Part shown: one piece after another, positions 1-64,000 of the stretch
Layout: each line of letters starts with the position of its first letter
Numbering within the stretch: the stretch's first letter is position 1
Assembly: GCA_002728755.1 (NCBI GenBank)
Contig: PBVT01000123.1
Span: 538-64,537 of the forward strand
Direction: 5' to 3'
Length of the DNA stretch: 64,000 nucleotides
DNA from: Myxococcales bacterium
GTDB lineage: Bacteria; Myxococcota_A; UBA9042; UBA3505
Notes under the pieces: model-generated
What the model was told of the DNA's origin: nothing
Database searches by the model: none
Seen by the model: only the letters and a program-made list of their open reading frames with translations
Made by a program: the position numbers and the translations under genes

Positions 1-1538
1 GCATCGAGCACCCCACCGAGCACCGCTTCTCGAATCAACCAGAACGGAGCCAATGGATTCAATCGACCGAACATCCGCACATGCAGATGCTCGATCACCA
101 ATTTCGGATCGAGCGCCTTGATGTCATTGAAGCTGAGTTGCTCTGTTCGTAGAGCAAGAGACACATGCACAAGACGCGGTAGAACATCGAGGAAACGAGG
201 ATCGCCTCCCACGAGCGCCAGAACTCCAGCGTCGGCTATGGCTTCTTCTACAGACGCCCCTCCGGTCCGGACTCGATCCAGAAAACCGGACTCCGACAAT
301 GCCCGGTGCACGGCCTGGGCGGCGGTACCCCCCTCGGACCGTGATGCATAGATGGATGCCACCGCGAGTTTGAATAGAAGGGTGTCCGGGTCTTCATCAA
401 AGGAGATCCCAAAGTCGGCCGCCCTATGGGGATGCCGAAAGACGTAACCCTTCCACCAATCGCATACCCGGTCCGCGTTGGCTGTCTTCTGTTCCTCCGT
501 TAAGGGCTGAAGTAAGACCGTCCCCCCGGCAACGAAAACCGGGGCGATCTCCGTCGGCAGAACACGGGCCGGGGGCGGGGTTCCCGGCGTTACGGTTCCG
601 TGACGGATCGGAGTTCCCAGATCGGCCACCGACCGCAGATGATTCTTCGACGTCGCCACCGCAGCCACGCCCTGTGGCGGTAGGGCGACCACCTCTCCTG
701 TCTCCTCCTCGAACTGCTCTTCAGCGGCTCGTATTGCCGCTTCTGACGGGATCGGAGCTTCTGGTGGAAGGTCAGGCATCTCTTCCACATATTCCTCTTC
801 AGCCACAGTCCCCACAGGTTCTGGCATCGTCTCTACGGGTGCGGGAGCCGACGGTTCGGCCACCTCCATCGAATCCCATTGGGAGGGAATACCATCGGCC
901 TCGTCTTCCAGAATCTCATCGATGTCCATCTGCCGTATCTCTTCGAGCTTGGCCAGCCCCACATCACCATAGCCCCAGCGAATCCCCACCATACGAATTA
1001 CAGAGATAGACTCCATCCAGGCGATCCAATCCCGAAAAGCAGGCAGAGTGATATGCTCCCCCGGATACACATAAGACGTCACGATTCGATACAGCTCATT
1101 TGTAGACTGGATACGCCCGTCCATATCCACATCAAGGGCCGTAAATACGGTCTTAATGAGCAGCGGGTTGCGATCGAGAAAGAAGGAAAACAGCAGTTCA
1201 TTTTGACTCTCGCGATCATCAAGCTCATGGAATCGCGCCATCAGCTTGCCACCGGTGAGAGCCTTTTTATCTGCGAGGGAGACCCCCAGGAATTGGAGCG
1301 TAGAGGGGGTTCGCTCTTTTTCCCAGACGTTTCGCGTTCGTAATTGATCCCGCAACTCACGAAAGGTCGGATTCGACGTAGCAAAGGCTCTGGCCACAAC
1401 ACCCACCAACTCCAGCACCTGTGCAGAAGGAATGTTGGGAAATGTCGGAAATTGCGTAACCTGGGCCATAGGATGCCCCTCCAGACCTGGCATGATCCCC
1501 AAGACGGTCGCCACTACAATCCGCTCAGGGAACGCCAT
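1..1538 (-). CDS. Hypothetical protein, at least 512 aa; the 3' end lies beyond the window start. It is not in the supplied ORF track.
   Basis: Manual translation of the reverse complement gives one uninterrupted frame from the ATG at 1538 down to position 1 (MAFPERIVVATVLGIMPGLEGHP...KLVIEHLHVRMFGRLNPLAPFWLIREAVLGGVLD). An in-frame stop lies just upstream at 1584-1586. The composition is protein-like with an acidic Glu/Pro-rich linker in the middle. The plus-strand ORFs listed here look non-proteinaceous. Confidence 0.6.
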   Translation of the reverse strand, partial: MAFPERIVVATVLGIMPGLEGHPMAQVTQFPTFPNIPSAQVLELVGVVARAFATSNPTFRELRDQLRTRNVWEKERTPSTLQFLGVSLADKKALTGGKLMARFHELDDRESQNELLFSFFLDRNPLLIKTVFTALDVDMDGRIQSTNELYRIVTSYVYPGEHITLPAFRDWIAWMESISVIRMVGIRWGYGDVGLAKLEEIRQMDIDEILEDEADGIPSQWDSMEVAEPSAPAPVETMPEPVGTVAEEEYVEEMPDLPPEAPIPSEAAIRAAEEQFEEETGEVVALPPQGVAAVATSKNHLRSVADLGTPIRHGTVTPGTPPPARVLPTEIAPVFVAGGTVLLQPLTEEQKTANADRVCDWWKGYVFRHPHRAADFGISFDEDPDTLLFKLAVASIYASRSEGGTAAQAVHRALSESGFLDRVRTGGASVEEAIADAGVLALVGGDPRFLDVLPRLVHVSLALRTEQLSFNDIKALDPKLVIEHLHVRMFGRLNPLAPFWLIREAVLGGVLD

Positions 1539-1660
1539 TACCCGACGACGGAAGCCACCAGAATATGCCGACGTCGTAGACCTCTAAATTACCAGTCATA
1601 GGCCTGCGCTGCAATCGCCCCGCAAATCGACCATTCAAGACACCTTGGAAAGCGCTCTCT

Positions 1661-2137
1661 TTAACGCTTTTTTCGTCGCTCCAGTCGGCGTGCACGACGT
1701 TCTTCGGCGGGTGTCGCCCCTTCTTTGTCCTTTCGGCTCAAGGGCTCCACTTTTGTAGGTCTATGATCGGGACCCATCGCAACAAAGGTGAAGTAGGCTT
1801 CCGTGGTTCGTTCCACCGGAAGGTTCCGATCGATAGGAACACGGTTCACCTCGACTCGAACCTCCATGGATGTCCGTCCCACGGCCGTTACACAGGCTTC
1901 CAGGGAGACGGTGTCTCCGACCTTCAATGGTCGAAGAAAGTGTAGATCATCCACGGAGGCTGTGACCGCCTCTGTTCCTGCATATCGTTGGGCCGCTATG
2001 GCCGCACATATATCCATCCAACCCATCACGACACCGCCGAACACGGTTCCCATCGCGTTCGCATGTGAGGGTAGAACGATATGTGCCGTACGAATCACTG
2101 GACCATCCAGTGCGACATCCCCTTGTGTCATGATCAC
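1661..2137 (-). CDS. Acyl-CoA thioesterase with a hotdog fold, YciA-like
   Basis: A 158-aa protein whose core (HIVLPSHANAMGTVFGGVVMGWMDICAAIAA...VTASVDDLHFLRPLKVGDTV...) is typical of hotdog acyl-CoA thioesterases. It has a basic C-terminal tail. Confidence 0.8.
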   Translation of the reverse strand: MIMTQGDVALDGPVIRTAHIVLPSHANAMGTVFGGVVMGWMDICAAIAAQRYAGTEAVTASVDDLHFLRPLKVGDTVSLEACVTAVGRTSMEVRVEVNRVPIDRNLPVERTTEAYFTFVAMGPDHRPTKVEPLSRKDKEGATPAEERRARRLERRKKR

Positions 2138-2169
2138 GACTCCCGAACAGAAAGATTTCCAGCTTCAGA

Positions 2170-2787
2170 TCACCCCTTCTGGGTGACCATCTGCCTGCTT
2201 TGAATCACTTCCACATAGGAGGCATGTTTGACAAGCTCGCTAAGCATAAGTGAGTAGGTCTCCACCAGCTCACCACGATTTCGAACCCGCGCGTTCTCTA
2301 TGGCACCGGACATGATCCGAACCGCTCGTTCCGCGTTGATGAAGTGGCTGACGGCTCGAAGAACGACCCGAATAGAAGACCCGGTCATACTTCGCGATTT
2401 ATCCTCAAACTCAAATCGACGGCCCTTGTCGTTCCGAATCACCAGACGAACGGTCCCCATCACATCCGATCCCATGGACACGCGTCCCGTGGTCATATCC
2501 GCTAATACCCGGAAATCATCGACCACAAGATGCCGCAAGGATGGATAGGTCTTAGCAAACGCACTCTTGGCCGCATTGAACGTTGCGTCGACAACGCCGA
2601 CACCTGTTCCTTGTATCGACATCGGCGCTTCACCACCGGTCGGATTCAAGTCGATCTCCACACGGCAACGGTTTTCCTCGGGCTGCTCTTCAAGACGCAT
2701 ATGCTGCACCTGCAGGTCCGTGATGTCACCCGACAGGACCTCATGTACGAGTCGCTTTAGAGAATTGAGATCATGTTCCGTGCTCAT
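2170..2787 (-). CDS. Hypothetical protein, 205 aa
   Basis: A long ORF with balanced composition and no motif I recognise. It sits 33 nt from the thioesterase gene on the same strand. Confidence 0.55.
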   Translation of the reverse strand: MSTEHDLNSLKRLVHEVLSGDITDLQVQHMRLEEQPEENRCRVEIDLNPTGGEAPMSIQGTGVGVVDATFNAAKSAFAKTYPSLRHLVVDDFRVLADMTTGRVSMGSDVMGTVRLVIRNDKGRRFEFEDKSRSMTGSSIRVVLRAVSHFINAERAVRIMSGAIENARVRNRGELVETYSLMLSELVKHASYVEVIQSRQMVTQKG

Positions 2788-2841
2788 CGACTACCTCGCC
2801 CTTGGACCGGTGGAAAATCTGATGTGGACGGACCCCCGATA

Positions 2842-3130
2842 CTAAATAGGGTAACGATCTTTTTGTTCGAACACGAACGTCTTCTTGATAAAGGCACACC
2901 TGCGCTGGATTGGCTCAACCCATAGCGCAACGGCTTCATCAGGCAATCGTCCGGATGGGGGGGATTCAGCGGAGAATACGTGGTCATAAACAAGTGCTTC
3001 ACCAGAATCTCTAGGTCGTCCAATACAACAAATCGGAACAATAATTCCTTCCTGTACCGAAGAATTTTTGAGACATGTGTACGCGGTCATTCCTTCGTTT
3101 TGCTTGCCCTCCATGGAGACGTCTTGCATG
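2842..3130 (-). CDS. Possible small ORF of about 95 aa in the 380-bp gap upstream of map. Start undefined and call very uncertain.
   Basis: The only long frame in the 2788-3168 gap (MQDVSMEGKQNEGMTAY...FIKKTFVFEQKDRYPI). The same frame continues as an antisense shadow through map, so it may be a GC-rich artefact. Confidence 0.2.
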
Positions 3131-3168
3131 GGGTATTCCCGCGGTGCTAAGACGCCCTTCTGCATTGA

Positions 3169-3981
3169 GTGCCACAGATGATCTACCAAAAGACCAAAAA
3201 CGATATCGATCACATCCGAAAGGCGGGGCGAATTCTGGCGCGAGCCTTGAATCGAACCCTGCAGGAAGTGAAGCCCGGCATAACAACACGACAGCTGGAC
3301 TTTATCGCCGAAGAGTGGATTCGCGGTGAAGGGGGCCTCCCCACATTCAAAGGTATCTATGGAGATCCAAGCCGTGGCATTCCACCCTTTCCGGGCACCC
3401 TGTGTATCTCCGTAAACGAAGAGGTTGTCCACGGTATCCCTGGAATTCGAGTTCTCCAGGAAGGTGACATTATCTCTCTGGATTGCGGCGTAACGATCAA
3501 GGCCAATGGACGCCAGTATGTCGCGGACTCCGCGGTTACCGTTGGGGTGGGTACCATCTCCGACGAGGACACATATCTACTCGAGCTCACCGATACGTCC
3601 CTCGCGAAGGGGATCGAACAGACACGTATAGGAAACCGCCTCTACGATATCGGTGCCGCTATCGAAGCCCATATCAAACCATCCGGCTACGGTATTGTTC
3701 GCGAATATTTCGGCCATGGAGTGGGCTATCAACTCCACGAGGATCCGATGGTGCCAAATTTTGGCCGGGCCGGAACCGGTCCACGCCTGAAAAATGGCTG
3801 GGTGCTCGCCCTGGAACCGATGGTGAATCTGGGGGACGATGCCGTCCATACCCTTGACGACGCATGGACTGTCGTCACATCCGATGGGGCCCGGTCGGCA
3901 CATTTTGAGCATACGGTTGCGATCACGGAGGACGGCCCAGAGATCCTCACGCGACGTGATCTCCCCGAGGTACAGGTTTGA
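3169..3981 (+). CDS. map: Methionine aminopeptidase, type I
   Basis: A 270-aa protein with the MetAP-I metal-ligand context (DCG...D...HGVGY.HE...LEPM...FEHTV). Its N-terminus (KTKNDIDHIRKAGRILA) is typical of MetAP. Confidence 0.93.
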   Translation: MPQMIYQKTKNDIDHIRKAGRILARALNRTLQEVKPGITTRQLDFIAEEWIRGEGGLPTFKGIYGDPSRGIPPFPGTLCISVNEEVVHGIPGIRVLQEGDIISLDCGVTIKANGRQYVADSAVTVGVGTISDEDTYLLELTDTSLAKGIEQTRIGNRLYDIGAAIEAHIKPSGYGIVREYFGHGVGYQLHEDPMVPNFGRAGTGPRLKNGWVLALEPMVNLGDDAVHTLDDAWTVVTSDGARSAHFEHTVAITEDGPEILTRRDLPEVQV

Positions 3982-5108
3982 GCCAAGAGACCATGGTGAC
4001 TTCGTCCAAAAGCCAAGACGGTGTACCCAATGGGCCGATAAGCCGACAACAACGCGCACAGAGCCTGGGCGTCTCCCTGGACGCGGTCGAGCTATGTGAC
4101 GAATCCGATCTGATCGATCTACATCTGGACACCTTCATCCCCGTTCGCCTGTATGGCTACGATCCGAACAGTCGCCATCGCAGCCGCTTCCTCGGCGGGC
4201 GGTTTATGGGTCATCTTGATCTACCACGGGCCGTCGACGGCGGCCTCTCTGGCGCCATGTGGTCTATCACCACCAACCCATTTCCAACGGCCGAATCACG
4301 CTGGGCCATCTTCAAGGACAACCTTGATCATTTCCAGCGCTTCGTAGCGAATTCCAATGGGGGCATCACCTTCGTTCGAAACGTCGCCGAATATCGAGCA
4401 GCCCAGAGCAACGGTAGCCACGGATGCTTTCTCTCCATACAGGGGGGCAACTCCCTGGAGGCCGCACCGAATGGTCCCCTGTCCGTCCCCGACGACCTGC
4501 TCCTTCGAGTTACCCTGGTTCACCTGACCCCTTCGGCCTTTGGAGGTACATCCTGTCCCATCGAGAAGGCGCGGCGTTCCCATGGGCTGACTCCGGCAGG
4601 TGCCCGATTTGTGGAGCAACTCAATGAAGGGAAGGTCTTTGTCGATCTGGCCCATATCCATGAAGACGCCTTCTGGGACGCCGTCGACGTACACGACTCT
4701 TCCCAACCTCTTCTGGTAACCCACACCGGCGTGGATGGCGTATCTCCGTCCTGGCGCAACCTAAACGATCGGCAGATCAAGGCCGTCGCAGAGACCAACG
4801 GGACCATCGGTATTATTTTTCACCAGGGCTTTTTAAAACGACCCAAAGGTCCCACCGGCGTGGAGATGGTCGTAGAGCACATCCAACATGTCATCGACGT
4901 GGTTGGCGATGACTTCGTCTCCATCGGAAGCGACTACGACGGTATGATTACCCCGCCGCGAGGCTTACGTAGTGCCGAACAATATCCATGTCTGGTACAA
5001 GCGATGCTGGACCGACACTGGACGCCAGAGCGCATCCAGAAGATCCTCGGGACCAATTTCCTTCGAACCCTTGCGCAACTGCGGCCGACCGACACCTCGA
5101 ACCCCTGA
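3978..5108 (+). CDS. Membrane dipeptidase, peptidase M19 (renal dipeptidase family)
   Basis: Carries DLHLDTF near the N-terminus plus LVHLT, FVDLAHI, THTG and GSDYDG blocks typical of M19 dipeptidases. The ORF track starts it at the TTG at 3978, overlapping the map stop; the ATG at 3993 is an alternative start. Confidence 0.85.
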   Translation: MSQETMVTSSKSQDGVPNGPISRQQRAQSLGVSLDAVELCDESDLIDLHLDTFIPVRLYGYDPNSRHRSRFLGGRFMGHLDLPRAVDGGLSGAMWSITTNPFPTAESRWAIFKDNLDHFQRFVANSNGGITFVRNVAEYRAAQSNGSHGCFLSIQGGNSLEAAPNGPLSVPDDLLLRVTLVHLTPSAFGGTSCPIEKARRSHGLTPAGARFVEQLNEGKVFVDLAHIHEDAFWDAVDVHDSSQPLLVTHTGVDGVSPSWRNLNDRQIKAVAETNGTIGIIFHQGFLKRPKGPTGVEMVVEHIQHVIDVVGDDFVSIGSDYDGMITPPRGLRSAEQYPCLVQAMLDRHWTPERIQKILGTNFLRTLAQLRPTDTSNP

Positions 5109-7900
5109 TGAAGTTCTCTAAGAAAACCATTATCGCAGCGGCTACATTGCTGATCGGTATCGCATTGGTGCTGGTATATCTGCTGGTCTTGTCGATGGCG
5201 CAGTCCCGTGTTCGAGATCGACTGGTTTCTGTAGGATTCAAAAAGTCGATGGACGTTTCCGTCTCGTTAACGTCGGGCGTCACGGTTCGAAATCTGGAAC
5301 GGAGCCACCCTATGAGCGTCGGCGGCTTCGATGTGCAAGTGGATGTGGCGCAGGTAAAAGTCCCCCTCAATCTCTTCAAGGTGGTGCTGGGGAAAAACCC
5401 GGTGAAGGGTGAATTCCGGGTCCACGGAGGTCAGCTTCGAATTGCATCGGCGACCAAAGAAGAGACCTTTGAAGAGGCCCCCGCACAAAGTGGTGGACGT
5501 TTGCGCAGAGCTCTACGGCGGTTCTGTAATAAGACCTGCCGAATCAAGATGAGCGATATGGCGCTGATTTTCGATACGGCCGACGCCAATTGGGGGCGCC
5601 CGAATGCTCTCGGTGGTGTCGCAACAATTGACGCCGATGGTCTCTTTACAGCGGCCCTCTCCGACGCCTCCGGGCTTTCCATTGAGGCGAACGGGAACCT
5701 CTTTCAGCTGGGATCAACCCTCGTCGCACGCGTAGAGCAACCACCACCTCTGGAGATGCGTGGTGAATTCGCGTATCGACTGGAGAATCAACTTGCCGGC
5801 CAACTGGGGCCCAGTCTTGGCAGCGTCGTCACCAACCTCCAAAGTACATCAGAAGGTCCCGAATCGGTCGCAGCTGTCCCGATACAGAGCATCTCGTCCA
5901 AAACCGAGATCGGTTCGGTGGAGATCGACGCCGATCGTCGAATCCACATTCGTAAAGCCTCCTACCACCGCAGCCTGTCCGACTCGATGGAAGTCCGGGT
6001 CTCGGTGAACGATCTGGTTGTCAGCCGTGGTGGCCGCCCCGGGTGTGAAAACCTGCCCCTCTGCATACATCTACTCAATGGTGTCAGTCTCTCCGCTGGA
6101 GATCAGAAGCGAAGCCTGACGGCCAAGGCCGAAGCGGCCAAACCCTGCGGTGATGGTTGCCTTGCGGTCCTGAACGCGCGCCTTGTCTCCGAAGGCCTGG
6201 ACTTCCCCTTCGTCGCCAATATCGAACGGGTACGTACCCTATGGGACCCAGATACTCGGCTATTGGGCGAAATACGTGCCGATAACGGCACCATCGCGGG
6301 CCTCCCCATACCACGGCTCAAGGCCCCTCCTCGGGACCCGACAACGGACGAGCAGAAAAAAGACCAGAAGGAGCAGTTAAAGCGTGAAGATCGGTTCGCT
6401 CGTTACGCCCGTGCCCAGACCCTACGACTGGACAACCGCTACCAGGACTTCTTCGATAAAACATGGGGGCCAGGCCTACTGAAGCTAAGCGACGATGGGT
6501 ACCAGATCCCCGGTTTCCATTTATCCGACATCGAGTTCTCGACGATGCCCGACGCGGAAGTTCAGGCTCGCGGCATCATTCGTTCCTTTGGCTTCCGCCA
6601 ATCCGGCGCGGGTCGACTTACCATCGATGGCCGTATTGATCTCTCCGAGGCGCGAATCCAACAACGTGTACTCGTTCCCGCCAGTGAAGACACAGAAGCC
6701 GAAGTTCGATTCAACACCACCGATATCTCCATGAGCGTCGCGGGGTCTGGCGTCTTGAATTACGATGGAAGCTTCACCTCTTCGTTCAGCGGACGTCTGC
6801 CGAAGATCGAGATCGACCATCCGATGATCGCCCCCAAACCGGTGGAATTCAGTCCCCTTGATTTCGCCGGCACCTTCACGCGGGTAGTCCGGCCTGGGCG
6901 GTCCAGTTGGTTCGCACCCAATCTGGAAGTCAAAGCGAAACGAGGCGGGGTTATGCGTCTCCATTCCGCGTTGGAGATCAATCGCAGCAATCCCAAGAGA
7001 AGTGGCATGAGCCTACGCCTGGAAATTCCGAAGCAGGATTGCTGGGTTCTCTTTAAGAGCATCCCCACCGCGATGATGCCTGGTCTGGAACAGGCCGACT
7101 TCCGTGGCAAGGCCGAACTTACCATCGACTCCAGCATGCGGTTCCACCGAACCTATAATATGGAGCTGGAGGTAGAGGCCGATTTCGACTCCTGCCGAAT
7201 CTTGAGCCTGGGTCGAAAGTTCGACATCAACGCTATGACCTCGAACACGGTTGTATACCGCATCAAAGATCCGACTCTAGACGACCCGGTTCTGGTGGGT
7301 CCGGGTACCCGTGATTGGACGGAATTTCCAGAAATCCCGACACATGTCTGGGGCGCGGCTCTCGCCACAGAAGATCTGGCGTTCTGGAGCCACTACGGCT
7401 TTATGCCCTCGCTGATCAAACGAGGCATTATTCTGAATCTGGACCGTGGACGGTATGTCTACGGCGGAAGCACCATCACCCAGCAGTTGGTGAAGAACCT
7501 CTTTCTTTACCGCCAGAAGACACTCGCCAGAAAATTGGTAGAAGGCATTCTGGTATGGGCGGTCGAACGCCAGGTCCCCAAACGACGGATCCTGGAGCTC
7601 TACCTAAACTGCATCGAATTCGGCCCCGAAATCTATGGCATCAAGAAAGCGGCGGCGGTGTACTTTGGACAGCTTCCGGCCGATCTGAATCCAGTCGAAG
7701 CAACCTATATTATGAACCTGAAGCCGGATCCTCCCTACGGGTATCGAAACTGGCGACGACGTCGTACAACACAGCAGTTCATACGCCGACTGGAACAGGT
7801 GAAGACGCGCCTTTTGGACCGCGAATGGGTGACGCCAGAAGATGCCGAAATTATGGTCCCGGAGATCCTATGGGACCGAGCCGCCCCGGTACGACGTTGA
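5108..7900 (+). CDS. Fusion protein of about 930 aa. It has an N-terminal TM anchor, a ~740-aa beta-rich periplasmic region with AsmA/TamB-like character, and a C-terminal GT51 peptidoglycan transglycosylase domain.
   Basis: The ATG at 5108 overlaps the dipeptidase stop (ctgATGa). The N-terminus MKFSKKTIIAAATLLIGIALVLVYLLVL is a signal anchor. The C-terminus carries the full set of GT51 motifs: ATEDLAFWSHYGF (EDxxFxxHxG), GGSTITQQLVKNLF (GxSTxTQQ), RKLVEGILVWAVE (RKxxE) and KRRILELYLNCIEFGPEIYG. The 4988-5107 upstream part of track ORF 4988..7900 is treated as a chance in-frame extension. Confidence 0.8.
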   Translation: MKFSKKTIIAAATLLIGIALVLVYLLVLSMAQSRVRDRLVSVGFKKSMDVSVSLTSGVTVRNLERSHPMSVGGFDVQVDVAQVKVPLNLFKVVLGKNPVKGEFRVHGGQLRIASATKEETFEEAPAQSGGRLRRALRRFCNKTCRIKMSDMALIFDTADANWGRPNALGGVATIDADGLFTAALSDASGLSIEANGNLFQLGSTLVARVEQPPPLEMRGEFAYRLENQLAGQLGPSLGSVVTNLQSTSEGPESVAAVPIQSISSKTEIGSVEIDADRRIHIRKASYHRSLSDSMEVRVSVNDLVVSRGGRPGCENLPLCIHLLNGVSLSAGDQKRSLTAKAEAAKPCGDGCLAVLNARLVSEGLDFPFVANIERVRTLWDPDTRLLGEIRADNGTIAGLPIPRLKAPPRDPTTDEQKKDQKEQLKREDRFARYARAQTLRLDNRYQDFFDKTWGPGLLKLSDDGYQIPGFHLSDIEFSTMPDAEVQARGIIRSFGFRQSGAGRLTIDGRIDLSEARIQQRVLVPASEDTEAEVRFNTTDISMSVAGSGVLNYDGSFTSSFSGRLPKIEIDHPMIAPKPVEFSPLDFAGTFTRVVRPGRSSWFAPNLEVKAKRGGVMRLHSALEINRSNPKRSGMSLRLEIPKQDCWVLFKSIPTAMMPGLEQADFRGKAELTIDSSMRFHRTYNMELEVEADFDSCRILSLGRKFDINAMTSNTVVYRIKDPTLDDPVLVGPGTRDWTEFPEIPTHVWGAALATEDLAFWSHYGFMPSLIKRGIILNLDRGRYVYGGSTITQQLVKNLFLYRQKTLARKLVEGILVWAVERQVPKRRILELYLNCIEFGPEIYGIKKAAAVYFGQLPADLNPVEATYIMNLKPDPPYGYRNWRRRRTTQQFIRRLEQVKTRLLDREWVTPEDAEIMVPEILWDRAAPVRR

Positions 7901-7927
7901 AGTGTTCGCGATTCCGTGGGAAGAAGA

Positions 7928-9055
7928 ATGTCTTGGACAGGACCCGAGACAATGACCACTCCAATCCGAATCTTAGTTCCAGGCGCCGGAGGACCCGGCA
8001 CGATCAATCTGTGTCGTTCTCTTCGACGAGCACCGGAACCCGTCCATCTCATCGGCACCGACTGTGATCGCGCCTTTGCGACTCTGGCACAGACCGATGA
8101 AATTCATCTGGTCCCTCCGGCCCGCGACGAGAACGCCTATCTGGAACGTATACAAGAGCTGGTACATAGCCGAAACGTGGACGTGATCCTCCCCAATAAC
8201 AGTATTGAGGTGCGCGCATTAGCCAAGAACCGCGACGATATCTCGGCGGCTATGCTCGTTCCACCGGTCGCGTTCCTGGATCTCGCTAATAGCAAGTGGG
8301 AGTCCTATCAGCGCTGGCGAGACCAGAATCTACCGGTCCCCCAGACGTGGTTATTGGAGCAACCGGACGATGTTCACCAGGCTTTCGAAGAGCTCAAGAC
8401 TCGTCCCGTATGGGTTCGAGGTGCCGGTATACCCGGCCGAGGTATTGGTGTCGCATCGCTTCCGTGTAAGAACTCGGAAGAAGCCCGTGTCTGGGTGGAC
8501 TACTGGAGTGGCTGGGGTGGGATGATCGCATCTGAGTTTCTGCCGGGAGCCAACCTGACCTGGATCGGACTCTTCCAAAACGGCGAACTCATCACCGGCC
8601 AGGGCCGAGAACGGGATCGCTATGTAATTCCTCATGTGTCTCCATCGGGGATCACCGGCGCTCCCGCCATCAGTCATACGGTACATCGCGAGGATATCGC
8701 TGAGCTCGGACTCAAAGCGGCGCGATGTCTCGATCCAAACGTACATGGGGTCGTCTTTGTTGACTTCAAATGCGACGAAAAGGATCAGCCGTACATCACA
8801 GAGCTGAACGCCTGTCGCTTTGGAACCACCCATTTCTTCTACACAGCGGCCGGCCTGAATCTTCCATGGCTTTCCGTCCTGCTCGCTCTGAACAGACCTC
8901 TTCCCGAGACGCCAAAAACGAATCCGCTACCCGACAATCTCTACTGGATACGAACTCTTGACGCCGGTCCTGTAATGATATCGGGTACCGACCTTGACGC
9001 TGGAAACCTCGATGCGGGAATACGCTTTAATGTAAATGGGACTCCGCTCCCCTAA
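7928..9055 (+). CDS. ATP-grasp domain protein, a ligase of unknown substrate
   Basis: N-terminus IRILVPGAGGPGTINLCRSL. The central region (WVRGAGIPGRGIGVAS..., ASEFLPG, ITELNACRFG) fits an ATP-grasp fold. The start is chosen from the GTG at 7916, the ATG at 7928 and the ATG at 7952. Confidence 0.7.
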   Translation: MSWTGPETMTTPIRILVPGAGGPGTINLCRSLRRAPEPVHLIGTDCDRAFATLAQTDEIHLVPPARDENAYLERIQELVHSRNVDVILPNNSIEVRALAKNRDDISAAMLVPPVAFLDLANSKWESYQRWRDQNLPVPQTWLLEQPDDVHQAFEELKTRPVWVRGAGIPGRGIGVASLPCKNSEEARVWVDYWSGWGGMIASEFLPGANLTWIGLFQNGELITGQGRERDRYVIPHVSPSGITGAPAISHTVHREDIAELGLKAARCLDPNVHGVVFVDFKCDEKDQPYITELNACRFGTTHFFYTAAGLNLPWLSVLLALNRPLPETPKTNPLPDNLYWIRTLDAGPVMISGTDLDAGNLDAGIRFNVNGTPLP

Positions 9056-9154
9056 CCGTTGGTTTCCATACAGAATTATCTGCGAGTTATTCCCCCCTTC
9101 TCCTAGCGTGAACCTTGACATCACAGACGAAGAAGAATATTAGAGCCACCGCCT

Positions 9155-9238
9155 GCGAGAATGGTGGAATTGGTAGACACGCAAGGCTAAGGACCTTGTG
9201 GCCGCAAGGCTGTGAGGGTTCGAGTCCCTCTTCTCGCA
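9155..9238 (+). tRNA. tRNA-Leu (type II, long variable arm) whose anticodon loop CUAAGGA reads as AAG (A34)
   Basis: Cloverleaf drawn by hand. Acceptor stem GCGAGAA pairs with TTCTCGC and the discriminator is A. D arm GTG-GAATTGGTAGA-CAC, anticodon stem CAAGG/CCTTG, variable arm of about 15 nt, T arm GAGGG-TTCGAGT-CCCTC. It aligns position-for-position with E. coli tRNA-Leu isoacceptors. No CCA is encoded. Confidence 0.85.
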
Positions 9239-9242
9239 CTGC

Positions 9243-9286
9243 AATACCGCGAGCAGTTCTTCTGCTCGCGGTATTGTTCGTTTTGG
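9243..9286 (+). terminator. Rho-independent terminator immediately after the tRNA-Leu
   Basis: A perfect 15-bp inverted repeat, CAATACCGCGAGCAG-ttctt-CTGCTCGCGGTATTG, followed by TTCGTTTTGG. Confidence 0.6.
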
Positions 9287-9651
9287 GATGCGCAGATTCC
9301 CCAGAGAAAGCGGTCCATGCCCTGATACAGGCCGCCAATTCCAACGACACCAAAAAGCTGCAGGAGCGGGTCAGTCAGCGCTCCCTTCCCTTGCTCAATC
9401 TGGCTCTGGAATATGGCACAACCACATCAGCCATTGCTCTTCCGGCCAACACCAGCCCCTATCGCATACGAGAGGTACTGCCCGCAGGTAAGGGCATCGT
9501 CTATGCGGTTGTAGAGCAGGATTCCGACGTCTATCGTCTGCCCTTGGTTTTTGAACGGGGCCGATGGCGAATCGAGCTGCTCCTCATGGGCGACGATGCA
9601 AACTACCAGCCCCCGCCACATTCGCCCCCGACCGCCCCCCCTCTACCATAG
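9262..9651 (+). CDS. Putative small lipoprotein of about 125-135 aa. The start codon is unresolved because no in-frame ATG or GTG follows the tRNA.
   Basis: The frame of track ORF 9115..9651 encodes a textbook lipobox (PRAVLLLAVLFVLGC-ADSPEK) and a protein-like mature part. The upstream part of that ORF overlaps the tRNA and cannot be coding. Candidate starts are the CTG at 9262, the TTG at 9274, or a non-canonical ATA at 9244 that would give MPRAVLLLAVLFVLGC. The signal peptide is encoded by the terminator hairpin itself. Confidence 0.35.
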   Translation: MLAVLFVLGCADSPEKAVHALIQAANSNDTKKLQERVSQRSLPLLNLALEYGTTTSAIALPANTSPYRIREVLPAGKGIVYAVVEQDSDVYRLPLVFERGRWRIELLLMGDDANYQPPPHSPPTAPPLP

Positions 9652-9686
9652 TGCGAGACGATCCGGTGTTCGAAGACGAACAAAAA

Positions 9687-10586
9687 ATGCAGCGTCTGAG
9701 TGTGGGCGTTCTGATCATGGGTGTGGCCATTGTCAGCACCGCTGCCGTCTTGATTCGACTCGCGGAGGCCCCCAAGCTCAGCGTCGCGTTCTGGCGTATC
9801 ACCATCGCTGCATTGCTGCTCCTACCTGTATGGCTACGTCCCCAAAGACGGGCCGCGATACAGGCATTAAGTGGGCAGCAGAAGTGGTCTCTTATCGGAG
9901 CAGGTTTTTTCCTCGGAGTGCATTTCGCCACCTGGATCTTAAGCCTCGCCTATACCAGCGTGGCGGCCTCCGTCCTCCTGGTTACCACGAACCCTGTCTG
10001 GGTAGGCCTTATGAGCCCCTGGATTCTGGGCGAACGCCTTCCTCGCCGCACCTGGTTTGGAATTATCGTGGCCTTGAGCGGAACTGCCATCGTAGGAATG
10101 GACTTCCAGTCGGGTGATTTTTCGAACCCCGCGCTGGGCAATATGTTGGCTCTATGCGGCGCAATCGCCATGAGCTGCTATCTATTATTTGGGCGTAGGG
10201 TACGGCCGTCCTTAGACATATGGACCTACACATCGGCAACACTTCTGGTCGCCTGGTGTGTTCTGGCCGGTACGATCCTCGCGACGCAGACCCCAATCCA
10301 TGGTTTCCCGCGCCAGGATTGGTTGGTATTTACGGCACTGGCTCTGGGCCCACAGCTCCTCGGCCATGGCTCCCTCTCCTGGGTACTGCGCTATATCCGA
10401 GCCGAAATGGTTGCAGTGGCCCTTTTGGCGGAACCCATTGGTTCCGCGGTGCTGGCGTGGGTGATCTTATCGGAGATCCCGGGTCAGGGCGTCTGGTTTG
10501 GTGGCCCCATCCTTATTCTTGGGATCGGAGTGGTGGTCCTGGGTAAACGTCCAAAAGGCCTGGAAAAATCAGGCCGGGCGTCATAA
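9687..10586 (+). CDS. EamA-family (DMT superfamily) transporter
   Basis: About ten predicted TM helices and two EamA-like halves. The ATG at 9687 (MQRLSVGVLIMGVAIV) sits just before the first TM helix. The upstream part of the track ORF, from 9564, is a chance extension. Confidence 0.85.
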   Translation: MQRLSVGVLIMGVAIVSTAAVLIRLAEAPKLSVAFWRITIAALLLLPVWLRPQRRAAIQALSGQQKWSLIGAGFFLGVHFATWILSLAYTSVAASVLLVTTNPVWVGLMSPWILGERLPRRTWFGIIVALSGTAIVGMDFQSGDFSNPALGNMLALCGAIAMSCYLLFGRRVRPSLDIWTYTSATLLVAWCVLAGTILATQTPIHGFPRQDWLVFTALALGPQLLGHGSLSWVLRYIRAEMVAVALLAEPIGSAVLAWVILSEIPGQGVWFGGPILILGIGVVVLGKRPKGLEKSGRAS

Positions 10587-10596
10587 GGTCAGCTCT

Positions 10597-11718
10597 ATGA
10601 CTCGAAGACCTTTAGTACCCGATGCTGTCGCTAGACTTCGTCCCTACGAACCGGGACGAACGGAACAAGAGATCCGTGAAGCGTACGGTCTATCGCAAGT
10701 CATCAAGTTGGCCTCCAACGAATCCGCGTTGGGTCCATCCCCAGCCGTAGAAGCCGCTGTGCAGAATTCCCTGAAGAATGTGCACCGGTACCCATCGGCT
10801 GGGCAGTCCAAACTCCGCGCAATGCTCGCAGAGCACTTCCGCGTTAAGCCAGAGAATCTGGTTCTGGGATCGGGCAGTGAATCGATCATGGCCTGTATTA
10901 TCCGAGCCTTTCTCCTGGACGATGATGAAGCTATTACCAGCGACAACACATTTATCGGGTTCAACGTCTTAATCGCCTCCCGTGGTGTGCTCACCCATCG
11001 CGTTCCGATGACGCCGGACTACCGATTTGATCTACAAGGCATCGCAGACCGCATTAACGAGCGAACCAAGATCATCTATGTGGCCAACCCCAACAATCCC
11101 ACGGGTACCTATATAACCGCGAACGAGTTCACCCGGTTCATGGAACGGGTACCGGAACATGTTCTGGTGATCTGGGATGAAGCCTATTTTGAGTATGCGC
11201 AGGATTTGCCCGATCTACCCGACTCCATGCGCTACCGCCTGGATAATGTGATCACCTTGCGCACCTTCTCCAAGGCCTACGGCATGGCGGGCTTCCGGCT
11301 CGGTTACGGCCTCGCACATGAAAACCTGATCCGCCATATTCGCAAAGTACGGCTTCCCTTTGAGCCCAGCGTGCTGGCCCTGGAAGGTGGAGTCGCAGCC
11401 CTGGAAGACCAGGAGCATATGCGGCGTGGCCTCGCCATGAACCAGACAGAAAAAGTCCGCGTGATGCAGGGGCTGCGCGAGCTGGGATTCGAACCCGTCC
11501 GCTCCGCTGGGAATTTCTTAATGGTGCCCTGTGATACAGCCAACGCTATGGAGCTTCTGCTCGAACAAATGGTGCAGCGAGGTATCATTGTTCGTGGGCT
11601 AAAGGCCTTTGGTCTACCGAACGCGTTTCGGGTCACCATCGGTACTCCGAATGAGAACACCGCCTTCCTGAACACCCTGTCTGAAGTCCTCTCGACGACC
11701 GACGGACTGGGGTCATGA
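10597..11718 (+). CDS. hisC: Histidinol-phosphate aminotransferase
   Basis: Class-II aminotransferase signature (NPNNPTG, TFSKAYGMAGFRLGY with the PLP lysine) and HisC-like N-terminus (LRPYEPGRTEQEIREAYGL..IKLASNES). Start taken at MTRRPLVPD. Confidence 0.9.
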   Translation: MTRRPLVPDAVARLRPYEPGRTEQEIREAYGLSQVIKLASNESALGPSPAVEAAVQNSLKNVHRYPSAGQSKLRAMLAEHFRVKPENLVLGSGSESIMACIIRAFLLDDDEAITSDNTFIGFNVLIASRGVLTHRVPMTPDYRFDLQGIADRINERTKIIYVANPNNPTGTYITANEFTRFMERVPEHVLVIWDEAYFEYAQDLPDLPDSMRYRLDNVITLRTFSKAYGMAGFRLGYGLAHENLIRHIRKVRLPFEPSVLALEGGVAALEDQEHMRRGLAMNQTEKVRVMQGLRELGFEPVRSAGNFLMVPCDTANAMELLLEQMVQRGIIVRGLKAFGLPNAFRVTIGTPNENTAFLNTLSEVLSTTDGLGS

Positions 11719-12221
11719 ACCCGGGTGACATCGCCGATCTTTTGCAGATGTTCGGAGAAGATCTCGCCTCTCGCGTCATGGAAATACCACGAGAAGAGCG
11801 TACCCAGGCACGCCAGATCCTGGCGTCCACATTTCAGATAGAACAGAGACTTCGGGACGACCCCACGTCTGTACCGTTATCGGAAGTTCGCCAGATCTTG
11901 CAGGACCTGGACTCTTTATTGGTACAGGTTCTCCCCACCAGAGATGCCATCGACATTGCCCGCCTTACCGATGGTTGGCGCTCGTGTTGGCCCGTGCGAA
12001 TACGTGAAACGGTAAAGGCTGAAATGATCCCATGGTTGACGAACTTTCTCGACACAGACGAGCGGTTCCAGGCGCGGATCGAATGGCTCTTCGAGCGCTC
12101 CGAGAAAGCCGCGCAGACCGTCGGTGGGCTCATGAAACCATCGGACAAGACGGCAGAGGATACCGAACGTCACGATCATTTAGAGCTTGTGGTGCGCAGA
12201 TCTCCCAAGAAGCGACGCTGA
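11715..12221 (+). CDS. Hypothetical protein, 168 aa, translationally coupled to hisC
   Basis: An ATGA overlap with the hisC stop. Protein-like helical composition and no recognisable motif. Confidence 0.55.
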   Translation: MNPGDIADLLQMFGEDLASRVMEIPREERTQARQILASTFQIEQRLRDDPTSVPLSEVRQILQDLDSLLVQVLPTRDAIDIARLTDGWRSCWPVRIRETVKAEMIPWLTNFLDTDERFQARIEWLFERSEKAAQTVGGLMKPSDKTAEDTERHDHLELVVRRSPKKRR

Positions 12222-12307
12222 AGAGTGGTGCGCCCGTGAACGAAATTGACACGCAGGTTGCACCAACCTACGCTCATCACGGTTGAAGAGAGGCGGGCAT
12301 TCTCACC

Positions 12308-13927
12308 ATGGCGAAGAACGAACAGGGACGAGCATTGGGCTCCGTAGCTGCCGGTCACCCGGACACAGCAGCCGCAGCACATGCGATCCTCCTGGAGGGA
12401 GGTAACGCGATCGATGCCGCTATCGCTGCGATCCTGGTCAGCACGATCGCTGAGGGCCCATTAACGGGTCTGGGCGGTGGAGGATATGCAACCGTTCGCG
12501 ATACAAATGGCGAGGTCTATTCCGTCGATTTCTTCGTCGACACGCCGGGTCTTGGCCTCGAGCTGACCACAGAGCGCCGTACGCGGGGATTTCATGGGGT
12601 CGACATCGACTTTGGCAGTACGAACCAGGTCTTTCACGTAGGAGGTGGATCCATCGCGGTCCCCGGCCTGCCTCTGGGCGTGGAACACCTATCCAAGCGC
12701 TTTGGAACCCTACCCATGTCTCGTCTGGTCGAACCGGCCATACAGGCCGCGCGAGATGGCATCGTGGTCACAGACGCGCTGGCACAGATGGTAGACATTC
12801 TCCAGGATATCGCTTGTGGCTCCGACATGGGACACGCCTTCTATTGTCCCAACGGTGCTCTACCCAGGTCGGGCGACCGTCTACTATTGCCACAAGCGGC
12901 TACCTACCTCGAGGACTTCGCGCAACGTGGCGCAGAGCCCACCTACCGAGGTGATATCGCCCAGAAAATGATCGACGCTGTCGATGCAGCCGACGGGTAT
13001 CTCACCTCGAAAGATCTCAGCTCGTATCGAGTCAAAGAAACACCTTCCGAACAAAGTAGCCTGGGGAATATTCGCCTACATATGCCCCCCGCACCAGGGC
13101 TGGGTGGCCCCCTCATCGCCTTCGCTTTGGATATTCTCGGGGCCGATACAGAACGCCTTCACGACTTCGGTGAAGCGGCTATTATTCGCCTTGCAGCAGC
13201 CCAGGCAGCCACCGACTCCTTTCGGAACGAAATCGTCGATCCACTTCTTTTGACGGGCTACGGCGGCGTGCAGCACCGAAACCAAGACATCCAGAACAGA
13301 TACCGTCAACGCTATGAGGCGTGGCTCGAGAAGCCCCATGGATTGGCCACACCGGTCCCCTCCTCCGCTGTGGGGAGCACAACCCACATCTCCGTCGTCG
13401 CAGGCGACGGCACCGTCTGCTCGGTAACGACCAGTAATGGAGAAGGTTCAACCGTGTGGATCGAGGAGCTCGGATTCCACATCAATAATATGCTTGGAGA
13501 AGAAGATCTGCATCCTGGCTCCTTCCATCGATATGACGCAGGTATACGCCTGCCCTCTATGATGGCCCCCACGATCGCCGAAACACCGGATGGACGAATT
13601 GTTGCCCTCGGTAGTGGTGGAAGTAACCGGCTACGCTCAGCCATTCTACAAGTGGTATTGCATCATCTGGCCCGCAATGAATCCATGGCCAACGCGACGC
13701 AACATCCGCGAGTACACCTGGAAAACGGTATCCTTGATATCGAGCCAGGTATCGACACGGCTATCGTGAACAGCTTGGCGCAGAAGGGCATGCATATCAA
13801 CCGATGGAACCAGACCAATCTTTATTTTGGTGGTGTCCATGCGGCCGGTACAGATGCGAACGGACAGTTCAGTGCGGCCGGAGACCCACGCCGTGGCGGA
13901 GTGGCTATGATCGCCACATCCAGCTGA
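12308..13927 (+). CDS. ggt: Gamma-glutamyltranspeptidase
   Basis: TGLGGGGYATV near the N-terminus and the autoprocessing nucleophile context GSTTHISVVAGDG...TTSNG are characteristic of GGT. Confidence 0.92.
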   Translation: MAKNEQGRALGSVAAGHPDTAAAAHAILLEGGNAIDAAIAAILVSTIAEGPLTGLGGGGYATVRDTNGEVYSVDFFVDTPGLGLELTTERRTRGFHGVDIDFGSTNQVFHVGGGSIAVPGLPLGVEHLSKRFGTLPMSRLVEPAIQAARDGIVVTDALAQMVDILQDIACGSDMGHAFYCPNGALPRSGDRLLLPQAATYLEDFAQRGAEPTYRGDIAQKMIDAVDAADGYLTSKDLSSYRVKETPSEQSSLGNIRLHMPPAPGLGGPLIAFALDILGADTERLHDFGEAAIIRLAAAQAATDSFRNEIVDPLLLTGYGGVQHRNQDIQNRYRQRYEAWLEKPHGLATPVPSSAVGSTTHISVVAGDGTVCSVTTSNGEGSTVWIEELGFHINNMLGEEDLHPGSFHRYDAGIRLPSMMAPTIAETPDGRIVALGSGGSNRLRSAILQVVLHHLARNESMANATQHPRVHLENGILDIEPGIDTAIVNSLAQKGMHINRWNQTNLYFGGVHAAGTDANGQFSAAGDPRRGGVAMIATSS

Positions 13928-14070
13928 AAACAATGGGCTCGAAATCGTCGACGACAGCTCGTGTCAGGTTTTCTTTGACAAGCGCGATAAAATTGTGCGT
14001 TTTGGCTATCAGTACCGTGGATTCAGATCTACGAACCTAGACAATCCTACATCGAAGAGGACCCGCGCCC

Positions 14071-14664
14071 ATGATATCTCTCAGCGTAAAGCTGTACCTC
14101 ATGAAGGAAGGAACGATCGACGACGTGATCGGATCCAATGATCAAGACGTGATCGCAAACGCTCAGGAGAGCCTGTCTGCATCCAACTTGCCCGCTGATA
14201 TCCAAGACGCCGTAGCATTAGCTATCGAGACCCTTATAACGACCTCAACCCCTCCCGTTCATCTCGACTTGATTCATACATTGGCAATCACCGAGATCGT
14301 GCGTCAGATTGGGACCGAAGTCGATATGGAAACGATGGAATCCGTTCCAAGCCTTCAGACCGTTCTCCGAGCTATGGGACACCTCATCGATTATAATCTG
14401 GACGCACACTTCTTCAGTAATCCGCCACCTCCATTCAAAGCGATCGATGCGGCCGGTACCCCTCATGATATTGGGTATCTCGACCCCGACGAAGTGACGG
14501 AGCTCGCAGACGTTCTCTCGGCTGCAGACCTGAACGACAACCAACTGGATGAGTTCAGCGAGGAGTATGGGATCGAGCTCATGGAGGAGCTTATAGAACC
14601 CCTCTGCGAGGCCTTGGACGAAGCAAGCGCGCAAGGACTTGAGATCGTCGTACTCTCCGGCTAA
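14071..14664 (+). CDS. Hypothetical acidic protein, 197 aa
   Basis: A long ORF rich in Asp and Glu, lying in a patch of lower GC (about 50%). No recognisable motif. Confidence 0.5.
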   Translation: MISLSVKLYLMKEGTIDDVIGSNDQDVIANAQESLSASNLPADIQDAVALAIETLITTSTPPVHLDLIHTLAITEIVRQIGTEVDMETMESVPSLQTVLRAMGHLIDYNLDAHFFSNPPPPFKAIDAAGTPHDIGYLDPDEVTELADVLSAADLNDNQLDEFSEEYGIELMEELIEPLCEALDEASAQGLEIVVLSG

Positions 14665-14745
14665 TACGACGAACAATCGGCATACTCGTCCCCGGAAAAG
14701 TAGAAGAGACTTGACCCTGTTATATGGATCCGGCAAGGCTTTCAT

Positions 14746-15252
14746 GTGGTCACGCTACGAAACATTCTCTGCATGAACCTTGGGTTTATCCTGCTTCTGA
14801 GCATGGCATGTGCTCCTACGCAAGAGCAGGAGAAAGAGAATAGGGATCCGGGTCAGCTGACCATCGAAGTCGGCCAACAAAGTCTCGTGCTCGACAATTG
14901 CCTGTTTCGCACAACGGAAAAGCCCCGAAGCGCACAGCTTGTGGGGACCAATGCTGACGGATCCATGTTCTTTCTGGAGATTAAAGAGAACCAGGGAAAC
15001 CCCAGCGCAGGCATGTCCTTCGAAGCCGGGCTTTTTGTTTTAAAGCTGGCTGTCCCTGTTCAGTCGGGTGAAGACCGGGTCTATCAGAACCACAGCTACC
15101 GACTGACGTCGGAATACCGCGGCATGGAGCTCCGGCTTACGACCCTGGATGATAGAGCCAAAGGTCGTGTCTCCGGCCAGTGTGAAGATCTGGCCAACGG
15201 TCGTTCCCACGAAGTACGCGGTAAATTCGACTGTATCGTAGAAGCCCCCTGA
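14746..15252 (+). CDS. Hypothetical lipoprotein
   Basis: Signal peptide with lipobox (MNLGFILLLSMAC-APTQEQ). Hydrophilic mature part. Confidence 0.6.
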   Translation: MVTLRNILCMNLGFILLLSMACAPTQEQEKENRDPGQLTIEVGQQSLVLDNCLFRTTEKPRSAQLVGTNADGSMFFLEIKENQGNPSAGMSFEAGLFVLKLAVPVQSGEDRVYQNHSYRLTSEYRGMELRLTTLDDRAKGRVSGQCEDLANGRSHEVRGKFDCIVEAP

Positions 15253-15261
15253 GCCGACCGG

Positions 15262-15870
15262 CTATCCTTCGGTCTCGTCCTCGGTTTCGTCCGATTCTGT
15301 TCCTTCGTCGGCTGGCGTTGGATCCCCATGTTCGGGCGAGTCGGTACCGGTATCAGCAGGCGTTGGATCACCATGGCCAGCAGGATTGGAGCTTCCGTCG
15401 GCCGGGGTAGGATCACCGTGGCCAGCCGGCATCTCATCGGCCGGTGTTGGATCGCCATGCCCTGGCGCATCATCACCAGGTAGCGGAACCGCCGGAGTGG
15501 GATCGCCGTGATCTAACGGGTTCTCGTCCGCCGGTGTGGGATCGCCATGACCGTCGGCTCCGTTGGCATAGTAATCCGCACAGGCATCGATGATCTCCTG
15601 TGGGATCTCCACACCATATTGGAAGCTATTCTGTAGCCAGAAAAGACAGAGATCCTGTTGTGACCAGGAGGTCTCAACCCCGTTGGAGAGCCGGACCATA
15701 ATCATCACATCGTTTGTCTCGGTCGATAGGGAATAGTCGGTGATAAAGCCCACCGATTCATTCGGATTGACCTGTGCGCCATCCTCAAAGAGGCCAGAAT
15801 CAGATACCGGCTCACAGGCCTGGAGAACCAGGGCCAACAGCAGCAGAATCGTATGGAACCGAGCTATCAT
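15262..15870 (-). CDS. Lipoprotein with six C-terminal HGDPTPAD repeats, a possible metal-binding protein
   Basis: Lipobox [19 protein letters not shown]. Six copies of (G/D/E)HGDPTPA(D/V) between residues 108 and 188, followed by an acidic tail. Its ATG overlaps the stop of the upstream sigma-54 activator (ATGA). Confidence 0.7.
   Translation of the reverse strand: MIARFHTILLLLALVLQACEPVSDSGLFEDGAQVNPNESVGFITDYSLSTETNDVMIMVRLSNGVETSWSQQDLCLFWLQNSFQYGVEIPQEIIDACADYYANGADGHGDPTPADENPLDHGDPTPAVPLPGDDAPGHGDPTPADEMPAGHGDPTPADGSSNPAGHGDPTPADTGTDSPEHGDPTPADEGTESDETEDETEG
15307..15549 (-). repeat. In-frame tandem repeat encoding six HGDPTPAD units
   Basis: Repeated ggatc(a/g)cc(a/g)tg(g/a)cc-containing units are visible in the DNA. 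The repeat lies within the lipoprotein gene. Confidence 0.8.
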
Positions 15871-18800
15871 TTCAACCCGTACTCCTTCACTTTACGAGAC
15901 AGTATCGTACGTGTCATTCCCAAAAGACGGGCCGCCGCCGCAATATTCCCATCCGATTGCTTCATCGCCTTGGCAATATATTCCAACTCTATCTGCCGTT
16001 GGAGGCGCTTGAGCGAGAAGCCGGGTGTCAGCTGCCAATCATCCAACGATACGGGGCGGTCCTCGGTAGAGTTCAAGCCCTTCGCTTCACCGGGGCCAAA
16101 TAGGCGCACCAGATCGGCCGTAATACGACCGTTCTCGGAGAGGTGGATCAGTCGCTCCAGAACATTTCGTAGTTCCCGCGTATTGCCCGGCCAATCGTAG
16201 GTCTCCAGAACATCAAACGCGTCCGAATCGATTTCTACATCCTCTGCAAAGGGAAGCTCTGCAATAATCGAATGGGCGAGCGCCCGAAGATCGGAGATTC
16301 GATTGCGTAGAGACGGTAAACCCAGGGTCATGCCCGAAATACGATAATAGAGGTCGAGGCGGAATCGGCCCTGATCAACCAGCTCCTTCAGATTTCGGTT
16401 CGTGGCAAGCACAACGCGCGCATCGGAACGAACAATCTCCGTGCCACCGACACGATGGAAGGTCCCGTCTTGAAGCACGCGGAGCAAGGCCACCTGCGCA
16501 CCCATAGAAAGATCACCAATCTCGTCGAGGAATAATGTACCACCATTGGCCAGCTCGAATTTTCCTGGCTTCTTGCGGTAGGCACCCGTAAACGCACCTC
16601 GTTCATGCCCGAAGAGCTCGGACAACAATAAGGTTTCGGCGAGTGCGGCCACATTCACACGTACCATCGGACCATGGCTTCGGTTCGACCAGGAATGAAT
16701 AACCTCGGCCACCAGCTCTTTCCCGGTACCACTTTCCCCCTCAAGAAGAACCGGTGCATCGGACGATGCATACCGCTCGGCCAACGCGAGGGTGCGAAGT
16801 AAGGCAGGGTGTTGCCCTGCTATTCGGCCAGGGGTTCGGGACGGTTTTGTTACGATATCAGGCTGAGTCGGCTGTTCCATTCGTTTCTCCTGCCTCTGTG
16901 CAAACCCTTCAAGCTTCTTGAACCACGGTCGTCCAATGAAGCCATCACGGTCCGAATCCAATACCGACTCCCCTAACTCAATAATGATCGTTCGCGCCTC
17001 ACGTAAGACACGATTGGCCTGCCCACTCTCCCCCTGGGAACGGTACGCAGCAGACAAGATGATACGGGCTTCCCAACGTAGCGCCGCGTCACCGGTCTGA
17101 TCCGACTGCTCAATCAGAGGTGCAAGAATAGCAATCGCACGCTCTGACTCTGTCACCGCTAGACTCCAGGCCCGTGTCCAATCCCAGGCCTGGCGTGTAG
17201 AGAGTCCGATCTCCGCAGGCGCTTGGCCCGGATCGTTCAGCGTTCCACCAGCCAGTAGCGTGTTTTGCATTCGTAGAATTTGAATCCGGGCATCTCGCTC
17301 CGCTTCCGGCTCCACACATAGAGTCAGCGCACGATCCAGATGTCCGTCGGCTGCGACGTACTGTTCATCCATCATGAACGCACGGGCTCGCCGAATAATC
17401 GCATCGATTTCAAGTTTCGTATGCCCCGCCTGTTTCGCAGATTCTTCCGCCAGAGCACAGAGTCGCCGAGCCGAGGCTGCACGGCCAATGGTCGTCTGTA
17501 CGTCGGCCAGAGCGAGAAGATTACGAATCCGCCCATGGAAAGACGGCAGAACATCCAGTTGCTGCACGCTATCTTTGAAGGCTTCCTCTGCGACTCCATA
17601 GTGGCCCAGATACTCACGGGCGATAGCCATATTCGCCAAAGTGATCGCGCGTTCCAATCCCAGCCCGGCCTGCTCAAAAAGCAGCGAGACGGCCTCAAAT
17701 TCCGAGGCTGCATCCTCGTAGCGCCCCTCGGAAAGCAAAGCAATCGCCATATTTCCGCGAGTACGTGCCGACCCCACCTGAAGGTGCTCGCGTCCAAGAG
17801 ATTGCAGATCCTCTCGTGCCGATTCGATCCGGCCCAGAAGAAGATTACAGCGAGAGCGTACCAGGCACGCGGTCGATTCCGAGTCGCCCACCTCCGCTAA
17901 TAACTCCAAAGCCTTCTCGGCTTCTCCGTCCGCATAGAGGATATGTGCCTTCAGACAGGTTCCGGCCTCGCCATCAACCGGGTCTTGAGCGAGATGCCGA
18001 AGCAGATCATCGGCCTGGTTCTCAATTCCTTCTTGCACCAGTGCAGCGAAGCTCTGTCGTACGGTATCGGAGTCGATCGCCGGGACAGGTGTTAGAACTT
18101 CAATGGCTTCGTTATTTCGCCCCTGATCAAGCAGAGTACGCGCCAATTCCCATACGACCTCGTCTGCTCCAGAGCCGATAGAGGCTAGTTGAATCGCAGC
18201 CTCATGACGCCATTGTGTTCGTAATTGGCGAACCGTGTCGGGAACAAGGCCCCATAAGGATCCGGAGGCTACGAATCGAAGAGGCGCGAGTCGTGCCAGA
18301 TCACATGCGCTGTCTGGATCGCGGGTGAATCGATAATGGGTGGCCAGAAGCTCGACAAACGCCGTTTGGCGGTCCGTCGCTCCACCCCCAGCGGGAAACG
18401 GAAGCCTGGTTTGCACATAATCAGAATCCAGCTCCACAACGTCTGCGTCGGCGAGTTCGTTCAATGCCCGTATTACATTGGTCTGCGACAACATCGTCAG
18501 CCCCGGAAGCGCGTCCCGGTGCACGAGTCGAGCCAATGTATCGAGCGCGAACCAGCATTGCTGTGCATCGTCGGACAGGTCCGGTACGATCAACCGTGAA
18601 TACGCCATCGGATTACGCCGGACAGGATCCGGAACCGCCATCGCATGCGGGGCTTCAATTCGTGGGACATCGGTCTCCTGACCATCTGGAATAAGGAGCA
18701 GGAGTCTGCCCTTGGGCTTGCGATGAGAAAACCGTGAGAGCTGATGGTTTTGCCAGGGGTTCGCGAGGGATTCTGCCAATTCCACAGCGTCCGAATAGCG

Positions 18801-19208
18801 GCGCAGGTCGAGCACCAACAACATCGGGGTCTGTTCCATTACGGCATACAACATACGAGACAGGAGATGGAGAACACCGGCCCGTCTTCGTGGTGCGACT
18901 CGCCCCTGGGAAGGATAGCCATCCAGGCTACGCTTCAACGACGTTCCCAGCTCGCGGGCTTCCGTCGAGATGTGTGCATGACGGCGGTCATCGAGGACCA
19001 CATCGACCAGGTCCTTAAGAAGGCGTGGCATGCTCTCACCAAAGGTGAGGCGCACAACTGGGCGTGTCTGGTCTCGAGCCAACACATCGACCATTCCATA
19101 TCCCCCCGAAGGAGACATACAGGCGACAGCATGCAAACCAGCCTGCATCCACTCATTGAGTGTAAGTCGGCTAGAGACGTTCGCGTTTTGTGGCTGGGGC
19201 CGATTCAT
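15867..19208 (-). CDS. Sigma-54-dependent transcriptional activator, 1113 aa, with a ~780-aa N-terminal sensory region containing TPR-like helical repeats
   Basis: The C-terminal third carries the sigma-54 AAA+ interaction domain ([38 protein letters not shown]) and a Fis-type HTH ([23 protein letters not shown]). The N-terminal region is helical and TPR-like (e.g. [19 protein letters not shown]) with no receiver domain. The first ATG was used as the start; an internal start is possible. Confidence 0.88.
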
Positions 19209-19427
19209 GGGCGGACAACCTAGCAGTTCACGCGTACGCGATCTAGTAGTATTCCAAAATCCCCCTTAATCTCATGGGGTTTCGGCGATCGTTGGATTGG
19301 CTGAATTCCCACGTATCTGCGGTGGGCCAATCCAAGCCAAACGGGAAAAGTCCGTTGACATGGCCCCGTCCACCGGGGCAAGGTGCTCTCCCTTCAAGGT
19401 TTACTATTCGAGTGGAGAGGTACATTC

Positions 19428-20438
19428 ATGCGTGTAGCAGTACTTGGCGCTACGGGTCTGGTCGGTCGAGAGATGGTGCGAATTCTGGAAGACCGCAACT
19501 TTCCTGTGACCGAACTACGCCTCCTGGCGACCGAACGAAGTGCGGGTGAGTTCATCGACTTTCATGACGATCCCAAGCTTGTTGAAGCCACGTCGGCCGA
19601 AGCGTTTGAGGACATCGACCTGGTTCTTTCATCCGCAGGCGGTGGGCCCTCCAAGGCCTGGCTTCCGGTAGCTGTAAAAGCAGGCGCCACCTGTATCGAC
19701 AACTCCAGCGCCTATCGAATGGAGGAAGGTGTTCCACTCGTCATTCCCGAGATCAACGCGGAACATGCTCGCAACCACGAGGGGATTATCGCCAATCCAA
19801 ACTGCTCCACCATTCAGATGGTTATGGCCCTACAGCCCTTGCACGATCTGGCGGGACTGAAGCGGGTGGTTGTCTCCACCTACCAGTCCGTATCCGGTAA
19901 AGGAAAGAGCGCCATAGACGAGCTTCAGGACGAGACCAGTCAGTTGTTGAATGGTATCCCCTACGAGCGCCGTGTTTTCGATCATCAGATCGCCTTCAAT
20001 TGCATTCCTGACATCGATGTTCCCGTCGAAGATGACTATACCCGGGAAGAATGGAAGATGATGGTCGAGACCCGCAAGATCATGGACCTGCCCGATCTGC
20101 CCATAACAGCCACCTGTGTGCGGGTCCCCGTATTCTTTGGGCATGCCGAAGCTGTATTCGTAGAATTTGAGCGTCCGATCGACATCGACGCTGCGCGGGA
20201 AGCATTGAATAGTTTCCCAGGTGTAACGGTGGTGGATGACCTCGCCAATCACGTCTACCCCCACCAAACCGCGACCGCAGAGCGTGATGAGGTCTACGTC
20301 GGCCGCATCCGACCCGACCGGTCCGTGGAACATGGACTAGCCCTATGGGTTGTCTCGGACAACATCCGTAAAGGCGCCGCGTTAAATACGATTCAGATCG
20401 CCGAATGGCTCCGTGATCAGAAGCTTCTCGGTTCCTAG
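19428..20438 (+). CDS. asd: Aspartate-semialdehyde dehydrogenase
   Basis: MRVAVLGATGLVGREM Rossmann N-terminus and the active-site context NCSTIQMV. Length 336 aa. Start taken at the MRV, not at the upstream extension of the track ORF. Confidence 0.93.
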   Translation: MRVAVLGATGLVGREMVRILEDRNFPVTELRLLATERSAGEFIDFHDDPKLVEATSAEAFEDIDLVLSSAGGGPSKAWLPVAVKAGATCIDNSSAYRMEEGVPLVIPEINAEHARNHEGIIANPNCSTIQMVMALQPLHDLAGLKRVVVSTYQSVSGKGKSAIDELQDETSQLLNGIPYERRVFDHQIAFNCIPDIDVPVEDDYTREEWKMMVETRKIMDLPDLPITATCVRVPVFFGHAEAVFVEFERPIDIDAAREALNSFPGVTVVDDLANHVYPHQTATAERDEVYVGRIRPDRSVEHGLALWVVSDNIRKGAALNTIQIAEWLRDQKLLGS

Positions 20439-20534
20439 ATAACGTAATAAATCTCGTCTCCTGGCCCACAACCACTTGACGACATTTCCCGATCCCGGCC
20501 ATGCTGGGTCTCCATTGCCACCAATGAGGGGTCC

Positions 20535-21992
20535 ATGTCCGAACGGCTCGATCTGCTCAGTGAAATTGCCCAGGAAGCGCGTAAGCTCGGCTGTACAGAA
20601 GCCGACCTACGCTACGTAGACCGTCGACTCGAATGGGTCACAGTACGGAACGGCCGCTTGCAGACCTGTTCCGATCTATCCGATGCGGGTGTCGGTGTTC
20701 GTGTTCGTATCGGCCAGGCCACCGGCTACGCGGGCTGCCCAAGCTCCGATCCCAGGGCCCTACGAGAAGGGCTCGCACGAGCGGTCGCTATGGCGAAAGC
20801 CAGTAATACGGTGACGTACGAAACAATGGAGTTCGCGCCGCCCCCGGCCGAGCAGGGCGTCTATATCACCCCCACCCCAGGTGGTGATCCCTTCCAGGTG
20901 CCCCTTGACCAACGTATCGATCGTCTATCCCAGCTGGCTAGCGCACTGAAAACAGACGATCGAATTCAGGTCGCAAACGCGAGCCAGGTGATGATGCGCC
21001 GCCATACACTTCTGGCGACCATGCATGGCTCACGAATCGACCAGACCATCACCTTGAACGGTGGCGGCATGAGCGCCATCGCCGAAGACAACGGCCAGGT
21101 TCAACAACGCAGTTATCCCAAAGATTTCGAAGGAAATGTGCTCCAGGGCGGTGAAGAGGTTTTTGATTCTCTCGATCTACCGGCCCATGTGGATCGCATT
21201 CGTGAAGAAGCTATCGCCCTTTGCCATGCACCACCATGCCCCGAGATGCGCACCGATCTGGTCATCGACACCGACCAGCTTGGACTACAGATTCATGAAT
21301 CCTGTGGCCATCCCACAGAGGCGGACCGGGCACTGCGGGAGGAGCTCTCTCTGGCGGGATCCTCATTCCTCACCCCCGATCTCCTCCAGAAGGAATTCAA
21401 GTACGGTAGCCCCGAGGTGTCCCTGGTTGCGGACTCCACAACTCCTCTGGGACCTGGCACCTTTGGTTGGGATGACGAAGGCGTACCCGCAGGGCAAGTC
21501 GACCTGGTTCGTGACGGTATCTTCCGTGGCTATCTTACGAGTCGAGCCACATCCAAGCGTCTGGGTTGCGATCCCATTGGGGCATGCCGTGCCGAGTCCT
21601 GGCATTCGGAGCCCATCGTACGAATGGTGAATATCAACCTGGAACCCGGATCGGGAGGCTCCCTGGACGATCTCATCGCCGGCACCGATCAGGGACTCCT
21701 TATCCAGACCAATCGTTCCTGGTCGATCGATGACCATCGGCTCAACTTTCAATTCGGCTGCGAGCTCGCCCGAGAGATCAAGGGTGGAAAACTCGGTCAA
21801 CTCTACCGAAACCCGGTCTACACGGGGATCACCCCTGAGTTCTGGGGTAGCTGTGACGCGATCGGTGGTCTACAGGACTGGCGTATGTGGGGTTGGTTCT
21901 TCTGCGGAAAAGGAGATCCCCCCCAGATTATGCATGTCGGCCATGGAACCGCACCGGCTCGATTCCGCAATGTGCAGGTGCGTGCGTCATGA
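20535..21992 (+). CDS. tldD: TldD/PmbA-family metalloprotease (peptidase U62)
   Basis: HESCGHPTEADR (HExxxH-like TldD motif) and a GxC...GDP C-terminus. Paired with a paralogue through an ATGA overlap. Confidence 0.88.
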   Translation: MSERLDLLSEIAQEARKLGCTEADLRYVDRRLEWVTVRNGRLQTCSDLSDAGVGVRVRIGQATGYAGCPSSDPRALREGLARAVAMAKASNTVTYETMEFAPPPAEQGVYITPTPGGDPFQVPLDQRIDRLSQLASALKTDDRIQVANASQVMMRRHTLLATMHGSRIDQTITLNGGGMSAIAEDNGQVQQRSYPKDFEGNVLQGGEEVFDSLDLPAHVDRIREEAIALCHAPPCPEMRTDLVIDTDQLGLQIHESCGHPTEADRALREELSLAGSSFLTPDLLQKEFKYGSPEVSLVADSTTPLGPGTFGWDDEGVPAGQVDLVRDGIFRGYLTSRATSKRLGCDPIGACRAESWHSEPIVRMVNINLEPGSGGSLDDLIAGTDQGLLIQTNRSWSIDDHRLNFQFGCELAREIKGGKLGQLYRNPVYTGITPEFWGSCDAIGGLQDWRMWGWFFCGKGDPPQIMHVGHGTAPARFRNVQVRAS

Positions 21993-23371
21993 CAATTCCC
22001 GTTGTGGATAAAGCCGAAAAGGCCCTACTAGCACTCCAGCCCGATCATTTCTCGTTCTCGGTAAAAGATCTGCGTGGTGAAGTGGTTCGTTATGCGAATA
22101 ACGTGGTCACACAGAGTTCATCGGTGGCAAACCTCCAACTCATTGTTCGCATCTGGGCTGGCGGTGGCGTAGCAGACATTACATTACAGGGTGCAGGGCT
22201 GGAAGATCTGGATAACCAGCTGCGCCACACGATGCAACGGGCGGTGGCCGTCGGACGTACCGGTCTCGGGGAAGACACACCTCCCGACGCCAGCACCGAG
22301 GCGACAGATCTGGCTACGGATTATTCCGATCCGGAGATCCTGGAATGCCTCCGCTCTCCGGGCTACATCACAGATGGTCTGGTCCCCTTCTTTGCTCGTG
22401 CACAGAGTGACCGTGTGGAGTTGGCGGGCCGCCTGGAGCACCGCTCTACGAAGCTCTTTCTGGTCAACAGCAAAGGGCTACGAAAAGACTTCTCCCAGAC
22501 CTGCGCTGAAGCCCAGGTCATCGCGGTCGATGAACATGACGATTATATCTCTGGCTATAGCGCTGGTATCGGCCATAGACGTAGCCATCTTGCGTTGACA
22601 GAGCTCGCGGATCGGGCCGTACAAAAATGTGTACGAGCGCGAACATATGTCGAGGTGGATAAGGGTGCCTACGATGTAATTCTGGAGCCAGAGGCCGTCA
22701 CCGAGGTGCTCGATTGGCTGGGCTCCATCGGGCTGACGGGAAAAAGCCTGGAGGATCGAAGCTCCTTCATGACGGGCCGGGTCGGTGAAACCGTGATGAG
22801 CCCGAATATCACCCTCTCCGACGACGCCTTATGCGACCATGGCCTGGGCCTACCCCAGCCCTTCGATCTGGAAGGGACTCCCAAGCAGCGGGTGGTCTTC
22901 GTAGAGAATGGTGTCGCGAAAGGCGTCGCCTGGGACCGAAATACGGCTCGTCGCGCTGGTTGCCAGAGCACGGGCCATGCCAATAATGGAGACTTCGCTG
23001 GAAACACAGGGCCGACCGTGAACCATCTCGTTCTGGACGGAGGAAACCATACCGAGCAAGACCTCCTCGATCGGGTCGAACGTGGTCTATGGATTACACG
23101 ATTCCATTATGTGAATGGGCTCCTGGATCCCCCCAAAGGCATGATGACCGGGCTTACCCGCGATGGCACATTCCTCATCGAAAACGGAACCCTCGGCCCC
23201 AGTGTGGGTATGCTTCGTTTCACGGATAGTATGATCGAGGCCTTCCAACGCGTGGACGCGCTGACCCGTGAACAACGAGCCGTACGCACAGGATGGAGCG
23301 TACCAAGCGCTGCCATCGTACCGACGGTCTTAATTCGAGGGCTGCAATTTACAGGTAATGCCCGCGGTTAA
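21989..23371 (+). CDS. pmbA: TldD/PmbA-family protein, second subunit (PmbA/TldE-like)
   Basis: Paralogous fold lacking the HExxxH motif, with the characteristic C-terminus (GLWITRFHYVNG...G). Start taken at MTIPVVDKAEKAL, overlapping the tldD stop. Confidence 0.85.
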   Translation: MTIPVVDKAEKALLALQPDHFSFSVKDLRGEVVRYANNVVTQSSSVANLQLIVRIWAGGGVADITLQGAGLEDLDNQLRHTMQRAVAVGRTGLGEDTPPDASTEATDLATDYSDPEILECLRSPGYITDGLVPFFARAQSDRVELAGRLEHRSTKLFLVNSKGLRKDFSQTCAEAQVIAVDEHDDYISGYSAGIGHRRSHLALTELADRAVQKCVRARTYVEVDKGAYDVILEPEAVTEVLDWLGSIGLTGKSLEDRSSFMTGRVGETVMSPNITLSDDALCDHGLGLPQPFDLEGTPKQRVVFVENGVAKGVAWDRNTARRAGCQSTGHANNGDFAGNTGPTVNHLVLDGGNHTEQDLLDRVERGLWITRFHYVNGLLDPPKGMMTGLTRDGTFLIENGTLGPSVGMLRFTDSMIEAFQRVDALTREQRAVRTGWSVPSAAIVPTVLIRGLQFTGNARG

Positions 23372-24153
23372 TCGGTTGCGTTCCCACCGAAGATCGCTTC
23401 GAAAGGTTCGCTGTTCCCATCCATATGTTCGGCTGCAGCTCGTACCCAATCATGGATAAAAGAGCCGGACTTCAGCCCATCTCGGACCGCCTTTGGTAAT
23501 AGAGGAACAAGAGGGCAAGCCAACGACGGTGAGGTGTACGGATTGTAGGCGAGCGCCTCGATCACCGACGGCCGATTCCCCCAGGCACCGTTCTGAAAGA
23601 CGACTTCGAGCACACCGACAGGTACGGGGCGTCGACTGACGATACGAAGAACGTCGGACTCTAATATCCTTGGATTTCGAAGAAGCATCGCGATGACGCT
23701 CGGCTCGGTATCCAGGATAAGCTTCATTCGCATATCCCGATCGGCGGTTCTCGCCAGAGATTTACGACGCCCCAGAGTGATCTCATCCAATTCCGGAAGA
23801 TTATACGCCACTTTGGTACCGATGGACTTCGACTGCTCAATAAAGGCCGTTCGGAGAACTGGATTCCCACTCTGGACAGCGCATATATACGCCTCTTCCC
23901 GGATAGAATAGCTCAACCCCTCGATATCGGAGAGCAGACGAAGGCAGTCCAGATAGACTTCACGTCCTGGTCTCTGATCGCGGCGCTCAAAGGCCAGAAC
24001 GAACAAGGCCACAAACTGCTTGGGGGTCTTCTGCACCAGGTCGAATAGGAACCCCCGCCGAAGCTGCTGTTGTTCCAGCCCACGCAGACGACGAAACAGC
24101 CGATCGACTTCGGTCTGCTCTGCAACTTCTGGTGTATGGGTGTCGGTCTTCAT
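23368..24153 (-). CDS. Hypothetical helical-repeat (HEAT/ARM-like) protein, 261 aa
   Basis: The last gene of the minus-strand cluster. Its start overlaps the stop of the upstream lipoprotein gene. Repetitive helical segments (LLRNPRILESDVLRIVSRRPVPVGVLEVV). Confidence 0.55.
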   Translation of the reverse strand: MKTDTHTPEVAEQTEVDRLFRRLRGLEQQQLRRGFLFDLVQKTPKQFVALFVLAFERRDQRPGREVYLDCLRLLSDIEGLSYSIREEAYICAVQSGNPVLRTAFIEQSKSIGTKVAYNLPELDEITLGRRKSLARTADRDMRMKLILDTEPSVIAMLLRNPRILESDVLRIVSRRPVPVGVLEVVFQNGAWGNRPSVIEALAYNPYTSPSLACPLVPLLPKAVRDGLKSGSFIHDWVRAAAEHMDGNSEPFEAIFGGNATD

Positions 24154-24485
24154 TATCGTTTGGACGTATTCGCCATCTCGTTACAAGCCGCCACCGCTTT
24201 TAGATCCTGGGCCGCCATCACACATGTAGCCATTTTCGGGGTATGAAACGGCTCCCATTTGTTCGTGCACATCTCAACGCACTTGGCCGTTTCGGATTGG
24301 ATCATAGCTTTATCCGACTCCGGCACCTCGCCGGATCGTAAGACCAGATCAGCCGTATGATTACAGACGGTCGTGCAGTCCGTACTCTTCTCGACAGATA
24401 TCTTCGTTTTCGTATGCCCACATCCCAGGCCCAATACAAGACCTGTTGCCAATAGTGCAAGGTGGATACCTGTTCGGTTCAACAC
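24153..24485 (-). CDS. Small Cys-rich lipoprotein of about 110 aa
   Basis: A GTG start at 24485 gives MLNRTGIHLALLATGLVLGLGC-GHTK, a textbook lipobox. The mature part has 8 Cys. The MRKYRMHH extension in the track ORF is treated as spurious. Confidence 0.6.
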   Translation of the reverse strand: MLNRTGIHLALLATGLVLGLGCGHTKTKISVEKSTDCTTVCNHTADLVLRSGEVPESDKAMIQSETAKCVEMCTNKWEPFHTPKMATCVMAAQDLKAVAACNEMANTSKR

Positions 24486-24581
24486 ATCCTCTCCCGTGTC
24501 TTTCGCCAGTAGTGCTGGTCCATGATGAACTGCATTATGATGCATCCTGTATTTCCTCACAACGCAACGAATACCGAGCCT

Positions 24582-26582
24582 TCACCATAGATAGTCTTTG
24601 ACGATGGAGCGTTTGTCGGGCCCGGAAAGAATATGCACCACGCGCAGCTTTTTCAGGGCCAGGGTCGACAGCGATCCCAGAGGAATATATGTGATCTTTT
24701 TTCCCCGCCGGCTTGCATAGGTATGCATCGCGGACGAGGGAGGCTTCTCGGCCACATGTACGACGATGGTGTCGACGCTATAGTCCACCGCCGCCATCAA
24801 AAGCACATCGGGCTTGGACTGTGCCAATCGATAATCCGGATCGGCCCAGACATCAAAGAGTCGCATTCGTGGCCAGCTGAGCATGAACCCGCCATAGGTC
24901 GCACGCATAATGCCGGGCCCAACGATCTGATTCATCGGATTGGTCGTATAGAAGGCCATATCCGATTCCTGATCGTGCTCTCCCAGCCAGGTCATCATAT
25001 GAGGATACCGGGTACCTTCAACATCCGGATCAAAGATCACAACGACCGACCCCGCTTCTCCTTTAACCCGTCCGCGCTCCTGCACATAGATCCGACCGTC
25101 GTGCACATTTCGCATCGTCTCACGGATATCGATTCCGTCGAGCATGCTGGCGCTGAAGGGTTCCGAACGGCTTCGTTCGGCGGAAAGGATCGACACGGCC
25201 TTCTTTTGTAGAAAACGACCGTAATCCTCCAACACAATATCCTCCGGTGGATAGGAGACAATATGGTCGGAATTAAAGCCTCTTAGCCATTCATCTGGGT
25301 TGTCGGTCTCGGGCCGCTCTCGAACCGGTATCCGAACCGGACGCTTTTTGACACGAAAGAAGCGACGTCGAAAGCGAACCTTTCGTGTCCCCAGATCCAG
25401 CTCATCGCCGTCTATACGAACCACAGGAGCGTCCGACTCCTCTCCCTGCCAGGGATATGCAGACGAAGCAGCGAAGACCTCCCAGGCCAGGTTGTCGTCG
25501 GCTACCCCCCGAGCCGAAACAACCCACTCGTATAATCCGCCGAGCAGTCGGCCCTGCACCCGCGCCTGACGGCGGCTATAGTCGAAAAACAAGCGCTTTT
25601 GCCAACCTGCCACCGTTTCAAGGGTCTGGTTTTGATAGGAATGCGTGGCAATATGCCAGACGGCCCGTGCTACTGCCGACCGGTCCAGATACGAAAAGCC
25701 CGGCGCCAGATCCCGGACCGAATGGAAACAGGCATAGGCCACAGCCGCCTTTCGACGCTCCCTGGGGGTTGCGTCTGCGCCCCGGCTGATCAGTTGAAGA
25801 TGTCCCCTCTGTAGAGAGATCCGTTGGGAAGACGCTTCATCAATCTCCGGGGCCTCGGATGGAACCCCTTGATGGAGGGTTTCGTAACAAGCGTGTACCA
25901 GAGGAGGATCCGAAAGAAGCGCTGTAAGACTATCGGGATGGACATGCCGGACCTCGATCTGCGTACGGCGCACTCGAGCCAGAGGCTGGGCAACATCCGA
26001 ATTGATGTCTTCCGCCAGTCGGTGGGCGTGGGCGGCCCCGACCAAGACCAGAACAGGCCCAGTTGTATGCTTCTTGCGAATCGTTTGAATATGGTACGCC
26101 ATACCCTGTTCGCGGCGGCGATCATCGGCGCTGGCACCACTGTCACCACAAAGCTCTGCGATAGTGCTAAGGAAGTCGGCTGGGCCAAGAGTCCATATGG
26201 CGTGCGTATCGGGTACCGGATCCACATGGCGTTCCACATAGCGAATATCGGGATCGATACAGAACATTGGTCGATCGTTTTCCTGTGCCCAACGTGCTGC
26301 AACAGCAAACGGCTCCGCCGGTGTAACGGTCCATACAAGAGCCTCCTCTCCCTCTGGAACGGAGAGAATTAAAGAGATCTCGGGGAGACGTCGAACCGCT
26401 CGTTGCACATGTTTTTCAAAGGTGGTTGGCAGCTCCAAAGCTATCGCGCAGGGCTGCAGTGTCTCTATAACCGCGCGGACCACGGCCCCCATATCGGCGC
26501 TATCATGGACCACTGGGAGTAACCGGACGCCATCCGCAACCTCCGGAGCCAACTTCCCATAGTCCACTGTGGCCGGAACCAT
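24582..26582 (-). CDS. Large uncharacterised protein (666 aa) whose N-terminus resembles the TraB/GumN/Tiki-like domain. It is the partner of the adjacent MoxR-like ATPase.
   Basis: The N-terminus VRLLPVVHDSADMGAVVRAVIETLQPCAIALELP and the later VLVLVGAAHAHRL resemble the GTxH...E...GxxH blocks of the TraB/PrgY/GumN (Tiki) superfamily. No VWA/MIDAS motif was seen. There is a 2-nt gap to the upstream ATPase stop. Confidence 0.7.
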   Translation of the reverse strand: MVPATVDYGKLAPEVADGVRLLPVVHDSADMGAVVRAVIETLQPCAIALELPTTFEKHVQRAVRRLPEISLILSVPEGEEALVWTVTPAEPFAVAARWAQENDRPMFCIDPDIRYVERHVDPVPDTHAIWTLGPADFLSTIAELCGDSGASADDRRREQGMAYHIQTIRKKHTTGPVLVLVGAAHAHRLAEDINSDVAQPLARVRRTQIEVRHVHPDSLTALLSDPPLVHACYETLHQGVPSEAPEIDEASSQRISLQRGHLQLISRGADATPRERRKAAVAYACFHSVRDLAPGFSYLDRSAVARAVWHIATHSYQNQTLETVAGWQKRLFFDYSRRQARVQGRLLGGLYEWVVSARGVADDNLAWEVFAASSAYPWQGEESDAPVVRIDGDELDLGTRKVRFRRRFFRVKKRPVRIPVRERPETDNPDEWLRGFNSDHIVSYPPEDIVLEDYGRFLQKKAVSILSAERSRSEPFSASMLDGIDIRETMRNVHDGRIYVQERGRVKGEAGSVVVIFDPDVEGTRYPHMMTWLGEHDQESDMAFYTTNPMNQIVGPGIMRATYGGFMLSWPRMRLFDVWADPDYRLAQSKPDVLLMAAVDYSVDTIVVHVAEKPPSSAMHTYASRRGKKITYIPLGSLSTLALKKLRVVHILSGPDKRSIVKDYLW

Positions 26583-26584
26583 TC

Positions 26585-27418
26585 TTAGTCCTCCGGCCCC
26601 ACAACACCAATATCATCGGCCGCCAGAGATAAGCGCAGGGCCAGCTGAAACGCTTCACCGGGCGACGCACTCTCTTTTTCGTGAATCAGCTTCATGGCGT
26701 AGCGAACAATGTTAATCCCATCCCGTACCGTATAGCGCAGATCGGCCTCATGAGACGCACTTAAGAACTTCATAACGTAATCGACCACCTCGTTGTCCGC
26801 CCCGGGAACCTGGGATTCGAGAATGGCCCGCTCTTCGTCTGAATCGGGGAAATCCACATAAATCTGTGGCATCAACCGAGAGTGGATGTACTCCGGCACT
26901 TCATAGGTCGACGAATCTTCGTTCATGGTCGTAACGAACCGGAACTCAGGATGCGCGGTGATTTTGATCCCCGCGATCAGACTCTCCACATAGCGCCGGT
27001 AATCGAGAAGAGGAGCCAGACTGGCCCAGGACTTCTCACTCATTCGGTTTCCTTCGTCGAGAATACAGACGCCGCCCTGTACCATGGCCGACACCAACGG
27101 TGACGCCATATACCGAACACTTCCGTCGGGCCCCAGAACAGGAGCAACGATCAGATCTTCGGGGCGAGTATCCATCGTAGCCTGCATAATATAGACATCC
27201 AGGCCCAACTTTGCGGCCGCTGCATAGGCCAGAGTCGTCTTCCCAACGCCGGGTTTTCCCAACAAGCGCGGGTTCAAGGGCAGGTCCTGTTCTCCAATGA
27301 CCGCCCAGGCCGCCAATAATTGCACCAGAACCTCCCGTTGCCCCACCCATTGGGTGTCCAGAACAACTGGCTGGGTCAAATGCAGGTCGACCCCTTCGAT
27401 CGCAACACTTCGTTTCAA
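26585..27418 (-). CDS. MoxR-like AAA+ ATPase (AAA_3/AAA_5 type)
   Basis: Walker A GKPGVGKTTLA, Walker B / sensor context VCILDEGNRMSEKSWASLAPLLD (compare DEINRA...LLEAM of MoxR), and a C-terminal lid. 277 aa. Confidence 0.85.
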   Translation of the reverse strand: MKRSVAIEGVDLHLTQPVVLDTQWVGQREVLVQLLAAWAVIGEQDLPLNPRLLGKPGVGKTTLAYAAAAKLGLDVYIMQATMDTRPEDLIVAPVLGPDGSVRYMASPLVSAMVQGGVCILDEGNRMSEKSWASLAPLLDYRRYVESLIAGIKITAHPEFRFVTTMNEDSSTYEVPEYIHSRLMPQIYVDFPDSDEERAILESQVPGADNEVVDYVMKFLSASHEADLRYTVRDGINIVRYAMKLIHEKESASPGEAFQLALRLSLAADDIGVVGPED

Positions 27419-27455
27419 GATAAGACCTCTCGCTCTTTACGATAGTATACCTGGT

Positions 27456-28331
27456 TCAACCCCGAATCCGTAGACGAATGAGTTCACCTGCGACACGGAG
27501 GATACGACGTACATTGGTGACCTTGGATTGTCCACGCTGTCGGGGTATCGCCGTAATCTCTACCACCCTGTGCTCAACACCACGATCCATGAGGCGAAAG
27601 GGAAGTTCCAGGTTCGCCACGAAAGTCGACGTCTTCGTGGGAGTCTTCTCCACCAGCTCACGACGTACAATCATGGTTCCATTAATACGCGGGTCGTGTC
27701 GAAACATCAGCCGAACCATCGTCTGGAAACCGGCGGAGAGGAATTTCCTATGGGCACCATCCTCTCGCTCCTCATACACGCTCAGCACCATGTCTACATC
27801 GGCCAGATGCGGTAGGAATCGTTCCAATGTCTTGGGCCCAACCTGTCCATCACCAGGCAACTGGGTCACGAAGCAGCCCGTTGCCGCCGCATATCCAGTC
27901 CGAACGGTCGCCCCCATCCCCTTATTGGACTCGTGATGAACCACACGAACGCGCGCGTCGCTTTTCCCCAACGCATCGGCGACATCACCGGTGTCGTCGG
28001 TGGACCCGTCATTCACAATAATCAGCTCACCAAATTCTCCAAACGGGCCCGTACGGTGCTCCAGGAGATCCGGGCAGCAGGCGTAGTCACTCGCCTTTAA
28101 TTCATCGAACCAGCTAAGAACTGCCGACACCTGACTGGAAAGATTCCCTTCCTCGTTATATGCCAGCACAACAACCGATAAGAAGGGAGCCGCTACTCGG
28201 GATGAACTATCATCGGTTGTTTGTTGTTTCTGTATGTTTCCCAAAGTGAATCGTATCCCAAAGGTTCGCGCCAGGCCCAAGAACACAGTAAAATCCCGAT
28301 ATGTGCAAACCATTTTCCACGTATAGACCAA
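27456..28331 (-). CDS. Family 2 glycosyltransferase, dolichyl-phosphate / polyprenyl-phosphate sugar transferase-like
   Basis: LSVVVLAYNEEGNL, IVNDGSTDDT and the DxD-region motifs of GT2. The exact start is uncertain; the first ATG was used. Confidence 0.82.
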   Translation of the reverse strand: MVYTWKMVCTYRDFTVFLGLARTFGIRFTLGNIQKQQTTDDSSSRVAAPFLSVVVLAYNEEGNLSSQVSAVLSWFDELKASDYACCPDLLEHRTGPFGEFGELIIVNDGSTDDTGDVADALGKSDARVRVVHHESNKGMGATVRTGYAAATGCFVTQLPGDGQVGPKTLERFLPHLADVDMVLSVYEEREDGAHRKFLSAGFQTMVRLMFRHDPRINGTMIVRRELVEKTPTKTSTFVANLELPFRLMDRGVEHRVVEITAIPRQRGQSKVTNVRRILRVAGELIRLRIRG

Positions 28332-28350
28332 CGAATCAGGTTCGAATCAC

Positions 28351-29070
28351 ATGACAAGCCGCCTTCTCATCGTATGCGTATTCCTGGCAGGTCTTTCCAC
28401 GACAGCGTATAGCCAACCCCCTGCCACACCGTATCGGCAGCTCCTGGAGCTTCCTTTTGGTAAAGACCGACTTACGAGCATCCAACATGTGCGCGAGGTT
28501 TTTGAGAACGGCCGTTTGACCAGAATCCGAAATACATCGGACCCCGTGAAAAAGGCCGAGATTCGCCGTGACATCAAGAATGTAACGGAGAAACTGGGCA
28601 GTGGGTTGTTCGACACAAGCAAAGAACGCGGTATCTATCGTTTGTCACCCCTTGCTGAATATGTGGCCATCGGCGAGAGCTCTTCTGTCTTTCGAGAGCT
28701 AACGACGGGACGTGAGCGATGGTTACTATTTCATAACGACCGTTTGTACGGCTCGGCCATCAGCCTGGATTCAGAGAGCCCGCTCCCCGAGCAGGTGGCA
28801 GCTCTAAGTGCTCTCTACGGCCGCCCGGATCAATTGCTCCGCGATGCCGACCGTTCCAGCGGGGTTGTGGTCGGCGCGCGCTGGACCGACGGTGACTACA
28901 CAATCGTACTGCGCGCCTTTGATACGGAATACGGAGTACGTCTGGTTCTCAAACTCCACCAGAAATATTGGGCTGACGCCGAGAAGGCCACGAAGAAAAA
29001 TCTACGCGACCGCGGCCCATCCGATAAGGCGGGAGCCGACGAACTCATGGACGAGTTTATTTCTCCCTGA
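28351..29070 (+). CDS. Secreted hypothetical protein
   Basis: Sec signal peptide MTSRLLIVCVFLAGLSTTAYSQP. Transcribed divergently from the GT2 gene. Confidence 0.6.
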   Translation: MTSRLLIVCVFLAGLSTTAYSQPPATPYRQLLELPFGKDRLTSIQHVREVFENGRLTRIRNTSDPVKKAEIRRDIKNVTEKLGSGLFDTSKERGIYRLSPLAEYVAIGESSSVFRELTTGRERWLLFHNDRLYGSAISLDSESPLPEQVAALSALYGRPDQLLRDADRSSGVVVGARWTDGDYTIVLRAFDTEYGVRLVLKLHQKYWADAEKATKKNLRDRGPSDKAGADELMDEFISP

Positions 29071-29078
29071 CAGCGCCC

Positions 29079-31406
29079 TTATTTCGCGCCAGCATCCTTG
29101 GCCTTTCGAATCCAGAAGTCCGGGATCTTCCATTGCGGCTGTAGCTTCTTGGCTCGCTGGAACTCCCGTAGCGCTTCCTGCGGCTTATTCGAATTCAAGA
29201 GTTTCGTACCACGACGCAGTGCGGCTCGTGATTCGACCTTTGGATCCGATGCCGGTTTTTCTGCGGCCTTCTTCTTGGCACGCTTCTTTTTCTTGGCCTT
29301 CTTTCGCGCTTCAGCACGAGCTTTCCGCTTTCGCTCTTTTGCCTGCCGACGCTTCTCGACCTGCTCCTCGTATTTTTCTTCCGCGCTCTTGATCTTACGA
29401 CCGAGATCCGCGTCATCACTACCCAGTTTGGCAGCCTTCAAATACAGGTCCAACGCTTTCTTATATTTGGATTTCCGGTAGGCGGCATTCCCTGCGTCCA
29501 CAGCGCTGCGGGCCTCCTCAAGAGCTTTGAGTCGCTCCTTCTCTGCCTTTACAGCTTCCGGATCACGGTAATCCTCATCATCGGTATCTTCCGCTGTGGT
29601 ATCGGCCGTCGTCGCCACATCACCCGCGGTAGCAACGACCTCCGCAGGAGCCTGCGTTTCCGCCGTATCGGCTGGCGCAGACGCCGTAGCCTCTACATCG
29701 GTAGATGAGGAAGCAACGTCGGCCACAACCGGATTATCAGAGGGCGGTTCCTCAACGACGGCCTTCTTCTTGCCCGTATCGCGCAGGAACAAGAATACAA
29801 CGGCTGCGAGTACGACGGCGACACCCGCAACAGCCATCATAAACCGCTTCGAGTCGCTCTTTACCCGGAAGTGGAAGCTCTGTTCCCCGTCATCATCGTC
29901 CCCGTCCGCGTGGTCAAACCAGGCAGAGAGGTCCTCGGACGGCGCTCGCTCAGAATCGGCAACAGGTTCCGGGTCCGGCTCGGGGCCAAAGCCATCCTTT
30001 CCATATATTTCCTCAGACGTTCCGGCTTCCTCCAGGCTCTCTGCATCCATCTCAAAGACTGGCATGGACTCGGGCGAGTCGGCCGGGATCCGGTATTGGT
30101 CAGTCTCCTGGTATTCTTTTTCCGGCGCAAACCACTCTGAAGGATCCTCATCGGGTGCGAGTCCCGGTTCGGCCTCTGGTTCCGGTTCGGGTTCCGGTTC
30201 GGGCTCGGGTTCCGGTTCGGGCTCGGGTTCCGGTTCGGGCTCGGGTTCCGGCTCGGGCTCGGGTTCCGGTTCGGGCTCGGGTTCCGGTTCGGGCTCGGGT
30301 TCCGGCTCGGGTTCGGGCTCGGGCTCCGGGTCAAATCCAAGCTCAGAATCCTCGGTATCATCAAAAGATTCGGGCTCAGGTGTAACACTGGTTCCCGTAT
30401 ATACCGCCGTCTCAATCGTCGGTTCCGCGGCCGGCTCTTCATAGGCTGGCTCGGGCTCTTCGATCGCTGCGGGCCCCGGGGGCATTCCCTGTGGCGTCCA
30501 GTCAAAATGACCGAGGTGGGACATTCGGAACGACTCCAGTCGTTCGAGGAGAGCTTCCGGCGACGCCATCCTTCGCGCTGGGGTCTTCGCCAGTAGTTCT
30601 GTAACCAGATCGTCAACGTCACTTACACCCGTTAAACCAGGTTTCGCGAGACGAAGGGGTAACGGCTTCTCATAGATCTGCCGTTTCATCGTTGTTCGCG
30701 GATTACTCGAGGAAAAGGGTGCTTTTCCTGTGAGCATGGTCAACAGCACGATCCCCAGACTGTAGAGATCCGACTGGATATTTCCCTCTTTGCCAGAGCA
30801 GAGCTCCGGCGACATGAACTCAGGACGACCCCAGAAGATTGGTCCTCGAAAACCAGTTGTATATCGGGGGAAGACATGGCGTCCCCCATAGCGAAGAATT
30901 CGTACGGATGTACCAGAACCGGAATCAGCCACCCAGATCGAATCGGTAGAAAGGTCATGATGGAAGACATCTTCGGCACCAGCGCTAACGAGCGCAAAGG
31001 TCACTTGATGAAGAATATCCAGGGCCGATTCAAGGCTTAGAGTACCCTTCTCGCGTATTGCCACAGACAAAGGAGTGAACCCCTCCAGCAACCATACGAG
31101 AACCACTTTACCGTCTTCGATGAGCAGATCGGCGAGAATGGGCACAGCGGCCACATCAGCACCAACAAGAGCACCTACATCATCTCGAACGGCTTGCAGC
31201 TCTTCTCCACCGGGTATCTCCGACACCGTCCAGACTTCTAGCAATACATTAGCATCCGCCTCTGTATCGAAAGCCGTCGCCGTATAGCCATAGCCGTCTT
31301 CAAACAGCGTACGTTGGTTCTGGAAACGTTCATCCATAGAGTTTCTTCCTATTGCCCGGTTCTCTAAGTCGATTGGATTGTAAGCCACACTACTGGCAAA
31401 CGGCAA
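29079..31406 (-). CDS. Membrane-anchored protein-kinase-like protein, probably a pseudokinase, with a (PE)27 spacer, one TM helix and a Lys-rich TPR-like C-terminal region
   Basis: Kinase subdomains are recognisable but degenerate: the G-loop [15 protein letters not shown] in place of [15 protein letters not shown] in place of HRDLKxxN, and no clean DFG. SPE and [15 protein letters not shown] are retained. After the kinase-like domain come (PE)x27, the TM helix [20 protein letters not shown], and a KR-rich tail with TPR-like helices. Confidence 0.8.
30165..30330 (-). repeat. Perfect hexanucleotide tandem repeat (GGYTCS)n encoding about 27 Pro-Glu dipeptides
   Basis: The ggttccggttcgggctcg... 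units can be read directly in the sequence. The plus-strand track ORF 29596..30444 (a GSGSGS protein) is its antisense shadow. Confidence 0.9.
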
Positions 31407-31508
31407 GCCCCGGAGAAATTGCCGTTCGGAAAGGCATTTAAGATAGGCGCTTTCGCGCTCATACCGTGGGGCTGAAACCAGCGTACGGCAGAATCACGAG
31501 TGGGCGTC

Positions 31509-33053
31509 TTACAAAAACCATTCATATCGTAGAAACAACTCATCATTCTTATCGAATAATCCACCAAGAGTGTTGGGCTCCCCATCCATGATGCGTGCAC
31601 CTACAGCGAACGCGTGGCTCGGCCCAATCCGATATCGCAACTCAGCCATAGCGAGCCAATCGAACTCTTTCAGGCCAACCATGCCGCCCAACGACAGCTG
31701 CAAGGAACGGTCGTCCAGGAATCTCCATCGCAGGGAGCCAAAGATCTGCTCCCAATGATCATCGAGTACTAAAAGAGGGGTCTCCGGTGGATCGAGAAGA
31801 ATAAGCGAAGTCCCCTCGATAACCATGTCAAAGCTATCGCCTCGTATATAGTCCATGCCAGCGGTGGCTACGATAACCGGCGACTGTATCGCTTGGAAAT
31901 CCGTTGCATATAGGGTGCGCCGACTGAAGAACGCTACATCGGAACGAATTCCGATGGATCCCAGGCTGGTGCCCACGGAGATACCTGCCATATGCAACCG
32001 GCGATACCGACCAACAAGCAGGCTCGAAAGATCGGCACCATTCTCCTGCACGCGATCATACGCTTCTTTGAAATCCGGATCCGCGAGCAACTCCAGGAAT
32101 TGTGCAGAATCGAACCCGGTATTCAGGCTTCCGATCAGAACTGTAGCCAGGTCTTCATTGAACTCCATTTCTGGGAACCGGTCGTACAGATACGCGTAGT
32201 AAAGCCCGAAATCGAACCCCTGAAGTCGAATATTTACAGCGGTCCCTACCTGCGCGTCCGTTATGGGGTGGGACGGCCTCTCTGTCGCCTGAAGCAAAGG
32301 CTGGGCAACATCCCATAGGCTGGGATCAAGGAAATCCGTAATCATCGGTAGGATCTGTGCGTAGACACCATCGGACAGAAGTCCCATCGGCGCTTGATCA
32401 CTCCCAAAGACATGAAAGCGATGGGGCTCAAATGTGGGCAGATAGGCCGCCTGGAACGACACCTTGGAATTCGCGCGCCAGTCCAAACGGAGCATGGGTG
32501 TAGGCACAGCAGGACTCTCCGTGCTGGCCGCGAGACCATCTCTGTAGTCGTAGGGATTTAGCACGTCCAGGGGTCGTCCAAAGTCCGTCTCGCCCCATGG
32601 CAGAACCTGATTTCCCAGACGTACGCTGAAGGCCTCTCGATTCCAACCGACGAAGAGATCCTGCAATTCCAGGGAGGAGCTCCACCGACCCAGCTCTCCA
32701 GTGAACGGTATATCCAACCCTTCGGACTGATGCTCCCGATAGTTGGTCCGTATCCGCCCCGATATCTTGGTAAAAACCCCTGGCCGGAGGTCTACCGAGC
32801 TCGAGATGTCAAAGCGGCCATACTGCTCAAAGACATCTTCATCGGCTTCGTGTTTCAGATCGTCACGAAGCTCTATCACAGCCCGGGTTGTGACTATAGA
32901 GGAGGGACGATACACCGTGGGAGGGGGCGTCGCGGACTCCTCTTCAATCTCCAACTCGAAATCGTCGTCCTCGTGCGCGCTCTGTGCCTGCACTGGCCCG
33001 ACAAGCCCTGCAACAAGGGCAATGACCACGGCTGCGGGAATCCAGGATTTCAT
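31509..33053 (-). CDS. Outer-membrane beta-barrel protein, DUF1302-like
   Basis: Signal peptide MKSWIPAAVVIALVAGLVGPVQA, alternating amphipathic beta-strand pattern, and the C-terminus ...LRYEWFL ending in an aromatic residue, as outer-membrane proteins do. Resembles the DUF1302 family. Confidence 0.65.
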   Translation of the reverse strand: MKSWIPAAVVIALVAGLVGPVQAQSAHEDDDFELEIEEESATPPPTVYRPSSIVTTRAVIELRDDLKHEADEDVFEQYGRFDISSSVDLRPGVFTKISGRIRTNYREHQSEGLDIPFTGELGRWSSSLELQDLFVGWNREAFSVRLGNQVLPWGETDFGRPLDVLNPYDYRDGLAASTESPAVPTPMLRLDWRANSKVSFQAAYLPTFEPHRFHVFGSDQAPMGLLSDGVYAQILPMITDFLDPSLWDVAQPLLQATERPSHPITDAQVGTAVNIRLQGFDFGLYYAYLYDRFPEMEFNEDLATVLIGSLNTGFDSAQFLELLADPDFKEAYDRVQENGADLSSLLVGRYRRLHMAGISVGTSLGSIGIRSDVAFFSRRTLYATDFQAIQSPVIVATAGMDYIRGDSFDMVIEGTSLILLDPPETPLLVLDDHWEQIFGSLRWRFLDDRSLQLSLGGMVGLKEFDWLAMAELRYRIGPSHAFAVGARIMDGEPNTLGGLFDKNDELFLRYEWFL

Positions 33054-33066
33054 CGGTGCGCTCCGC

Positions 33067-33864
33067 TTATCGCGCCAGAAGACTCGGATCGAAAAGATTA
33101 TCAGGAATATCCTTTTGTTCCTGAAGCGAACGCACTTCCATGACGGTCGATGTATTGGCTTGTACGTTCCTCATCCGAATCTTACTCGCATATGGCTTAC
33201 CATCACGCTTCTTTAGTTTTAACACGGATAAGATTTTCTGCAGCTTCTCCGCCCGATCATAGAATTCAATCTTCAACGGAAGGTAAAAGCTCTGATCAAC
33301 CCACATCACGATCTTACTATAGCCCCCAGTCTTTGCTTTGGGCACGACCTCTATGATCCATACGGGGCGTTTTTTCTTTCCCAGGGTCCCATCCGGCAGT
33401 TTACGCACCGCTCCCTCACGCAGATCTCCAAAATCCAGATCGGCATAACTGAAATCGGTTCCCATAAACCGCCCCTGTTTGGCGGCGCCACGGATGCGGC
33501 GTTTTCTGCGGAGCGCAGGGAGATACAGCCATTGTTCATCCTGCCCGTCTTTACTCTCCAAAGAGAGGAACTTCGTACCGGTTACATCTTTGGGTAGAAG
33601 AAATGTAATCAGAGCGCGGCGCATACCTCCCGGCCCTTTCTTATCTGCTTTGCTCTCCAACACCTGCTTCTTCACATAGCCGTTACGGTCGGTGACGTTT
33701 AGATGCACCTCTGCCACTCCGGTATCGAAACCAAACCGGTTTTCCTCAACCATACGGTCGACGATCTCCTGGGGCTCTTGCGCCATGGCGGACGGCACAA
33801 CGACGAGACCAGCACCAAAGGTACCGAGAGCGAGGAGAAGTATGGGAAAGTATCGGCGCATCAT
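33067..33864 (-). CDS. LolA-like outer-membrane lipoprotein-sorting-type protein (DUF1329-like partner of DUF1302)
   Basis: Signal peptide MMRRYFPILLLALGTFGAGLVVVPSAMA. A LolA-fold-like half-barrel pattern (WLYLP, FMGTDFSYADL). The first ATG, at 33915, would overlap the pyrG stop; the MMRRY start was preferred. Confidence 0.65.
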   Translation of the reverse strand: MMRRYFPILLLALGTFGAGLVVVPSAMAQEPQEIVDRMVEENRFGFDTGVAEVHLNVTDRNGYVKKQVLESKADKKGPGGMRRALITFLLPKDVTGTKFLSLESKDGQDEQWLYLPALRRKRRIRGAAKQGRFMGTDFSYADLDFGDLREGAVRKLPDGTLGKKKRPVWIIEVVPKAKTGGYSKIVMWVDQSFYLPLKIEFYDRAEKLQKILSVLKLKKRDGKPYASKIRMRNVQANTSTVMEVRSLQEQKDIPDNLFDPSLLAR

Positions 33865-33911
33865 GACTTTGCTCTGTTTCAACCGACGACCCTTCACAAA
33901 GATTTCTACGT

Positions 33912-35564
<1,653 letters not shown>

Positions 35565-35858
35565 TCAAACTATCGATGTGTCGCAAGCTCAATCGAAAGA
35601 GAGGTTTTTTGGCACGAATGGAATCGCTTCTATGGTATCGAAATCATAAAAAAACAACGAAAAAAGCTCGTTGACAGGACCCCCTGATCTCGTTTACCTT
35701 TTAGGTAGTGGTTATTGTCCGTTTGGGAGATCCGCGATTAATGACAGGGACAATGGGTGCAGCCAAGACTACCGACGAGTTACCCGAGCATGGGGAACCT
35801 GTCGGGTCCTATTCGTGTATTGACTACAGCCCTAGGCGGCTGTGTTGAAGGAGGGCAC

Positions 35859-36062
35859 ATGGAGCTTACTGGAGAACCAAAAGTACAGAAGAACGAACTC
35901 GACCAACTCCAGCAACAACATCGGAAACTAGACGCCGATGTAAATAGTATCACTGGCAATGTATATTTAACGGCCCAGGAACAATACGACCTGGCCCGAC
36001 TGAAAAAGCTCAAACTTGCAACAAAAGACCGAATCTCGAAGCTACAGCTCGAGGTTGGTTGA
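35859..36062 (+). CDS. DUF465 (YdcH-like) small protein
   Basis: MELTGEPKVQKNELDQLQQQHRKLDADVNSI...LTAQEQYDLARLKKLKLATKDRISKLQ matches the YdcH/DUF465 coiled-coil family. The upstream 34 codons of the track ORF are treated as an extension. Confidence 0.65.
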   Translation: MELTGEPKVQKNELDQLQQQHRKLDADVNSITGNVYLTAQEQYDLARLKKLKLATKDRISKLQLEVG

Positions 36063-36100
36063 GCGAACATCCGCTACCAACCCGGTAGCAACGTACGAAA

Positions 36101-36136
36101 GGGTGCGTCGGCCAAGCCGACTCACCCTTTTTTTTT
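36101..36136 (+). terminator. Rho-independent terminator, convergent between the DUF465 gene and tsaB
   Basis: GGGTGCGTCGGC-caa-GCCGACTCACCC followed by nine T residues (36128-36136). The tsaB stop codon lies inside the 3' arm. Confidence 0.65.
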
Positions 36137-36865
36137 GGCCTGGTCGAAGCCCAGGTCACGGTCCGTTCGTCGAATATAGCTTGGAAGGACACGCTTCAGA
36201 TTCTCATGGTCGAGCTTTTGCGCGGCAATTCGGGACCACCCAATCCGCGCAATGGTAACTGGGTCGACACTGTTGGCACAGTCGGAAATTTCCCCACCAG
36301 CCACTGCCCACGAATCACCGTAGAGCCCAACAGCGTCTCCGATAATCGTCACAGTTCCGCTCTTCAGACGTTCCTGAACCGCACCGGGCACCTTATCCGG
36401 TTTTTCAGTAGTCGCCGGCCCTTCCGGTTGGCTCGCACCAGGCGCAAACCATTGTAGATATACTTCGCCCCGTCGGGCATCCAAGGCCACAAGACGCCAG
36501 CTATCCGTAAGACCCGCGTCGTCAGCCTGCGCGATCGCGGCATCAAAGGTGTCAATCCCAACGATCGGCAACGCATGACCATAAGCGAGGCCTCGAGCGA
36601 CAGCCATACCAACACGAATACCAGTAAATGAGCCGGGACCAATACATACCGCAATCCCGCCCAATTCCGAGCATTCCAGCTGGGATTCCGTAAGCATGGA
36701 AGAGACCTGACTCAGGAGCACCTGACTCGGGCGCGGGCCACGATCGACCAGACACTGCCCCCATACACCGCGCTCGGGAGACCAGAGAACAGTCCCTCCG
36801 GGAGAGGCTACGGTAGTCAACCCCAGGACGCAGGTATCATTCTTTGTAGACGTATCGGTCTGCAT
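36122..36865 (-). CDS. tsaB: tRNA threonylcarbamoyladenosine biosynthesis protein TsaB (YeaZ)
   Basis: CIGPGSFTGIRVGMAVARGLA is the hallmark of YeaZ/TsaB. Start taken at MQTDTS; the first ATG, at 36880, would overlap rseP. Confidence 0.82.
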   Translation of the reverse strand: MQTDTSTKNDTCVLGLTTVASPGGTVLWSPERGVWGQCLVDRGPRPSQVLLSQVSSMLTESQLECSELGGIAVCIGPGSFTGIRVGMAVARGLAYGHALPIVGIDTFDAAIAQADDAGLTDSWRLVALDARRGEVYLQWFAPGASQPEGPATTEKPDKVPGAVQERLKSGTVTIIGDAVGLYGDSWAVAGGEISDCANSVDPVTIARIGWSRIAAQKLDHENLKRVLPSYIRRTDRDLGFDQAKKKG

Positions 36866-36869
36866 ATCC

Positions 36870-38747
36870 TCAACCGCCAAAAAATCCGGCTATCGACGAC
36901 CAATTCCGCTCAATATCGTTTTTGAACACCATAATCATCAACAATAAAACGAAGGTAAGTCCGACGTACGTGGCCGTTTGTCGGACACGCATGCTTATCG
37001 GTTTTCGTTGGATTGCTTCAACAAGAATAAACAGGATATGCCCACCATCGAGTACCGGTATGGGTAAAAGATTAATAAGACCCAGACTGATCGATAGGAC
37101 CGCCATAATCTGGAAGAAATACATCCAGCCCTGTTTCTCGGTCTGCTCGGCCAGGTTGTACACCATGATCGGGCCACCGACGTTTTCCTTGAAAGATATC
37201 TGGCCTGTAAACAGTCCCTTGATTCCCATCACCGTAAGGTAGATAGCTTCCACCGTATCGTTCATCATCACATGGCTGGCGTAATTCCATCGGTGGTTAT
37301 TCACGATACGCGCGGGCTCCGCTCGTTCCCAATAGGTATCCAGCCCCAGATAAATCACCTTCTCATTGGTCTTTATTGCGGTCTTTACTTCGCGTAGTCC
37401 CGGTGCCAGCTTCAGCTCCAACGACTCTCCATTACGCACAACACCTACGGTCATCGGCCCGGGTCCGGATTTTCCGGAGGAACCAGCCGCCGCAAGATCC
37501 ATAGCCCGCTGCGACAGGGGTTGAGCCATTCCAACAAACGACGCATATCGCTGGATTCGAGTTATTGGAGAGCCTTCGGCGATCGGAATCTGTAGATAAT
37601 CCAGTTGGTCTCCCGGCTGCAGGCCCGCCTTGGCGGCCGGGGAATCTGGCAGGATGGTCGAGATGACAAACTCTCCGGAACGTAATCCGGGGACGGTCCC
37701 TGACCCGATCGGGATCGAACGCTCCACCAGATCTTCCTTCGCAGGGTTCAACGAACAGCGCTGTGTTCGAATCAAAGCTGCAGGCGCATCGGATTGCCTC
37801 GTCATACCCACCTGAATGGCCTTATCAAGCATCGGGACACGACTGGTCAACCAACGCAATACGGGCCGGCGGCGTTCCAACGTCAGAGTGGCTGATTCAC
37901 CGACATGCTCTTGTATCCGGCGTTCCAATTGACCAAAGGTCTTGACCTCCCGTCCATCCATCGCCCGCACGCAGTCGCCATCTCGTAAGCCCGCTTGATA
38001 GGCCACACTGCCCGGAGCAACCGAAAGAACCGGCAGAGGATAGGACGTCCCTATTCCGATAATTCCTATCTCGCGATGGATCCCCAGACGACGCAGTTCC
38101 GGATCGACAACCCGGTCGGGGGTAAGCTCCACCGGACCACGACGCTGTCCATCACGTTCATAGGTTAACATCACCTTCTGCCCGGGCTTGGCGCGTATTT
38201 TTTCTCGGATCTCCCACCAATAATGTACGGGATCCCCATCGATGGCCACGATACGATCCGCCGCTTGTAGCCCCGCCACTCCAGCAGGACCTCCAGGGCG
38301 AACCGAACCAACCTCGGATGAGCGTAGGGTCTGGGTAGCAAACCCAACTCCAAAGAATAGAATAAACGGCAGGATCAGGTTGAATAGGGGGCCGCCAAAA
38401 ACAATGAGAAATCGGCGCCAGAGGGATTTGGCTGCAAAGGAATGCAGACGTACCTCCTCCAGAATGGTCTCACCCGGCTGATCCCCAAATAACTTCACAT
38501 AGCCGCCGAGAGGTACTATCGCGACCTGGTATTCTGTCGGGGCCAGAACGGCCCGTGCCTCATCGTCCGCCGCCTCCTGGACGGGGACTGGTTTCCCCTT
38601 CCACTTGAATATCGCGGGACCAAAACCGATCGAGAAAATCTCTACATGCACGCCGGTTAGACGGGCCATGACGTAGTGACCCAGCTCGTGAAAGAAGATC
38701 AATCCACCGATCATTAATATGAAGTACAAAAGCGTCATTGGTACCAA
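36870..38747 (-). CDS. rseP: RIP zinc metalloprotease, site-2 protease
   Basis: N-terminal HELGHYVMAR (HExxH) inside a TM helix, PDZ domains in the middle, and the C-terminal LDGG block. 625 aa. Confidence 0.92.
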   Translation of the reverse strand: MVPMTLLYFILMIGGLIFFHELGHYVMARLTGVHVEIFSIGFGPAIFKWKGKPVPVQEAADDEARAVLAPTEYQVAIVPLGGYVKLFGDQPGETILEEVRLHSFAAKSLWRRFLIVFGGPLFNLILPFILFFGVGFATQTLRSSEVGSVRPGGPAGVAGLQAADRIVAIDGDPVHYWWEIREKIRAKPGQKVMLTYERDGQRRGPVELTPDRVVDPELRRLGIHREIGIIGIGTSYPLPVLSVAPGSVAYQAGLRDGDCVRAMDGREVKTFGQLERRIQEHVGESATLTLERRRPVLRWLTSRVPMLDKAIQVGMTRQSDAPAALIRTQRCSLNPAKEDLVERSIPIGSGTVPGLRSGEFVISTILPDSPAAKAGLQPGDQLDYLQIPIAEGSPITRIQRYASFVGMAQPLSQRAMDLAAAGSSGKSGPGPMTVGVVRNGESLELKLAPGLREVKTAIKTNEKVIYLGLDTYWERAEPARIVNNHRWNYASHVMMNDTVEAIYLTVMGIKGLFTGQISFKENVGGPIMVYNLAEQTEKQGWMYFFQIMAVLSISLGLINLLPIPVLDGGHILFILVEAIQRKPISMRVRQTATYVGLTFVLLLMIMVFKNDIERNWSSIAGFFGG

Positions 38748-38928
38748 TGCTAGTGTAAATTCTGCTCAGGTCGCAATATCCGTCGAGTCGGCAAAGACTG
38801 CAAATACAAACGTACTAGAAAGAACACTTGTTTCCCTGGCCGCAAAACGATAGCCACCGGGCTGTGTCTAGTTTCGTAATCCGCGTCGCTGAGACGGTCT
38901 CTCTTTGCCTCACCAGGAGATCCCCATT

Positions 38929-39153
38929 ATGAGCACACCCGCAAAACCAATGCCTCCATGCCCGGTTTGCAAAAAAACAGCCATGACGAGAGAGAGTGCG
39001 GTCTTTCCCTTCTGTTCCAAGCGATGTGCAATGGTCGACCTGAGCCATTGGCTCGATGGTTCCTATCGGGTTCCCGGTCTCTCGGATATGTTCCATAGTC
39101 CGACACAGGAGACCTCCGATTTCGCAGCAAAACTCCCGGGAGAAGAGGTCTAA
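38929..39153 (+). CDS. yacG: DNA gyrase inhibitor YacG (zinc ribbon)
   Basis: CPVCKK...PFCSKRCAMVDLSHW zinc-ribbon signature. AGGAGA lies 8 nt before the ATG at 38929. Confidence 0.8.
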   Translation: MSTPAKPMPPCPVCKKTAMTRESAVFPFCSKRCAMVDLSHWLDGSYRVPGLSDMFHSPTQETSDFAAKLPGEEV

Positions 39154-39161
39154 TCCCAAGA

Positions 39162-41252
39162 ATGGCACCAAAAGAAACATACCCGACGGTTCGTCCCCGC
39201 CCACGTTGTTTTCAACGGATTGGAGCCCTTATCCTATGCCTCTGGCTAGCCTACGCCTGCGCATCTTGTGGCGCCGCCTCTACCATCTTCAGCCCGTGTC
39301 AGGTCGACGACTCCGCACAAAATGACAAGGGCTTAAAGCTACCGAAGATTGTCCGGCATACCACCAAGAATGGCATCACCGTATTCATTTTACAGGACAC
39401 ACGTGCCCCCATCTTTATGCAGCAGTTCTGGTTTCAGGTGGGCTCTGCAAACGAAGCCGAAAAGCGACCGGATCAAGACCACGGTACGACGGGTCTGAGC
39501 CATTTCTTCGAACATTTGATGTTCCGCGGAACCGAAAAGCATCCCGACTACTTTGATGCCATGAACCGGATGGGTGCCGAAGTCAACGCGTTCACCTGGT
39601 ATGACGAGACCGTGTATTGGGAAAAGCTTCCATCACGCTTCCTCGAAACCGCCGTGGAGATGGAAGCCGATCGTATCCGTAATCTGAAGATGGACTTCTT
39701 GAACTTTGAGCCCGAGCGGGAGGTCGTAAAAAGCGAGCGACTTCTTCGAACAGATAATAGTGTCTCGGGCAAAATCTCCGAACGAGTATCCAGCCTGGTC
39801 TTCCAGAAGAGCACCTATCGATGGCCCGTAGTCGGCTGGATGCGTGACCTGATCGCCATCACCATCAAGGAAGCAGAGGCCTATTACGCCGTTCATTATG
39901 TTCCTAACAATCTCTTCGCGGTCTTCGTCGGCGATGTGGATCCAGCACATGTGATTCAACTCGTAGAGACGCATCTTGGAGATCTGGAACCAGGGCCCCT
40001 CCCTGAACCGCCCGATCTGTCCGAACCCGAACAAACCCAGGAACGTCGAACCTCGATTCTGATGAATAATAAGACGGCGCAGGTGGAGATAGCCTATCCG
40101 ACCCCATCCGCCACCGACCCGGACTGGGCTACATTTGCTGTACTGGACACGATCCTATCCGATGGACGCTCCAGCCTTTTTGAACGCGATCTTATCTATG
40201 GGGATACCCCCATCGCCACTGGTGTTGGGACCTTCTTATTTCCACTTCGGGGCCGGTACCCCTACACCATCAACGTCCGAGGACTGCCCGGCACCACGGG
40301 CTTTGCTCTCGCAGAACGAATCCAGCACGTGCTGGACGGACTGATGGACAACCCCCCCTCGGACGCAGAGATACAACGTGCCGTGCGAAAGCTGCGCGGT
40401 AACCTGGTCCGCTATATGAAGAGTGTCTATGGTCGGGCCCAGACCGTCGGATTCTGGATCCGCGCAACGGGAGACCCCCTTCGACCGTTCAAGCTCCTTG
40501 AGGCGTATGGCAAGGTAACGTCGGAAGACCTGCAACGTCTTATACGCACACGGCTCTCACGGTCTAAAAGGACATGTGGCTTCGTGATCAGCCCCGATAC
40601 GGTGGAAGATCTTGCGGTCAAACTGAGTGCCAAAGACCCCAACACCAAAGATTCCGTACCAGCCATTCTCAAGCTGCTTTCCGCGGGGAGACGCCTGCAA
40701 GCCATGAAGCAGGAATACGCCATGGAAGACACGGCGATTCAACGCTTAAAAGAACGGGCCGTCACGGCGGCTGCCGTCTATACGAGTCAGAACGACACGA
40801 AAGCTCTCGAACAACTCGACAAATTCAATAAAACAGCTGAGAAGGGTCCAACCAAACGAGCCGAACGGCTGATGGTACTCCAAAAGCAGATTGCGACCAT
40901 CGACGGCAACACAAAGGTCGCCCTCGAACAATTCAAGGGGCGGTCGAAACTGCCTGACTGGATGCAGTGGATCGCCCACACCATCGAGTCGGGCTCCTAC
41001 CAGAACGCCCCTCCAACGATGACCGGTCCCATCGATCTGTTGATGGTGGCCTATACATTGAAGATCTATGACGGTCCTCTCGCCAACTGGATTTCCGCAG
41101 GGATCGCTCCGATGCAGGAGAGCCTGAAGGCGAAGACCTGTACGCCTTCGACCGCCTGTGATCCGGGTGAAATCGCCGAGCTCATTGCTCTCCTGGAAGC
41201 GTTACGTCCCATGGAGCCCGCCATGCTGACATCGGGAGGGAGCACACCATGA
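39162..41252 (+). CDS. M16-family zinc peptidase, active subunit
   Basis: HFFEHLMFRGTEKH inverted zincin (HxxEH) motif. The N-terminus carries a lipobox- or signal-like segment. Confidence 0.88.
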   Translation: MAPKETYPTVRPRPRCFQRIGALILCLWLAYACASCGAASTIFSPCQVDDSAQNDKGLKLPKIVRHTTKNGITVFILQDTRAPIFMQQFWFQVGSANEAEKRPDQDHGTTGLSHFFEHLMFRGTEKHPDYFDAMNRMGAEVNAFTWYDETVYWEKLPSRFLETAVEMEADRIRNLKMDFLNFEPEREVVKSERLLRTDNSVSGKISERVSSLVFQKSTYRWPVVGWMRDLIAITIKEAEAYYAVHYVPNNLFAVFVGDVDPAHVIQLVETHLGDLEPGPLPEPPDLSEPEQTQERRTSILMNNKTAQVEIAYPTPSATDPDWATFAVLDTILSDGRSSLFERDLIYGDTPIATGVGTFLFPLRGRYPYTINVRGLPGTTGFALAERIQHVLDGLMDNPPSDAEIQRAVRKLRGNLVRYMKSVYGRAQTVGFWIRATGDPLRPFKLLEAYGKVTSEDLQRLIRTRLSRSKRTCGFVISPDTVEDLAVKLSAKDPNTKDSVPAILKLLSAGRRLQAMKQEYAMEDTAIQRLKERAVTAAAVYTSQNDTKALEQLDKFNKTAEKGPTKRAERLMVLQKQIATIDGNTKVALEQFKGRSKLPDWMQWIAHTIESGSYQNAPPTMTGPIDLLMVAYTLKIYDGPLANWISAGIAPMQESLKAKTCTPSTACDPGEIAELIALLEALRPMEPAMLTSGGSTP

Positions 41253-42796
41253 AACGCATCCTTCTTTCCGTCGTCTGTCTACTGGGTCTGCAACTTGCTC
41301 TTGTACAGACATCTGTGGCCCTGGACGTTCCGAAGCATGAGCAGATCATTCGAGAGAGTGGTCTACGTGTTCTGGTAATTCCAGACACATCACTCCCCTA
41401 TCTACGGATAACTCTGGCGATGCCCGTGGGCTCCCTCGAAGATCATATGGGGAAAAGCCAACCCGTAGTGGGCCGCGCTGGTTTTGCCGCAGGTCTTATG
41501 GAGTATGGAACGGGCGTTCTTGACGATCGAACCGTGGCACAAAAGCTCGATGGCCTCGCCGCCAATTTCACTGCCAGCGCATCCAGAGAGACCATCGAAG
41601 CCACCGGCGATGTCATCACCATCGAGCAGACCACTCGCGATAATTTCCTGGATATGTTCTTCCGACTCGTTCTGGCTCCGAGTTATACCCAGACCAGCCT
41701 GGAAAAATATCGACGGATCCATCTCGGACAGCTCCAGGGTATTCTTGATAGCAATACAGCTCTGGCCGACCGCGCGATGGGTATGTGGGCCCTTCGGGGG
41801 CAGCCACACGCGATGCCTGTCTCCGGCACGCCAGACTCCGTAAAGGCTATTACCACTCAAGACCTACGCGACTTCCACGAACGGTACATTATCCCCGAAC
41901 ATACGACCCTCATCGTCGGTGGTGATATTACGAGCGCGGAAGTCCATGAGCTATTAGACACCCACCCGGTCGTACGTGCCTGGGAGCAAGCACGGAAAGG
42001 TCGCTGCAAGGGCCGTGATACAGCGACGGGATGGTGCCAGTCATTTTGCGTCAAAGACGATTGCACACCGAACCAACGCCTGGCCCTTACACCGGCCAAG
42101 CTCCCGGGAGCCGCCCTCCTATTGCTCACAAAAGATGACCCCGAGCTGAACCAGGAACATTTCCGTATTGTCTTTCCAATGGTTCGAAGTCTGACCCATG
42201 CCGGCTGGTTCAACTATCGTCTGGGTGTCCATATCCTTGGTGGTGGATATACCGCGCGCATGAACCGCGTTCTTCGTATTGAGAATGGGCTGACCTATGG
42301 CGCTCGGATCTCCAACTCGTATAGCAACCCCTTCCCGGGCTTCGCACATCTGCGCACCTATACCCGGCCCGAAGATGTCACGCGCGCTCTCGACCTGGCG
42401 CTGGAACAAATGGACCTCTTCGTAAAGAAGGGACCCAGCCCCACAGAGCTAGAGCGCTTCCGGGATATGATCATCAATAAGCGAGCATTTCTTTTCGAAA
42501 AGATCGATGGTTTGATGGATCAACTCCTCTTCGTACAGATGTACGCCATTGGCCTCGATTTCCTACGCAATTACGAAGACAATATTCGAGCCGTAAAACG
42601 CCCTGGTCTGATCGAGGCGATTCGAGAGGTCTTCTCCACGCAGTCCATGCGTATCGTCGTTGTTGGTCGCGAAGCCGACGCCCCGGCCTTGAAACAATGG
42701 ATCGAGGCGCGAGGTGGTACATTTGAAATGCAGCCATCTACAGCAGTATTGGACGCCACCCTTACACAAGATGCGGCTCCATCGGACAAACGATGA
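41249..42796 (+). CDS. M16-family peptidase, non-catalytic partner subunit
   Basis: M16 fold without HxxEH. Signal peptide MKRILLSVVCLLGLQLALVQTSVA. ATGA overlap with the upstream M16 gene. Confidence 0.85.
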   Translation: MKRILLSVVCLLGLQLALVQTSVALDVPKHEQIIRESGLRVLVIPDTSLPYLRITLAMPVGSLEDHMGKSQPVVGRAGFAAGLMEYGTGVLDDRTVAQKLDGLAANFTASASRETIEATGDVITIEQTTRDNFLDMFFRLVLAPSYTQTSLEKYRRIHLGQLQGILDSNTALADRAMGMWALRGQPHAMPVSGTPDSVKAITTQDLRDFHERYIIPEHTTLIVGGDITSAEVHELLDTHPVVRAWEQARKGRCKGRDTATGWCQSFCVKDDCTPNQRLALTPAKLPGAALLLLTKDDPELNQEHFRIVFPMVRSLTHAGWFNYRLGVHILGGGYTARMNRVLRIENGLTYGARISNSYSNPFPGFAHLRTYTRPEDVTRALDLALEQMDLFVKKGPSPTELERFRDMIINKRAFLFEKIDGLMDQLLFVQMYAIGLDFLRNYEDNIRAVKRPGLIEAIREVFSTQSMRIVVVGREADAPALKQWIEARGGTFEMQPSTAVLDATLTQDAAPSDKR

Positions 42797-43440
42797 CCCG
42801 GCCATCGACCATCATCTACCGCTGGTTGGGCCGAACGCCCTACCCGAAGGGTCTAGAAATTCAAAAGGCGACCCATCAGCAGGTCTTGGATGGGGGGCCT
42901 CCGACCATCCTGGCTTGTGAGCATGAACATGTCTTTACCATGGGTCGACGAAGTAGCTCTGCGGAGATCCTCAACGCGGGAGGAATCCCAACCGTAGAGG
43001 TCGACCGAGGGGGACGAGTGACCTATCACGGGCCGGGTCAGGCGGTGATGTATCCCATCCTCTCGTTGCAGGACCTGAACCTCGGCGTGCAGGAATACGT
43101 GCGCATGTTGGAAGAAACCTCGATTCGCTCTCTGGCAGAGCACGCTATCGTCGCAGACCGAGACCAGGTCAATGCGGGCGTTTGGGTGGGCGACGAAAAG
43201 ATTACCGCAATCGGCGTTCATGTGGGCCGAGGAGTTACAACCCACGGGCTCGCTTTAAATGTGCAGACCGATCTGTCGGCCTATCAACGTATTGTCCCCT
43301 GTGGTCTGGCCTTTCACGGTGTCACATCTATGGCCCGGCTCATCGACAATCCGCCGTCTGTAATGAACATGGCAGACCAGTTGGCAAATCAGCTAGCCGT
43401 ATTACTGGAATGCAAACTCGTGGTAGCCTCGGATCCATGA
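42793..43440 (+). CDS. lipB: Octanoyltransferase
   Basis: RGGRVTYHGPGQ.V.YP block and the catalytic region are typical of LipB. Its start overlaps the M16 stop. Confidence 0.9.
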   Translation: MTRPSTIIYRWLGRTPYPKGLEIQKATHQQVLDGGPPTILACEHEHVFTMGRRSSSAEILNAGGIPTVEVDRGGRVTYHGPGQAVMYPILSLQDLNLGVQEYVRMLEETSIRSLAEHAIVADRDQVNAGVWVGDEKITAIGVHVGRGVTTHGLALNVQTDLSAYQRIVPCGLAFHGVTSMARLIDNPPSVMNMADQLANQLAVLLECKLVVASDP

Positions 43441-44018
43441 GCGATACGATCAGCCGAAAAGACTTTCTTCGGAGCGGTTGGCGGCAACTCTTCAAGCCAT
43501 CCGACGATGGCCCAGAAAAAAAAGTGCCACCACCACCGCCCTTTCTGCGTCCACCGGGTGCACTTCCCGAAGCCGAATTTCTGGAGACCTGCGAACATTG
43601 TGGTGAATGCGTAGAAGCCTGCCACCAGGATAGTATTCACGTAATGCCAGAAGCATTGGGTGAGCCAATGGCGGGCACACCGGCTATTTTCCCCCAGATT
43701 CGCCCTTGTTTTCTCTGTACCGATGTCCCCTGTGTTCCGGTATGTCCCACCGGAGCGTTACAACCCATCGCCGTGGCGGACATCCGCCTGGGCACAGCGG
43801 TTGTTGACCTCAATCTATGTATTGCCGCAAAGGGCGAGACCTGCGACGCCTGTGTACCCGCATGTCCATTTCCCGGAACGGCCATACGAATCGATACGAC
43901 CCTTAGCATCCCGCTGGTTGATCCAGTGCATTGTACGGGCTGCGGTATGTGTGTAACGGCCTGCGTCGCCAAACCCGGCGCCATCACGATATTCCCCTTT
44001 GAACAGGTTCAAGTGTAA
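43437..44018 (+). CDS. Poly-ferredoxin-like 4Fe-4S protein with a Tat-like N-terminus (NapF/MauM-like)
   Basis: Four CxxCxxC...CP clusters (CEHCGECVEAC, CFLCTDVPCVPVCP, CIAAKGETCDACVPACP, CTGCGMCVTAC). The N-terminus SRKDFLRSGWRQL is Tat-like. Start taken at MSDTIS; the track ORF start at 43182 lies inside lipB. Confidence 0.8.
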   Translation: MSDTISRKDFLRSGWRQLFKPSDDGPEKKVPPPPPFLRPPGALPEAEFLETCEHCGECVEACHQDSIHVMPEALGEPMAGTPAIFPQIRPCFLCTDVPCVPVCPTGALQPIAVADIRLGTAVVDLNLCIAAKGETCDACVPACPFPGTAIRIDTTLSIPLVDPVHCTGCGMCVTACVAKPGAITIFPFEQVQV

Positions 44019-44055
44019 CGTATGTTGCCTCGAACCAATTGGAACAGCGAACCCT

Positions 44056-45129
44056 ATGCGTGTACTTGCCCTTGAATCCTCATGTGATGAAACGTCTGCC
44101 GCCGTCGTACAGGTAGATCCGGGACCCGTGGGCGCCAACTGGCGTCCGGTGGTCGAAGGTCATTATGTGGCCTCCCAGGTCGATCTCCATAAACGATATG
44201 GTGGAGTCGTGCCGGAGCTTGCGTCGCGCGCTCACCTGGAAGCCGTTCTACCGGCCGTAGGCTACGCCATGGACGAAGCCAAAGTTGAGAGAGCCGACAT
44301 CGACTTCATCGCGGTAACAAAGGGCCCTGGCCTGGTGGGAGCCTTACTCATGGGAGTGGAGACGGCCAAGAGTCTATCGTTCAGTTGGGGTATTCCCCTT
44401 CTGGGTGTCCACCACCTGGCTGGTCATATTATGGCGGTCTACCTTGATGAAAACCCGCCCGAACTGCCCTTTCTCTGCCTGCTCGTATCGGGCGGTCATT
44501 CCGCTATCTACCATGTTCATAGCCCGACACAGTACGAGTTGCTTGGGCAGACCCGTGATGATGCGGCGGGAGAGGCCTTCGATAAAGGCGCCCGTATGTT
44601 GGGACTTCCCTACCCGGGAGGCGCAGAGATCGACCGGTTGAGCTCGAACGGAGACACCGCCGCATATACATTCCCCATCGGAATGAAACATAGCGGAGAC
44701 CTCGACATGTCCTTCAGCGGTCTAAAGACAAGCTTGCGCCAGACCGTTCAGAAGCTGGACTTGCCGCTGGACGATACGAATATGGCCAATATCTGCGCAT
44801 CCTATCAGGAGGCCATCGCGCAGGCCCTCGCACGCAAGACATGTCTGGCTCTCGAGCAGACCGGGCTCTCACGTTTGGTCGTATGTGGTGGAGTGGCTCG
44901 CAACCGGAGGATTCGGAGCCTTGTCACAGAATCCGCACAAGCTATGGATGTAGCGGTTCACCTCGTCCCATTCGAATATTGCACCGACAACGCAGCTATG
45001 ATTGCTGTGGCCGCCCTTGCGGCTCCGAACAGCTCCTGGTTGGCATCGGGCAGCCCAGAAGCCATGAGCCTGGATGCGGATCCAGCCTTTCGTATTACGA
45101 CCCCATTTGGGACGAATTATTCGGTTTGA
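44056..45129 (+). CDS. tsaD: tRNA N6-adenosine threonylcarbamoyltransferase
   Basis: MRVLALESSCDETSAAVV N-terminus and the HLAGH metal-binding motif of Kae1/TsaD. Start at MRVLAL. Confidence 0.93.
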   Translation: MRVLALESSCDETSAAVVQVDPGPVGANWRPVVEGHYVASQVDLHKRYGGVVPELASRAHLEAVLPAVGYAMDEAKVERADIDFIAVTKGPGLVGALLMGVETAKSLSFSWGIPLLGVHHLAGHIMAVYLDENPPELPFLCLLVSGGHSAIYHVHSPTQYELLGQTRDDAAGEAFDKGARMLGLPYPGGAEIDRLSSNGDTAAYTFPIGMKHSGDLDMSFSGLKTSLRQTVQKLDLPLDDTNMANICASYQEAIAQALARKTCLALEQTGLSRLVVCGGVARNRRIRSLVTESAQAMDVAVHLVPFEYCTDNAAMIAVAALAAPNSSWLASGSPEAMSLDADPAFRITTPFGTNYSV

Positions 45130-45968
45130 GTAGCCCACGCCCAAAAAAATCACTGGGTCAACATTGGCTTACGGACCAGTCCACCAGCGATAAGATTGCA
45201 GCCCTCGCAGCCAAAGAGGCGGGGCAATCCATATTCGAGATTGGGCCCGGCGCAGGCGCACTTACACGGCCGTTACTCAACCGGTACGAACGAGTGGTGG
45301 CGCTGGAGACAGATCGCCAGGCCCTGGCCTATCTAAAAGAAGAGTTTGCGACTGAAATCGCCGACGGCCGACTCGAATTATTTGAAGGAGATGGCCGCTC
45401 CTTTGCCTTACCGGAAGCTCCCGATGGGGCTTGGACCGTCGTCTCAAACCTACCCTATAATGTAGGGGCCATCGTATTTCTGAACCTGCTGGCCCAGAGA
45501 TCGAAGATTCGTCGTATGGTTCTTATGTTTCAGGCCGAGGTTGCGACTCGCATCCTATCGGGATCCGGTTCCAAGCAGCACGGGTTTTTATCCGTTTTGA
45601 GTGCCCTGGAATGGAGCCGAACACGTGCGCTTCGAGTAAAACCTGGCGCCTTTTTCCCTCCTCCGAAGGTGCAATCCAGTGTGATTGTCCTCGATCGAGA
45701 CGATGATGGACCGGGTTGCCCTGCTCCAAGAGAGATCTTTGTTCCATTCGTGGATGCTTGTTTTCGCCAACGCCGAAAGACATTACGAAATTGTCTGACC
45801 CACGCCGGTTATTCGGCCGAAGCGATCGCGCAGATGTTCCAGGCCGAGGGACTCGCGCAAACCATTCGTGCAGAACAGCTGGACGCTGGTCGTTTTCGGA
45901 GTCTCTTCCTCGCGCTTCCCCTGACCATACACCAACAATGTATGGGACTAAGTGCTCCGTCAGAATGA
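45126..45968 (+). CDS. rsmA: 16S rRNA (adenine1518/1519-N6)-dimethyltransferase
   Basis: LGQHWL, the SAM-binding EIGPGAGALT, and the VVSNLPYNV catalytic motif. The likely TTG start at 45126 overlaps the tsaD stop. The track ORF start at 44841 lies inside tsaD. Confidence 0.88.
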   Translation: MSSPRPKKSLGQHWLTDQSTSDKIAALAAKEAGQSIFEIGPGAGALTRPLLNRYERVVALETDRQALAYLKEEFATEIADGRLELFEGDGRSFALPEAPDGAWTVVSNLPYNVGAIVFLNLLAQRSKIRRMVLMFQAEVATRILSGSGSKQHGFLSVLSALEWSRTRALRVKPGAFFPPPKVQSSVIVLDRDDDGPGCPAPREIFVPFVDACFRQRRKTLRNCLTHAGYSAEAIAQMFQAEGLAQTIRAEQLDAGRFRSLFLALPLTIHQQCMGLSAPSE

Positions 45969-45988
45969 GGTGACGTCCGGGCCAAGGA

Positions 45989-46840
45989 ATGATATTTCAT
46001 ATCCAAGCCCTGGAGAGTCTCTCGATGTCGAAAGAAATTCCATTTCTGGTCGTACCGAAGCGTAACCGTCTCGCCGTCTTCCCAGAGCGCCTTCCCCAGG
46101 GACTGGCGCCGTTGAAGATGTACGACCCACAGCTTCTGCAAGACGCCGAATTTGTGACATTGATTCAACGGTTGGACGATCTGTCCTTTGGTCCCAGGGG
46201 ACTACATATGCCCGGTTGGGTCTTTTACGACTGCGGTGTCATGCCCGGTGTCGTATTTGGGTTTGGTCGTCCGCGACATGAAGTACGGCCATGGATATTG
46301 CGCGTACTGGGCGTGCCGGACGATTACGACGGCCTGGTGCCTCTTACTCTGTTCATCGCCATCGCGATGCTGCCTCCACGGTCCTGGCTTGTATATACCC
46401 TCACAAGCCTGAATGAAGTGGCACCGGGGGCCACGTCAGAGCGCCTGATTCGAGATACTCTCGCGTCTGGGTTGGGCCTACTGAACGTTGAGACCCTCTA
46501 CGGCACCATCCAGTGGCGTAGCCGCTCGTTGCCGCACTATACCGCGTTGGGGCCCCTGGATGTCATCAGCGCCTGGACCCCTGCCCATGACATCCCATCG
46601 ACGCTGACATTCCAGGTAAAGATTCCCCCCTCCGGGACCTCTCGTTTATTGCATAGCTCCCATGAGATCACATCGGATGCCCCTGCACCAAACGGTCTGG
46701 TCAATGTAGATGACCCGGCGGATCTCCAAAAGCTGCAAAGTGCAGTAGAAAAAGGAAAACGGATTCAGGTTGTCGCCCCCCCGCAAACCGTAGGTCGCTA
46801 CACTCTCGGGATGGTCCACGCAGGAGACCTGAACCGATGA
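45989..46840 (+). CDS. Uncharacterised protein, 283 aa, paralogue A of a tandem pair
   Basis: Shares conserved blocks with the next ORF (FLVV...N, FGPxGxxMxxWVFYD, DYxGLVP...IAI, SLN.V.P, GPLD...A.TPAH). Family unknown. Confidence 0.65.
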   Translation: MIFHIQALESLSMSKEIPFLVVPKRNRLAVFPERLPQGLAPLKMYDPQLLQDAEFVTLIQRLDDLSFGPRGLHMPGWVFYDCGVMPGVVFGFGRPRHEVRPWILRVLGVPDDYDGLVPLTLFIAIAMLPPRSWLVYTLTSLNEVAPGATSERLIRDTLASGLGLLNVETLYGTIQWRSRSLPHYTALGPLDVISAWTPAHDIPSTLTFQVKIPPSGTSRLLHSSHEITSDAPAPNGLVNVDDPADLQKLQSAVEKGKRIQVVAPPQTVGRYTLGMVHAGDLNR

Positions 46841-47688
46841 TGCCCCAGCTACAAGGAACTCGCGTACAGCCTCTACTGGAAACGCTGACCCCCTTTCTGG
46901 TCGTAACGCCCTATAACCGCCCCTATATGAATACGAGCCCGTTTGGACTCACGATCCCTGAAGAGAACATTTTCGATCCCACCCAGGTCGGATCCGAGAT
47001 CTTCCTGGACCTTCTTCAAACGATGGATGCGTTAACATTTGGCCCCGAGGGGATGCCTATGGCCCGCTGGGTGTTTTATGACGCCAGCGAATTGCCAGGC
47101 GGCATCTACGGGTTTGGAATGAATGCTGGCGATATCCCGGAATCCGTCCGCGCAGAATATGAGATACCGTCGGACTATACGGGGCTCGTGCCCTTCTCCA
47201 TGTATATTGCGATCCCAACTCCTGAGAATGGAACCTGGTTTGGGCACAACCTGGCGTCTTTGAACCCTGTCTTTCCGACCCTCGGGTTGAAGAGCCTCGG
47301 AACGGTTACCAAAGCCATCGCTTTACGTACCTTTCAAGCCGAAGTGCAGGTTGGCGCCACGCAATGGGATAGCGAAGCGCTCTTCATCCACACCCGCTTC
47401 GGCCCTCTCGATCTGGAGACAGCCTACACCCCCGCCCATTCGGAAATTATCACATTAACATACGTCGTTCCCTGCACAGAGAGCGCGATACTGGGGGCAT
47501 TAGGGGATTCCGAACACCAGATTCAACGACCGGAACCCCATTGGTGGATGCGCGCAGATGACCAGGAGCGGATGCGTATATTGCAGCAACGCATCGAAGC
47601 TGGCGACCGCTTTACCATACCGCACAAACCTCGTGTTGTTGATGACGGTACGACTCTAGAAGTGCCTGTTCACGAATACGGCGCCTAG
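46837..47688 (+). CDS. Uncharacterised protein, 283 aa, paralogue B of a tandem pair
   Basis: ATGA overlap with paralogue A. The same motif set and the same length. Confidence 0.65.
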   Translation: MMPQLQGTRVQPLLETLTPFLVVTPYNRPYMNTSPFGLTIPEENIFDPTQVGSEIFLDLLQTMDALTFGPEGMPMARWVFYDASELPGGIYGFGMNAGDIPESVRAEYEIPSDYTGLVPFSMYIAIPTPENGTWFGHNLASLNPVFPTLGLKSLGTVTKAIALRTFQAEVQVGATQWDSEALFIHTRFGPLDLETAYTPAHSEIITLTYVVPCTESAILGALGDSEHQIQRPEPHWWMRADDQERMRILQQRIEAGDRFTIPHKPRVVDDGTTLEVPVHEYGA

Positions 47689-47712
47689 AAGTTCCCCATC
47701 AGAGGAGTCGCC

Positions 47713-48414
47713 TTATCCACTCGGGTCGGTTTGAGATTCTGGCTCTGGAGACGGCGCAGCTTGTGCCTTACGCATCTGACGACGTTCACGAGCCTCGCGC
47801 CGCTCCCGACGTACCTGACGGGTAAGCCATAAGGCGACCCCTACACCACTAAGGAAACCGAAGACATGACTCTCCACGGACGTAGCGGTATGCCAATCAG
47901 AGATAAGAACCAGGAGAATTAGCCCATCGAACACTACAACCAGGATGATTATGAAGAGGTTCAGGACCCGGCGTTCCAGAACAGAAACCAGGATGAGGCA
48001 TCCCATCAAACCAAATACAACGCCGCTTACACCGATATGTACACCGGACGATCCAACCAGCCAAACGGCCGCACCACCCACCAGAATTGCGGCCACCACG
48101 GTGAACAAAAACTCGCGTATGCCACGAAGCATCATCAAGCAACCGAACACCAGAAACGGTAAAGCGTTGGCCGCGAGGTGCTCCACCCCCACATGTAAAA
48201 ACGGCGCGAAGAGAATTCCGATCAGACCATCCAACTTGCGCGGTTGAATCCCATATCGACAGAGCCCCACGCTGTCCGCTCCGTAGATAGCCCAGTTGAC
48301 CAACAACACCAGCCAAAGAAATCCTAGAATGAATCCCACGAGCGCGAAACGACCTAGAAGCGTCTCCCATAACACTCGGATACCTTTGGGTTTTCCGTCT
48401 TTCGATTTACCCAT
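47713..48414 (-). CDS. Rhomboid-family intramembrane serine protease
   Basis: Six TM helices, the GVHIGVSGVVFGLMG (GxSG) catalytic serine, and the downstream HVFGFLSGV catalytic His helix. Confidence 0.85.
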   Translation of the reverse strand: MGKSKDGKPKGIRVLWETLLGRFALVGFILGFLWLVLLVNWAIYGADSVGLCRYGIQPRKLDGLIGILFAPFLHVGVEHLAANALPFLVFGCLMMLRGIREFLFTVVAAILVGGAAVWLVGSSGVHIGVSGVVFGLMGCLILVSVLERRVLNLFIIILVVVFDGLILLVLISDWHTATSVESHVFGFLSGVGVALWLTRQVRRERREARERRQMRKAQAAPSPEPESQTDPSG

Positions 48415-48622
48415 ATCTATCGTCCCGCCTGCGGTGTGTCAGCTATCTATATTCGTCTATGGTGAGGCCAGGTAGGGCCGCCGGCAAATCTTTTACCCAA
48501 ACGAATCCTGAAACGGATCACCGCCAAACCAGAGATTTCACACTGACTTTTTTATTCACGGTAACCCTAAAAAAAGACACGGTTTTTTTGCCCAAAGCCC
48601 CGGTCGATGGTATCGCCAAATT

Positions 48623-51292
48623 GTGGTCCTTTTTCCTGGTAGTGCTCCAATGGGTACAGTCCGTACGCAAGAAAGAAGTCCTCCGGGTGCCTCGAAGAGA
48701 GGTGGTCGCGGACATTCGGGCAATGAGCTTCGAGCCATTCTTCTACTGGGAACATCTGTGCTGTTATTCCTGAGTCTGATCTCTTACGAGTCGGCTCCAC
48801 CAGGGGTTGAAACCGGTAATCTGATCGGCCCCGTAGGACAGCGGGCAGCCGAAATTCTATTAGCACTTACCGGTATCGTCTCCTATGTCTGGCTGGGGGT
48901 ATTTGCGGTCATGGCCGTCGGTCTCTTCTCCGGAAATCTCGTGCGACTACCGGCGCGAAGACTACTCGCTGCCTGTGGCTGTCTTCTTGTCATGGGTGTG
49001 CTTATCCATCTTTTCATGTCGCCAACTCGCGTTCATGGATTTCCTCCAGCGGGTGCATTGGCCTCCTGGAGTGGCGAGATCAGCCGCGCTCTCTTTGATG
49101 ATGTCGGTAGTATCATCATTTACACGACTTTATTCGTGGCCCTCTTTGCCATGGCGATCAATCGCTCCATCTCCGTGATGGCGCGCCTTGTGGCCATGTC
49201 TGCTCGAAATTTCCTTTCTGGAAACAAAGAGCCCGCGTCTACAGACGATAAGAGTGTCGCCACAGCACCCACCGAACTTCGCAAAGCCCTGAACGCGGAC
49301 CCCGTTATCGAGACCTATCGTGCCATTGAAGAAACCGATGCAGGTTTAGGAGAAACCGAAGTTTCCAGACCGGATTATTCAAGTTCGCAGATTTCAGCCG
49401 ATAAAGGTCCTGGGGTCGGAAAGCTTAAGGGCTTGTGGAAACGATTCCGGAAAAAATCAGAACCGGCGCCCAAGGAAGCCGCGCCGAAACCCCGTGGGGC
49501 CGAACCAGTCGATGAATCGGCTGGTTCGGTTTCCCCGGCGGGGGAACCCTTCTTCGATATGTTCGATGGCATCCATACGGATACCGAGCTCGAAGCGCTC
49601 GTCACTCTCGAAGAGGATCCGATGGGCATGGATGTAGAAATCCTGCCCACAGACACGACTCCGCACCAGATCGTAAACCCTGTCGAAGACTGGGAGAAAG
49701 AGGTCGCAGAGGTCACAGAGGCCATCGAAGACACATCGGGAGACGAAGTACAGGCCTTACCGAAAGTGGTCTCATCGGACGCGATGAGCAAGCAACCCGA
49801 TGAGGTGATGTCGGCACAAAACCAGGAGCTTCCCCTGGCCCGCACCCCTTATAATCTTCCAGCGGTCAGCCTTCTCGATTACGACGCCCCCAAAGGCCGA
49901 GACATCGATGAAGAGGTACTACAAAAGAACGCCGCCGTGCTCGTCGAAAAGCTGAAGGACTTCGGCGTCGAATGCGAAGTCGTAAAGATTCGACCAGGCC
50001 CCGTCATCACCATGTACGAGATTCGTCCCGCGCGTGGAGTAAAGATCGCAAAGATCACGACCCTTACGGACGATCTGGCCATGGCGGTACGCGCCGAACA
50101 AATCCGTATTGTCGCACCGATTCCTGGCCGTGATGTGGTTGGTATCGAGATTCCGAACCGCGCGCGCGAGATCGTATATCTGAAAGAGATTATAGCCTCC
50201 GAGGAATTCCAGAAGCATAAGGGCAATCTTCCTCTCGCGATTGGTAAAGATATCTTTGGCCAGCCTTGTGTCGCGGACCTTGGAAAGATGCCCCACCTTC
50301 TCGTCGCTGGTGCAACGGGTGCCGGAAAATCTGTGGGGATCAATACGTTTATCGTCAGCTTGTTGTATCGCCATACACCAGCCGAATTACGGATGCTTAT
50401 GGTGGATCCCAAAATGCTTGAGCTCAGCATCTACGACGGGATTCCCCATCTACTTATGCCGGTTCTCACAGACGCCAAACGAGCCACGATCGCGTTACGT
50501 TGGGCTGTGAAAGAGATGGAACGACGCTACGCGCTTTTGAAGCCTGTGGGAGTACGCAATATCTCCGGCTATAATAAACATGTAGAAAAGATACGGAAGA
50601 AGGCTTCGCGCAAAGCCGATACAAGCCAACTTCCAGAGCCCATGCCCCATCTGGTGGTCATTATTGACGAGCTCGCCGATCTTATGATGGTAGCAGGCAA
50701 AGATGTGGAATCGAGCATCGCCCGGCTTGCTCAGATGGCGCGGGCCGCTGGGATTCATCTTATCGTGGCGACGCAGCGTCCGAGTGTTGATGTAATCACC
50801 GGACTCATCAAAGCAAACTTCCCCACACGCATGTCGTTCCGCGTCTCCAGTAAAGTCGACTCACGGACAATCCTCGATTCGATGGGAGCTGAACGACTCC
50901 TGGGTATGGGTGATATGTTGTTCCTGCCGCCTGGCTCGTCCCATCTGAATCGAATTCACGGAGGCTATGTCTCCGACGAAGAGGTCCAACGGATCGTGGA
51001 ATATGCCAAGTCGCAGGGTTCCCCACGCTATGATCAACGAATCATCGACGCCATAGAGGCCGCGGAAGAATCCGACTCCCCCAGCGGTAGTGGGTCGGAT
51101 AACCTTGACCCCCTATACGACCAGGCCGTCGCTGTCATCGCCCAGAGTGGTCGTGCGAGTATATCGTACCTGCAGCGGCAACTGGAGGTCGGATACAACC
51201 GCGCATCTCGTATTATGGAGCAGATGGAAGCGCAGGGAGTGGTTGGTCCACAGGTGGGTAGCAAGCCCCGCGAAATTCTTGTACAACCGTAG
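48623..51292 (+). CDS. ftsK: DNA translocase FtsK
   Basis: N-terminal TM region, a Pro/Glu-rich linker, a motor domain with HLLVAGATGAGKSVGIN (Walker A) and VVIIDELADLMM, and a C-terminal gamma-domain (ISYLQRQLEVGYNRASRIMEQME). The start could be the GTG/ATG at 48623 or the ATG at 48650. Confidence 0.93.
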   Translation: MVLFPGSAPMGTVRTQERSPPGASKRGGRGHSGNELRAILLLGTSVLLFLSLISYESAPPGVETGNLIGPVGQRAAEILLALTGIVSYVWLGVFAVMAVGLFSGNLVRLPARRLLAACGCLLVMGVLIHLFMSPTRVHGFPPAGALASWSGEISRALFDDVGSIIIYTTLFVALFAMAINRSISVMARLVAMSARNFLSGNKEPASTDDKSVATAPTELRKALNADPVIETYRAIEETDAGLGETEVSRPDYSSSQISADKGPGVGKLKGLWKRFRKKSEPAPKEAAPKPRGAEPVDESAGSVSPAGEPFFDMFDGIHTDTELEALVTLEEDPMGMDVEILPTDTTPHQIVNPVEDWEKEVAEVTEAIEDTSGDEVQALPKVVSSDAMSKQPDEVMSAQNQELPLARTPYNLPAVSLLDYDAPKGRDIDEEVLQKNAAVLVEKLKDFGVECEVVKIRPGPVITMYEIRPARGVKIAKITTLTDDLAMAVRAEQIRIVAPIPGRDVVGIEIPNRAREIVYLKEIIASEEFQKHKGNLPLAIGKDIFGQPCVADLGKMPHLLVAGATGAGKSVGINTFIVSLLYRHTPAELRMLMVDPKMLELSIYDGIPHLLMPVLTDAKRATIALRWAVKEMERRYALLKPVGVRNISGYNKHVEKIRKKASRKADTSQLPEPMPHLVVIIDELADLMMVAGKDVESSIARLAQMARAAGIHLIVATQRPSVDVITGLIKANFPTRMSFRVSSKVDSRTILDSMGAERLLGMGDMLFLPPGSSHLNRIHGGYVSDEEVQRIVEYAKSQGSPRYDQRIIDAIEAAEESDSPSGSGSDNLDPLYDQAVAVIAQSGRASISYLQRQLEVGYNRASRIMEQMEAQGVVGPQVGSKPREILVQP

Positions 51293-51310
51293 CCGTAACG
51301 GCGAGGTGCG

Positions 51311-52351
51311 ATGAAAACCGAGGGATTACCTGTCGGCGTTGTAGGTGCCGGCTCATTCGGTACAACTCTGGCAATCCTGTTAGCAAACGCAGGTTGTGAC
51401 GTCTCGTTGTGGGGACGTTCGGAAGACGTCGTACGTACGATCAATGAAGAGCGGGAGAACCCACTCTATCTTCCAGATGTACGTCTACCCGACAATATCT
51501 CGGCCACCACAGACCTGGAACAAAGCGTCGCCAAGAAACGTATCATTCTCGGCGTCACACCCAGTCATGTGATCCGTGAGATCTTCGGTACAGCAGCGCC
51601 CTTTATCGATCCACAGACCATCGTTGTCTGCGCTTCGAAGGGTATCGAACAATCCAGCCTGGCAACCGTGGACCAGATGCTGATGGAGACCCTCCCAGCG
51701 GTCGCACCGGAGCACATCCTGGTGTTGTCTGGACCGTCCTTTGCTGTCGAATTAGCACGAAACGTCCCCACCGCTGTTACCCTGGCGGGCCCCGATGAAC
51801 AAACGGCACGACAGGTGCAATCGGTTCTTATGCAACCTCATTTCCGGGTCTATACCTCCCCCGACGTGGTCGGTGTTGCGGTTGGCGGTGCCATTAAGAA
51901 CGTAATCGCCATCGCCGTAGGTATCGCCGACGGTTTAAACCTCGGACATAATACCCGTGCTGGTCTGATCACCCGTGGGATTCGCGAATTGACCCGCCTG
52001 GCCGTCGCGCGCGGCGCGCACCCCATCACCTTAAGTGGTCTCTCAGGGTTGGGGGATCTGGTCCTCACATGCACCGGTGACCTGAGTCGCAACCGCCAGC
52101 TTGGCCTGGAATTGGGACGCGGTCGAACCGTACAAGAGATCGTCGACGGGATGCGCATGGTCGCAGAGGGCGTAAAGACCTCGCGAAGCGTCATACAGAT
52201 GGCCGAACAATACGACGTCGATGCTCCTATCTGCCAAGAAGTCTATAACGTCATCTATCGAGACAAACCTGCGGATGAGGGAGCACGAGACCTTATGCAC
52301 CGGCCCCCACGGTCGGAGCACGAATTTGATGACGATAACCCGGACACCTAA
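51311..52351 (+). CDS. gpsA: NAD(P)H-dependent glycerol-3-phosphate dehydrogenase
   Basis: VGVVGAGSFGTTLAILLA Rossmann N-terminus and the GpsA core blocks (GPSFA.E, GDL..TC...SRN...G). Confidence 0.93.
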   Translation: MKTEGLPVGVVGAGSFGTTLAILLANAGCDVSLWGRSEDVVRTINEERENPLYLPDVRLPDNISATTDLEQSVAKKRIILGVTPSHVIREIFGTAAPFIDPQTIVVCASKGIEQSSLATVDQMLMETLPAVAPEHILVLSGPSFAVELARNVPTAVTLAGPDEQTARQVQSVLMQPHFRVYTSPDVVGVAVGGAIKNVIAIAVGIADGLNLGHNTRAGLITRGIRELTRLAVARGAHPITLSGLSGLGDLVLTCTGDLSRNRQLGLELGRGRTVQEIVDGMRMVAEGVKTSRSVIQMAEQYDVDAPICQEVYNVIYRDKPADEGARDLMHRPPRSEHEFDDDNPDT

Positions 52352-52447
52352 CCGAAAGTCTCCATTGCGACCTGAGTGGGGTTTCGTTAAGGTTCGGCGA
52401 ATTGGTTCATCCAACCCGTTCCTGGAACCGTCCTCGGGGAAATATCA

Positions 52448-53782
52448 ATGCGAATATCCGTAATAGGCACCGGCTATGTCGGACTGGTCACCGGGGCGTG
52501 TCTCGCTGATTCTGGACATTCTGTTTGTTGCGTAGACATCGACGAGGCCAAGATCGCGAAACTCAATGATGGGATAATCCCTATCTACGAGCCCGGCCTT
52601 GAAGATCTGGTGGAAAGAAATACGCGCGAAAATAGACTCTCCTTCTCGTCGAACGTAACCGAAGCGATCGAATCCGGAGCCATTCTGTTCATCGCCGTTG
52701 GAACCCCTCCGGGCCCGGATGGTGCGGCCGATCTCAGCCATGTCTTCAACGTGGTACGAACAATCTCTGCGACGGCTACAAGCCCCAAGATCATTGTAAC
52801 CAAGTCCACGGTCCCCATTGGTACGGGCGAGAAAATCCGAGAGATTCTGGATACCAACGGTATCCGCCATGAAGTGGTCAGTAATCCCGAATTCCTTAAA
52901 GAAGGGGCAGCGATTTCGGATTTCACAAACCCCGATCGCATTGTGATTGGAACCAACAGCGCCCAGGCGATGAAGACCATGAAGCGTCTCTACCAGCCGA
53001 TCGTAGACGCTGCACCGTCACGCCGTGCCTCGGTTATAGAAATGGACATCGCCTCCGCGGAGATGACCAAGTATGCCGCTAACGCCATGCTGGCAACACG
53101 AATCTCCTTCATGAATGAGCTCGCCCGGCTATGCGGCAAAGTGGGCGCCGACGTAAAGCTCGTACAAAACGGCATCGGACTGGACCCCCGCATCGGGCAA
53201 CGATTCCTGAACCCGGGAATCGGCTATGGTGGCTCCTGCTTCCCCAAAGACGTACAGGCAATGATCGCCACGGGGCGTGAACACGATAGCCCATTTCAGA
53301 TTCTAGAAGCGGTTCACGCTGTAAATGAACGCCAGAAGAGCGTTTTGGTGGAGTTGATAACCTCCTACTATGGTGACGACCTCTCCAACCATACGTTCGC
53401 TGTATGGGGCTTGGCGTTCAAGCCAAATACGGACGATATGCGTGAGGCGCCATCCATCGTAATTATCGAAGCATTGCTATCCCACGGGGCTCGCATTGTT
53501 GCGTTCGATCCCGTGGCCCAGGCAAACGCGGAGAGCATCTGGGGCGATCGGATTTCCTACACAAACCTCAACAAGGACGCCCTCAAAGGGGCCGACGCGT
53601 TATTGGTGCTCACCGAATGGAAAGAGTTTCGAGTGCCGAACCTGGCTCGTATGAAAGATGAACTCGGTGCAGCCGTGGTATTCGATGGTCGAAACATCTA
53701 CGACCCCGACGTCATGCGTAAAGCAGGGTTCACCTACTTTAGCATCGGGCGTCCACCCGTACTTGCAGATACTGACGCCTAG
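52448..53782 (+). CDS. ugd: UDP-glucose 6-dehydrogenase
   Basis: MRISVIGTGYVGLVTGACLA, the catalytic GGSCFPKD, and the C-terminal UDP-binding domain. Confidence 0.9.
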   Translation: MRISVIGTGYVGLVTGACLADSGHSVCCVDIDEAKIAKLNDGIIPIYEPGLEDLVERNTRENRLSFSSNVTEAIESGAILFIAVGTPPGPDGAADLSHVFNVVRTISATATSPKIIVTKSTVPIGTGEKIREILDTNGIRHEVVSNPEFLKEGAAISDFTNPDRIVIGTNSAQAMKTMKRLYQPIVDAAPSRRASVIEMDIASAEMTKYAANAMLATRISFMNELARLCGKVGADVKLVQNGIGLDPRIGQRFLNPGIGYGGSCFPKDVQAMIATGREHDSPFQILEAVHAVNERQKSVLVELITSYYGDDLSNHTFAVWGLAFKPNTDDMREAPSIVIIEALLSHGARIVAFDPVAQANAESIWGDRISYTNLNKDALKGADALLVLTEWKEFRVPNLARMKDELGAAVVFDGRNIYDPDVMRKAGFTYFSIGRPPVLADTDA

Positions 53783-53821
53783 ACCGTCGCAAACGGTCTG
53801 GCGTTCGAGACCCAAGAAAAT

Positions 53822-56065
53822 ATGATCGATCCCAATACCCTGCTCACAGAGCTGAACCCCGCCCAACAGGAAGCTGTACGCTGGGACGGCCAAAACCTGC
53901 TGATTCTAGCGGGTGCGGGGTCGGGTAAAACACGTACTCTGACCTATCGGATCGCCTTCGGGGTCTGCACCGGACAGGTCGAACCCTACCAGGTTATGGC
54001 CGTCACCTTTTCAAACCGTGCTGCTCATGAGTTGCGTCATCGGATCGAACAACTTCTCTACTCCGGTCCCACAAGCCTGGGGCCATCCATCGCGGAACCG
54101 TTTCTAGGGATTACATTCCACGCTCTTGGTCTGCGTATCTTACGAGCTGCCGTACGAGCCGAGCATCCACGGATCCCCCTGAAGGATCGGTTTACCATCT
54201 ACGATGATGATGATCAGAAGTCACTCCTGAAGCGAATCCTTACGGAACGGAAAATGTCCCACGATGCATCGGATCTACGATCCTATGCAGGGGCCATTAG
54301 TTGGGAAAAGTCCGCCGGTCGAAGTCCCGCGGACTGTGCGAAGCAAGCTGTGCCGCCCCGGCTGACCGACTTCCATGAAGTCTATGGGCAGTACAACCAA
54401 GCCCTACGGCAAAGTAACGCTGTCGATTTTGGCGATCTGCTCTGCCTCCCCGTAGATCTCCTACGCGAAGATGTCGAATTACGACTGCGCTACCAACGGC
54501 GATTCCCCTGGCTTCTCGTGGACGAATTCCAGGACACCAACACCATTCAAATGGCCCTGGTTCGCCTCTTAACCGGCCCGGAGACTCGCCTCTCTGTTGT
54601 CGGAGATGACGATCAATCCATCTACCGATGGCGCGGCGCCCAGATTCAAAACATCCTGGGTTTTCCCGAAAACTTCGATGCCACCCATGTGATCAAATTG
54701 GAACAGAACTATCGCTCCTCTGGGCATATTCTGGGTGCAGCCAACGCGATCATCGCGCGAAACGAAGGGCGTCATCCGAAGGAACTATGGACCGCGGCAG
54801 GTGATGGCTCGAAGGTAGCAGTGCGAGCCTATGAGGACGACCGGCAAGAGGCTCGAACCGTCGTGCAGCGGCTCACCGACCTATTGCATACGGACGCAGA
54901 CAACACCCCCTGGGACGCCCACGCGCCGGTCGCGGTGTTCTATCGGACCCACGCACAGAGCCTTCTGCTCGAAGAAGCCCTGCGCCTCGCCAACATCCCC
55001 TACAGAGTTTACGGCGGGATGCGATTCTACGATCGAAAAGAGATCAAAGATGTGCTCGCCTACGCTCGCATCATTGAGAACCCGGACGACAACGAAGCGT
55101 TTTTACGAATCGTAAACTTTCCGGCTCGTGGGATTGGAAAAGTCAGTGTTGAGAAGCTCATACAGCGTGCACAGACCGACCGCGTCTCCCTCCTGGAAGC
55201 GGCTACAGCAATGGCTGTCAGCGGCGGAGATCGTGTCGCCAAGAAACTCATCCCCTTCGTTCAGTTGCTTGGAGAGCTACGGCATTCCCTTCATGGGATG
55301 CCCGCTGGCCTGGGCATTGAGGAGATCATCGAGCAATCGGGCCTGAAAGATGCCTTTGCCCGCGATAAATCCATCGAAAACGTATCGCGACTTGAGAATA
55401 TCGCCGCGCTGGTGAACGCAGCCCATGACTTCGCCAGAGAGGCATCAGACCCGACCCTGGCCAGTTTCCTTGAAGGCATCGTGCTCCGAAGCCAGACCGA
55501 CGATCTGGAAGCTGGGCAAGCGCATGTGGCCTTAATGACACTGCATAACGCCAAAGGTCTGGAATTCGACCACGTCTTTATGGTGGGTGTGGAAGAGAAT
55601 CTCCTCCCCCATGTAAATAGCCGTGACCCCGACGAAATCGAAGAAGAACGTCGACTCCTGTACGTGGGCATGACCCGAGCTCGTAAGACTCTCGACATCT
55701 GTTACGCCCGCAGGCGGCAACGCTACGGAACCTATAGTTCGTCCTTCCCCTCCTATTTCCTGGAAGATCTGCCAGACGAACATGTGGAGCGTTCCACAGG
55801 CCAATGGAATCGTCCGTCCATGCGTCGGCAAAAACAGCCGGCAGGAGGTCATTGGGCAGACGATTACATTTCCGAAACGACATACGAAGCAGACCCACAG
55901 CCAGAAGGTTCGATGGTGGGTCGCAGCGTTTCCCATGCCACTTTTGGAATGGGTCGGATTCGTCGTGTTGTGGGCAGCCCAGGCCCGAATTCCGTCGTAG
56001 TGGTAGACTTCAGTGACGGTGTGCAAAGGAAGATTATCGCCCGGTTCCTGCAACCACAGGGCTGA
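53822..56065 (+). CDS. uvrD: ATP-dependent DNA helicase, UvrD/PcrA family
   Basis: LNPAQQEAV, GAGSGKTRTLTYRIA (motif I), LLVDEFQDTN, and the later SF1 motifs. Confidence 0.92.
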   Translation: MIDPNTLLTELNPAQQEAVRWDGQNLLILAGAGSGKTRTLTYRIAFGVCTGQVEPYQVMAVTFSNRAAHELRHRIEQLLYSGPTSLGPSIAEPFLGITFHALGLRILRAAVRAEHPRIPLKDRFTIYDDDDQKSLLKRILTERKMSHDASDLRSYAGAISWEKSAGRSPADCAKQAVPPRLTDFHEVYGQYNQALRQSNAVDFGDLLCLPVDLLREDVELRLRYQRRFPWLLVDEFQDTNTIQMALVRLLTGPETRLSVVGDDDQSIYRWRGAQIQNILGFPENFDATHVIKLEQNYRSSGHILGAANAIIARNEGRHPKELWTAAGDGSKVAVRAYEDDRQEARTVVQRLTDLLHTDADNTPWDAHAPVAVFYRTHAQSLLLEEALRLANIPYRVYGGMRFYDRKEIKDVLAYARIIENPDDNEAFLRIVNFPARGIGKVSVEKLIQRAQTDRVSLLEAATAMAVSGGDRVAKKLIPFVQLLGELRHSLHGMPAGLGIEEIIEQSGLKDAFARDKSIENVSRLENIAALVNAAHDFAREASDPTLASFLEGIVLRSQTDDLEAGQAHVALMTLHNAKGLEFDHVFMVGVEENLLPHVNSRDPDEIEEERRLLYVGMTRARKTLDICYARRRQRYGTYSSSFPSYFLEDLPDEHVERSTGQWNRPSMRRQKQPAGGHWADDYISETTYEADPQPEGSMVGRSVSHATFGMGRIRRVVGSPGPNSVVVVDFSDGVQRKIIARFLQPQG

Positions 56066-56115
56066 TTGTTGCCGCAGGGCTTCCCCCAGGCCTTCTTTTC
56101 CGATAGGTTTCCCCT

Positions 56116-57072
56116 ATGCTGGCTGAACAGTTCGAGAAGCGACTCATCTTCTTCGCAGGAAAAGGCGGTGTCGGACGTACGACCCTCTCCGCGGCGATCG
56201 GACTTGCGCACGCCCGAAGAAAACGGCGTACGTTGATCGTGGAAATGGGGGCTACTCCGCAGATGCCGTCCCTGTTCGGGGGAGAGTCTCGCTCCAGCTA
56301 CGAGCCCATTCGTCTGATGAAGGATCTCCCGCTCTACACCTGCCATCTGACGCCAAAGGAAGCCCTCGCCGAATACGGTGTGATGAAGCTCAAGATGCGC
56401 AGTGTCTATAAGCTTGTATTCGAGAACGACTTTATGAAGCGGCTGGTGGAGTGGGTTCCTGGTATGGACGAGCTGCTTCTCATCGGCAAGATCTGGTTTA
56501 TCGAGCAGCAACGCGACCGAAACGGCCGCCCGATGTACGACAGAATCATTGTAGACGCACCGGCCACAGGCCATGGCGTGAGTCTGCTCCAACTTCCATC
56601 GGTCATCGTAGATGCGGTCAAGAGCGGACCCTTTGCTACGGACTCACGCCCCATTCAGGATCTTCTACAAGATCCAACGCGTACATTGGTTCATCTTGTT
56701 TCCCTGCCAGAAGAGTTACCCGTTCGTGAAACCCTGGAGCTGTCCGAGAGAATCCGAACCGATCTGAACATCTCTCTCGGGTGCTGCTTTGTGAACCGGG
56801 TCTGGCCCAAACCATTTACAGCCAGAGAACAGCGAATCGCCGGTCAGCTTCGAGCTGCCGTGCGTGGACGAGATTCGAACCTCGACACCATGATGGACCA
56901 AGTCATCAACGCAAGCCAGAGACGCGATAAACAACAGAAAAACATCCGAACCCTACAGGGTGAACTTTCAGAGCTACCCATTATTCAGGTTCCAAGGCTC
57001 TTTACGGATCGAATTGGAATGGAAGAACTGGACACGCTGAGTCATCACATGGGAAAGGAGCAACATGCCTAG
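56116..57072 (+). CDS. ArsA/Get3-like ATPase of the SIMIBI class, a single-domain homologue
   Basis: Deviant Walker A FFAGKGGVGRTTLSAA, the DAPATGH switch region, and ArsA-like length and layout for one half. No arsenic-resistance context. Confidence 0.78.
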   Translation: MLAEQFEKRLIFFAGKGGVGRTTLSAAIGLAHARRKRRTLIVEMGATPQMPSLFGGESRSSYEPIRLMKDLPLYTCHLTPKEALAEYGVMKLKMRSVYKLVFENDFMKRLVEWVPGMDELLLIGKIWFIEQQRDRNGRPMYDRIIVDAPATGHGVSLLQLPSVIVDAVKSGPFATDSRPIQDLLQDPTRTLVHLVSLPEELPVRETLELSERIRTDLNISLGCCFVNRVWPKPFTAREQRIAGQLRAAVRGRDSNLDTMMDQVINASQRRDKQQKNIRTLQGELSELPIIQVPRLFTDRIGMEELDTLSHHMGKEQHA

Positions 57073-57089
57073 TTTGGAAGGATCGCTGC

Positions 57090-59900
57090 ATGAACACTGA
57101 GCAAAACCAAACCGTCATCCCCCCTGGTGTAGAACACGATATCAGCGTTCCCTTTGGGAATGGTGGACAAACGGCCGACCGCTATCGATTCGAAAACGGC
57201 CTTACGCTACTTCTTGTGGAAGACCATAGTGCCCCCGTTTTCAGTTTTCAGATGTGGTATAAGGTCGGTTCTTCTCATGAACAGGCCTCTAAAACCGGTC
57301 TGGCCCACTTCTTTGAACACCTGATGTTCAAAGGAACAGAGAAACACCCGGAAGGTGAGTTCGATCGTCTGATGGAGCGTCGCGGAGCCCAGACCAACGC
57401 AGGAACCTGGCTCGATTGGACCTTCTATTATGAGAACCTCCCCTCAGGCACTGTGCCCGCCGACGACGGCACGATCTTCGATCGAGGGCGCGACAACTTC
57501 GCCACCGTCGCGGAGTTTGAATCGGACCGCATGCAACATCTTCGCGTAGAGGAAGGTCCCTTCCTATCCGAACTGGAAGTGGTCAAGAATGAACGGCTCC
57601 TGCGGGTAGATAACGACCCCGAAGGTCGAATGGACGAAGAGTTATGGGCCCTCGCCTACGATGAGCACCCCTACCACTGGCCAACCATCGGCTGGATGAA
57701 GCACCTCGAGCGTATGAGCCTCGACGATGCCAAGAATTTTTACCGGAATTTCTACGCACCGAACCGAGCCACCATGGTCGTGGTTGGCGACGTCGATCGC
57801 CAGTTTGTGTTGGATACCATCGCAGAACACTTCGGTCCGATTCCATCGCAGGACGTGCAAATACCGACACGCACCTATGATCCACCACAGCAGTCGGAAC
57901 GCCGGAAAACCTTATCTCTTCCATTGGCCCACGAACGTGCGCTGATTGGCTACCATATTCCGGGTCTAAACCACGAGGATCTTCCTGCTCTAGACGTACT
58001 ATGCGAGATCCTTTTCAACTCCGACAGCTCGCGCGCAGAAAAAGTGCTGGTCCACGAAACGGAAACGGCCCTTGATGTCTCCTGCTGGGTCGGTCCGTTC
58101 CAGGATCCGAGCCTTATGCAGATGACGCTGAACTGCCAAACCGGTGAAAAAGCCGAAAAAGCCATCCAGATTCTAGATGATCTGCTCACTGAACTGCGCT
58201 CGAATGGTGTCAAAGAGAGCGAGGTCCAACGCGCCATCAATAAAATCAAGATGTCGATGCTGCGCTCCATGCTTGCGGCCCATAGCCGCGCGTATCAACT
58301 GGGCTTCTACGAGACAACATCGGGAGATTTCCAGAATCTGTTCCGGTATATGGAACGGGTAGTCAAAATCTCCGCGACGGATGTTCTTCGCGTCGCCCGC
58401 TCGTACCTGGAACCGCGCAATCGAGCGATTATCATTGGTCTGCCCGATGAAGGTGCGGGCGCCCGGACGGACGGCTCGGCCAGCCAACCCATGGCTCGTG
58501 GTCCTCTACTCCACCGCCCCGACCTGGCGGCTCCACCGGAGCCGACCTCTGATCTAGCGGCCCTCGGAGGAGCGACCCAAACCCTCAATGGCATCGACTG
58601 TATTGTCGTCGAATCTCCCGAAGTTCCACACGTCGCCTTTGTCATGGAGTTCCACTGTGGAAGCATTCAGGATCCACCCGAGAAAGAAGGGCTCGCCTAT
58701 CTGGTCGGCGAGATGCTGTTTCGTGGTACGGAGAACTATGATCGGGAACAACTAGCGGAAGCTCTCGACGCAATTGGCTGTACGCTCCGCGTTCGAATCC
58801 GGAAAAATATGATGACCCTTCAGGGGGATGTTGCGTCAGAGCATCTCGACACCTATATCGGGATCCTCTCCGAAGTTCTCTTTCGACCAACGTTTCCCGC
58901 CGACGAGCTAGAGAAGCTCAAGCGGCAAACAACAAGTGAGATCCGTAGCATCTGTGATGATGATTCAGCCCTCGCTCGCCGTGGTTTTAGTCGTCTGGTC
59001 TTTGAAGACCATCCCTGGTCACGTCCAACAATGGGCTCAGAAGACACCATCCAGTCTCTGACCCTCGACGACGTGACGTCTTTCTATCAGACCCGTTTTC
59101 GCCCCGCCTATGTGACCATCGGTACCAGCGGAGACATTACGACGGAACGACTTGCCACATTGGTCGACACCCATTTCAAAGGGCATGGCTTCTCAACGGT
59201 GCGTCCCACGGTCAGTCTACCAAGCCCGCGTACGCTGTCCGGTCAGACTGTCATTCTGATGGACAAACCGGAACGAAGTCAGACCCAGGTACTCCTCGGC
59301 CATATCGCGATTCCAGCAGGGCACCCGGATATGGTGCCTCTAGCTGTGGGAAATACCGCCTTTGGAGGAACCTTCACATCACGGTTGATGCAGGAGGTGC
59401 GTGTAAAACGTGGTTGGTCCTATGGGGCCTACAGCGGATTCTCCGTTGGACGAGAACTCAGTACCTACCATGTGAATTTCTATCCAAAGACAGAAGATAC
59501 AGTGCCCGCACTTGAGCTGGTGTTGGATCTAATGAAGAAATTAACCGACGAAGGGCTGCCCGAAGAGGAGCTGGCGTTTGCACGTTCCTACCGCGTAAAC
59601 GCCTATCCATTCAGCCTGGAAACGCACCCCAAACGCCTGTCGTTGCTCATGAACTCCCGTTATCTGGAACGTCCAGCCGATTGGATTATCGGGCATATCG
59701 ACCGAACCTCTGGAGTCACAACAGACCAGGTCTCACATGCGCTGGGTAGTCATATATCGCCAGAAAATATGGTGATCGCAATTACCTGTACAGCGGACGA
59801 TATCCTGGAAGATGTGAAGAAGTTACCAGGTGTACGTGAAGTCTTTGTTCAGACCTACGATCAGCCCTGGGATCCAAAGCGAGTCTACGGTTCGGAATGA
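57090..59900 (+). CDS. Fused tandem M16 zinc peptidase (936 aa: active half plus inactive half)
   Basis: HFFEHLMFKGTEKH (HxxEH) in the first half. The second half is M16-like without the motif. Confidence 0.88.
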   Translation: MNTEQNQTVIPPGVEHDISVPFGNGGQTADRYRFENGLTLLLVEDHSAPVFSFQMWYKVGSSHEQASKTGLAHFFEHLMFKGTEKHPEGEFDRLMERRGAQTNAGTWLDWTFYYENLPSGTVPADDGTIFDRGRDNFATVAEFESDRMQHLRVEEGPFLSELEVVKNERLLRVDNDPEGRMDEELWALAYDEHPYHWPTIGWMKHLERMSLDDAKNFYRNFYAPNRATMVVVGDVDRQFVLDTIAEHFGPIPSQDVQIPTRTYDPPQQSERRKTLSLPLAHERALIGYHIPGLNHEDLPALDVLCEILFNSDSSRAEKVLVHETETALDVSCWVGPFQDPSLMQMTLNCQTGEKAEKAIQILDDLLTELRSNGVKESEVQRAINKIKMSMLRSMLAAHSRAYQLGFYETTSGDFQNLFRYMERVVKISATDVLRVARSYLEPRNRAIIIGLPDEGAGARTDGSASQPMARGPLLHRPDLAAPPEPTSDLAALGGATQTLNGIDCIVVESPEVPHVAFVMEFHCGSIQDPPEKEGLAYLVGEMLFRGTENYDREQLAEALDAIGCTLRVRIRKNMMTLQGDVASEHLDTYIGILSEVLFRPTFPADELEKLKRQTTSEIRSICDDDSALARRGFSRLVFEDHPWSRPTMGSEDTIQSLTLDDVTSFYQTRFRPAYVTIGTSGDITTERLATLVDTHFKGHGFSTVRPTVSLPSPRTLSGQTVILMDKPERSQTQVLLGHIAIPAGHPDMVPLAVGNTAFGGTFTSRLMQEVRVKRGWSYGAYSGFSVGRELSTYHVNFYPKTEDTVPALELVLDLMKKLTDEGLPEEELAFARSYRVNAYPFSLETHPKRLSLLMNSRYLERPADWIIGHIDRTSGVTTDQVSHALGSHISPENMVIAITCTADDILEDVKKLPGVREVFVQTYDQPWDPKRVYGSE

Positions 59901-62900
59901 CGCCGGAAGGGCAAAGGCAGGGTTTTCCTGCTCTAGAAGGCTTCCTGGATCGACGTGACCGACGTACTGTCGTCGCACACGTACCGGAGCTTATCCTTCC
60001 TCTATTTGCGGGGGTTCTGGTTCGAACCAGCGAACGGTTGACCTGGGTTGTCACGGGAACCATGGAAGAGGCCAAAGAGCTGACGGCCTCCTTAACCACC
60101 GGTCGAGCCACGCCAACCCCAATGATTCCAGACGCGTGCTGGCTACCTCCCTTGGCATGGAACCCCTACCAGGAGTTTGGCGATCATGACGTCCGGGTGA
60201 TTCGACACCTGGCCACTCTATATCGACTCTATAACGACCCACCTCGAATCGTCGTAACAGACGCAGCCACTCTCGCCACACGAACTCTTCCACGGCGCCT
60301 CTTCGAAGACCTCACAGTCACAATCTCCATCGGGGACGTGGTCGATCGGGACGACTTCGCCAAATCCCTGATACAAGCTGGATATCGCCGCGCCGAGCTC
60401 GTCATAGAACCAGGACAGTTTGCCGTTCGTGGGGGAATCGTCGATGTGTTCCCACCACATCAGGCCCGCCCAGGTCGAGTGGATCTATTTGGTGACGAGG
60501 TGGAGCGAATCACCGGATTCAACCCCTCCACACAGCGATCCCGTGGACGGTTGGACAGGCTTCATTGTCCCCCAGCCTCCGCCTTTGTTTTTCCACGAGC
60601 ACAAGTGGAAGAGGTCGAAGAGCGCGTTCGAGATCTAGCCGAGCAATGCGAGGTCCCTTCCCTGCGCCTTGCCGCGCATATTGAAGATGTACGTACGGGA
60701 AACCTGGGCTGGTCTGCCCTTGGTTTCCTACCGGCTGTCCATGAGGAATTCGGGCCCGTGTCCGACCTGGTGGACTCTACCGTACGAGTTCTTCTCGACG
60801 ATCCCGTCCGGCTACAAAAGATCGAGAACGAAAACCGAGAGCGGTGGACCACCGATTACGAGTCGGCTGTCGCGGCCCATCACCCAGCATCACCTCCAGA
60901 GCGGTTCCTTTCGAATACAACGCTCGAGGAATGGCTAGGAACGCGAAACGACAGCATTACAGTAGCGTCTACCGCAACAGAAGAAGAGGCGAATTGGCTT
61001 ATCGATATCGAAGGGATCACCGATCTCCGCCTACTTCTTCAATCCAGAAGTGATGCAGAGCATCCATTTCGCCCCGTCGCCAACCGTTTACGATCCTGGG
61101 TCGACGAAGGCTTTACGGTGCATGTCCTCGCCAATAGCGCCGCTCAACTGCGTCGTATTGAGAAGCTGATCTCCTCCTATGAACAATCGGTCTCCAGAGG
61201 ACAGACCTCACAGTTCGCCGAACATGAAGCGGGAATCTATCTCTGGAAGGGTAGTATTCCACGAGGCTTTCGATGCCCTGCCCTGGGCATAGCCTTTGTA
61301 GACGAGTCGGATCTTTTTGGAGCAAGAACCCATCACCGATCCGCGCAACATACCCCTCCGGAAGACCTCATACGTTCATTCCGCGAATTGAACCCCGGAG
61401 ATTTTATCGTACACCGCGACCACGGAATCGGTCGGTTTGTCGCATTGGAACGATTGCAGGCTGGCGGTGTCGACACCGATTTTCTCCGACTCGAATACGC
61501 CGATAAAGCCACCCTCTTTCTACCCGTCACTCGGATCGGCTTGCTTCAGCGGTATGTTTGTAGTGGCCGAGACGACTATGTCCCGCCACTGCATAAGCTC
61601 GGGGGTACCCGCTGGAAGACCAGCCGAAAAAAGGCTCGAGAGGCCGCTGAAAAGCTTGCAAGTGAGCTTTTGGCTCTCTACGCCAAACGAACGACTGCGA
61701 AAGGATTCGCCTTTACTCCGCCGGACCAGCTGTACGCCCAGTTTGAAGCCAACTTTCCGTTCCGGGAAACCCCCGATCAGGAGCGGGCTATCGCCGAAGT
61801 TCTCGACGATATGCAGAAGTCCCAACCCATGGACAGAGTCGTTTGTGGGGATGTGGGATATGGAAAAACAGAGGTCGCTCTCCGTGCAGCCTTCAAGGCT
61901 ATCGAAGACAATAAGCAGGTTGTCGTTCTGGTGCCGACAACCATTCTGGCGGAACAGCATTATCTAACCATGAAGGAGCGCTTGCACGGCTTTGGGATCC
62001 GTGTCGAACAACTCAGCCGGTTTGTCTCAGCTGCCCAACAACGCACCGTGCTGGCAGACGCTAGAGCCGGTCGCGTAGATCTCGTCGTTGGGACCCATCG
62101 ACTTCTCCAGGACGATGTTCAGTTCGCCGATCTTGGTTTATTGGTTATCGACGAAGAGCATCGCTTTGGCGTCCGCCATAAGGAGAAGCTCAAGAAATGG
62201 CGGGCATCCGTAGATGTCTTGAGTCTTAGCGCGACCCCGATTCCACGAACCTTGAATATGGCGATGTTGGGAATTCGTGATCTGAGCACTATCACCACGG
62301 CCCCCGTGGGGCGGCAGGCCATTACAACTCATGTCGCTTCATTCCGTAGCCCGGCTATCGCCGAGGGGATTCAAGCCGAGCTCGACCGGGGTGGCCAGGT
62401 CTACTATGTGACGAATCGCATTCAGGGCATCGGAAAAATCCAGGACGATCTTCACGCCCTCTTTGAAGACCTCGTCATTGAGGTTGCCCACGGGCAGATG
62501 CCCGCCCGGAAGCTCGAAAATGTGATGCGCCGCTTCATTCATGGCGAAATCGATATTCTGGTAACAACCACCATCGTGGAGAGTGGTATCGACGTACCCA
62601 ACGCCAACACCATGTTCATCCATCACGCTGAACGCTTCGGGCTCGCCCAGCTATACCAACTTCGAGGGCGTATCGGCCGAAGTCATCGCAAGGCATTTTG
62701 TACATTCCTTGTACCCGATCAGGACTATCTGACCGATGAATCCCGGCGCCGTATCGGTGTACTTCAGCGTATGTCTTCTCTTGGAAGTGGTCTTCGTCTA
62801 GCCCTCGAAGATATGGAGATCCGAGGAGCTGGTAATCTTCTTGGCCGCGAACAACACGGAACCATTGATGCGATTGGCTACGACGCCTTTATGGACCTAC

Positions 62901-63412
62901 TAAGCGAGACCATCGCTGAAATCCGGGGAATCGACACACCGCGACAACGGTTTGATACCGAGGTCCAGATCGACGTCGCCGCCTTCATCCCAGACGATTA
63001 TCTGCCGGACTCTCATGAACGTTTAAGTCTGTACCGACGCATTGGTGCCGTAACAGAAAATGATCAGCTATACGCCCTGGCAGAGGAGATTACCGACCGA
63101 TATGGCCGACTACCCGACGAGGCGCAAAACTTGATTCGACTCCATAAAATCCGAGTACTGGCTGCCCAATGTGGGCTTTCACGGGTCATCATGCGAAAGC
63201 GACGGATGCGCTTGGGCTTAGCCGCCTCCAATAATTCCCGCCTCGATCCCGCTCGTATCACGGCCTTCGTGACGCGGGAGGGGAGCACCTGGAAATTGAC
63301 CCCGGATATGGCCCTGGAACGCTCCATAACTGAACCGCAGTCGGCGCATCCGTTTGAAACGGCGGAGCAGTTCATACGTGATTTCAACAACTTCGTGCAG
63401 AGTCCCGCGTAG
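59897..63412 (+). CDS. mfd: Transcription-repair coupling factor
   Basis: 1171 aa. The RNAP-interaction/TRG region, GDVGYGKTEVALRAAF (helicase motif I), DEEHRFGV and the C-terminal D7. ATGA overlap with the upstream M16 gene. Confidence 0.95.
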   Translation: MTPEGQRQGFPALEGFLDRRDRRTVVAHVPELILPLFAGVLVRTSERLTWVVTGTMEEAKELTASLTTGRATPTPMIPDACWLPPLAWNPYQEFGDHDVRVIRHLATLYRLYNDPPRIVVTDAATLATRTLPRRLFEDLTVTISIGDVVDRDDFAKSLIQAGYRRAELVIEPGQFAVRGGIVDVFPPHQARPGRVDLFGDEVERITGFNPSTQRSRGRLDRLHCPPASAFVFPRAQVEEVEERVRDLAEQCEVPSLRLAAHIEDVRTGNLGWSALGFLPAVHEEFGPVSDLVDSTVRVLLDDPVRLQKIENENRERWTTDYESAVAAHHPASPPERFLSNTTLEEWLGTRNDSITVASTATEEEANWLIDIEGITDLRLLLQSRSDAEHPFRPVANRLRSWVDEGFTVHVLANSAAQLRRIEKLISSYEQSVSRGQTSQFAEHEAGIYLWKGSIPRGFRCPALGIAFVDESDLFGARTHHRSAQHTPPEDLIRSFRELNPGDFIVHRDHGIGRFVALERLQAGGVDTDFLRLEYADKATLFLPVTRIGLLQRYVCSGRDDYVPPLHKLGGTRWKTSRKKAREAAEKLASELLALYAKRTTAKGFAFTPPDQLYAQFEANFPFRETPDQERAIAEVLDDMQKSQPMDRVVCGDVGYGKTEVALRAAFKAIEDNKQVVVLVPTTILAEQHYLTMKERLHGFGIRVEQLSRFVSAAQQRTVLADARAGRVDLVVGTHRLLQDDVQFADLGLLVIDEEHRFGVRHKEKLKKWRASVDVLSLSATPIPRTLNMAMLGIRDLSTITTAPVGRQAITTHVASFRSPAIAEGIQAELDRGGQVYYVTNRIQGIGKIQDDLHALFEDLVIEVAHGQMPARKLENVMRRFIHGEIDILVTTTIVESGIDVPNANTMFIHHAERFGLAQLYQLRGRIGRSHRKAFCTFLVPDQDYLTDESRRRIGVLQRMSSLGSGLRLALEDMEIRGAGNLLGREQHGTIDAIGYDAFMDLLSETIAEIRGIDTPRQRFDTEVQIDVAAFIPDDYLPDSHERLSLYRRIGAVTENDQLYALAEEITDRYGRLPDEAQNLIRLHKIRVLAAQCGLSRVIMRKRRMRLGLAASNNSRLDPARITAFVTREGSTWKLTPDMALERSITEPQSAHPFETAEQFIRDFNNFVQSPA

Positions 63413-63430
63413 TTGTGTTAGAGGAGACCC

Positions 63431-64000
63431 ATGTATTCATCGTATTCAAGGTATTCTCTCTGCGCCGTTCTGGTGCTCAGCCTTCTGGTTCTGCTTGGTT
63501 GCAAGCCCGAACGGCCAAAGATCCCGGCCAACGAACGAGGCCAGATGACCCGTTCTCAGCCAACAAAAGATCAGAACACTGCCCGTAAGCGGCAGATTCT
63601 ACAGCCCCTTGTGCTTCCCAAAGAAGCACGCGGTATCGTCCTGGCCAAGGGAGAGAACCTTACGATCACCGCCGGTGATTTTGTAGACGCTCTCTTAGAT
63701 CAGCCCCTCTCCCTCCGGGTCCGCTACCAGAACCCCGATCGTTGGAAAGAATTTCTGATGGATATGATCGCGTTCGAGCTGATGGGCCGAAATGCCACGG
63801 AGATGGGACTAAACCGCGATGAAGCCCTACTTCATAGCTATAAAAAGACGGTCTTTGATCAGCATCTGCGCGTTCTGTCGGAACGAGCGGTAAGCCCTTC
63901 GGATATACTCGACGCAGAGATTGATCGGGCTTACGAGGAGCGACCTTCCATTACCGTGGAGCCCGCATCTGCCAAGGTCTATGTCTACGAAAGTCGCGAT
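63431..64000 (+). CDS. SurA/PpiC-type peptidyl-prolyl isomerase-like chaperone, N-terminal part; the gene continues beyond the window. It is not in the supplied ORF track.
   Basis: GAGGAG lies 5-10 nt before the ATG at 63431. Lipobox MYSSYSRYSLCAVLVLSLLVLLGC. The frame is open to the window end, with a SurA_N-like chaperone region (LSLRVRYQNPDRWKEFLMDMIAFELMG). Confidence 0.7.
   Translation, partial: MYSSYSRYSLCAVLVLSLLVLLGCKPERPKIPANERGQMTRSQPTKDQNTARKRQILQPLVLPKEARGIVLAKGENLTITAGDFVDALLDQPLSLRVRYQNPDRWKEFLMDMIAFELMGRNATEMGLNRDEALLHSYKKTVFDQHLRVLSERAVSPSDILDAEIDRAYEERPSITVEPASAKVYVYESRD

Follow-up and report, generated by a model that had tools for sequence, protein, structure and literature searches.

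A conserved Myxococcota protein joining an AsmA-like head and a beta-rich arm to a predicted active GT51 glycosyltransferase domain

A gene in the stretch of Myxococcales DNA that was analysed (64,000 nucleotides, referred to here as the window) encodes a 930-residue protein in which an N-terminal transmembrane (TM) anchor, an AsmA-like head and a beta-rich arm precede a C-terminal GT51 glycosyltransferase domain. This arrangement is very probably a genuine and conserved fusion with an active GT51 domain, and its sequence features suggest a monofunctional peptidoglycan glycan polymerase from a family specific to Myxococcota. An exhaustive HMMER search against 1.84 billion representatives recovered at least 38 relatives, 32 of which were long and could be aligned. 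All 32 share the architecture, with the Transgly domain at the C-terminus, while one N-terminal TM segment is found in 29 of them, and the named relatives are Myxococcota or Deltaproteobacteria MAGs. An earlier note on this DNA, which described the fusion from the bare sequence, had asked whether relatives share it, and they do. A literature search found no publication on an AsmA-like/GT51 fusion. The features of the locus are collected in Table 1.

Table 1. Features of the locus and their positions in the window, with the evidence for each
Feature	Position	Strand	Evidence or remarks
map, type I methionine aminopeptidase	3178..3981	+	TIGR00500 7e-84, above cutoff; PF00557; ATG at 3178
M19 dipeptidase	3978..5108	+	PF01244 1.2e-64; TTG start; alternative ATG at 3993
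930-residue protein gene (TM anchor, AsmA-like head, beta-rich arm, GT51)	5108..7900	+	
N-terminal TM anchor, residues 7-30	5126..5197	+	Kyte-Doolittle 19-residue window 2.84
AsmA-like head, residues about 26-219, first beta module after anchor	5183..5764	+	hhalign, family HMM, matches of relatives
Middle beta module, residues 263-400	5894..6307	+	Eight long strands, 10-14 residues; AF2 pLDDT about 75-90
Charged helical stretch and low-confidence segment, residues 401-540	6308..6727	+	
GT51-adjacent beta module, residues 541-730	6728..7297	+	pLDDT >90; contiguous with GT51 in AF2 model
GT51 glycosyltransferase domain, residues 731-930	7298..7897	+	PF00912, 2oqo alignment, Foldseek
ATP-grasp enzyme	7928..9055	+	PylC-like_N 5e-07, ATP-grasp_3 1e-04, PRK12767 2.5e-23
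tRNA-Leu(AAG)	9155-9239	+	ARAGORN and Rfam
Intrinsic terminator, 16-bp stem	9241-9277	+	Terminator scan
gamma-glutamyltranspeptidase gene	12308-13927		

Integrity of the gene and its GT51 domain

The protein is deposited at NCBI as MBR59436.1, a 970-residue 'hypothetical protein', and the start that gives 930 instead of 970 residues is the one conserved in an 84%-identical relative. This homologue, which comes from an independent assembly, is also 930 residues long and can be aligned over all 930 codons with neither gap nor indel. Moreover, dN/dS between both genes lies at 0.03-0.28 in all seven segments, indicating purifying selection over the full length, and the same 930-residue architecture recurs in ENA, JGI, and NCBI assemblies that are independent of each other. 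That a frameshift or a chimeric contig brought together two separate genes, one AsmA-like and the other mtgA, a question raised only by the metagenome-assembled source and for which no support was found, has a negligible probability, and an assembly or annotation artefact is ruled out by these independent assemblies, by the ungapped alignment with dN/dS <0.3 across the junction, and by a junction module that 32 diverged proteins, drawn from many samples, have in common.

The GT51 domain is complete, as the earlier note had described it. PF00912 (Transgly) matches residues 734-885 (6e-42; 143.4 bits vs a gathering score of 27), and the five motifs read ATED(755/756)..F..H.G and GGSTITQQ (motifs 1-2), followed by RKLVE(812), KRRILELYLN, and RR (motifs 3-5). 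The catalytic residues E755/D756 of motif 1 and E812 of motif 3 are invariant in the 32 relatives, and every catalytic or substrate-binding motif is invariant or nearly so across these diverged members. The motifs align residue by residue with those of 2oqo, and Foldseek superimposes the domain, which has the lysozyme-like fold of head and jaw, on 3nb6/2oqo/3d3h with E values of 7e-11 to 1e-9, TMt of 0.83-0.86, and rmsd of 2.4-3.2 A. In the AlphaFold2 (AF2) model, the domain reaches pLDDT >90 and forms one unit with the adjacent beta module.

The nearest relatives of the catalytic domain are class A PBPs, with Aquifex aeolicus PBP1a (2oqo/3nb6) matched at 1e-36 and 40-42% identity. However, the protein contains neither the transpeptidase domain PF00905 nor OB/ODD (PF17092) or UB2H domains, it ends about 45 residues past the Pfam GT51 match, and its GT51 domain is C-terminal, whereas that of class A PBPs is N-terminal and comes right after the TM helix. 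Scores against the PBP1a, PBP1b, and PBP1c models are all far below their cutoffs. With MtgA (TIGR02070, PF00912) the protein shares a GT51 domain without a transpeptidase, the five motifs with both catalytic glutamates, and a fold matching the S. aureus structures 3vmq, 3hzs, and 6ftb (E 1e-8 to 1e-7, TMt about 0.7), but the MtgA equivalog cutoff is not reached (124 bits vs 182.65). In contrast to MtgA, a protein of about 240 residues whose TM helix leads straight into the catalytic domain, the 930-residue protein has about 700 residues between its TM segment and GT51. A TM helix directly upstream of GT51 is absent from it and from all 32 relatives, its place being taken by a beta module. The GT51 domains of the family also form a group of their own and are of single origin, each being closer to the others (at least 149 bits) than to any class A PBP among the 86 compared (at most 127 bits).

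The anchor, the head and the arm

The TM anchor is preceded by MKFSKK, with three Lys residues, and lies within a helix modelled by AF2 at residues 5-41. The predicted topology places the N-terminus in the cytoplasm and the remainder of the protein in the periplasm; no second TM-like window occurs in the 930-residue protein, and the 32 relatives likewise lack one beyond residue 80. In the AF2 model, which has a pTM of 0.57 and low-confidence segments at 229-262 and 452-529, strand makes up 50% of residues 45-730, where it forms 29 stretches of at least 5 residues. The anchor and the beta-rich character reported in the earlier note are thus borne out, while the length of the region is about 690 residues instead of about 740. 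Residues 1-730 match no Pfam family and no PDB sequence, even at E<=10, and a known PBP-associated domain is not detected in the N-terminal region.

Since these residues lack Pfam and PDB matches, the resemblance to AsmA is not directly detectable in the 930-residue sequence, which matches none of the AsmA, DUF748, YhdP, YdbH-like, TamB, or Chorein_N models; likewise, an HMM of the query clade alone and hhalign gave no significant hit to E. coli AsmA, YhdP, YdbH, or TamB. The head nevertheless probably corresponds to the chorein-N/AsmA N-terminal region, a relationship that is indirectly supported via the family profile. An hhalign comparison of the query clade with the rest of the family covers residues 26-219 (Prob 96.4, E 1e-9), and positions 3-219 of the family N-terminal HMM match residues 2-210 of E. 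coli AsmA at E 4.6e-11. The same HMM matches TamB at 1.2e-6 and YhdP at 5.6e-3, while 14 control proteins and 1303 six-frame decoy ORFs all give values of at least 0.03. Moreover, DUF748 is matched by 13 of the 32 relatives (best 3.6e-11), YhdP by two, and YdbH-like by one, always below the Pfam gathering scores, and always N-terminus to N-terminus and in register; matches to AsmA, likewise in register, also occur among the relatives, and for one of them (P0137) a precomputed DUF748 plus Transgly annotation exists. This similarity is confined to the first 200-370 residues, and no AsmA-type signal is found in residues 260-540. The 'AsmA/TamB-like' description in the earlier note is therefore supported indirectly for residues 26-219, through the family profile and the relatives, but neither for the 930-residue sequence itself, in which a Pfam search finds Transgly and no AsmA or DUF748, nor for residues 260-540. 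In the AF2 model, the head has a pLDDT of about 80-90.

AsmA-like proteins are characterized by an N-terminal TM helix, a chorein-N region of about 120 residues, and a long beta-rich periplasmic region, and it is with their C-terminal end that they bind partners (PMC8593681). The protein resembles the AsmA-like clan CL0401 (AsmA, YhdP, TamB, YdbH) in its N-terminal anchor, followed by family-profile homology to the AsmA N-terminus, and in its long beta-rich periplasmic region. It differs from the clan in that it hits no clan model, its relatives doing so only below Pfam thresholds, and in that its C-terminal end is an enzyme and not an end that binds an outer-membrane partner.

Beyond the head, conservation varies from module to module. 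The middle beta module has a dN/dS of 0.04, and no relatives of it are detectable beyond the close clade, nor does hhalign connect it with the other family members. Residues 401-540, in which pLDDT falls below 50 over most of 452-529, may be a hinge, although their sequence is conserved (85% identity to the close relative, dN/dS 0.05). Across the family, the middle of the arm shows top-residue frequencies of 0.19-0.23 and an occupancy of 0.5-0.7. Outside the catalytic domain, the family is most conserved in the GT51-adjacent module, which has the signature P.QDC....SIP..M.P.L.G....G ... C...(T/S)LG and two invariant cysteines, C645 and C696. Residues about 600-730 are also where nearly all distant matches from the exhaustive search align, and residues 541-730 match nothing in Pfam or the PDB. 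A PDB fold search with the arm of the AF2 model gave non-significant matches (best E 7e-3, TM about 0.1-0.16), among which LptD chains occur.

Possible roles of the arm in glycan polymerization

The explanation that we favour, which as a whole falls somewhat short of an even chance, is that of a single-pass inner-membrane protein with a cytoplasmic N-terminus, whose periplasmic head and roughly 500-residue beta-rich arm would carry a terminal GT51 domain. The canonical membrane helix before GT51 is replaced by the conserved beta module with which the arm ends and which contains a disulfide. The AsmA-like arm would offer a hydrophobic surface or groove drawing from the inner membrane's outer leaflet the undecaprenyl tails that lipid II and the growing chain carry, and presenting them to GT51 at its far end, so that glycan strands would be polymerized away from the membrane, near the sacculus, while cross-linking would be left to separate transpeptidases. 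Since a lipid-handling module is fused to a helix-less enzyme with two lipid-anchored substrates, an arm taking over substrate presentation would be the simplest reading; delivery along a groove, taken by itself, likewise falls somewhat short of an even chance. The Lpt bridge (LptC-LptA-LptD) offers a conceptual precedent only, as a periplasmic beta-sheet groove that moves the glycolipid LPS off the inner membrane; it has no sequence or significant structural relation to the arm, is ATP-driven and multi-subunit, and includes no polymerase.

Several observations speak against delivery by a groove. Segments 229-262 and 452-529 could serve as hinges, allowing GT51 to bend back to the inner membrane, the similarity to AsmA ends early in a protein that has no clan match, and no conserved outer-membrane partner gene, with neither tamA nor ynbE alongside, was found in the 10 loci examined. 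Moreover, we know of no AsmA-like protein that carries polyprenyl-linked substrates, and the literature search did not find one either.

These possibly flexible segments, together with the pTM of the model, lend themselves to a different function, in which the arm handles no lipid II, and GT51 with its adjacent module swings back to the inner-membrane surface. The arm would then be a ruler, scaffold, or sensor reaching the sacculus or the outer membrane, an internal counterpart to the UB2H/ODD domains and Lpo activators known from class A PBPs. In the alignment with 2oqo, the jaw region of GT51 looks like that of membrane-associated enzymes, and the poor conservation of the arm middle across the family is what would be expected of a spacer. 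Gram-negative class A PBPs also require envelope-spanning activators (PMC8536351, PMC10746261). However, residues 401-540 are strongly constrained between two close relatives, and a spacer leaves unexplained both the AsmA/chorein-N-likeness of the anchor-proximal part and the loss of the TM helix next to GT51 in all 32 members. We thus regard this function as unlikely, albeit as the closest competitor of substrate delivery.

The position of the AsmA-like head at the membrane anchor would also suit an AsmA-type phospholipid carrier whose GT51 domain mainly docks onto nascent glycan, lipid II, or sites of wall synthesis, coupling the lipid supply of the outer membrane to wall growth and making catalysis secondary. 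GT51 would then occupy the partner-binding end of AsmA-like proteins (PMC8593681), and genes of phospholipid metabolism occur near some family members, namely CDP-OH_P_transf and an acyltransferase at locus L007, and LPG_synthase_TM at loci L004, L015, and L018. These genes are, however, neither adjacent nor consistent between clades, and the near invariance of the GT51 motifs in 32 members is unexpected for a mere binding module. Moreover, an arm of about 690 residues is at the short end relative to the beta-rich regions of >700 residues in AsmA-like proteins that are reported to span the periplasm (PMC8593681). A phospholipid transporter is therefore considered improbable.

Gene neighbourhood

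The chain of genes around the fusion is arranged as the earlier note had claimed. The map gene, with its stop codon at 3979-3981, overlaps by 4 nt the M19 gene, which starts with TTG at 3978; the M19 stop (5106-5108) shares 1 nt with the ATG of the fusion gene in TGATG, and a gap of 27 nt separates the stop of the latter (7898-7900) from the ATG of the ATP-grasp gene. No terminator was detected within the gene chain upstream of 9241, and the tRNA-Leu(AAG) gene, which is at the same position in L001 and L006, together with the terminator probably marks the end of the transcription unit. The first gene of this tightly packed chain, map, is a housekeeping gene.

A suggestion of the earlier note is not supported, namely that the dipeptidase and the ATP-grasp enzyme point to peptide-stem remodelling, which they would carry out with the fusion during glycan polymerization. 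L-Xaa-D-Xaa dipeptides are substrates of some bacterial M19 enzymes, which would fit this suggestion, as would the close gene packing, and both neighbours are kept in L001-L003 (84% identity). In L006 (P0092), where the fusion protein is 34% identical, an ATP-grasp neighbour that is 62% identical is retained with the other synteny, but the M19 gene is missing, and neither gene is found beside seven family members that are more distant and come from other genomes (L004, L005, L007/L008, L015, L016, L017, and L018). The M19 dipeptidase, whose PDB relatives are 3ly0, 3fdg, and the renal dipeptidase 1itq, is predicted to be cytoplasmic because it has no signal peptide, and the ATP-grasp enzyme is likewise cytoplasmic and without a signal peptide, whereas GT51 lies in the periplasm. 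None of the Ddl/Mur-type models is matched by the ATP-grasp enzyme; the matches that it does have are all below equivalog cutoffs, and its PDB matches, 3df7 and 2pn1, are weak. Furthermore, the chain opens with a housekeeping gene and closes with a tRNA gene, and the M19 enzyme, together with the gamma-glutamyltranspeptidase encoded nearby, fits the breakdown of glutathione or gamma-glutamyl peptides at least as well. A joint role in remodelling peptide stems is thus very improbable; map and the M19 and ATP-grasp genes are probably co-transcribed through compact gene packing and very probably not functional partners of the fusion.

No earlier description of AsmA-like and GT51 parts in one protein was found, and the combination hints that in this family of Myxococcota a lipid-transfer module may handle a lipid-linked precursor of the cell wall.

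The GT51 domain and its family

As judged from its sequence, the 930-aa fusion is a monofunctional GT51 enzyme belonging to PF00912. Among solved structures, its closest relative is the Aquifex aeolicus PBP1a glycosyltransferase domain (2oqo, 1e-36), and residue alignment to this structure recovers all five motifs, none of them degenerate, as the earlier note had claimed: ATED..F..H.G (motif 1, with E755), GGSTITQQ (motif 2), RK..E812 (motif 3), K..ILELYLN (motif 4), and RR (motif 5). In the AlphaFold2 model, built from the 32-sequence family alignment, pLDDT exceeds 90 at residues 541-930, and the modelled C-terminal domain superimposes on 3nb6, 2oqo, and 3d3h with TM 0.83-0.86 in a Foldseek search of the PDB, where only the GT51 part of the full model found matches. 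No transpeptidase domain was found in the fusion by domain search, and the NCBIfam models for MtgA and PBP1a/1b/1c all scored under cutoff. An MtgA orthologue and a truncated class A PBP were both rejected on these results. To our knowledge, a juxtamembrane helix is present in every characterised GT51 enzyme, whereas the GT51 domain of the fusion has lost it.

An exhaustive HMMER search of 1.84 billion cluster representatives with a profile of two N-terminal regions yielded 38 proteins at E<=1e-3, most of them of 800-1100 aa. The fusion is conserved in these relatives, as all 32 long members that were aligned share the C-terminal Transgly domain. Exactly one hydrophobic segment, N-terminal and following basic residues, occurs in 29 of the 32, and in none does such a segment precede GT51. 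The named members all come from Myxococcota, Myxococcales, or 'Deltaproteobacteria' MAGs and bear generic database labels ('transglycosylase domain-containing protein' or 'hypothetical'). Within the set of 32, GT51 domains match one another at no less than 149 bits and 43% identity, against at most 127 bits to the 86 best class A PBPs; since they are closest to one another, the fusion is concluded to have a single origin and to have been inherited thereafter. In word-indexed searches of 5.8 billion proteins, neither the whole protein nor residues 1-730 retrieved anything beyond the self cluster and one 84%-identical relative, and a word-indexed search with an alignment of the beta module immediately before GT51 (juxta-GT module) gave no matches. 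A scan of metagenome contigs with a four-sequence alignment of this module detected two loci only, both already in the set, and the 84% relative was the only match in a scan of genome contigs. The family is a conserved, lineage-restricted architecture that joins two well-studied modules and carries mechanistic implications.

The AsmA-related head and the arm

Residues 1-730 alone had no counterpart among Pfam families, even at E<=10, or among PDB sequences, and the whole-family profile retrieved GT51 chains only from the PDB. Among the 32 members, Pfam matches were obtained to DUF748 in 13 (best 3.6e-11), YhdP in two, YdbH-like in one, and AsmA in two (weak, E about 0.02), all under the Pfam gathering scores and always with the N-terminus of the protein on that of the model, e.g., residues 4-317 to model 15-335; one family member also carries a precomputed DUF748+Transgly annotation. 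An HMM of the 32 N-terminal regions matched E. coli AsmA at 4.6e-11 (HMM 3-219 to AsmA 2-210), TamB at 1.2e-6, and YhdP at 5.6e-3. The same HMM gave E of at least 0.03 with all controls, which were 14 unrelated proteins of E. coli and 1303 decoy ORFs taken in six frames from all retrieved DNA. By hhalign, the seven sequences of the query clade had no significant match to any E. coli AsmA-like sequence taken singly. When compared with the remaining family members, this clade aligned with Prob 99.9 over the whole region and, by hhalign, with Prob 96.4 (E 1e-9, query 26-219) over its N-terminal 260 residues, with no signal in its middle region (260-420). Foldseek matches of the N-terminal-only model in the PDB (long beta-sheet proteins such as LptD, ApoB100, OrfX/P47, and OspA) were weak and not significant, with E of at least 7e-3 and TM about 0.1-0.16.

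AsmA-like proteins possess an N-terminal anchor helix, about 120 chorein-N-like residues, and then a long beta-rich periplasmic region (PMC8593681), and the fusion resembles them in its anchor, its AsmA-related head, and its long beta-rich region. The similarity is transitive, sub-threshold, and confined to the first 200-370 residues. An AsmA-like head is supported by these profile comparisons, and an AsmA-like lipid groove across 700 residues is unproven. The head is related to the AsmA clan, with clan membership of the query sequence itself not formally established. The 'AsmA/TamB-like' description holds for the head, through the family profile, and fails in the query's own domain search, which matches no clan model.

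Besides GT51, conservation is strongest in the juxta-GT module (query residues about 600-730), which displays the signature P.QDC....SIP..M.P.L.G....G and C...(T/S)LG with two invariant cysteines, and the middle region (residues 219-540) varies in sequence and length across the family. In the model, residues 45-730 are 50% strand and form 29 strands of five or more residues. The PBP accessory domains UB2H, ODD, and BiPBP_C were rejected as identities of the N-terminal region, with no Pfam match at E<=10. Four pairs of closely spaced cysteines, C140/C144, C313/C319, C347/C351, and C645/C696 (encoded within 5108-7297), are all kept in the 84% relative, the last being invariant in the 32-member family, and are consistent with periplasmic disulfides. 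Residues 401-540, which include a K/E/D-rich helix, have pLDDT 29-50, 85% identity to the 84% relative, and dN/dS 0.05; AlphaFold cannot place this stretch although its sequence is constrained, and it may bind a partner or act as a hinge.

The predicted protein thus has a single-pass anchor with its N-terminus inside, followed in the periplasm by an AsmA-related head, a beta-rich arm, and a conserved disulfide-type module set on an intact GT51 domain. The two substrates of GT51 carry undecaprenyl pyrophosphate as their anchor. Since they are lipid-anchored, the sole hydrophobic helix lies 700 residues from the catalytic domain, and the head has its ancestry in lipid-transfer proteins, the most economical reading is that the arm handles the substrate. 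The arm would shield the polyprenyl tails and hand lipid II, as well as the growing chain, to GT51 clear of the membrane surface, and cross-linking would fall to separate transpeptidases. We favour this delivery mechanism tentatively, with less than even confidence in it as a whole. Its main competitor treats the arm as a spacer or scaffold and lets GT51 return to the inner membrane by way of the two low-confidence segments of the model (229-262 and 452-529). This reading appears somewhat unlikely, and these segments and the model's pTM of 0.57 speak in its favour. That the protein is instead a phospholipid carrier using GT51 for targeting is improbable, given that the catalytic motifs are invariant. 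Delivery by the arm may also be extended to a complete envelope bridge, in which the groove extracts lipid II from the inner membrane and carries it over the periplasm to a GT51 domain docked at or beyond the sacculus, a version to which we give a low probability. The docking site could be the outer membrane's inner leaflet, and the consequence would be either that glycan strands are synthesised from the wall's outer face or that wall synthesis becomes mechanically tied to the flow of outer-membrane lipid.

The gene chain and its genomic context

ORF listing and translation reproduced the four co-directional genes and junctions described earlier: map and the M19 gene overlap by 4 nt (TTGA; the ATG at 3993 is an alternative M19 start), the M19 and fusion genes overlap by 1 nt (TGATG), and a spacer of 27 nt lies ahead of the ATP-grasp ATG. 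A terminator scan found no terminator-like site within the chain from map to the ATP-grasp gene. The chain lies among housekeeping genes (FtsK, UvrD, Mfd, RseP, and CTP synthase).

Features of the gene chain and its surroundings (window positions unless a relative's locus is named)
Feature	Position	Strand	Remarks
map, type I methionine aminopeptidase	3178-3981	+	TIGR00500, 7e-84
M19 dipeptidase	3978-5108	+	Peptidase_M19, 1e-64
930-codon fusion gene	5108-7900	+	Transgly PF00912 at residues 734-885, 6e-42
Fusion residues 401-540	6308-6727	+	
ATP-grasp gene	7928-9055	+	Weak ATP-grasp matches, no defined specificity
tRNA-Leu (anticodon AAG)	9155-9239	+	100 nt past the ATP-grasp gene
Terminator, 16-bp stem	9241-9277	+	Directly after tRNA-Leu; first strong one of the chain
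Gamma-glutamyltranspeptidase (GGT)	12308-13927	+	
1113-aa ORF	15867-19208	-	
tRNA-Leu(AAG), locus of the 84% relative (L001)	14048-14132		
tRNA-Leu(AAG), locus of member P0092 (L006)	10174-10258		
ATP-grasp gene, L006	9055-10086		

A lipoprotein gene right after the tRNA was discarded, as its lipobox-like sequence lies inside the terminator hairpin and has no plausible upstream start codon. The tRNA-Leu(AAG) is kept at the same place in L001 and L006. Apart from tRNA-Arg(ACG), A34 tRNAs are uncommon among bacteria, and this rarity raises the question of whether A34 is deaminated to inosine. The 1113-aa ORF has a counterpart of 1111 aa in L001, an unusually long enhancer-binding protein with TPR repeats, a sigma-54 activator AAA+ domain, and HTH_8.

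The entire neighbourhood is retained around the 84% relative. In L006, where the fusion is 34% identical, map, the fusion gene, the ATP-grasp gene, tRNA-Leu, and a downstream aminotransferase are retained and M19 is absent, and both M19 and ATP-grasp genes are absent at seven distant family loci. The ATP-grasp enzyme is 62% identical between lineages, versus 34% for the adjacent fusion, and matches 'carbamoyl phosphate synthase-like' PRK12767 models below cutoff, with no informative solved relative. Four of the seven distant loci share another context (LPG_synthase_TM, Metallophos, S21, Rce1-like, a divergent gene, and the fusion gene), followed in three of the four by SBP_bac_5, an uncharacterised gene, and a GluQRS-like gene. 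A second subclade with a conserved neighbourhood of its own, L004 (P0099), L015 (P0137), L016 (P0144), and L018 (P0126), has directly upstream a divergent gene for a 477-761-aa protein without a Pfam match, SBP_bac_5 directly downstream in three of the four, and an uncharacterised 494-627-aa protein downstream in all four; these three proteins are candidate partners of the fusion.

The M19 and ATP-grasp enzymes lack signal peptides, and the GT51 domain is predicted to be periplasmic. Owing to the gene losses, the missing signal peptides, and the housekeeping setting, the neighbourhood is best regarded as lineage-specific synteny and not as evidence of peptide-stem remodelling. Thus, from the picture drawn in the earlier note, the fusion and its GT51 domain stand, the AsmA likeness persists indirectly and for the head only, and the remodelling role falls. 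The co-directional cluster that contains M19 also includes GGT, an EamA transporter, a hisC-like aminotransferase, and an unannotated 168-aa protein. M19 and GGT catalyze the two steps by which glutathione or gamma-glutamyl peptides are broken down, which explains M19 at least as well. The chain opens with a housekeeping gene, and a dipeptidase-fusion-ATP-grasp operon acting as a functional unit is very unlikely.

The public record MBR59436.1, listed as a 'hypothetical protein' from a marine MAG named 'Myxococcales bacterium', is the same protein; at 970 aa it is 40 codons longer and takes as its start an ATG within the M19 gene, at 4988. The ATG at 5108 is taken as the start on the basis of its conservation, the N-terminal anchor, and the 930-aa relative. 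This 84%-identical homologue, from a second MAG with a fully syntenic locus, aligns with zero gaps across the N-terminal 730 residues, and codon comparison of the pair gave dN/dS of 0.065 overall, from 0.03 in GT51 to 0.28 at residues 219-262, with dS near-saturated. These values indicate purifying selection on the whole reading frame, the domainless part included. The gapless relative and the low dN/dS rule out a frameshift joining two genes, leaving an assembly or annotation artefact a negligible probability.

Implications for wall synthesis

Full-text literature searches turned up no description of an AsmA-like/GT51 fusion, and a review of M. xanthus wall synthesis covers the Rod system and aPBPs only. 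The architecture would surprise envelope specialists, and the lipid II-feeding groove is something we infer from it. In the current view, GT51 polymerases work solely at the surface of the inner membrane, where a transmembrane helix of their own keeps them, and AsmA-like proteins are phospholipid bridges that are passive and lack catalytic parts. Both views are challenged by a conserved family in which an intact GT51 domain without its helix ends an AsmA-derived arm. The family suggests that polyprenyl-linked glycolipids are within reach of a bridge-type lipid-transfer module and that glycan polymerisation can be placed away from the membrane. If the bridge reading is true, the fusion would set two precedents among bridge-type lipid-transfer proteins: an enzyme built into the bridge, and dedication to a cell-wall precursor that is polyprenyl-linked. 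Should the arm be no more than a spacer, the domain architecture would still be new for an enzyme that antibiotics target, though of narrower interest. It offers a natural single-polypeptide system for asking what AsmA-type grooves carry and how GT51 gets its substrates. Moreover, the fusion bears on how wall synthesis is organised in Myxococcota, which rebuild the wall in sporulation and germination and divide the outer membrane separately.

Follow-up and report, generated by a model that had tools for sequence, protein, structure and literature searches.

MoxR ATPases are generally maturation chaperones that act together with a VWA cofactor (PMC3893208; PMC7159879), and the subfamilies of the published classification include APE2220, PA2707, APE0892, MRP, and RavA (PMC3893208). 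The literature search found no described member of the TraB/ChaN/erythromycin esterase superfamily that is paired with an AAA+ ATPase. Queries joining MoxR with TraB and vWA returned nothing, and those joining MoxR with erythromycin esterase returned an unrelated genome paper only. No publication was found on DUF5682 or on the partner family described below, and YehM and YehL of Escherichia coli appeared in gene lists or a subfamily list only. Here, we analyzed a MoxR-class ATPase gene and its neighbors in the window, i.e., the whole 64,000-nucleotide stretch of myxobacterial DNA.

The locus and its conserved gene pair

The four ORFs running from the ATPase gene to the gene for the 261-aa protein were confirmed on the minus strand at the positions given in the initial annotation (Table 1), as were the 2 nt between the ATPase stop codon and the start of the 666-aa gene, the 1-nt stop/start overlap of the 135-aa and 261-aa ORFs, and the 37 nt that separate the GT2 gene from the ATPase gene. 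The motifs PVVHDS, IALELP, and VGAAHAHRL reported for the 666-aa protein were likewise found in its translation, while the lipoprotein credited with eight cysteines has seven.

Table 1. Features of the locus, with positions in the window
Feature	Position	Strand	Remark
MoxR-class AAA+ ATPase gene (277 aa)	26585..27418	-	First of conserved pair; Pfam AAA_5
666-aa partner gene, stop codon included	24582..26582	-	Second of conserved pair
Partner residues ~14-240	25863..26543	-	TraB/PrgY/GumN/Tiki-ChaN-EreA-type alpha/beta domain
Partner residues ~241-375, helical middle region	25458..25862	-	Common with DUF5682 to about residue 356
Partner residues ~376-440, basic linker, core disordered (RKVRFRRRFFRVKKRPVRIPVR)	25263..25457	-	From pLDDT and K+R content
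Partner residues ~441-666, alpha/beta C-terminal domain	24585..25262	-	Most conserved part; without convincing solved-structure match
135-aa Cys-rich secreted/lipoprotein-like ORF	24153..24560	-	Lineage-specific neighbor, outside conserved module
261-aa protein (initially "HEAT-like")	23368..24153	-	Lineage-specific neighbor, outside conserved module
GT2 glycosyltransferase	27456..28331	-	Pfam Glycos_transf_2; lineage-specific upstream neighbor, outside conserved module

At 71 of the 74 genome loci for which upstream DNA was available, the gene for the 666-aa homologue was directly preceded by the ATPase gene in the same orientation. Extrapolated gaps between the two genes ranged from -65 to +198 nt, and overlaps were frequent. 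The same pairing was found in Promethearchaeota (L084, L085, and L091), in Planctomycetota (L086), and in other lineages (L083 and L088), and Neochlamydia pS13 also carries the pair, which RefSeq labels "AAA family ATPase" and "hypothetical protein." Among the pairs, identity was 53-76% for the ATPase and 25-56% for the partner; between the myxobacterium and Asgard archaea, the ATPase was still 53-57% identical. Adjacency was broken by a 4.7-kb insertion in L042, and no ATPase gene was present in the available upstream DNA of L064 and L072, or upstream in L092. A 998-aa ORF in L010 was considered as a Rosetta-stone fusion of ATPase and partner, but it reflects a 1-nt frameshift relative to the sister locus L011 and therefore gives no support.

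We also examined what else accompanies the pair. All-against-all clustering of the ORFs at 80 loci gave no conserved third partner, no other ORF cluster occurring in more than 13 loci. The recurrent neighbors were lineage-specific and of a housekeeping kind (Tex, ferrochelatase, SelB, ABC components, thioredoxin-like proteins, and a methyltransferase), and further neighbors included ribosomal proteins, RNA polymerase, MutS, Maf, ArgRS, NadA/B, and CTP synthase. For the partner family itself, 549 scored matches were obtained; a search of clusters at 50% identity gave 1358 representatives at E ≤ 1e-3, and the family is carried by at least 578 species genomes. The ATPase and its partner form a widespread two-gene unit that occurs across many bacterial phyla as well as in Asgard archaea.

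The remaining genes of the locus do not belong to this unit. The initial annotation had proposed a four-gene combination: its tight packing in the window stands, and the co-occurrence search that it called for recovered the ATPase and the 666-aa protein again and again, but among the 80 loci all four genes were kept only in L001 (89% identical), the other 79 having the pair at most. The small ORF was matched in L001 only, and the GT2 gene (Pfam Glycos_transf_2, 5.9e-19) was found upstream of the pair in L001 only; neither the 135-aa nor the 261-aa protein had a Pfam match. The lipoprotein, 261-aa, and GT2 genes are local bystanders.

Anatomy of the ATPase and its partner

The ATPase matched Pfam AAA_5 with 64.6 bits (cut-off 22) and E = 1.3e-17. 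Its nearest solved relatives were the AAA domains of midasin, followed by CbbQ (1e-9) and NorQ (1e-8); the MRP structure 2r44 matched at E = 2.9e-4, and RavA was not among the solved-structure matches at E ≤ 0.01. With 33 bits against the cut-off of 266.8 for NCBIfam GvpN (TIGR02640), the protein fell outside the CGN subfamily (CbbQ/GvpN/NorQ). Conservation was very high: across 56 orthologues, Asgard and Planctomycetota sequences among them, 35% of positions were at least 95% conserved, a level also reached by Walker A (GKPGVGKT) and Walker B (ILDEGNR). Neither the ATPase nor the 666-aa partner was found to have a signal peptide or a transmembrane segment.

Pfam and NCBIfam assigned no family to the 666-aa protein, which stayed below threshold for the Pfam families of the TraB superfamily, and no solved-structure relative was found by sequence or profile. 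An AF2 model of the protein was also made. With a 40-sequence alignment the C-terminal half was of low confidence, which was cured by an alignment of 136 sequences (pLDDT 91.4, pTM 0.81). The N-terminal domain has the characteristic alpha/beta fold of the TraB/PrgY/GumN/TIKI-ChaN-EreA superfamily, bearing out the TraB/GumN-like start that had been read from the sequence. It is followed by helices (273-288, 301-320, 326-342, 350-360, and 363-373), a linker in which residues 412-421 have a pLDDT <50 and whose median K+R fraction is 0.21, compared to 0.13 for the whole protein (136 family members), and a C-terminal domain with invariant acidic (Glu), His, and Arg residues, for which comparison with the PDB gave no convincing match. 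The earlier statement that some 450 residues were unassignable thus holds for the C-terminal domain but not for the stretch up to residue ~356, which aligns with DUF5682/YehM.

The N-terminal domain keeps the signature His...Glu...Arg-Glu..Met...Gly-x-x-His. We take H26, E50, R157, and H185 to correspond to the catalytic residues of Tiki/Ere proteins, an equivalence drawn from motif order rather than from superposition. In the 136 sequences these residues occur 117, 119, 119, and 111 times, respectively; since conservation of 81-88% is short of invariant, some family members may be non-catalytic. ChaN is an example of the same fold serving as a pure binding domain. The N-terminal domain would be a peptidase/esterase-type hydrolase or a ligand-binding domain.

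Candidate functions

The four genes might have formed one envelope-related system (five genes with GT2) of ATPase, partner, Cys-rich lipoprotein, and 261-aa helical protein, as the co-directional, tightly packed genes and the overlap of the last two invite one to think. The same arrangement is retained in L001, yet L001 is a close relative and its synteny carries little weight, and at the other 79 loci nothing matching the three additional genes lies beside the pair. Homologues of the 261-aa protein are rare (8 matches in 5.8 billion proteins, the window protein itself among them), and the two that were looked up adjoin an ECF sigma factor and an FHA/sigma-54 activator instead of the pair. At its N-terminus the small ORF encodes a hydrophobic stretch that closes with LGLGC, and its product is predicted to be exported, in contrast to the pair. 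Translation of this ORF probably begins at an internal GTG/TTG preceded by a GGAGAGG box, which yields MNRTGIHLALLATGLVLGLGC; the distance to the 666-aa gene then grows from 21 to about 100 nt, and this gap holds a promoter-like site (24562-24534, on weak evidence). The four-gene model is largely refuted, and we hold its chances to be minimal. No better are the chances of an ordinary MoxR-VWA pair with a divergent VWA/MIDAS domain hidden in the C-terminal half of the 666-aa protein. The C-terminal domain is indeed alpha/beta, and its invariant acidic, Ser, and Thr residues (DGID.RET and GEH.QESD) could bind metal. However, fold comparison of the partner detected no VWA domain, a search of 70 diverse relatives gave no match to any VWA Pfam family at E ≤ 0.1, and no VWA protein was encoded within ~15 kb of the pair in the window or among the recurrent neighbors at the 80 loci (loci of 20 kb). 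The absence of a VWA partner, noted initially from the window, is upheld for these regions, although the genomes might carry an unlinked VWA gene elsewhere; the general MoxR rule of a VWA/MIDAS cofactor encoded nearby does not extend to this pair.

Two further roles were considered. NorQ/NorD, for FeB, and CoxD, for the CuMoS cluster, are precedents for a metal or heme cofactor-insertion chaperone, in which the ChaN-like domain would bind heme or iron, with the ATPase powering its insertion into a target enzyme. Ferrochelatase lies beside the pair, but in one genus-level clade only (9 loci); no candidate target enzyme is conserved near the pair; and the His/Glu/Arg/His set is probably of the TraB/Tiki/Ere hydrolase type, unlike the heme ligands of ChaN. 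We regard this role as unlikely. Still harder to credit is an anti-phage or conflict system centered on the ATPase, in which the partner would serve as sensor or effector. Defense genes usually diversify quickly, whereas this ATPase stays 53-76% identical across phyla and domains. MoxR-centered conflict systems have been described (PMC7159879), and the toxins RRSP, PMT, and HopBA1 belong to the fold family of the partner. PADLOC gave the ATPase generic AAA matches only, with weak ones to TRIP13 and IetA, but gave nothing for the partner. Phage sequences gave no match, and plasmids a single one, on a chromosome-like replicon. Together, the housekeeping neighborhoods and the very high conservation of the ATPase suggest a conserved cytoplasmic maturation or remodeling task rather than defense.

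We consider it probable that the pair is a self-contained, cytoplasmic, VWA-independent remodeling module of the MoxR class, in which a dedicated cofactor of ~650-750 residues replaces the VWA/MIDAS adaptor. By analogy with CbbQ-CbbO, NorQ-NorD, and RavA-ViaA, a CbbQ/NorQ-like ATPase ring probably binds this cofactor, and ATP hydrolysis by the ring would then remodel the cofactor or a client that the cofactor holds. The cofactor comprises four parts: the TraB/Tiki/ChaN/EreA-type domain, the helical region, the basic flexible linker, and the conserved alpha/beta C-terminal domain. Of these, the TraB/Tiki-like domain may contribute either hydrolysis of the peptidase/esterase type or the binding of a ligand. 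More tentatively, and with considerable doubt on our part, the pair could represent an ancient VWA-independent branch of MoxR that spans at least six bacterial phyla as well as the Asgard archaea. In this branch, the ATPase would power a Tiki/TraB-type hydrolase to which a C-terminal domain of a kind not seen before is fused, for example as an ATP-gated site-specific protease or as a remodeler of a client that is universal in the cytoplasm, e.g., a ribonucleoprotein.

Comparison with known systems

MoxR ATPases have been described as working via VWA/MIDAS cofactors, and the large, deeply conserved clade found here departs from this pattern. In its ATPase size (~270 aa) and in its layout of two genes, one for a small ATPase and the other for a large cofactor, the pair resembles CbbQ-CbbO and NorQ-NorD. 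However, CbbO and NorD end in a VWA/MIDAS domain, whereas the 666-aa cofactor has none, and no Rubisco or NO-reductase genes lie near the pair. Compared to the TraB/PrgY/GumN/TIKI-ChaN-erythromycin esterase superfamily, the partner adds ~430 residues beyond the shared domain; in the cofactor, a putative hydrolase domain of the Tiki/TraB type is joined to one lacking a solved counterpart. McrB-McrC offers an analogy: in it, an AAA_5-type ring acts with one dedicated non-VWA partner, the product of the next gene downstream. McrB is a GTPase that carries a DNA-binding domain, McrC is a nuclease, and no similarity of the 666-aa partner to nucleases was detected by sequence or fold.

A further likeness is to the E. 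coli operon yehL-yehM-yehP-yehQ, where, as in the window, a MoxR-class AAA_5 gene is directly followed by the gene for a large protein with a homologous N-terminus of ~340 residues. As judged by profile alignment, the N-terminal half of the partner is homologous to that of YehM (partner residues 17-356 against YehM 2-320; hhalign 96.3%, E = 1.6e-9). The part common to both consists of the TraB/ChaN-like domain and helices, and the signature H...E...RE..M...GxxH, present in the partner, is invariant in the YehM family. The alignment ends at residue 356, and the C-terminal halves are unrelated. YehM itself matched PF18934 (DUF5682) with 330.8 bits over model positions 1-695, while the 666-aa protein of the window had no match at E ≤ 1; weak matches were found in 25 of 70 partner relatives (best 4.9e-8), and those inspected reached the N-terminal part of the model only. 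Since only the N-terminal half aligns, full-length membership of the partner in DUF5682 was rejected, and so was orthology of the ATPase to YehL, to which it shows no specific relation (BLASTP E = 0.25). The E. coli operon also adds a VWA_CoxE protein (YehP) and a SWIM protein (YehQ), neither of which is encoded in the window or at the related loci. If the reading as an ancient MoxR branch is true, the N-terminal module common to the partner and YehM would be a general MoxR-docking or effector module, one that would also account for the orphan yehLMPQ operon. Geomonas and Pelotalea chapellei are among the cultured hosts that make the pair experimentally tractable, and the module that it has in common with YehM provides a handle on the uncharacterized operon of E. 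coli.

Gene organization around the ATPase–partner pair

All four minus-strand genes that the initial annotation had grouped into one system were recovered in the ORF list with the boundaries it proposed. The ATPase stop and the start of the 666-aa gene are 2 nt apart, the 135-aa and 261-aa ORFs share one base, and 37 nt lie between the end of the GT2 gene and the ATPase start. The ATPase matched Pfam AAA_5 at 64.6 bits (cut-off 22), while no Pfam match was obtained for the 666-aa, 135-aa or 261-aa proteins, and NCBIfam and PADLOC yielded nothing specific beyond the Pfam assignments. The CMH54_15740 product of a Myxococcales MAG has the same sequence as the 666-aa protein.

Features in the window and at related loci
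Feature	Location	Coordinates	Strand	Basis
MoxR-class AAA+ ATPase, 277 aa	window	26585-27418	-	ORF list; Pfam AAA_5
666-aa partner protein	window	24582-26582	-	ORF list; no Pfam match
135-aa Cys-rich ORF	window	24153-24560	-	ORF list; no Pfam match
261-aa protein	window	23368-24153	-	ORF list; no Pfam match
GT2	window	27456-28331	-	Pfam Glycos_transf_2
Sigma-54-dependent activator, 1113 aa	window	15867-19208	-	
Two PmbA/TldD-family metallopeptidase genes	window	20535-23371	+	
775-aa protein, partial Pkinase domain	window	29079-31406	-	
Pair, Promethearchaeota (Asgard) MAG	L084	4790-8124		
Pair, Promethearchaeota (Asgard) MAG	L085	2502-5836		
Pair, Promethearchaeota (Asgard) MAG	L091	5502-9136		ATPase by tblastn
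Insertion between ATPase and partner (Geobacteraceae MAG)	L042	5386-9966		
Two proteins upstream of ATPase	L004	7299-9028		
998-aa fusion ORF (rejected)	L010	8987-11983		
Ferrochelatase (hemH)	L049	7729-8685		

The nearest solved relatives of the ATPase were the midasin AAA domains, CbbQ (E 1e-9) and NorQ (E 1e-8), with the MRP-type MoxR 2r44 more remote and no specific similarity to E. coli YehL. Both Walker A and Walker B are conserved, and 35% of positions show at least 95% conservation across 56 orthologues, Asgard included. The earlier call of a MoxR-like AAA+ ATPase was borne out, the protein being of the CbbQ/NorQ-like type. Published work divides MoxR proteins into seven subfamilies and describes a VWA cofactor as generally present alongside them (PMC3893208; PMC7159879).

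The small Cys-rich ORF, described initially as an 8-Cys lipoprotein, contains seven cysteines. Judged from its sequence, its true start is probably an internal GTG/TTG downstream of a GGAGAGG box, which gives a signal-peptide-like N-terminus (MNRTGIHLALLATGLVLGLGC) and would place ~100 nt between this gene and the 666-aa gene; the gap holds a weak promoter-like match. The 261-aa protein, only putatively HEAT-like as the initial annotation had it, had eight matches, itself included, among 5.8 billion proteins, and the two homologues looked up adjoin an ECF sigma factor or an FHA/sigma-54 activator, not the pair. Beside these may be set the sigma-54-dependent activator of the window, which has a long N-terminal region with TPR repeats. 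Convergent with the 261-aa gene are two PmbA/TldD-family genes, whose ORFs as listed overlap by ~100 nt, so that the second probably starts further downstream. The 775-aa protein carries HHDLSTDS in place of the catalytic-loop motif HRDLKxxN and may be a pseudokinase; ~45 Glu-Pro dipeptides follow one another in its sequence, which further includes TPR-like repeats, a hydrophobic segment, and both an acidic tract and a Lys-rich tail.

Spread and conservation of the pair

A word-indexed search with the 666-aa protein returned 549 scored matches, the top 120 of which were full length at 52-59% identity, the only exceptions being the 666-aa window protein and a relative at 89%. Of 1.84 billion cluster representatives searched by profile, 1358 matched at E<=1e-3, 352 of them even at E<=1e-30, and at least 578 species genomes carry the family. 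We collected 80 loci with 10-kb flanks from Acidobacteriota/Thermoanaerobaculia, Myxococcota, Geobacterales and Desulfobacterales, including cultured Geomonas species and Pelotalea chapellei, and probed them by tblastn with ten window proteins. Of the 74 loci having enough upstream DNA, 71 had the ATPase directly upstream of the partner in the same orientation, with extrapolated gaps of -65 to +198 nt and overlap common; median identity was higher for the ATPase (67%) than for the partner (49%).

Conversely, L001, a sister genome at 89% identity, was the only one in which GT2, the 261-aa protein, the lipoprotein or any other window neighbor was matched beside the pair. When 1259 ORFs were clustered all against all, just two clusters proved widespread, namely the pair, and in the search for a third partner every other cluster was confined to 13 or fewer of the 80 loci. 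Since the neighbors are restricted to L001 and the 261-aa homologues lie away from the pair, the conserved entity is two genes. The proposal of a four-gene system is essentially refuted, since the additional genes lack the co-occurrence on which the initial annotation had made it depend, and the functional unit is almost certainly the two-gene module, which is self-contained and translationally coupled.

The contexts of the module are of housekeeping type, recurring local neighbors being Tex, ferrochelatase, SelB, MacB/ABC components, a thioredoxin-like protein and a methyltransferase. In Planctomycetota the pair adjoins maf and mutS, and in two of the Asgard MAGs (L084, L085) it is flanked by ribosomal protein S13/S4/S11 and RNA polymerase genes; the pairing also occurs in two further lineages. 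Relative to the window proteins, identity in Asgard archaea and Planctomycetota is 53-57% for the ATPase and only 25-28% for the partner, the Asgard partners lying at about 25-27%. The Asgard occurrence could reflect old inheritance or inter-domain transfer. No association with phages was found and essentially none with plasmids. The sole plasmid-database match to the partner is on the 231-kb 'plasmid' pS13 of Neochlamydia sp. S13, where RefSeq labels the pair 'AAA family ATPase' and 'hypothetical protein'; pS13 resembles a chromosome more than a mobile plasmid, as it carries housekeeping genes (ttcA, surE, queG) together with an AbiEi antitoxin and a group II intron.

Several loci depart from the simple arrangement. 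In L042 the two genes are split by a 4.7-kb insertion, perhaps a defense or mobile cassette, which codes for a 1166-aa SNF2-family helicase and an NTP_transf_8 nucleotidyltransferase. Just upstream of the ATPase in L004, L005, L008, L014, L028 and L038 are two same-strand proteins (~374 and ~208 aa) that had no Pfam match and each bear a pair of CxxC motifs, suggesting a zinc ribbon. They directly adjoin the ATPase in the Acidobacteriota/Thermoanaerobaculia loci and are one gene removed in L014 (Polyangiaceae), and may be lineage-specific accessories or mere synteny. An apparent ATPase–partner fusion in L010 was rejected, as this locus, set against its sister L011, shows a 1-nt frameshift close to the C-terminus of the ATPase; the probable cause is either an error in long-read assembly or a pseudogenizing mutation.

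Domain architecture of the partner

With 40 close homologues as input, AlphaFold2 modeled only the N-terminal ~400 residues well, while a 136-sequence alignment with 23-42%-identical representatives gave pLDDT 91.4 and pTM 0.81. Structural relatives (score in parentheses) were the TraB family protein 8bqs_DQ (10.2), HopBA1 (9.2), ChaN (8.5), EreA-like 'succinoglycan biosynthesis proteins' (8.5 and 7.6), PMT toxin (7.6), EreC (7.2) and RRSP (6.4). With TraB, ChaN and Ere-type proteins among them, the initial TraB/GumN/Tiki guess holds for residues ~14-240. The signature H26, E50, R157/E158 and H185, retained in 81-88% of the 136 sequences, appears by motif order to be equivalent to the Tiki/Ere catalytic residues, and members of the YehM family keep these motifs without variation. 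When the partner profile was compared with one made from homologues of E. coli YehM, a true DUF5682 protein, partner residues 17-356 matched YehM 2-320 at 96.3% probability (E 1.6e-9), whereas the C-terminal halves did not align. Weak Pfam matches among 70 diverse relatives were to DUF5682 (25), TraB_PrgY_gumN (7) and DUF5694 (4). Neither protein of the pair has a signal peptide or transmembrane segment, the partner's single hydrophobic stretch being core secondary structure in the model.

The linker is basic (median K+R fraction 0.21, against 0.13 for whole proteins), and its core, 412-421, is predicted to be disordered (pLDDT below 50). The C-terminal domain (~441-666) is alpha/beta and the most conserved part of the family, with G483, E535, H650 and R658 invariant and S443, E447, D448, E452, D482, E488, T489, E539 and S540 nearly so. 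It has no convincing structural counterpart in the PDB: the best Foldseek hit had E 0.2, and sequence and profile searches of the PDB with the partner matched nothing. VWA, integrin I-domain, CbbO and NorD chains were absent from the top 60 structural matches, and none of the 70 relatives matched a VWA Pfam family at E<=0.1. A hidden VWA is thus essentially refuted, in line with the initial annotation, and the module very probably has none, although a VWA partner encoded away from the pair is possible. The cofactor combines a TraB/Tiki-type domain, a DUF5682-type helical region, a basic linker and an unmatched C-terminal domain.

Possible function and relation to known MoxR systems

Judging from CbbQ-CbbO, NorQ-NorD and RavA-ViaA, the cofactor is probably bound by the hexameric ATPase, which would then remodel either the cofactor or a client attached to it; we regard such a MoxR-type remodeling role as moderately probable. 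Within the cofactor, the N-terminal module probably cooperates with the ATPase, since it is the only element shared with YehL-YehM, where a MoxR ATPase also lies directly upstream. Its retained His/Glu/Arg/His set would speak for peptidase- or esterase-type hydrolysis rather than binding alone, and a catalytically active hydrolase is a tentative, somewhat doubtful reading of these motifs. The C-terminal invariant acidic/His/Arg cluster may replace the VWA/MIDAS domain in client binding, and the basic disordered linker is a candidate for ATPase-pore engagement or nucleic-acid contact.

A role in haem or metal insertion is possible. The ATPase is CGN-like, the partner resembles ChaN, and in Geomonas and its near relatives (L043, L048, L049 and L057) the gene directly upstream of the pair encodes ferrochelatase, an adjacency of interest because the ChaN-like fold is haem-binding. 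However, only one clade shows this adjacency, and the pair has no linked target enzyme. A defense role is unlikely given the strong conservation of the pair, its genomic contexts and the absence of PADLOC and mobile-element signals.

The module belongs to a known kind, a MoxR AAA+ protein with a dedicated cofactor, yet it breaks the MoxR-VWA rule. Its family is large and ancient-looking, spanning Bacteria and Asgard archaea, and tractable hosts exist, although uncharacterized MoxR systems are common. Our literature search found no paper on DUF5682 and none connecting MoxR with TraB/Tiki-type proteins. The closest described relative is the uncharacterized E. coli yehLMPQ operon (MoxR, DUF5682, VWA_CoxE and SWIM), with which the window system shares the MoxR plus DUF5682-N arrangement; in contrast to yehLMPQ, it lacks the VWA and SWIM genes, its partner differs from YehM in the C-terminal half, and its ATPase belongs to a different clade from YehL.
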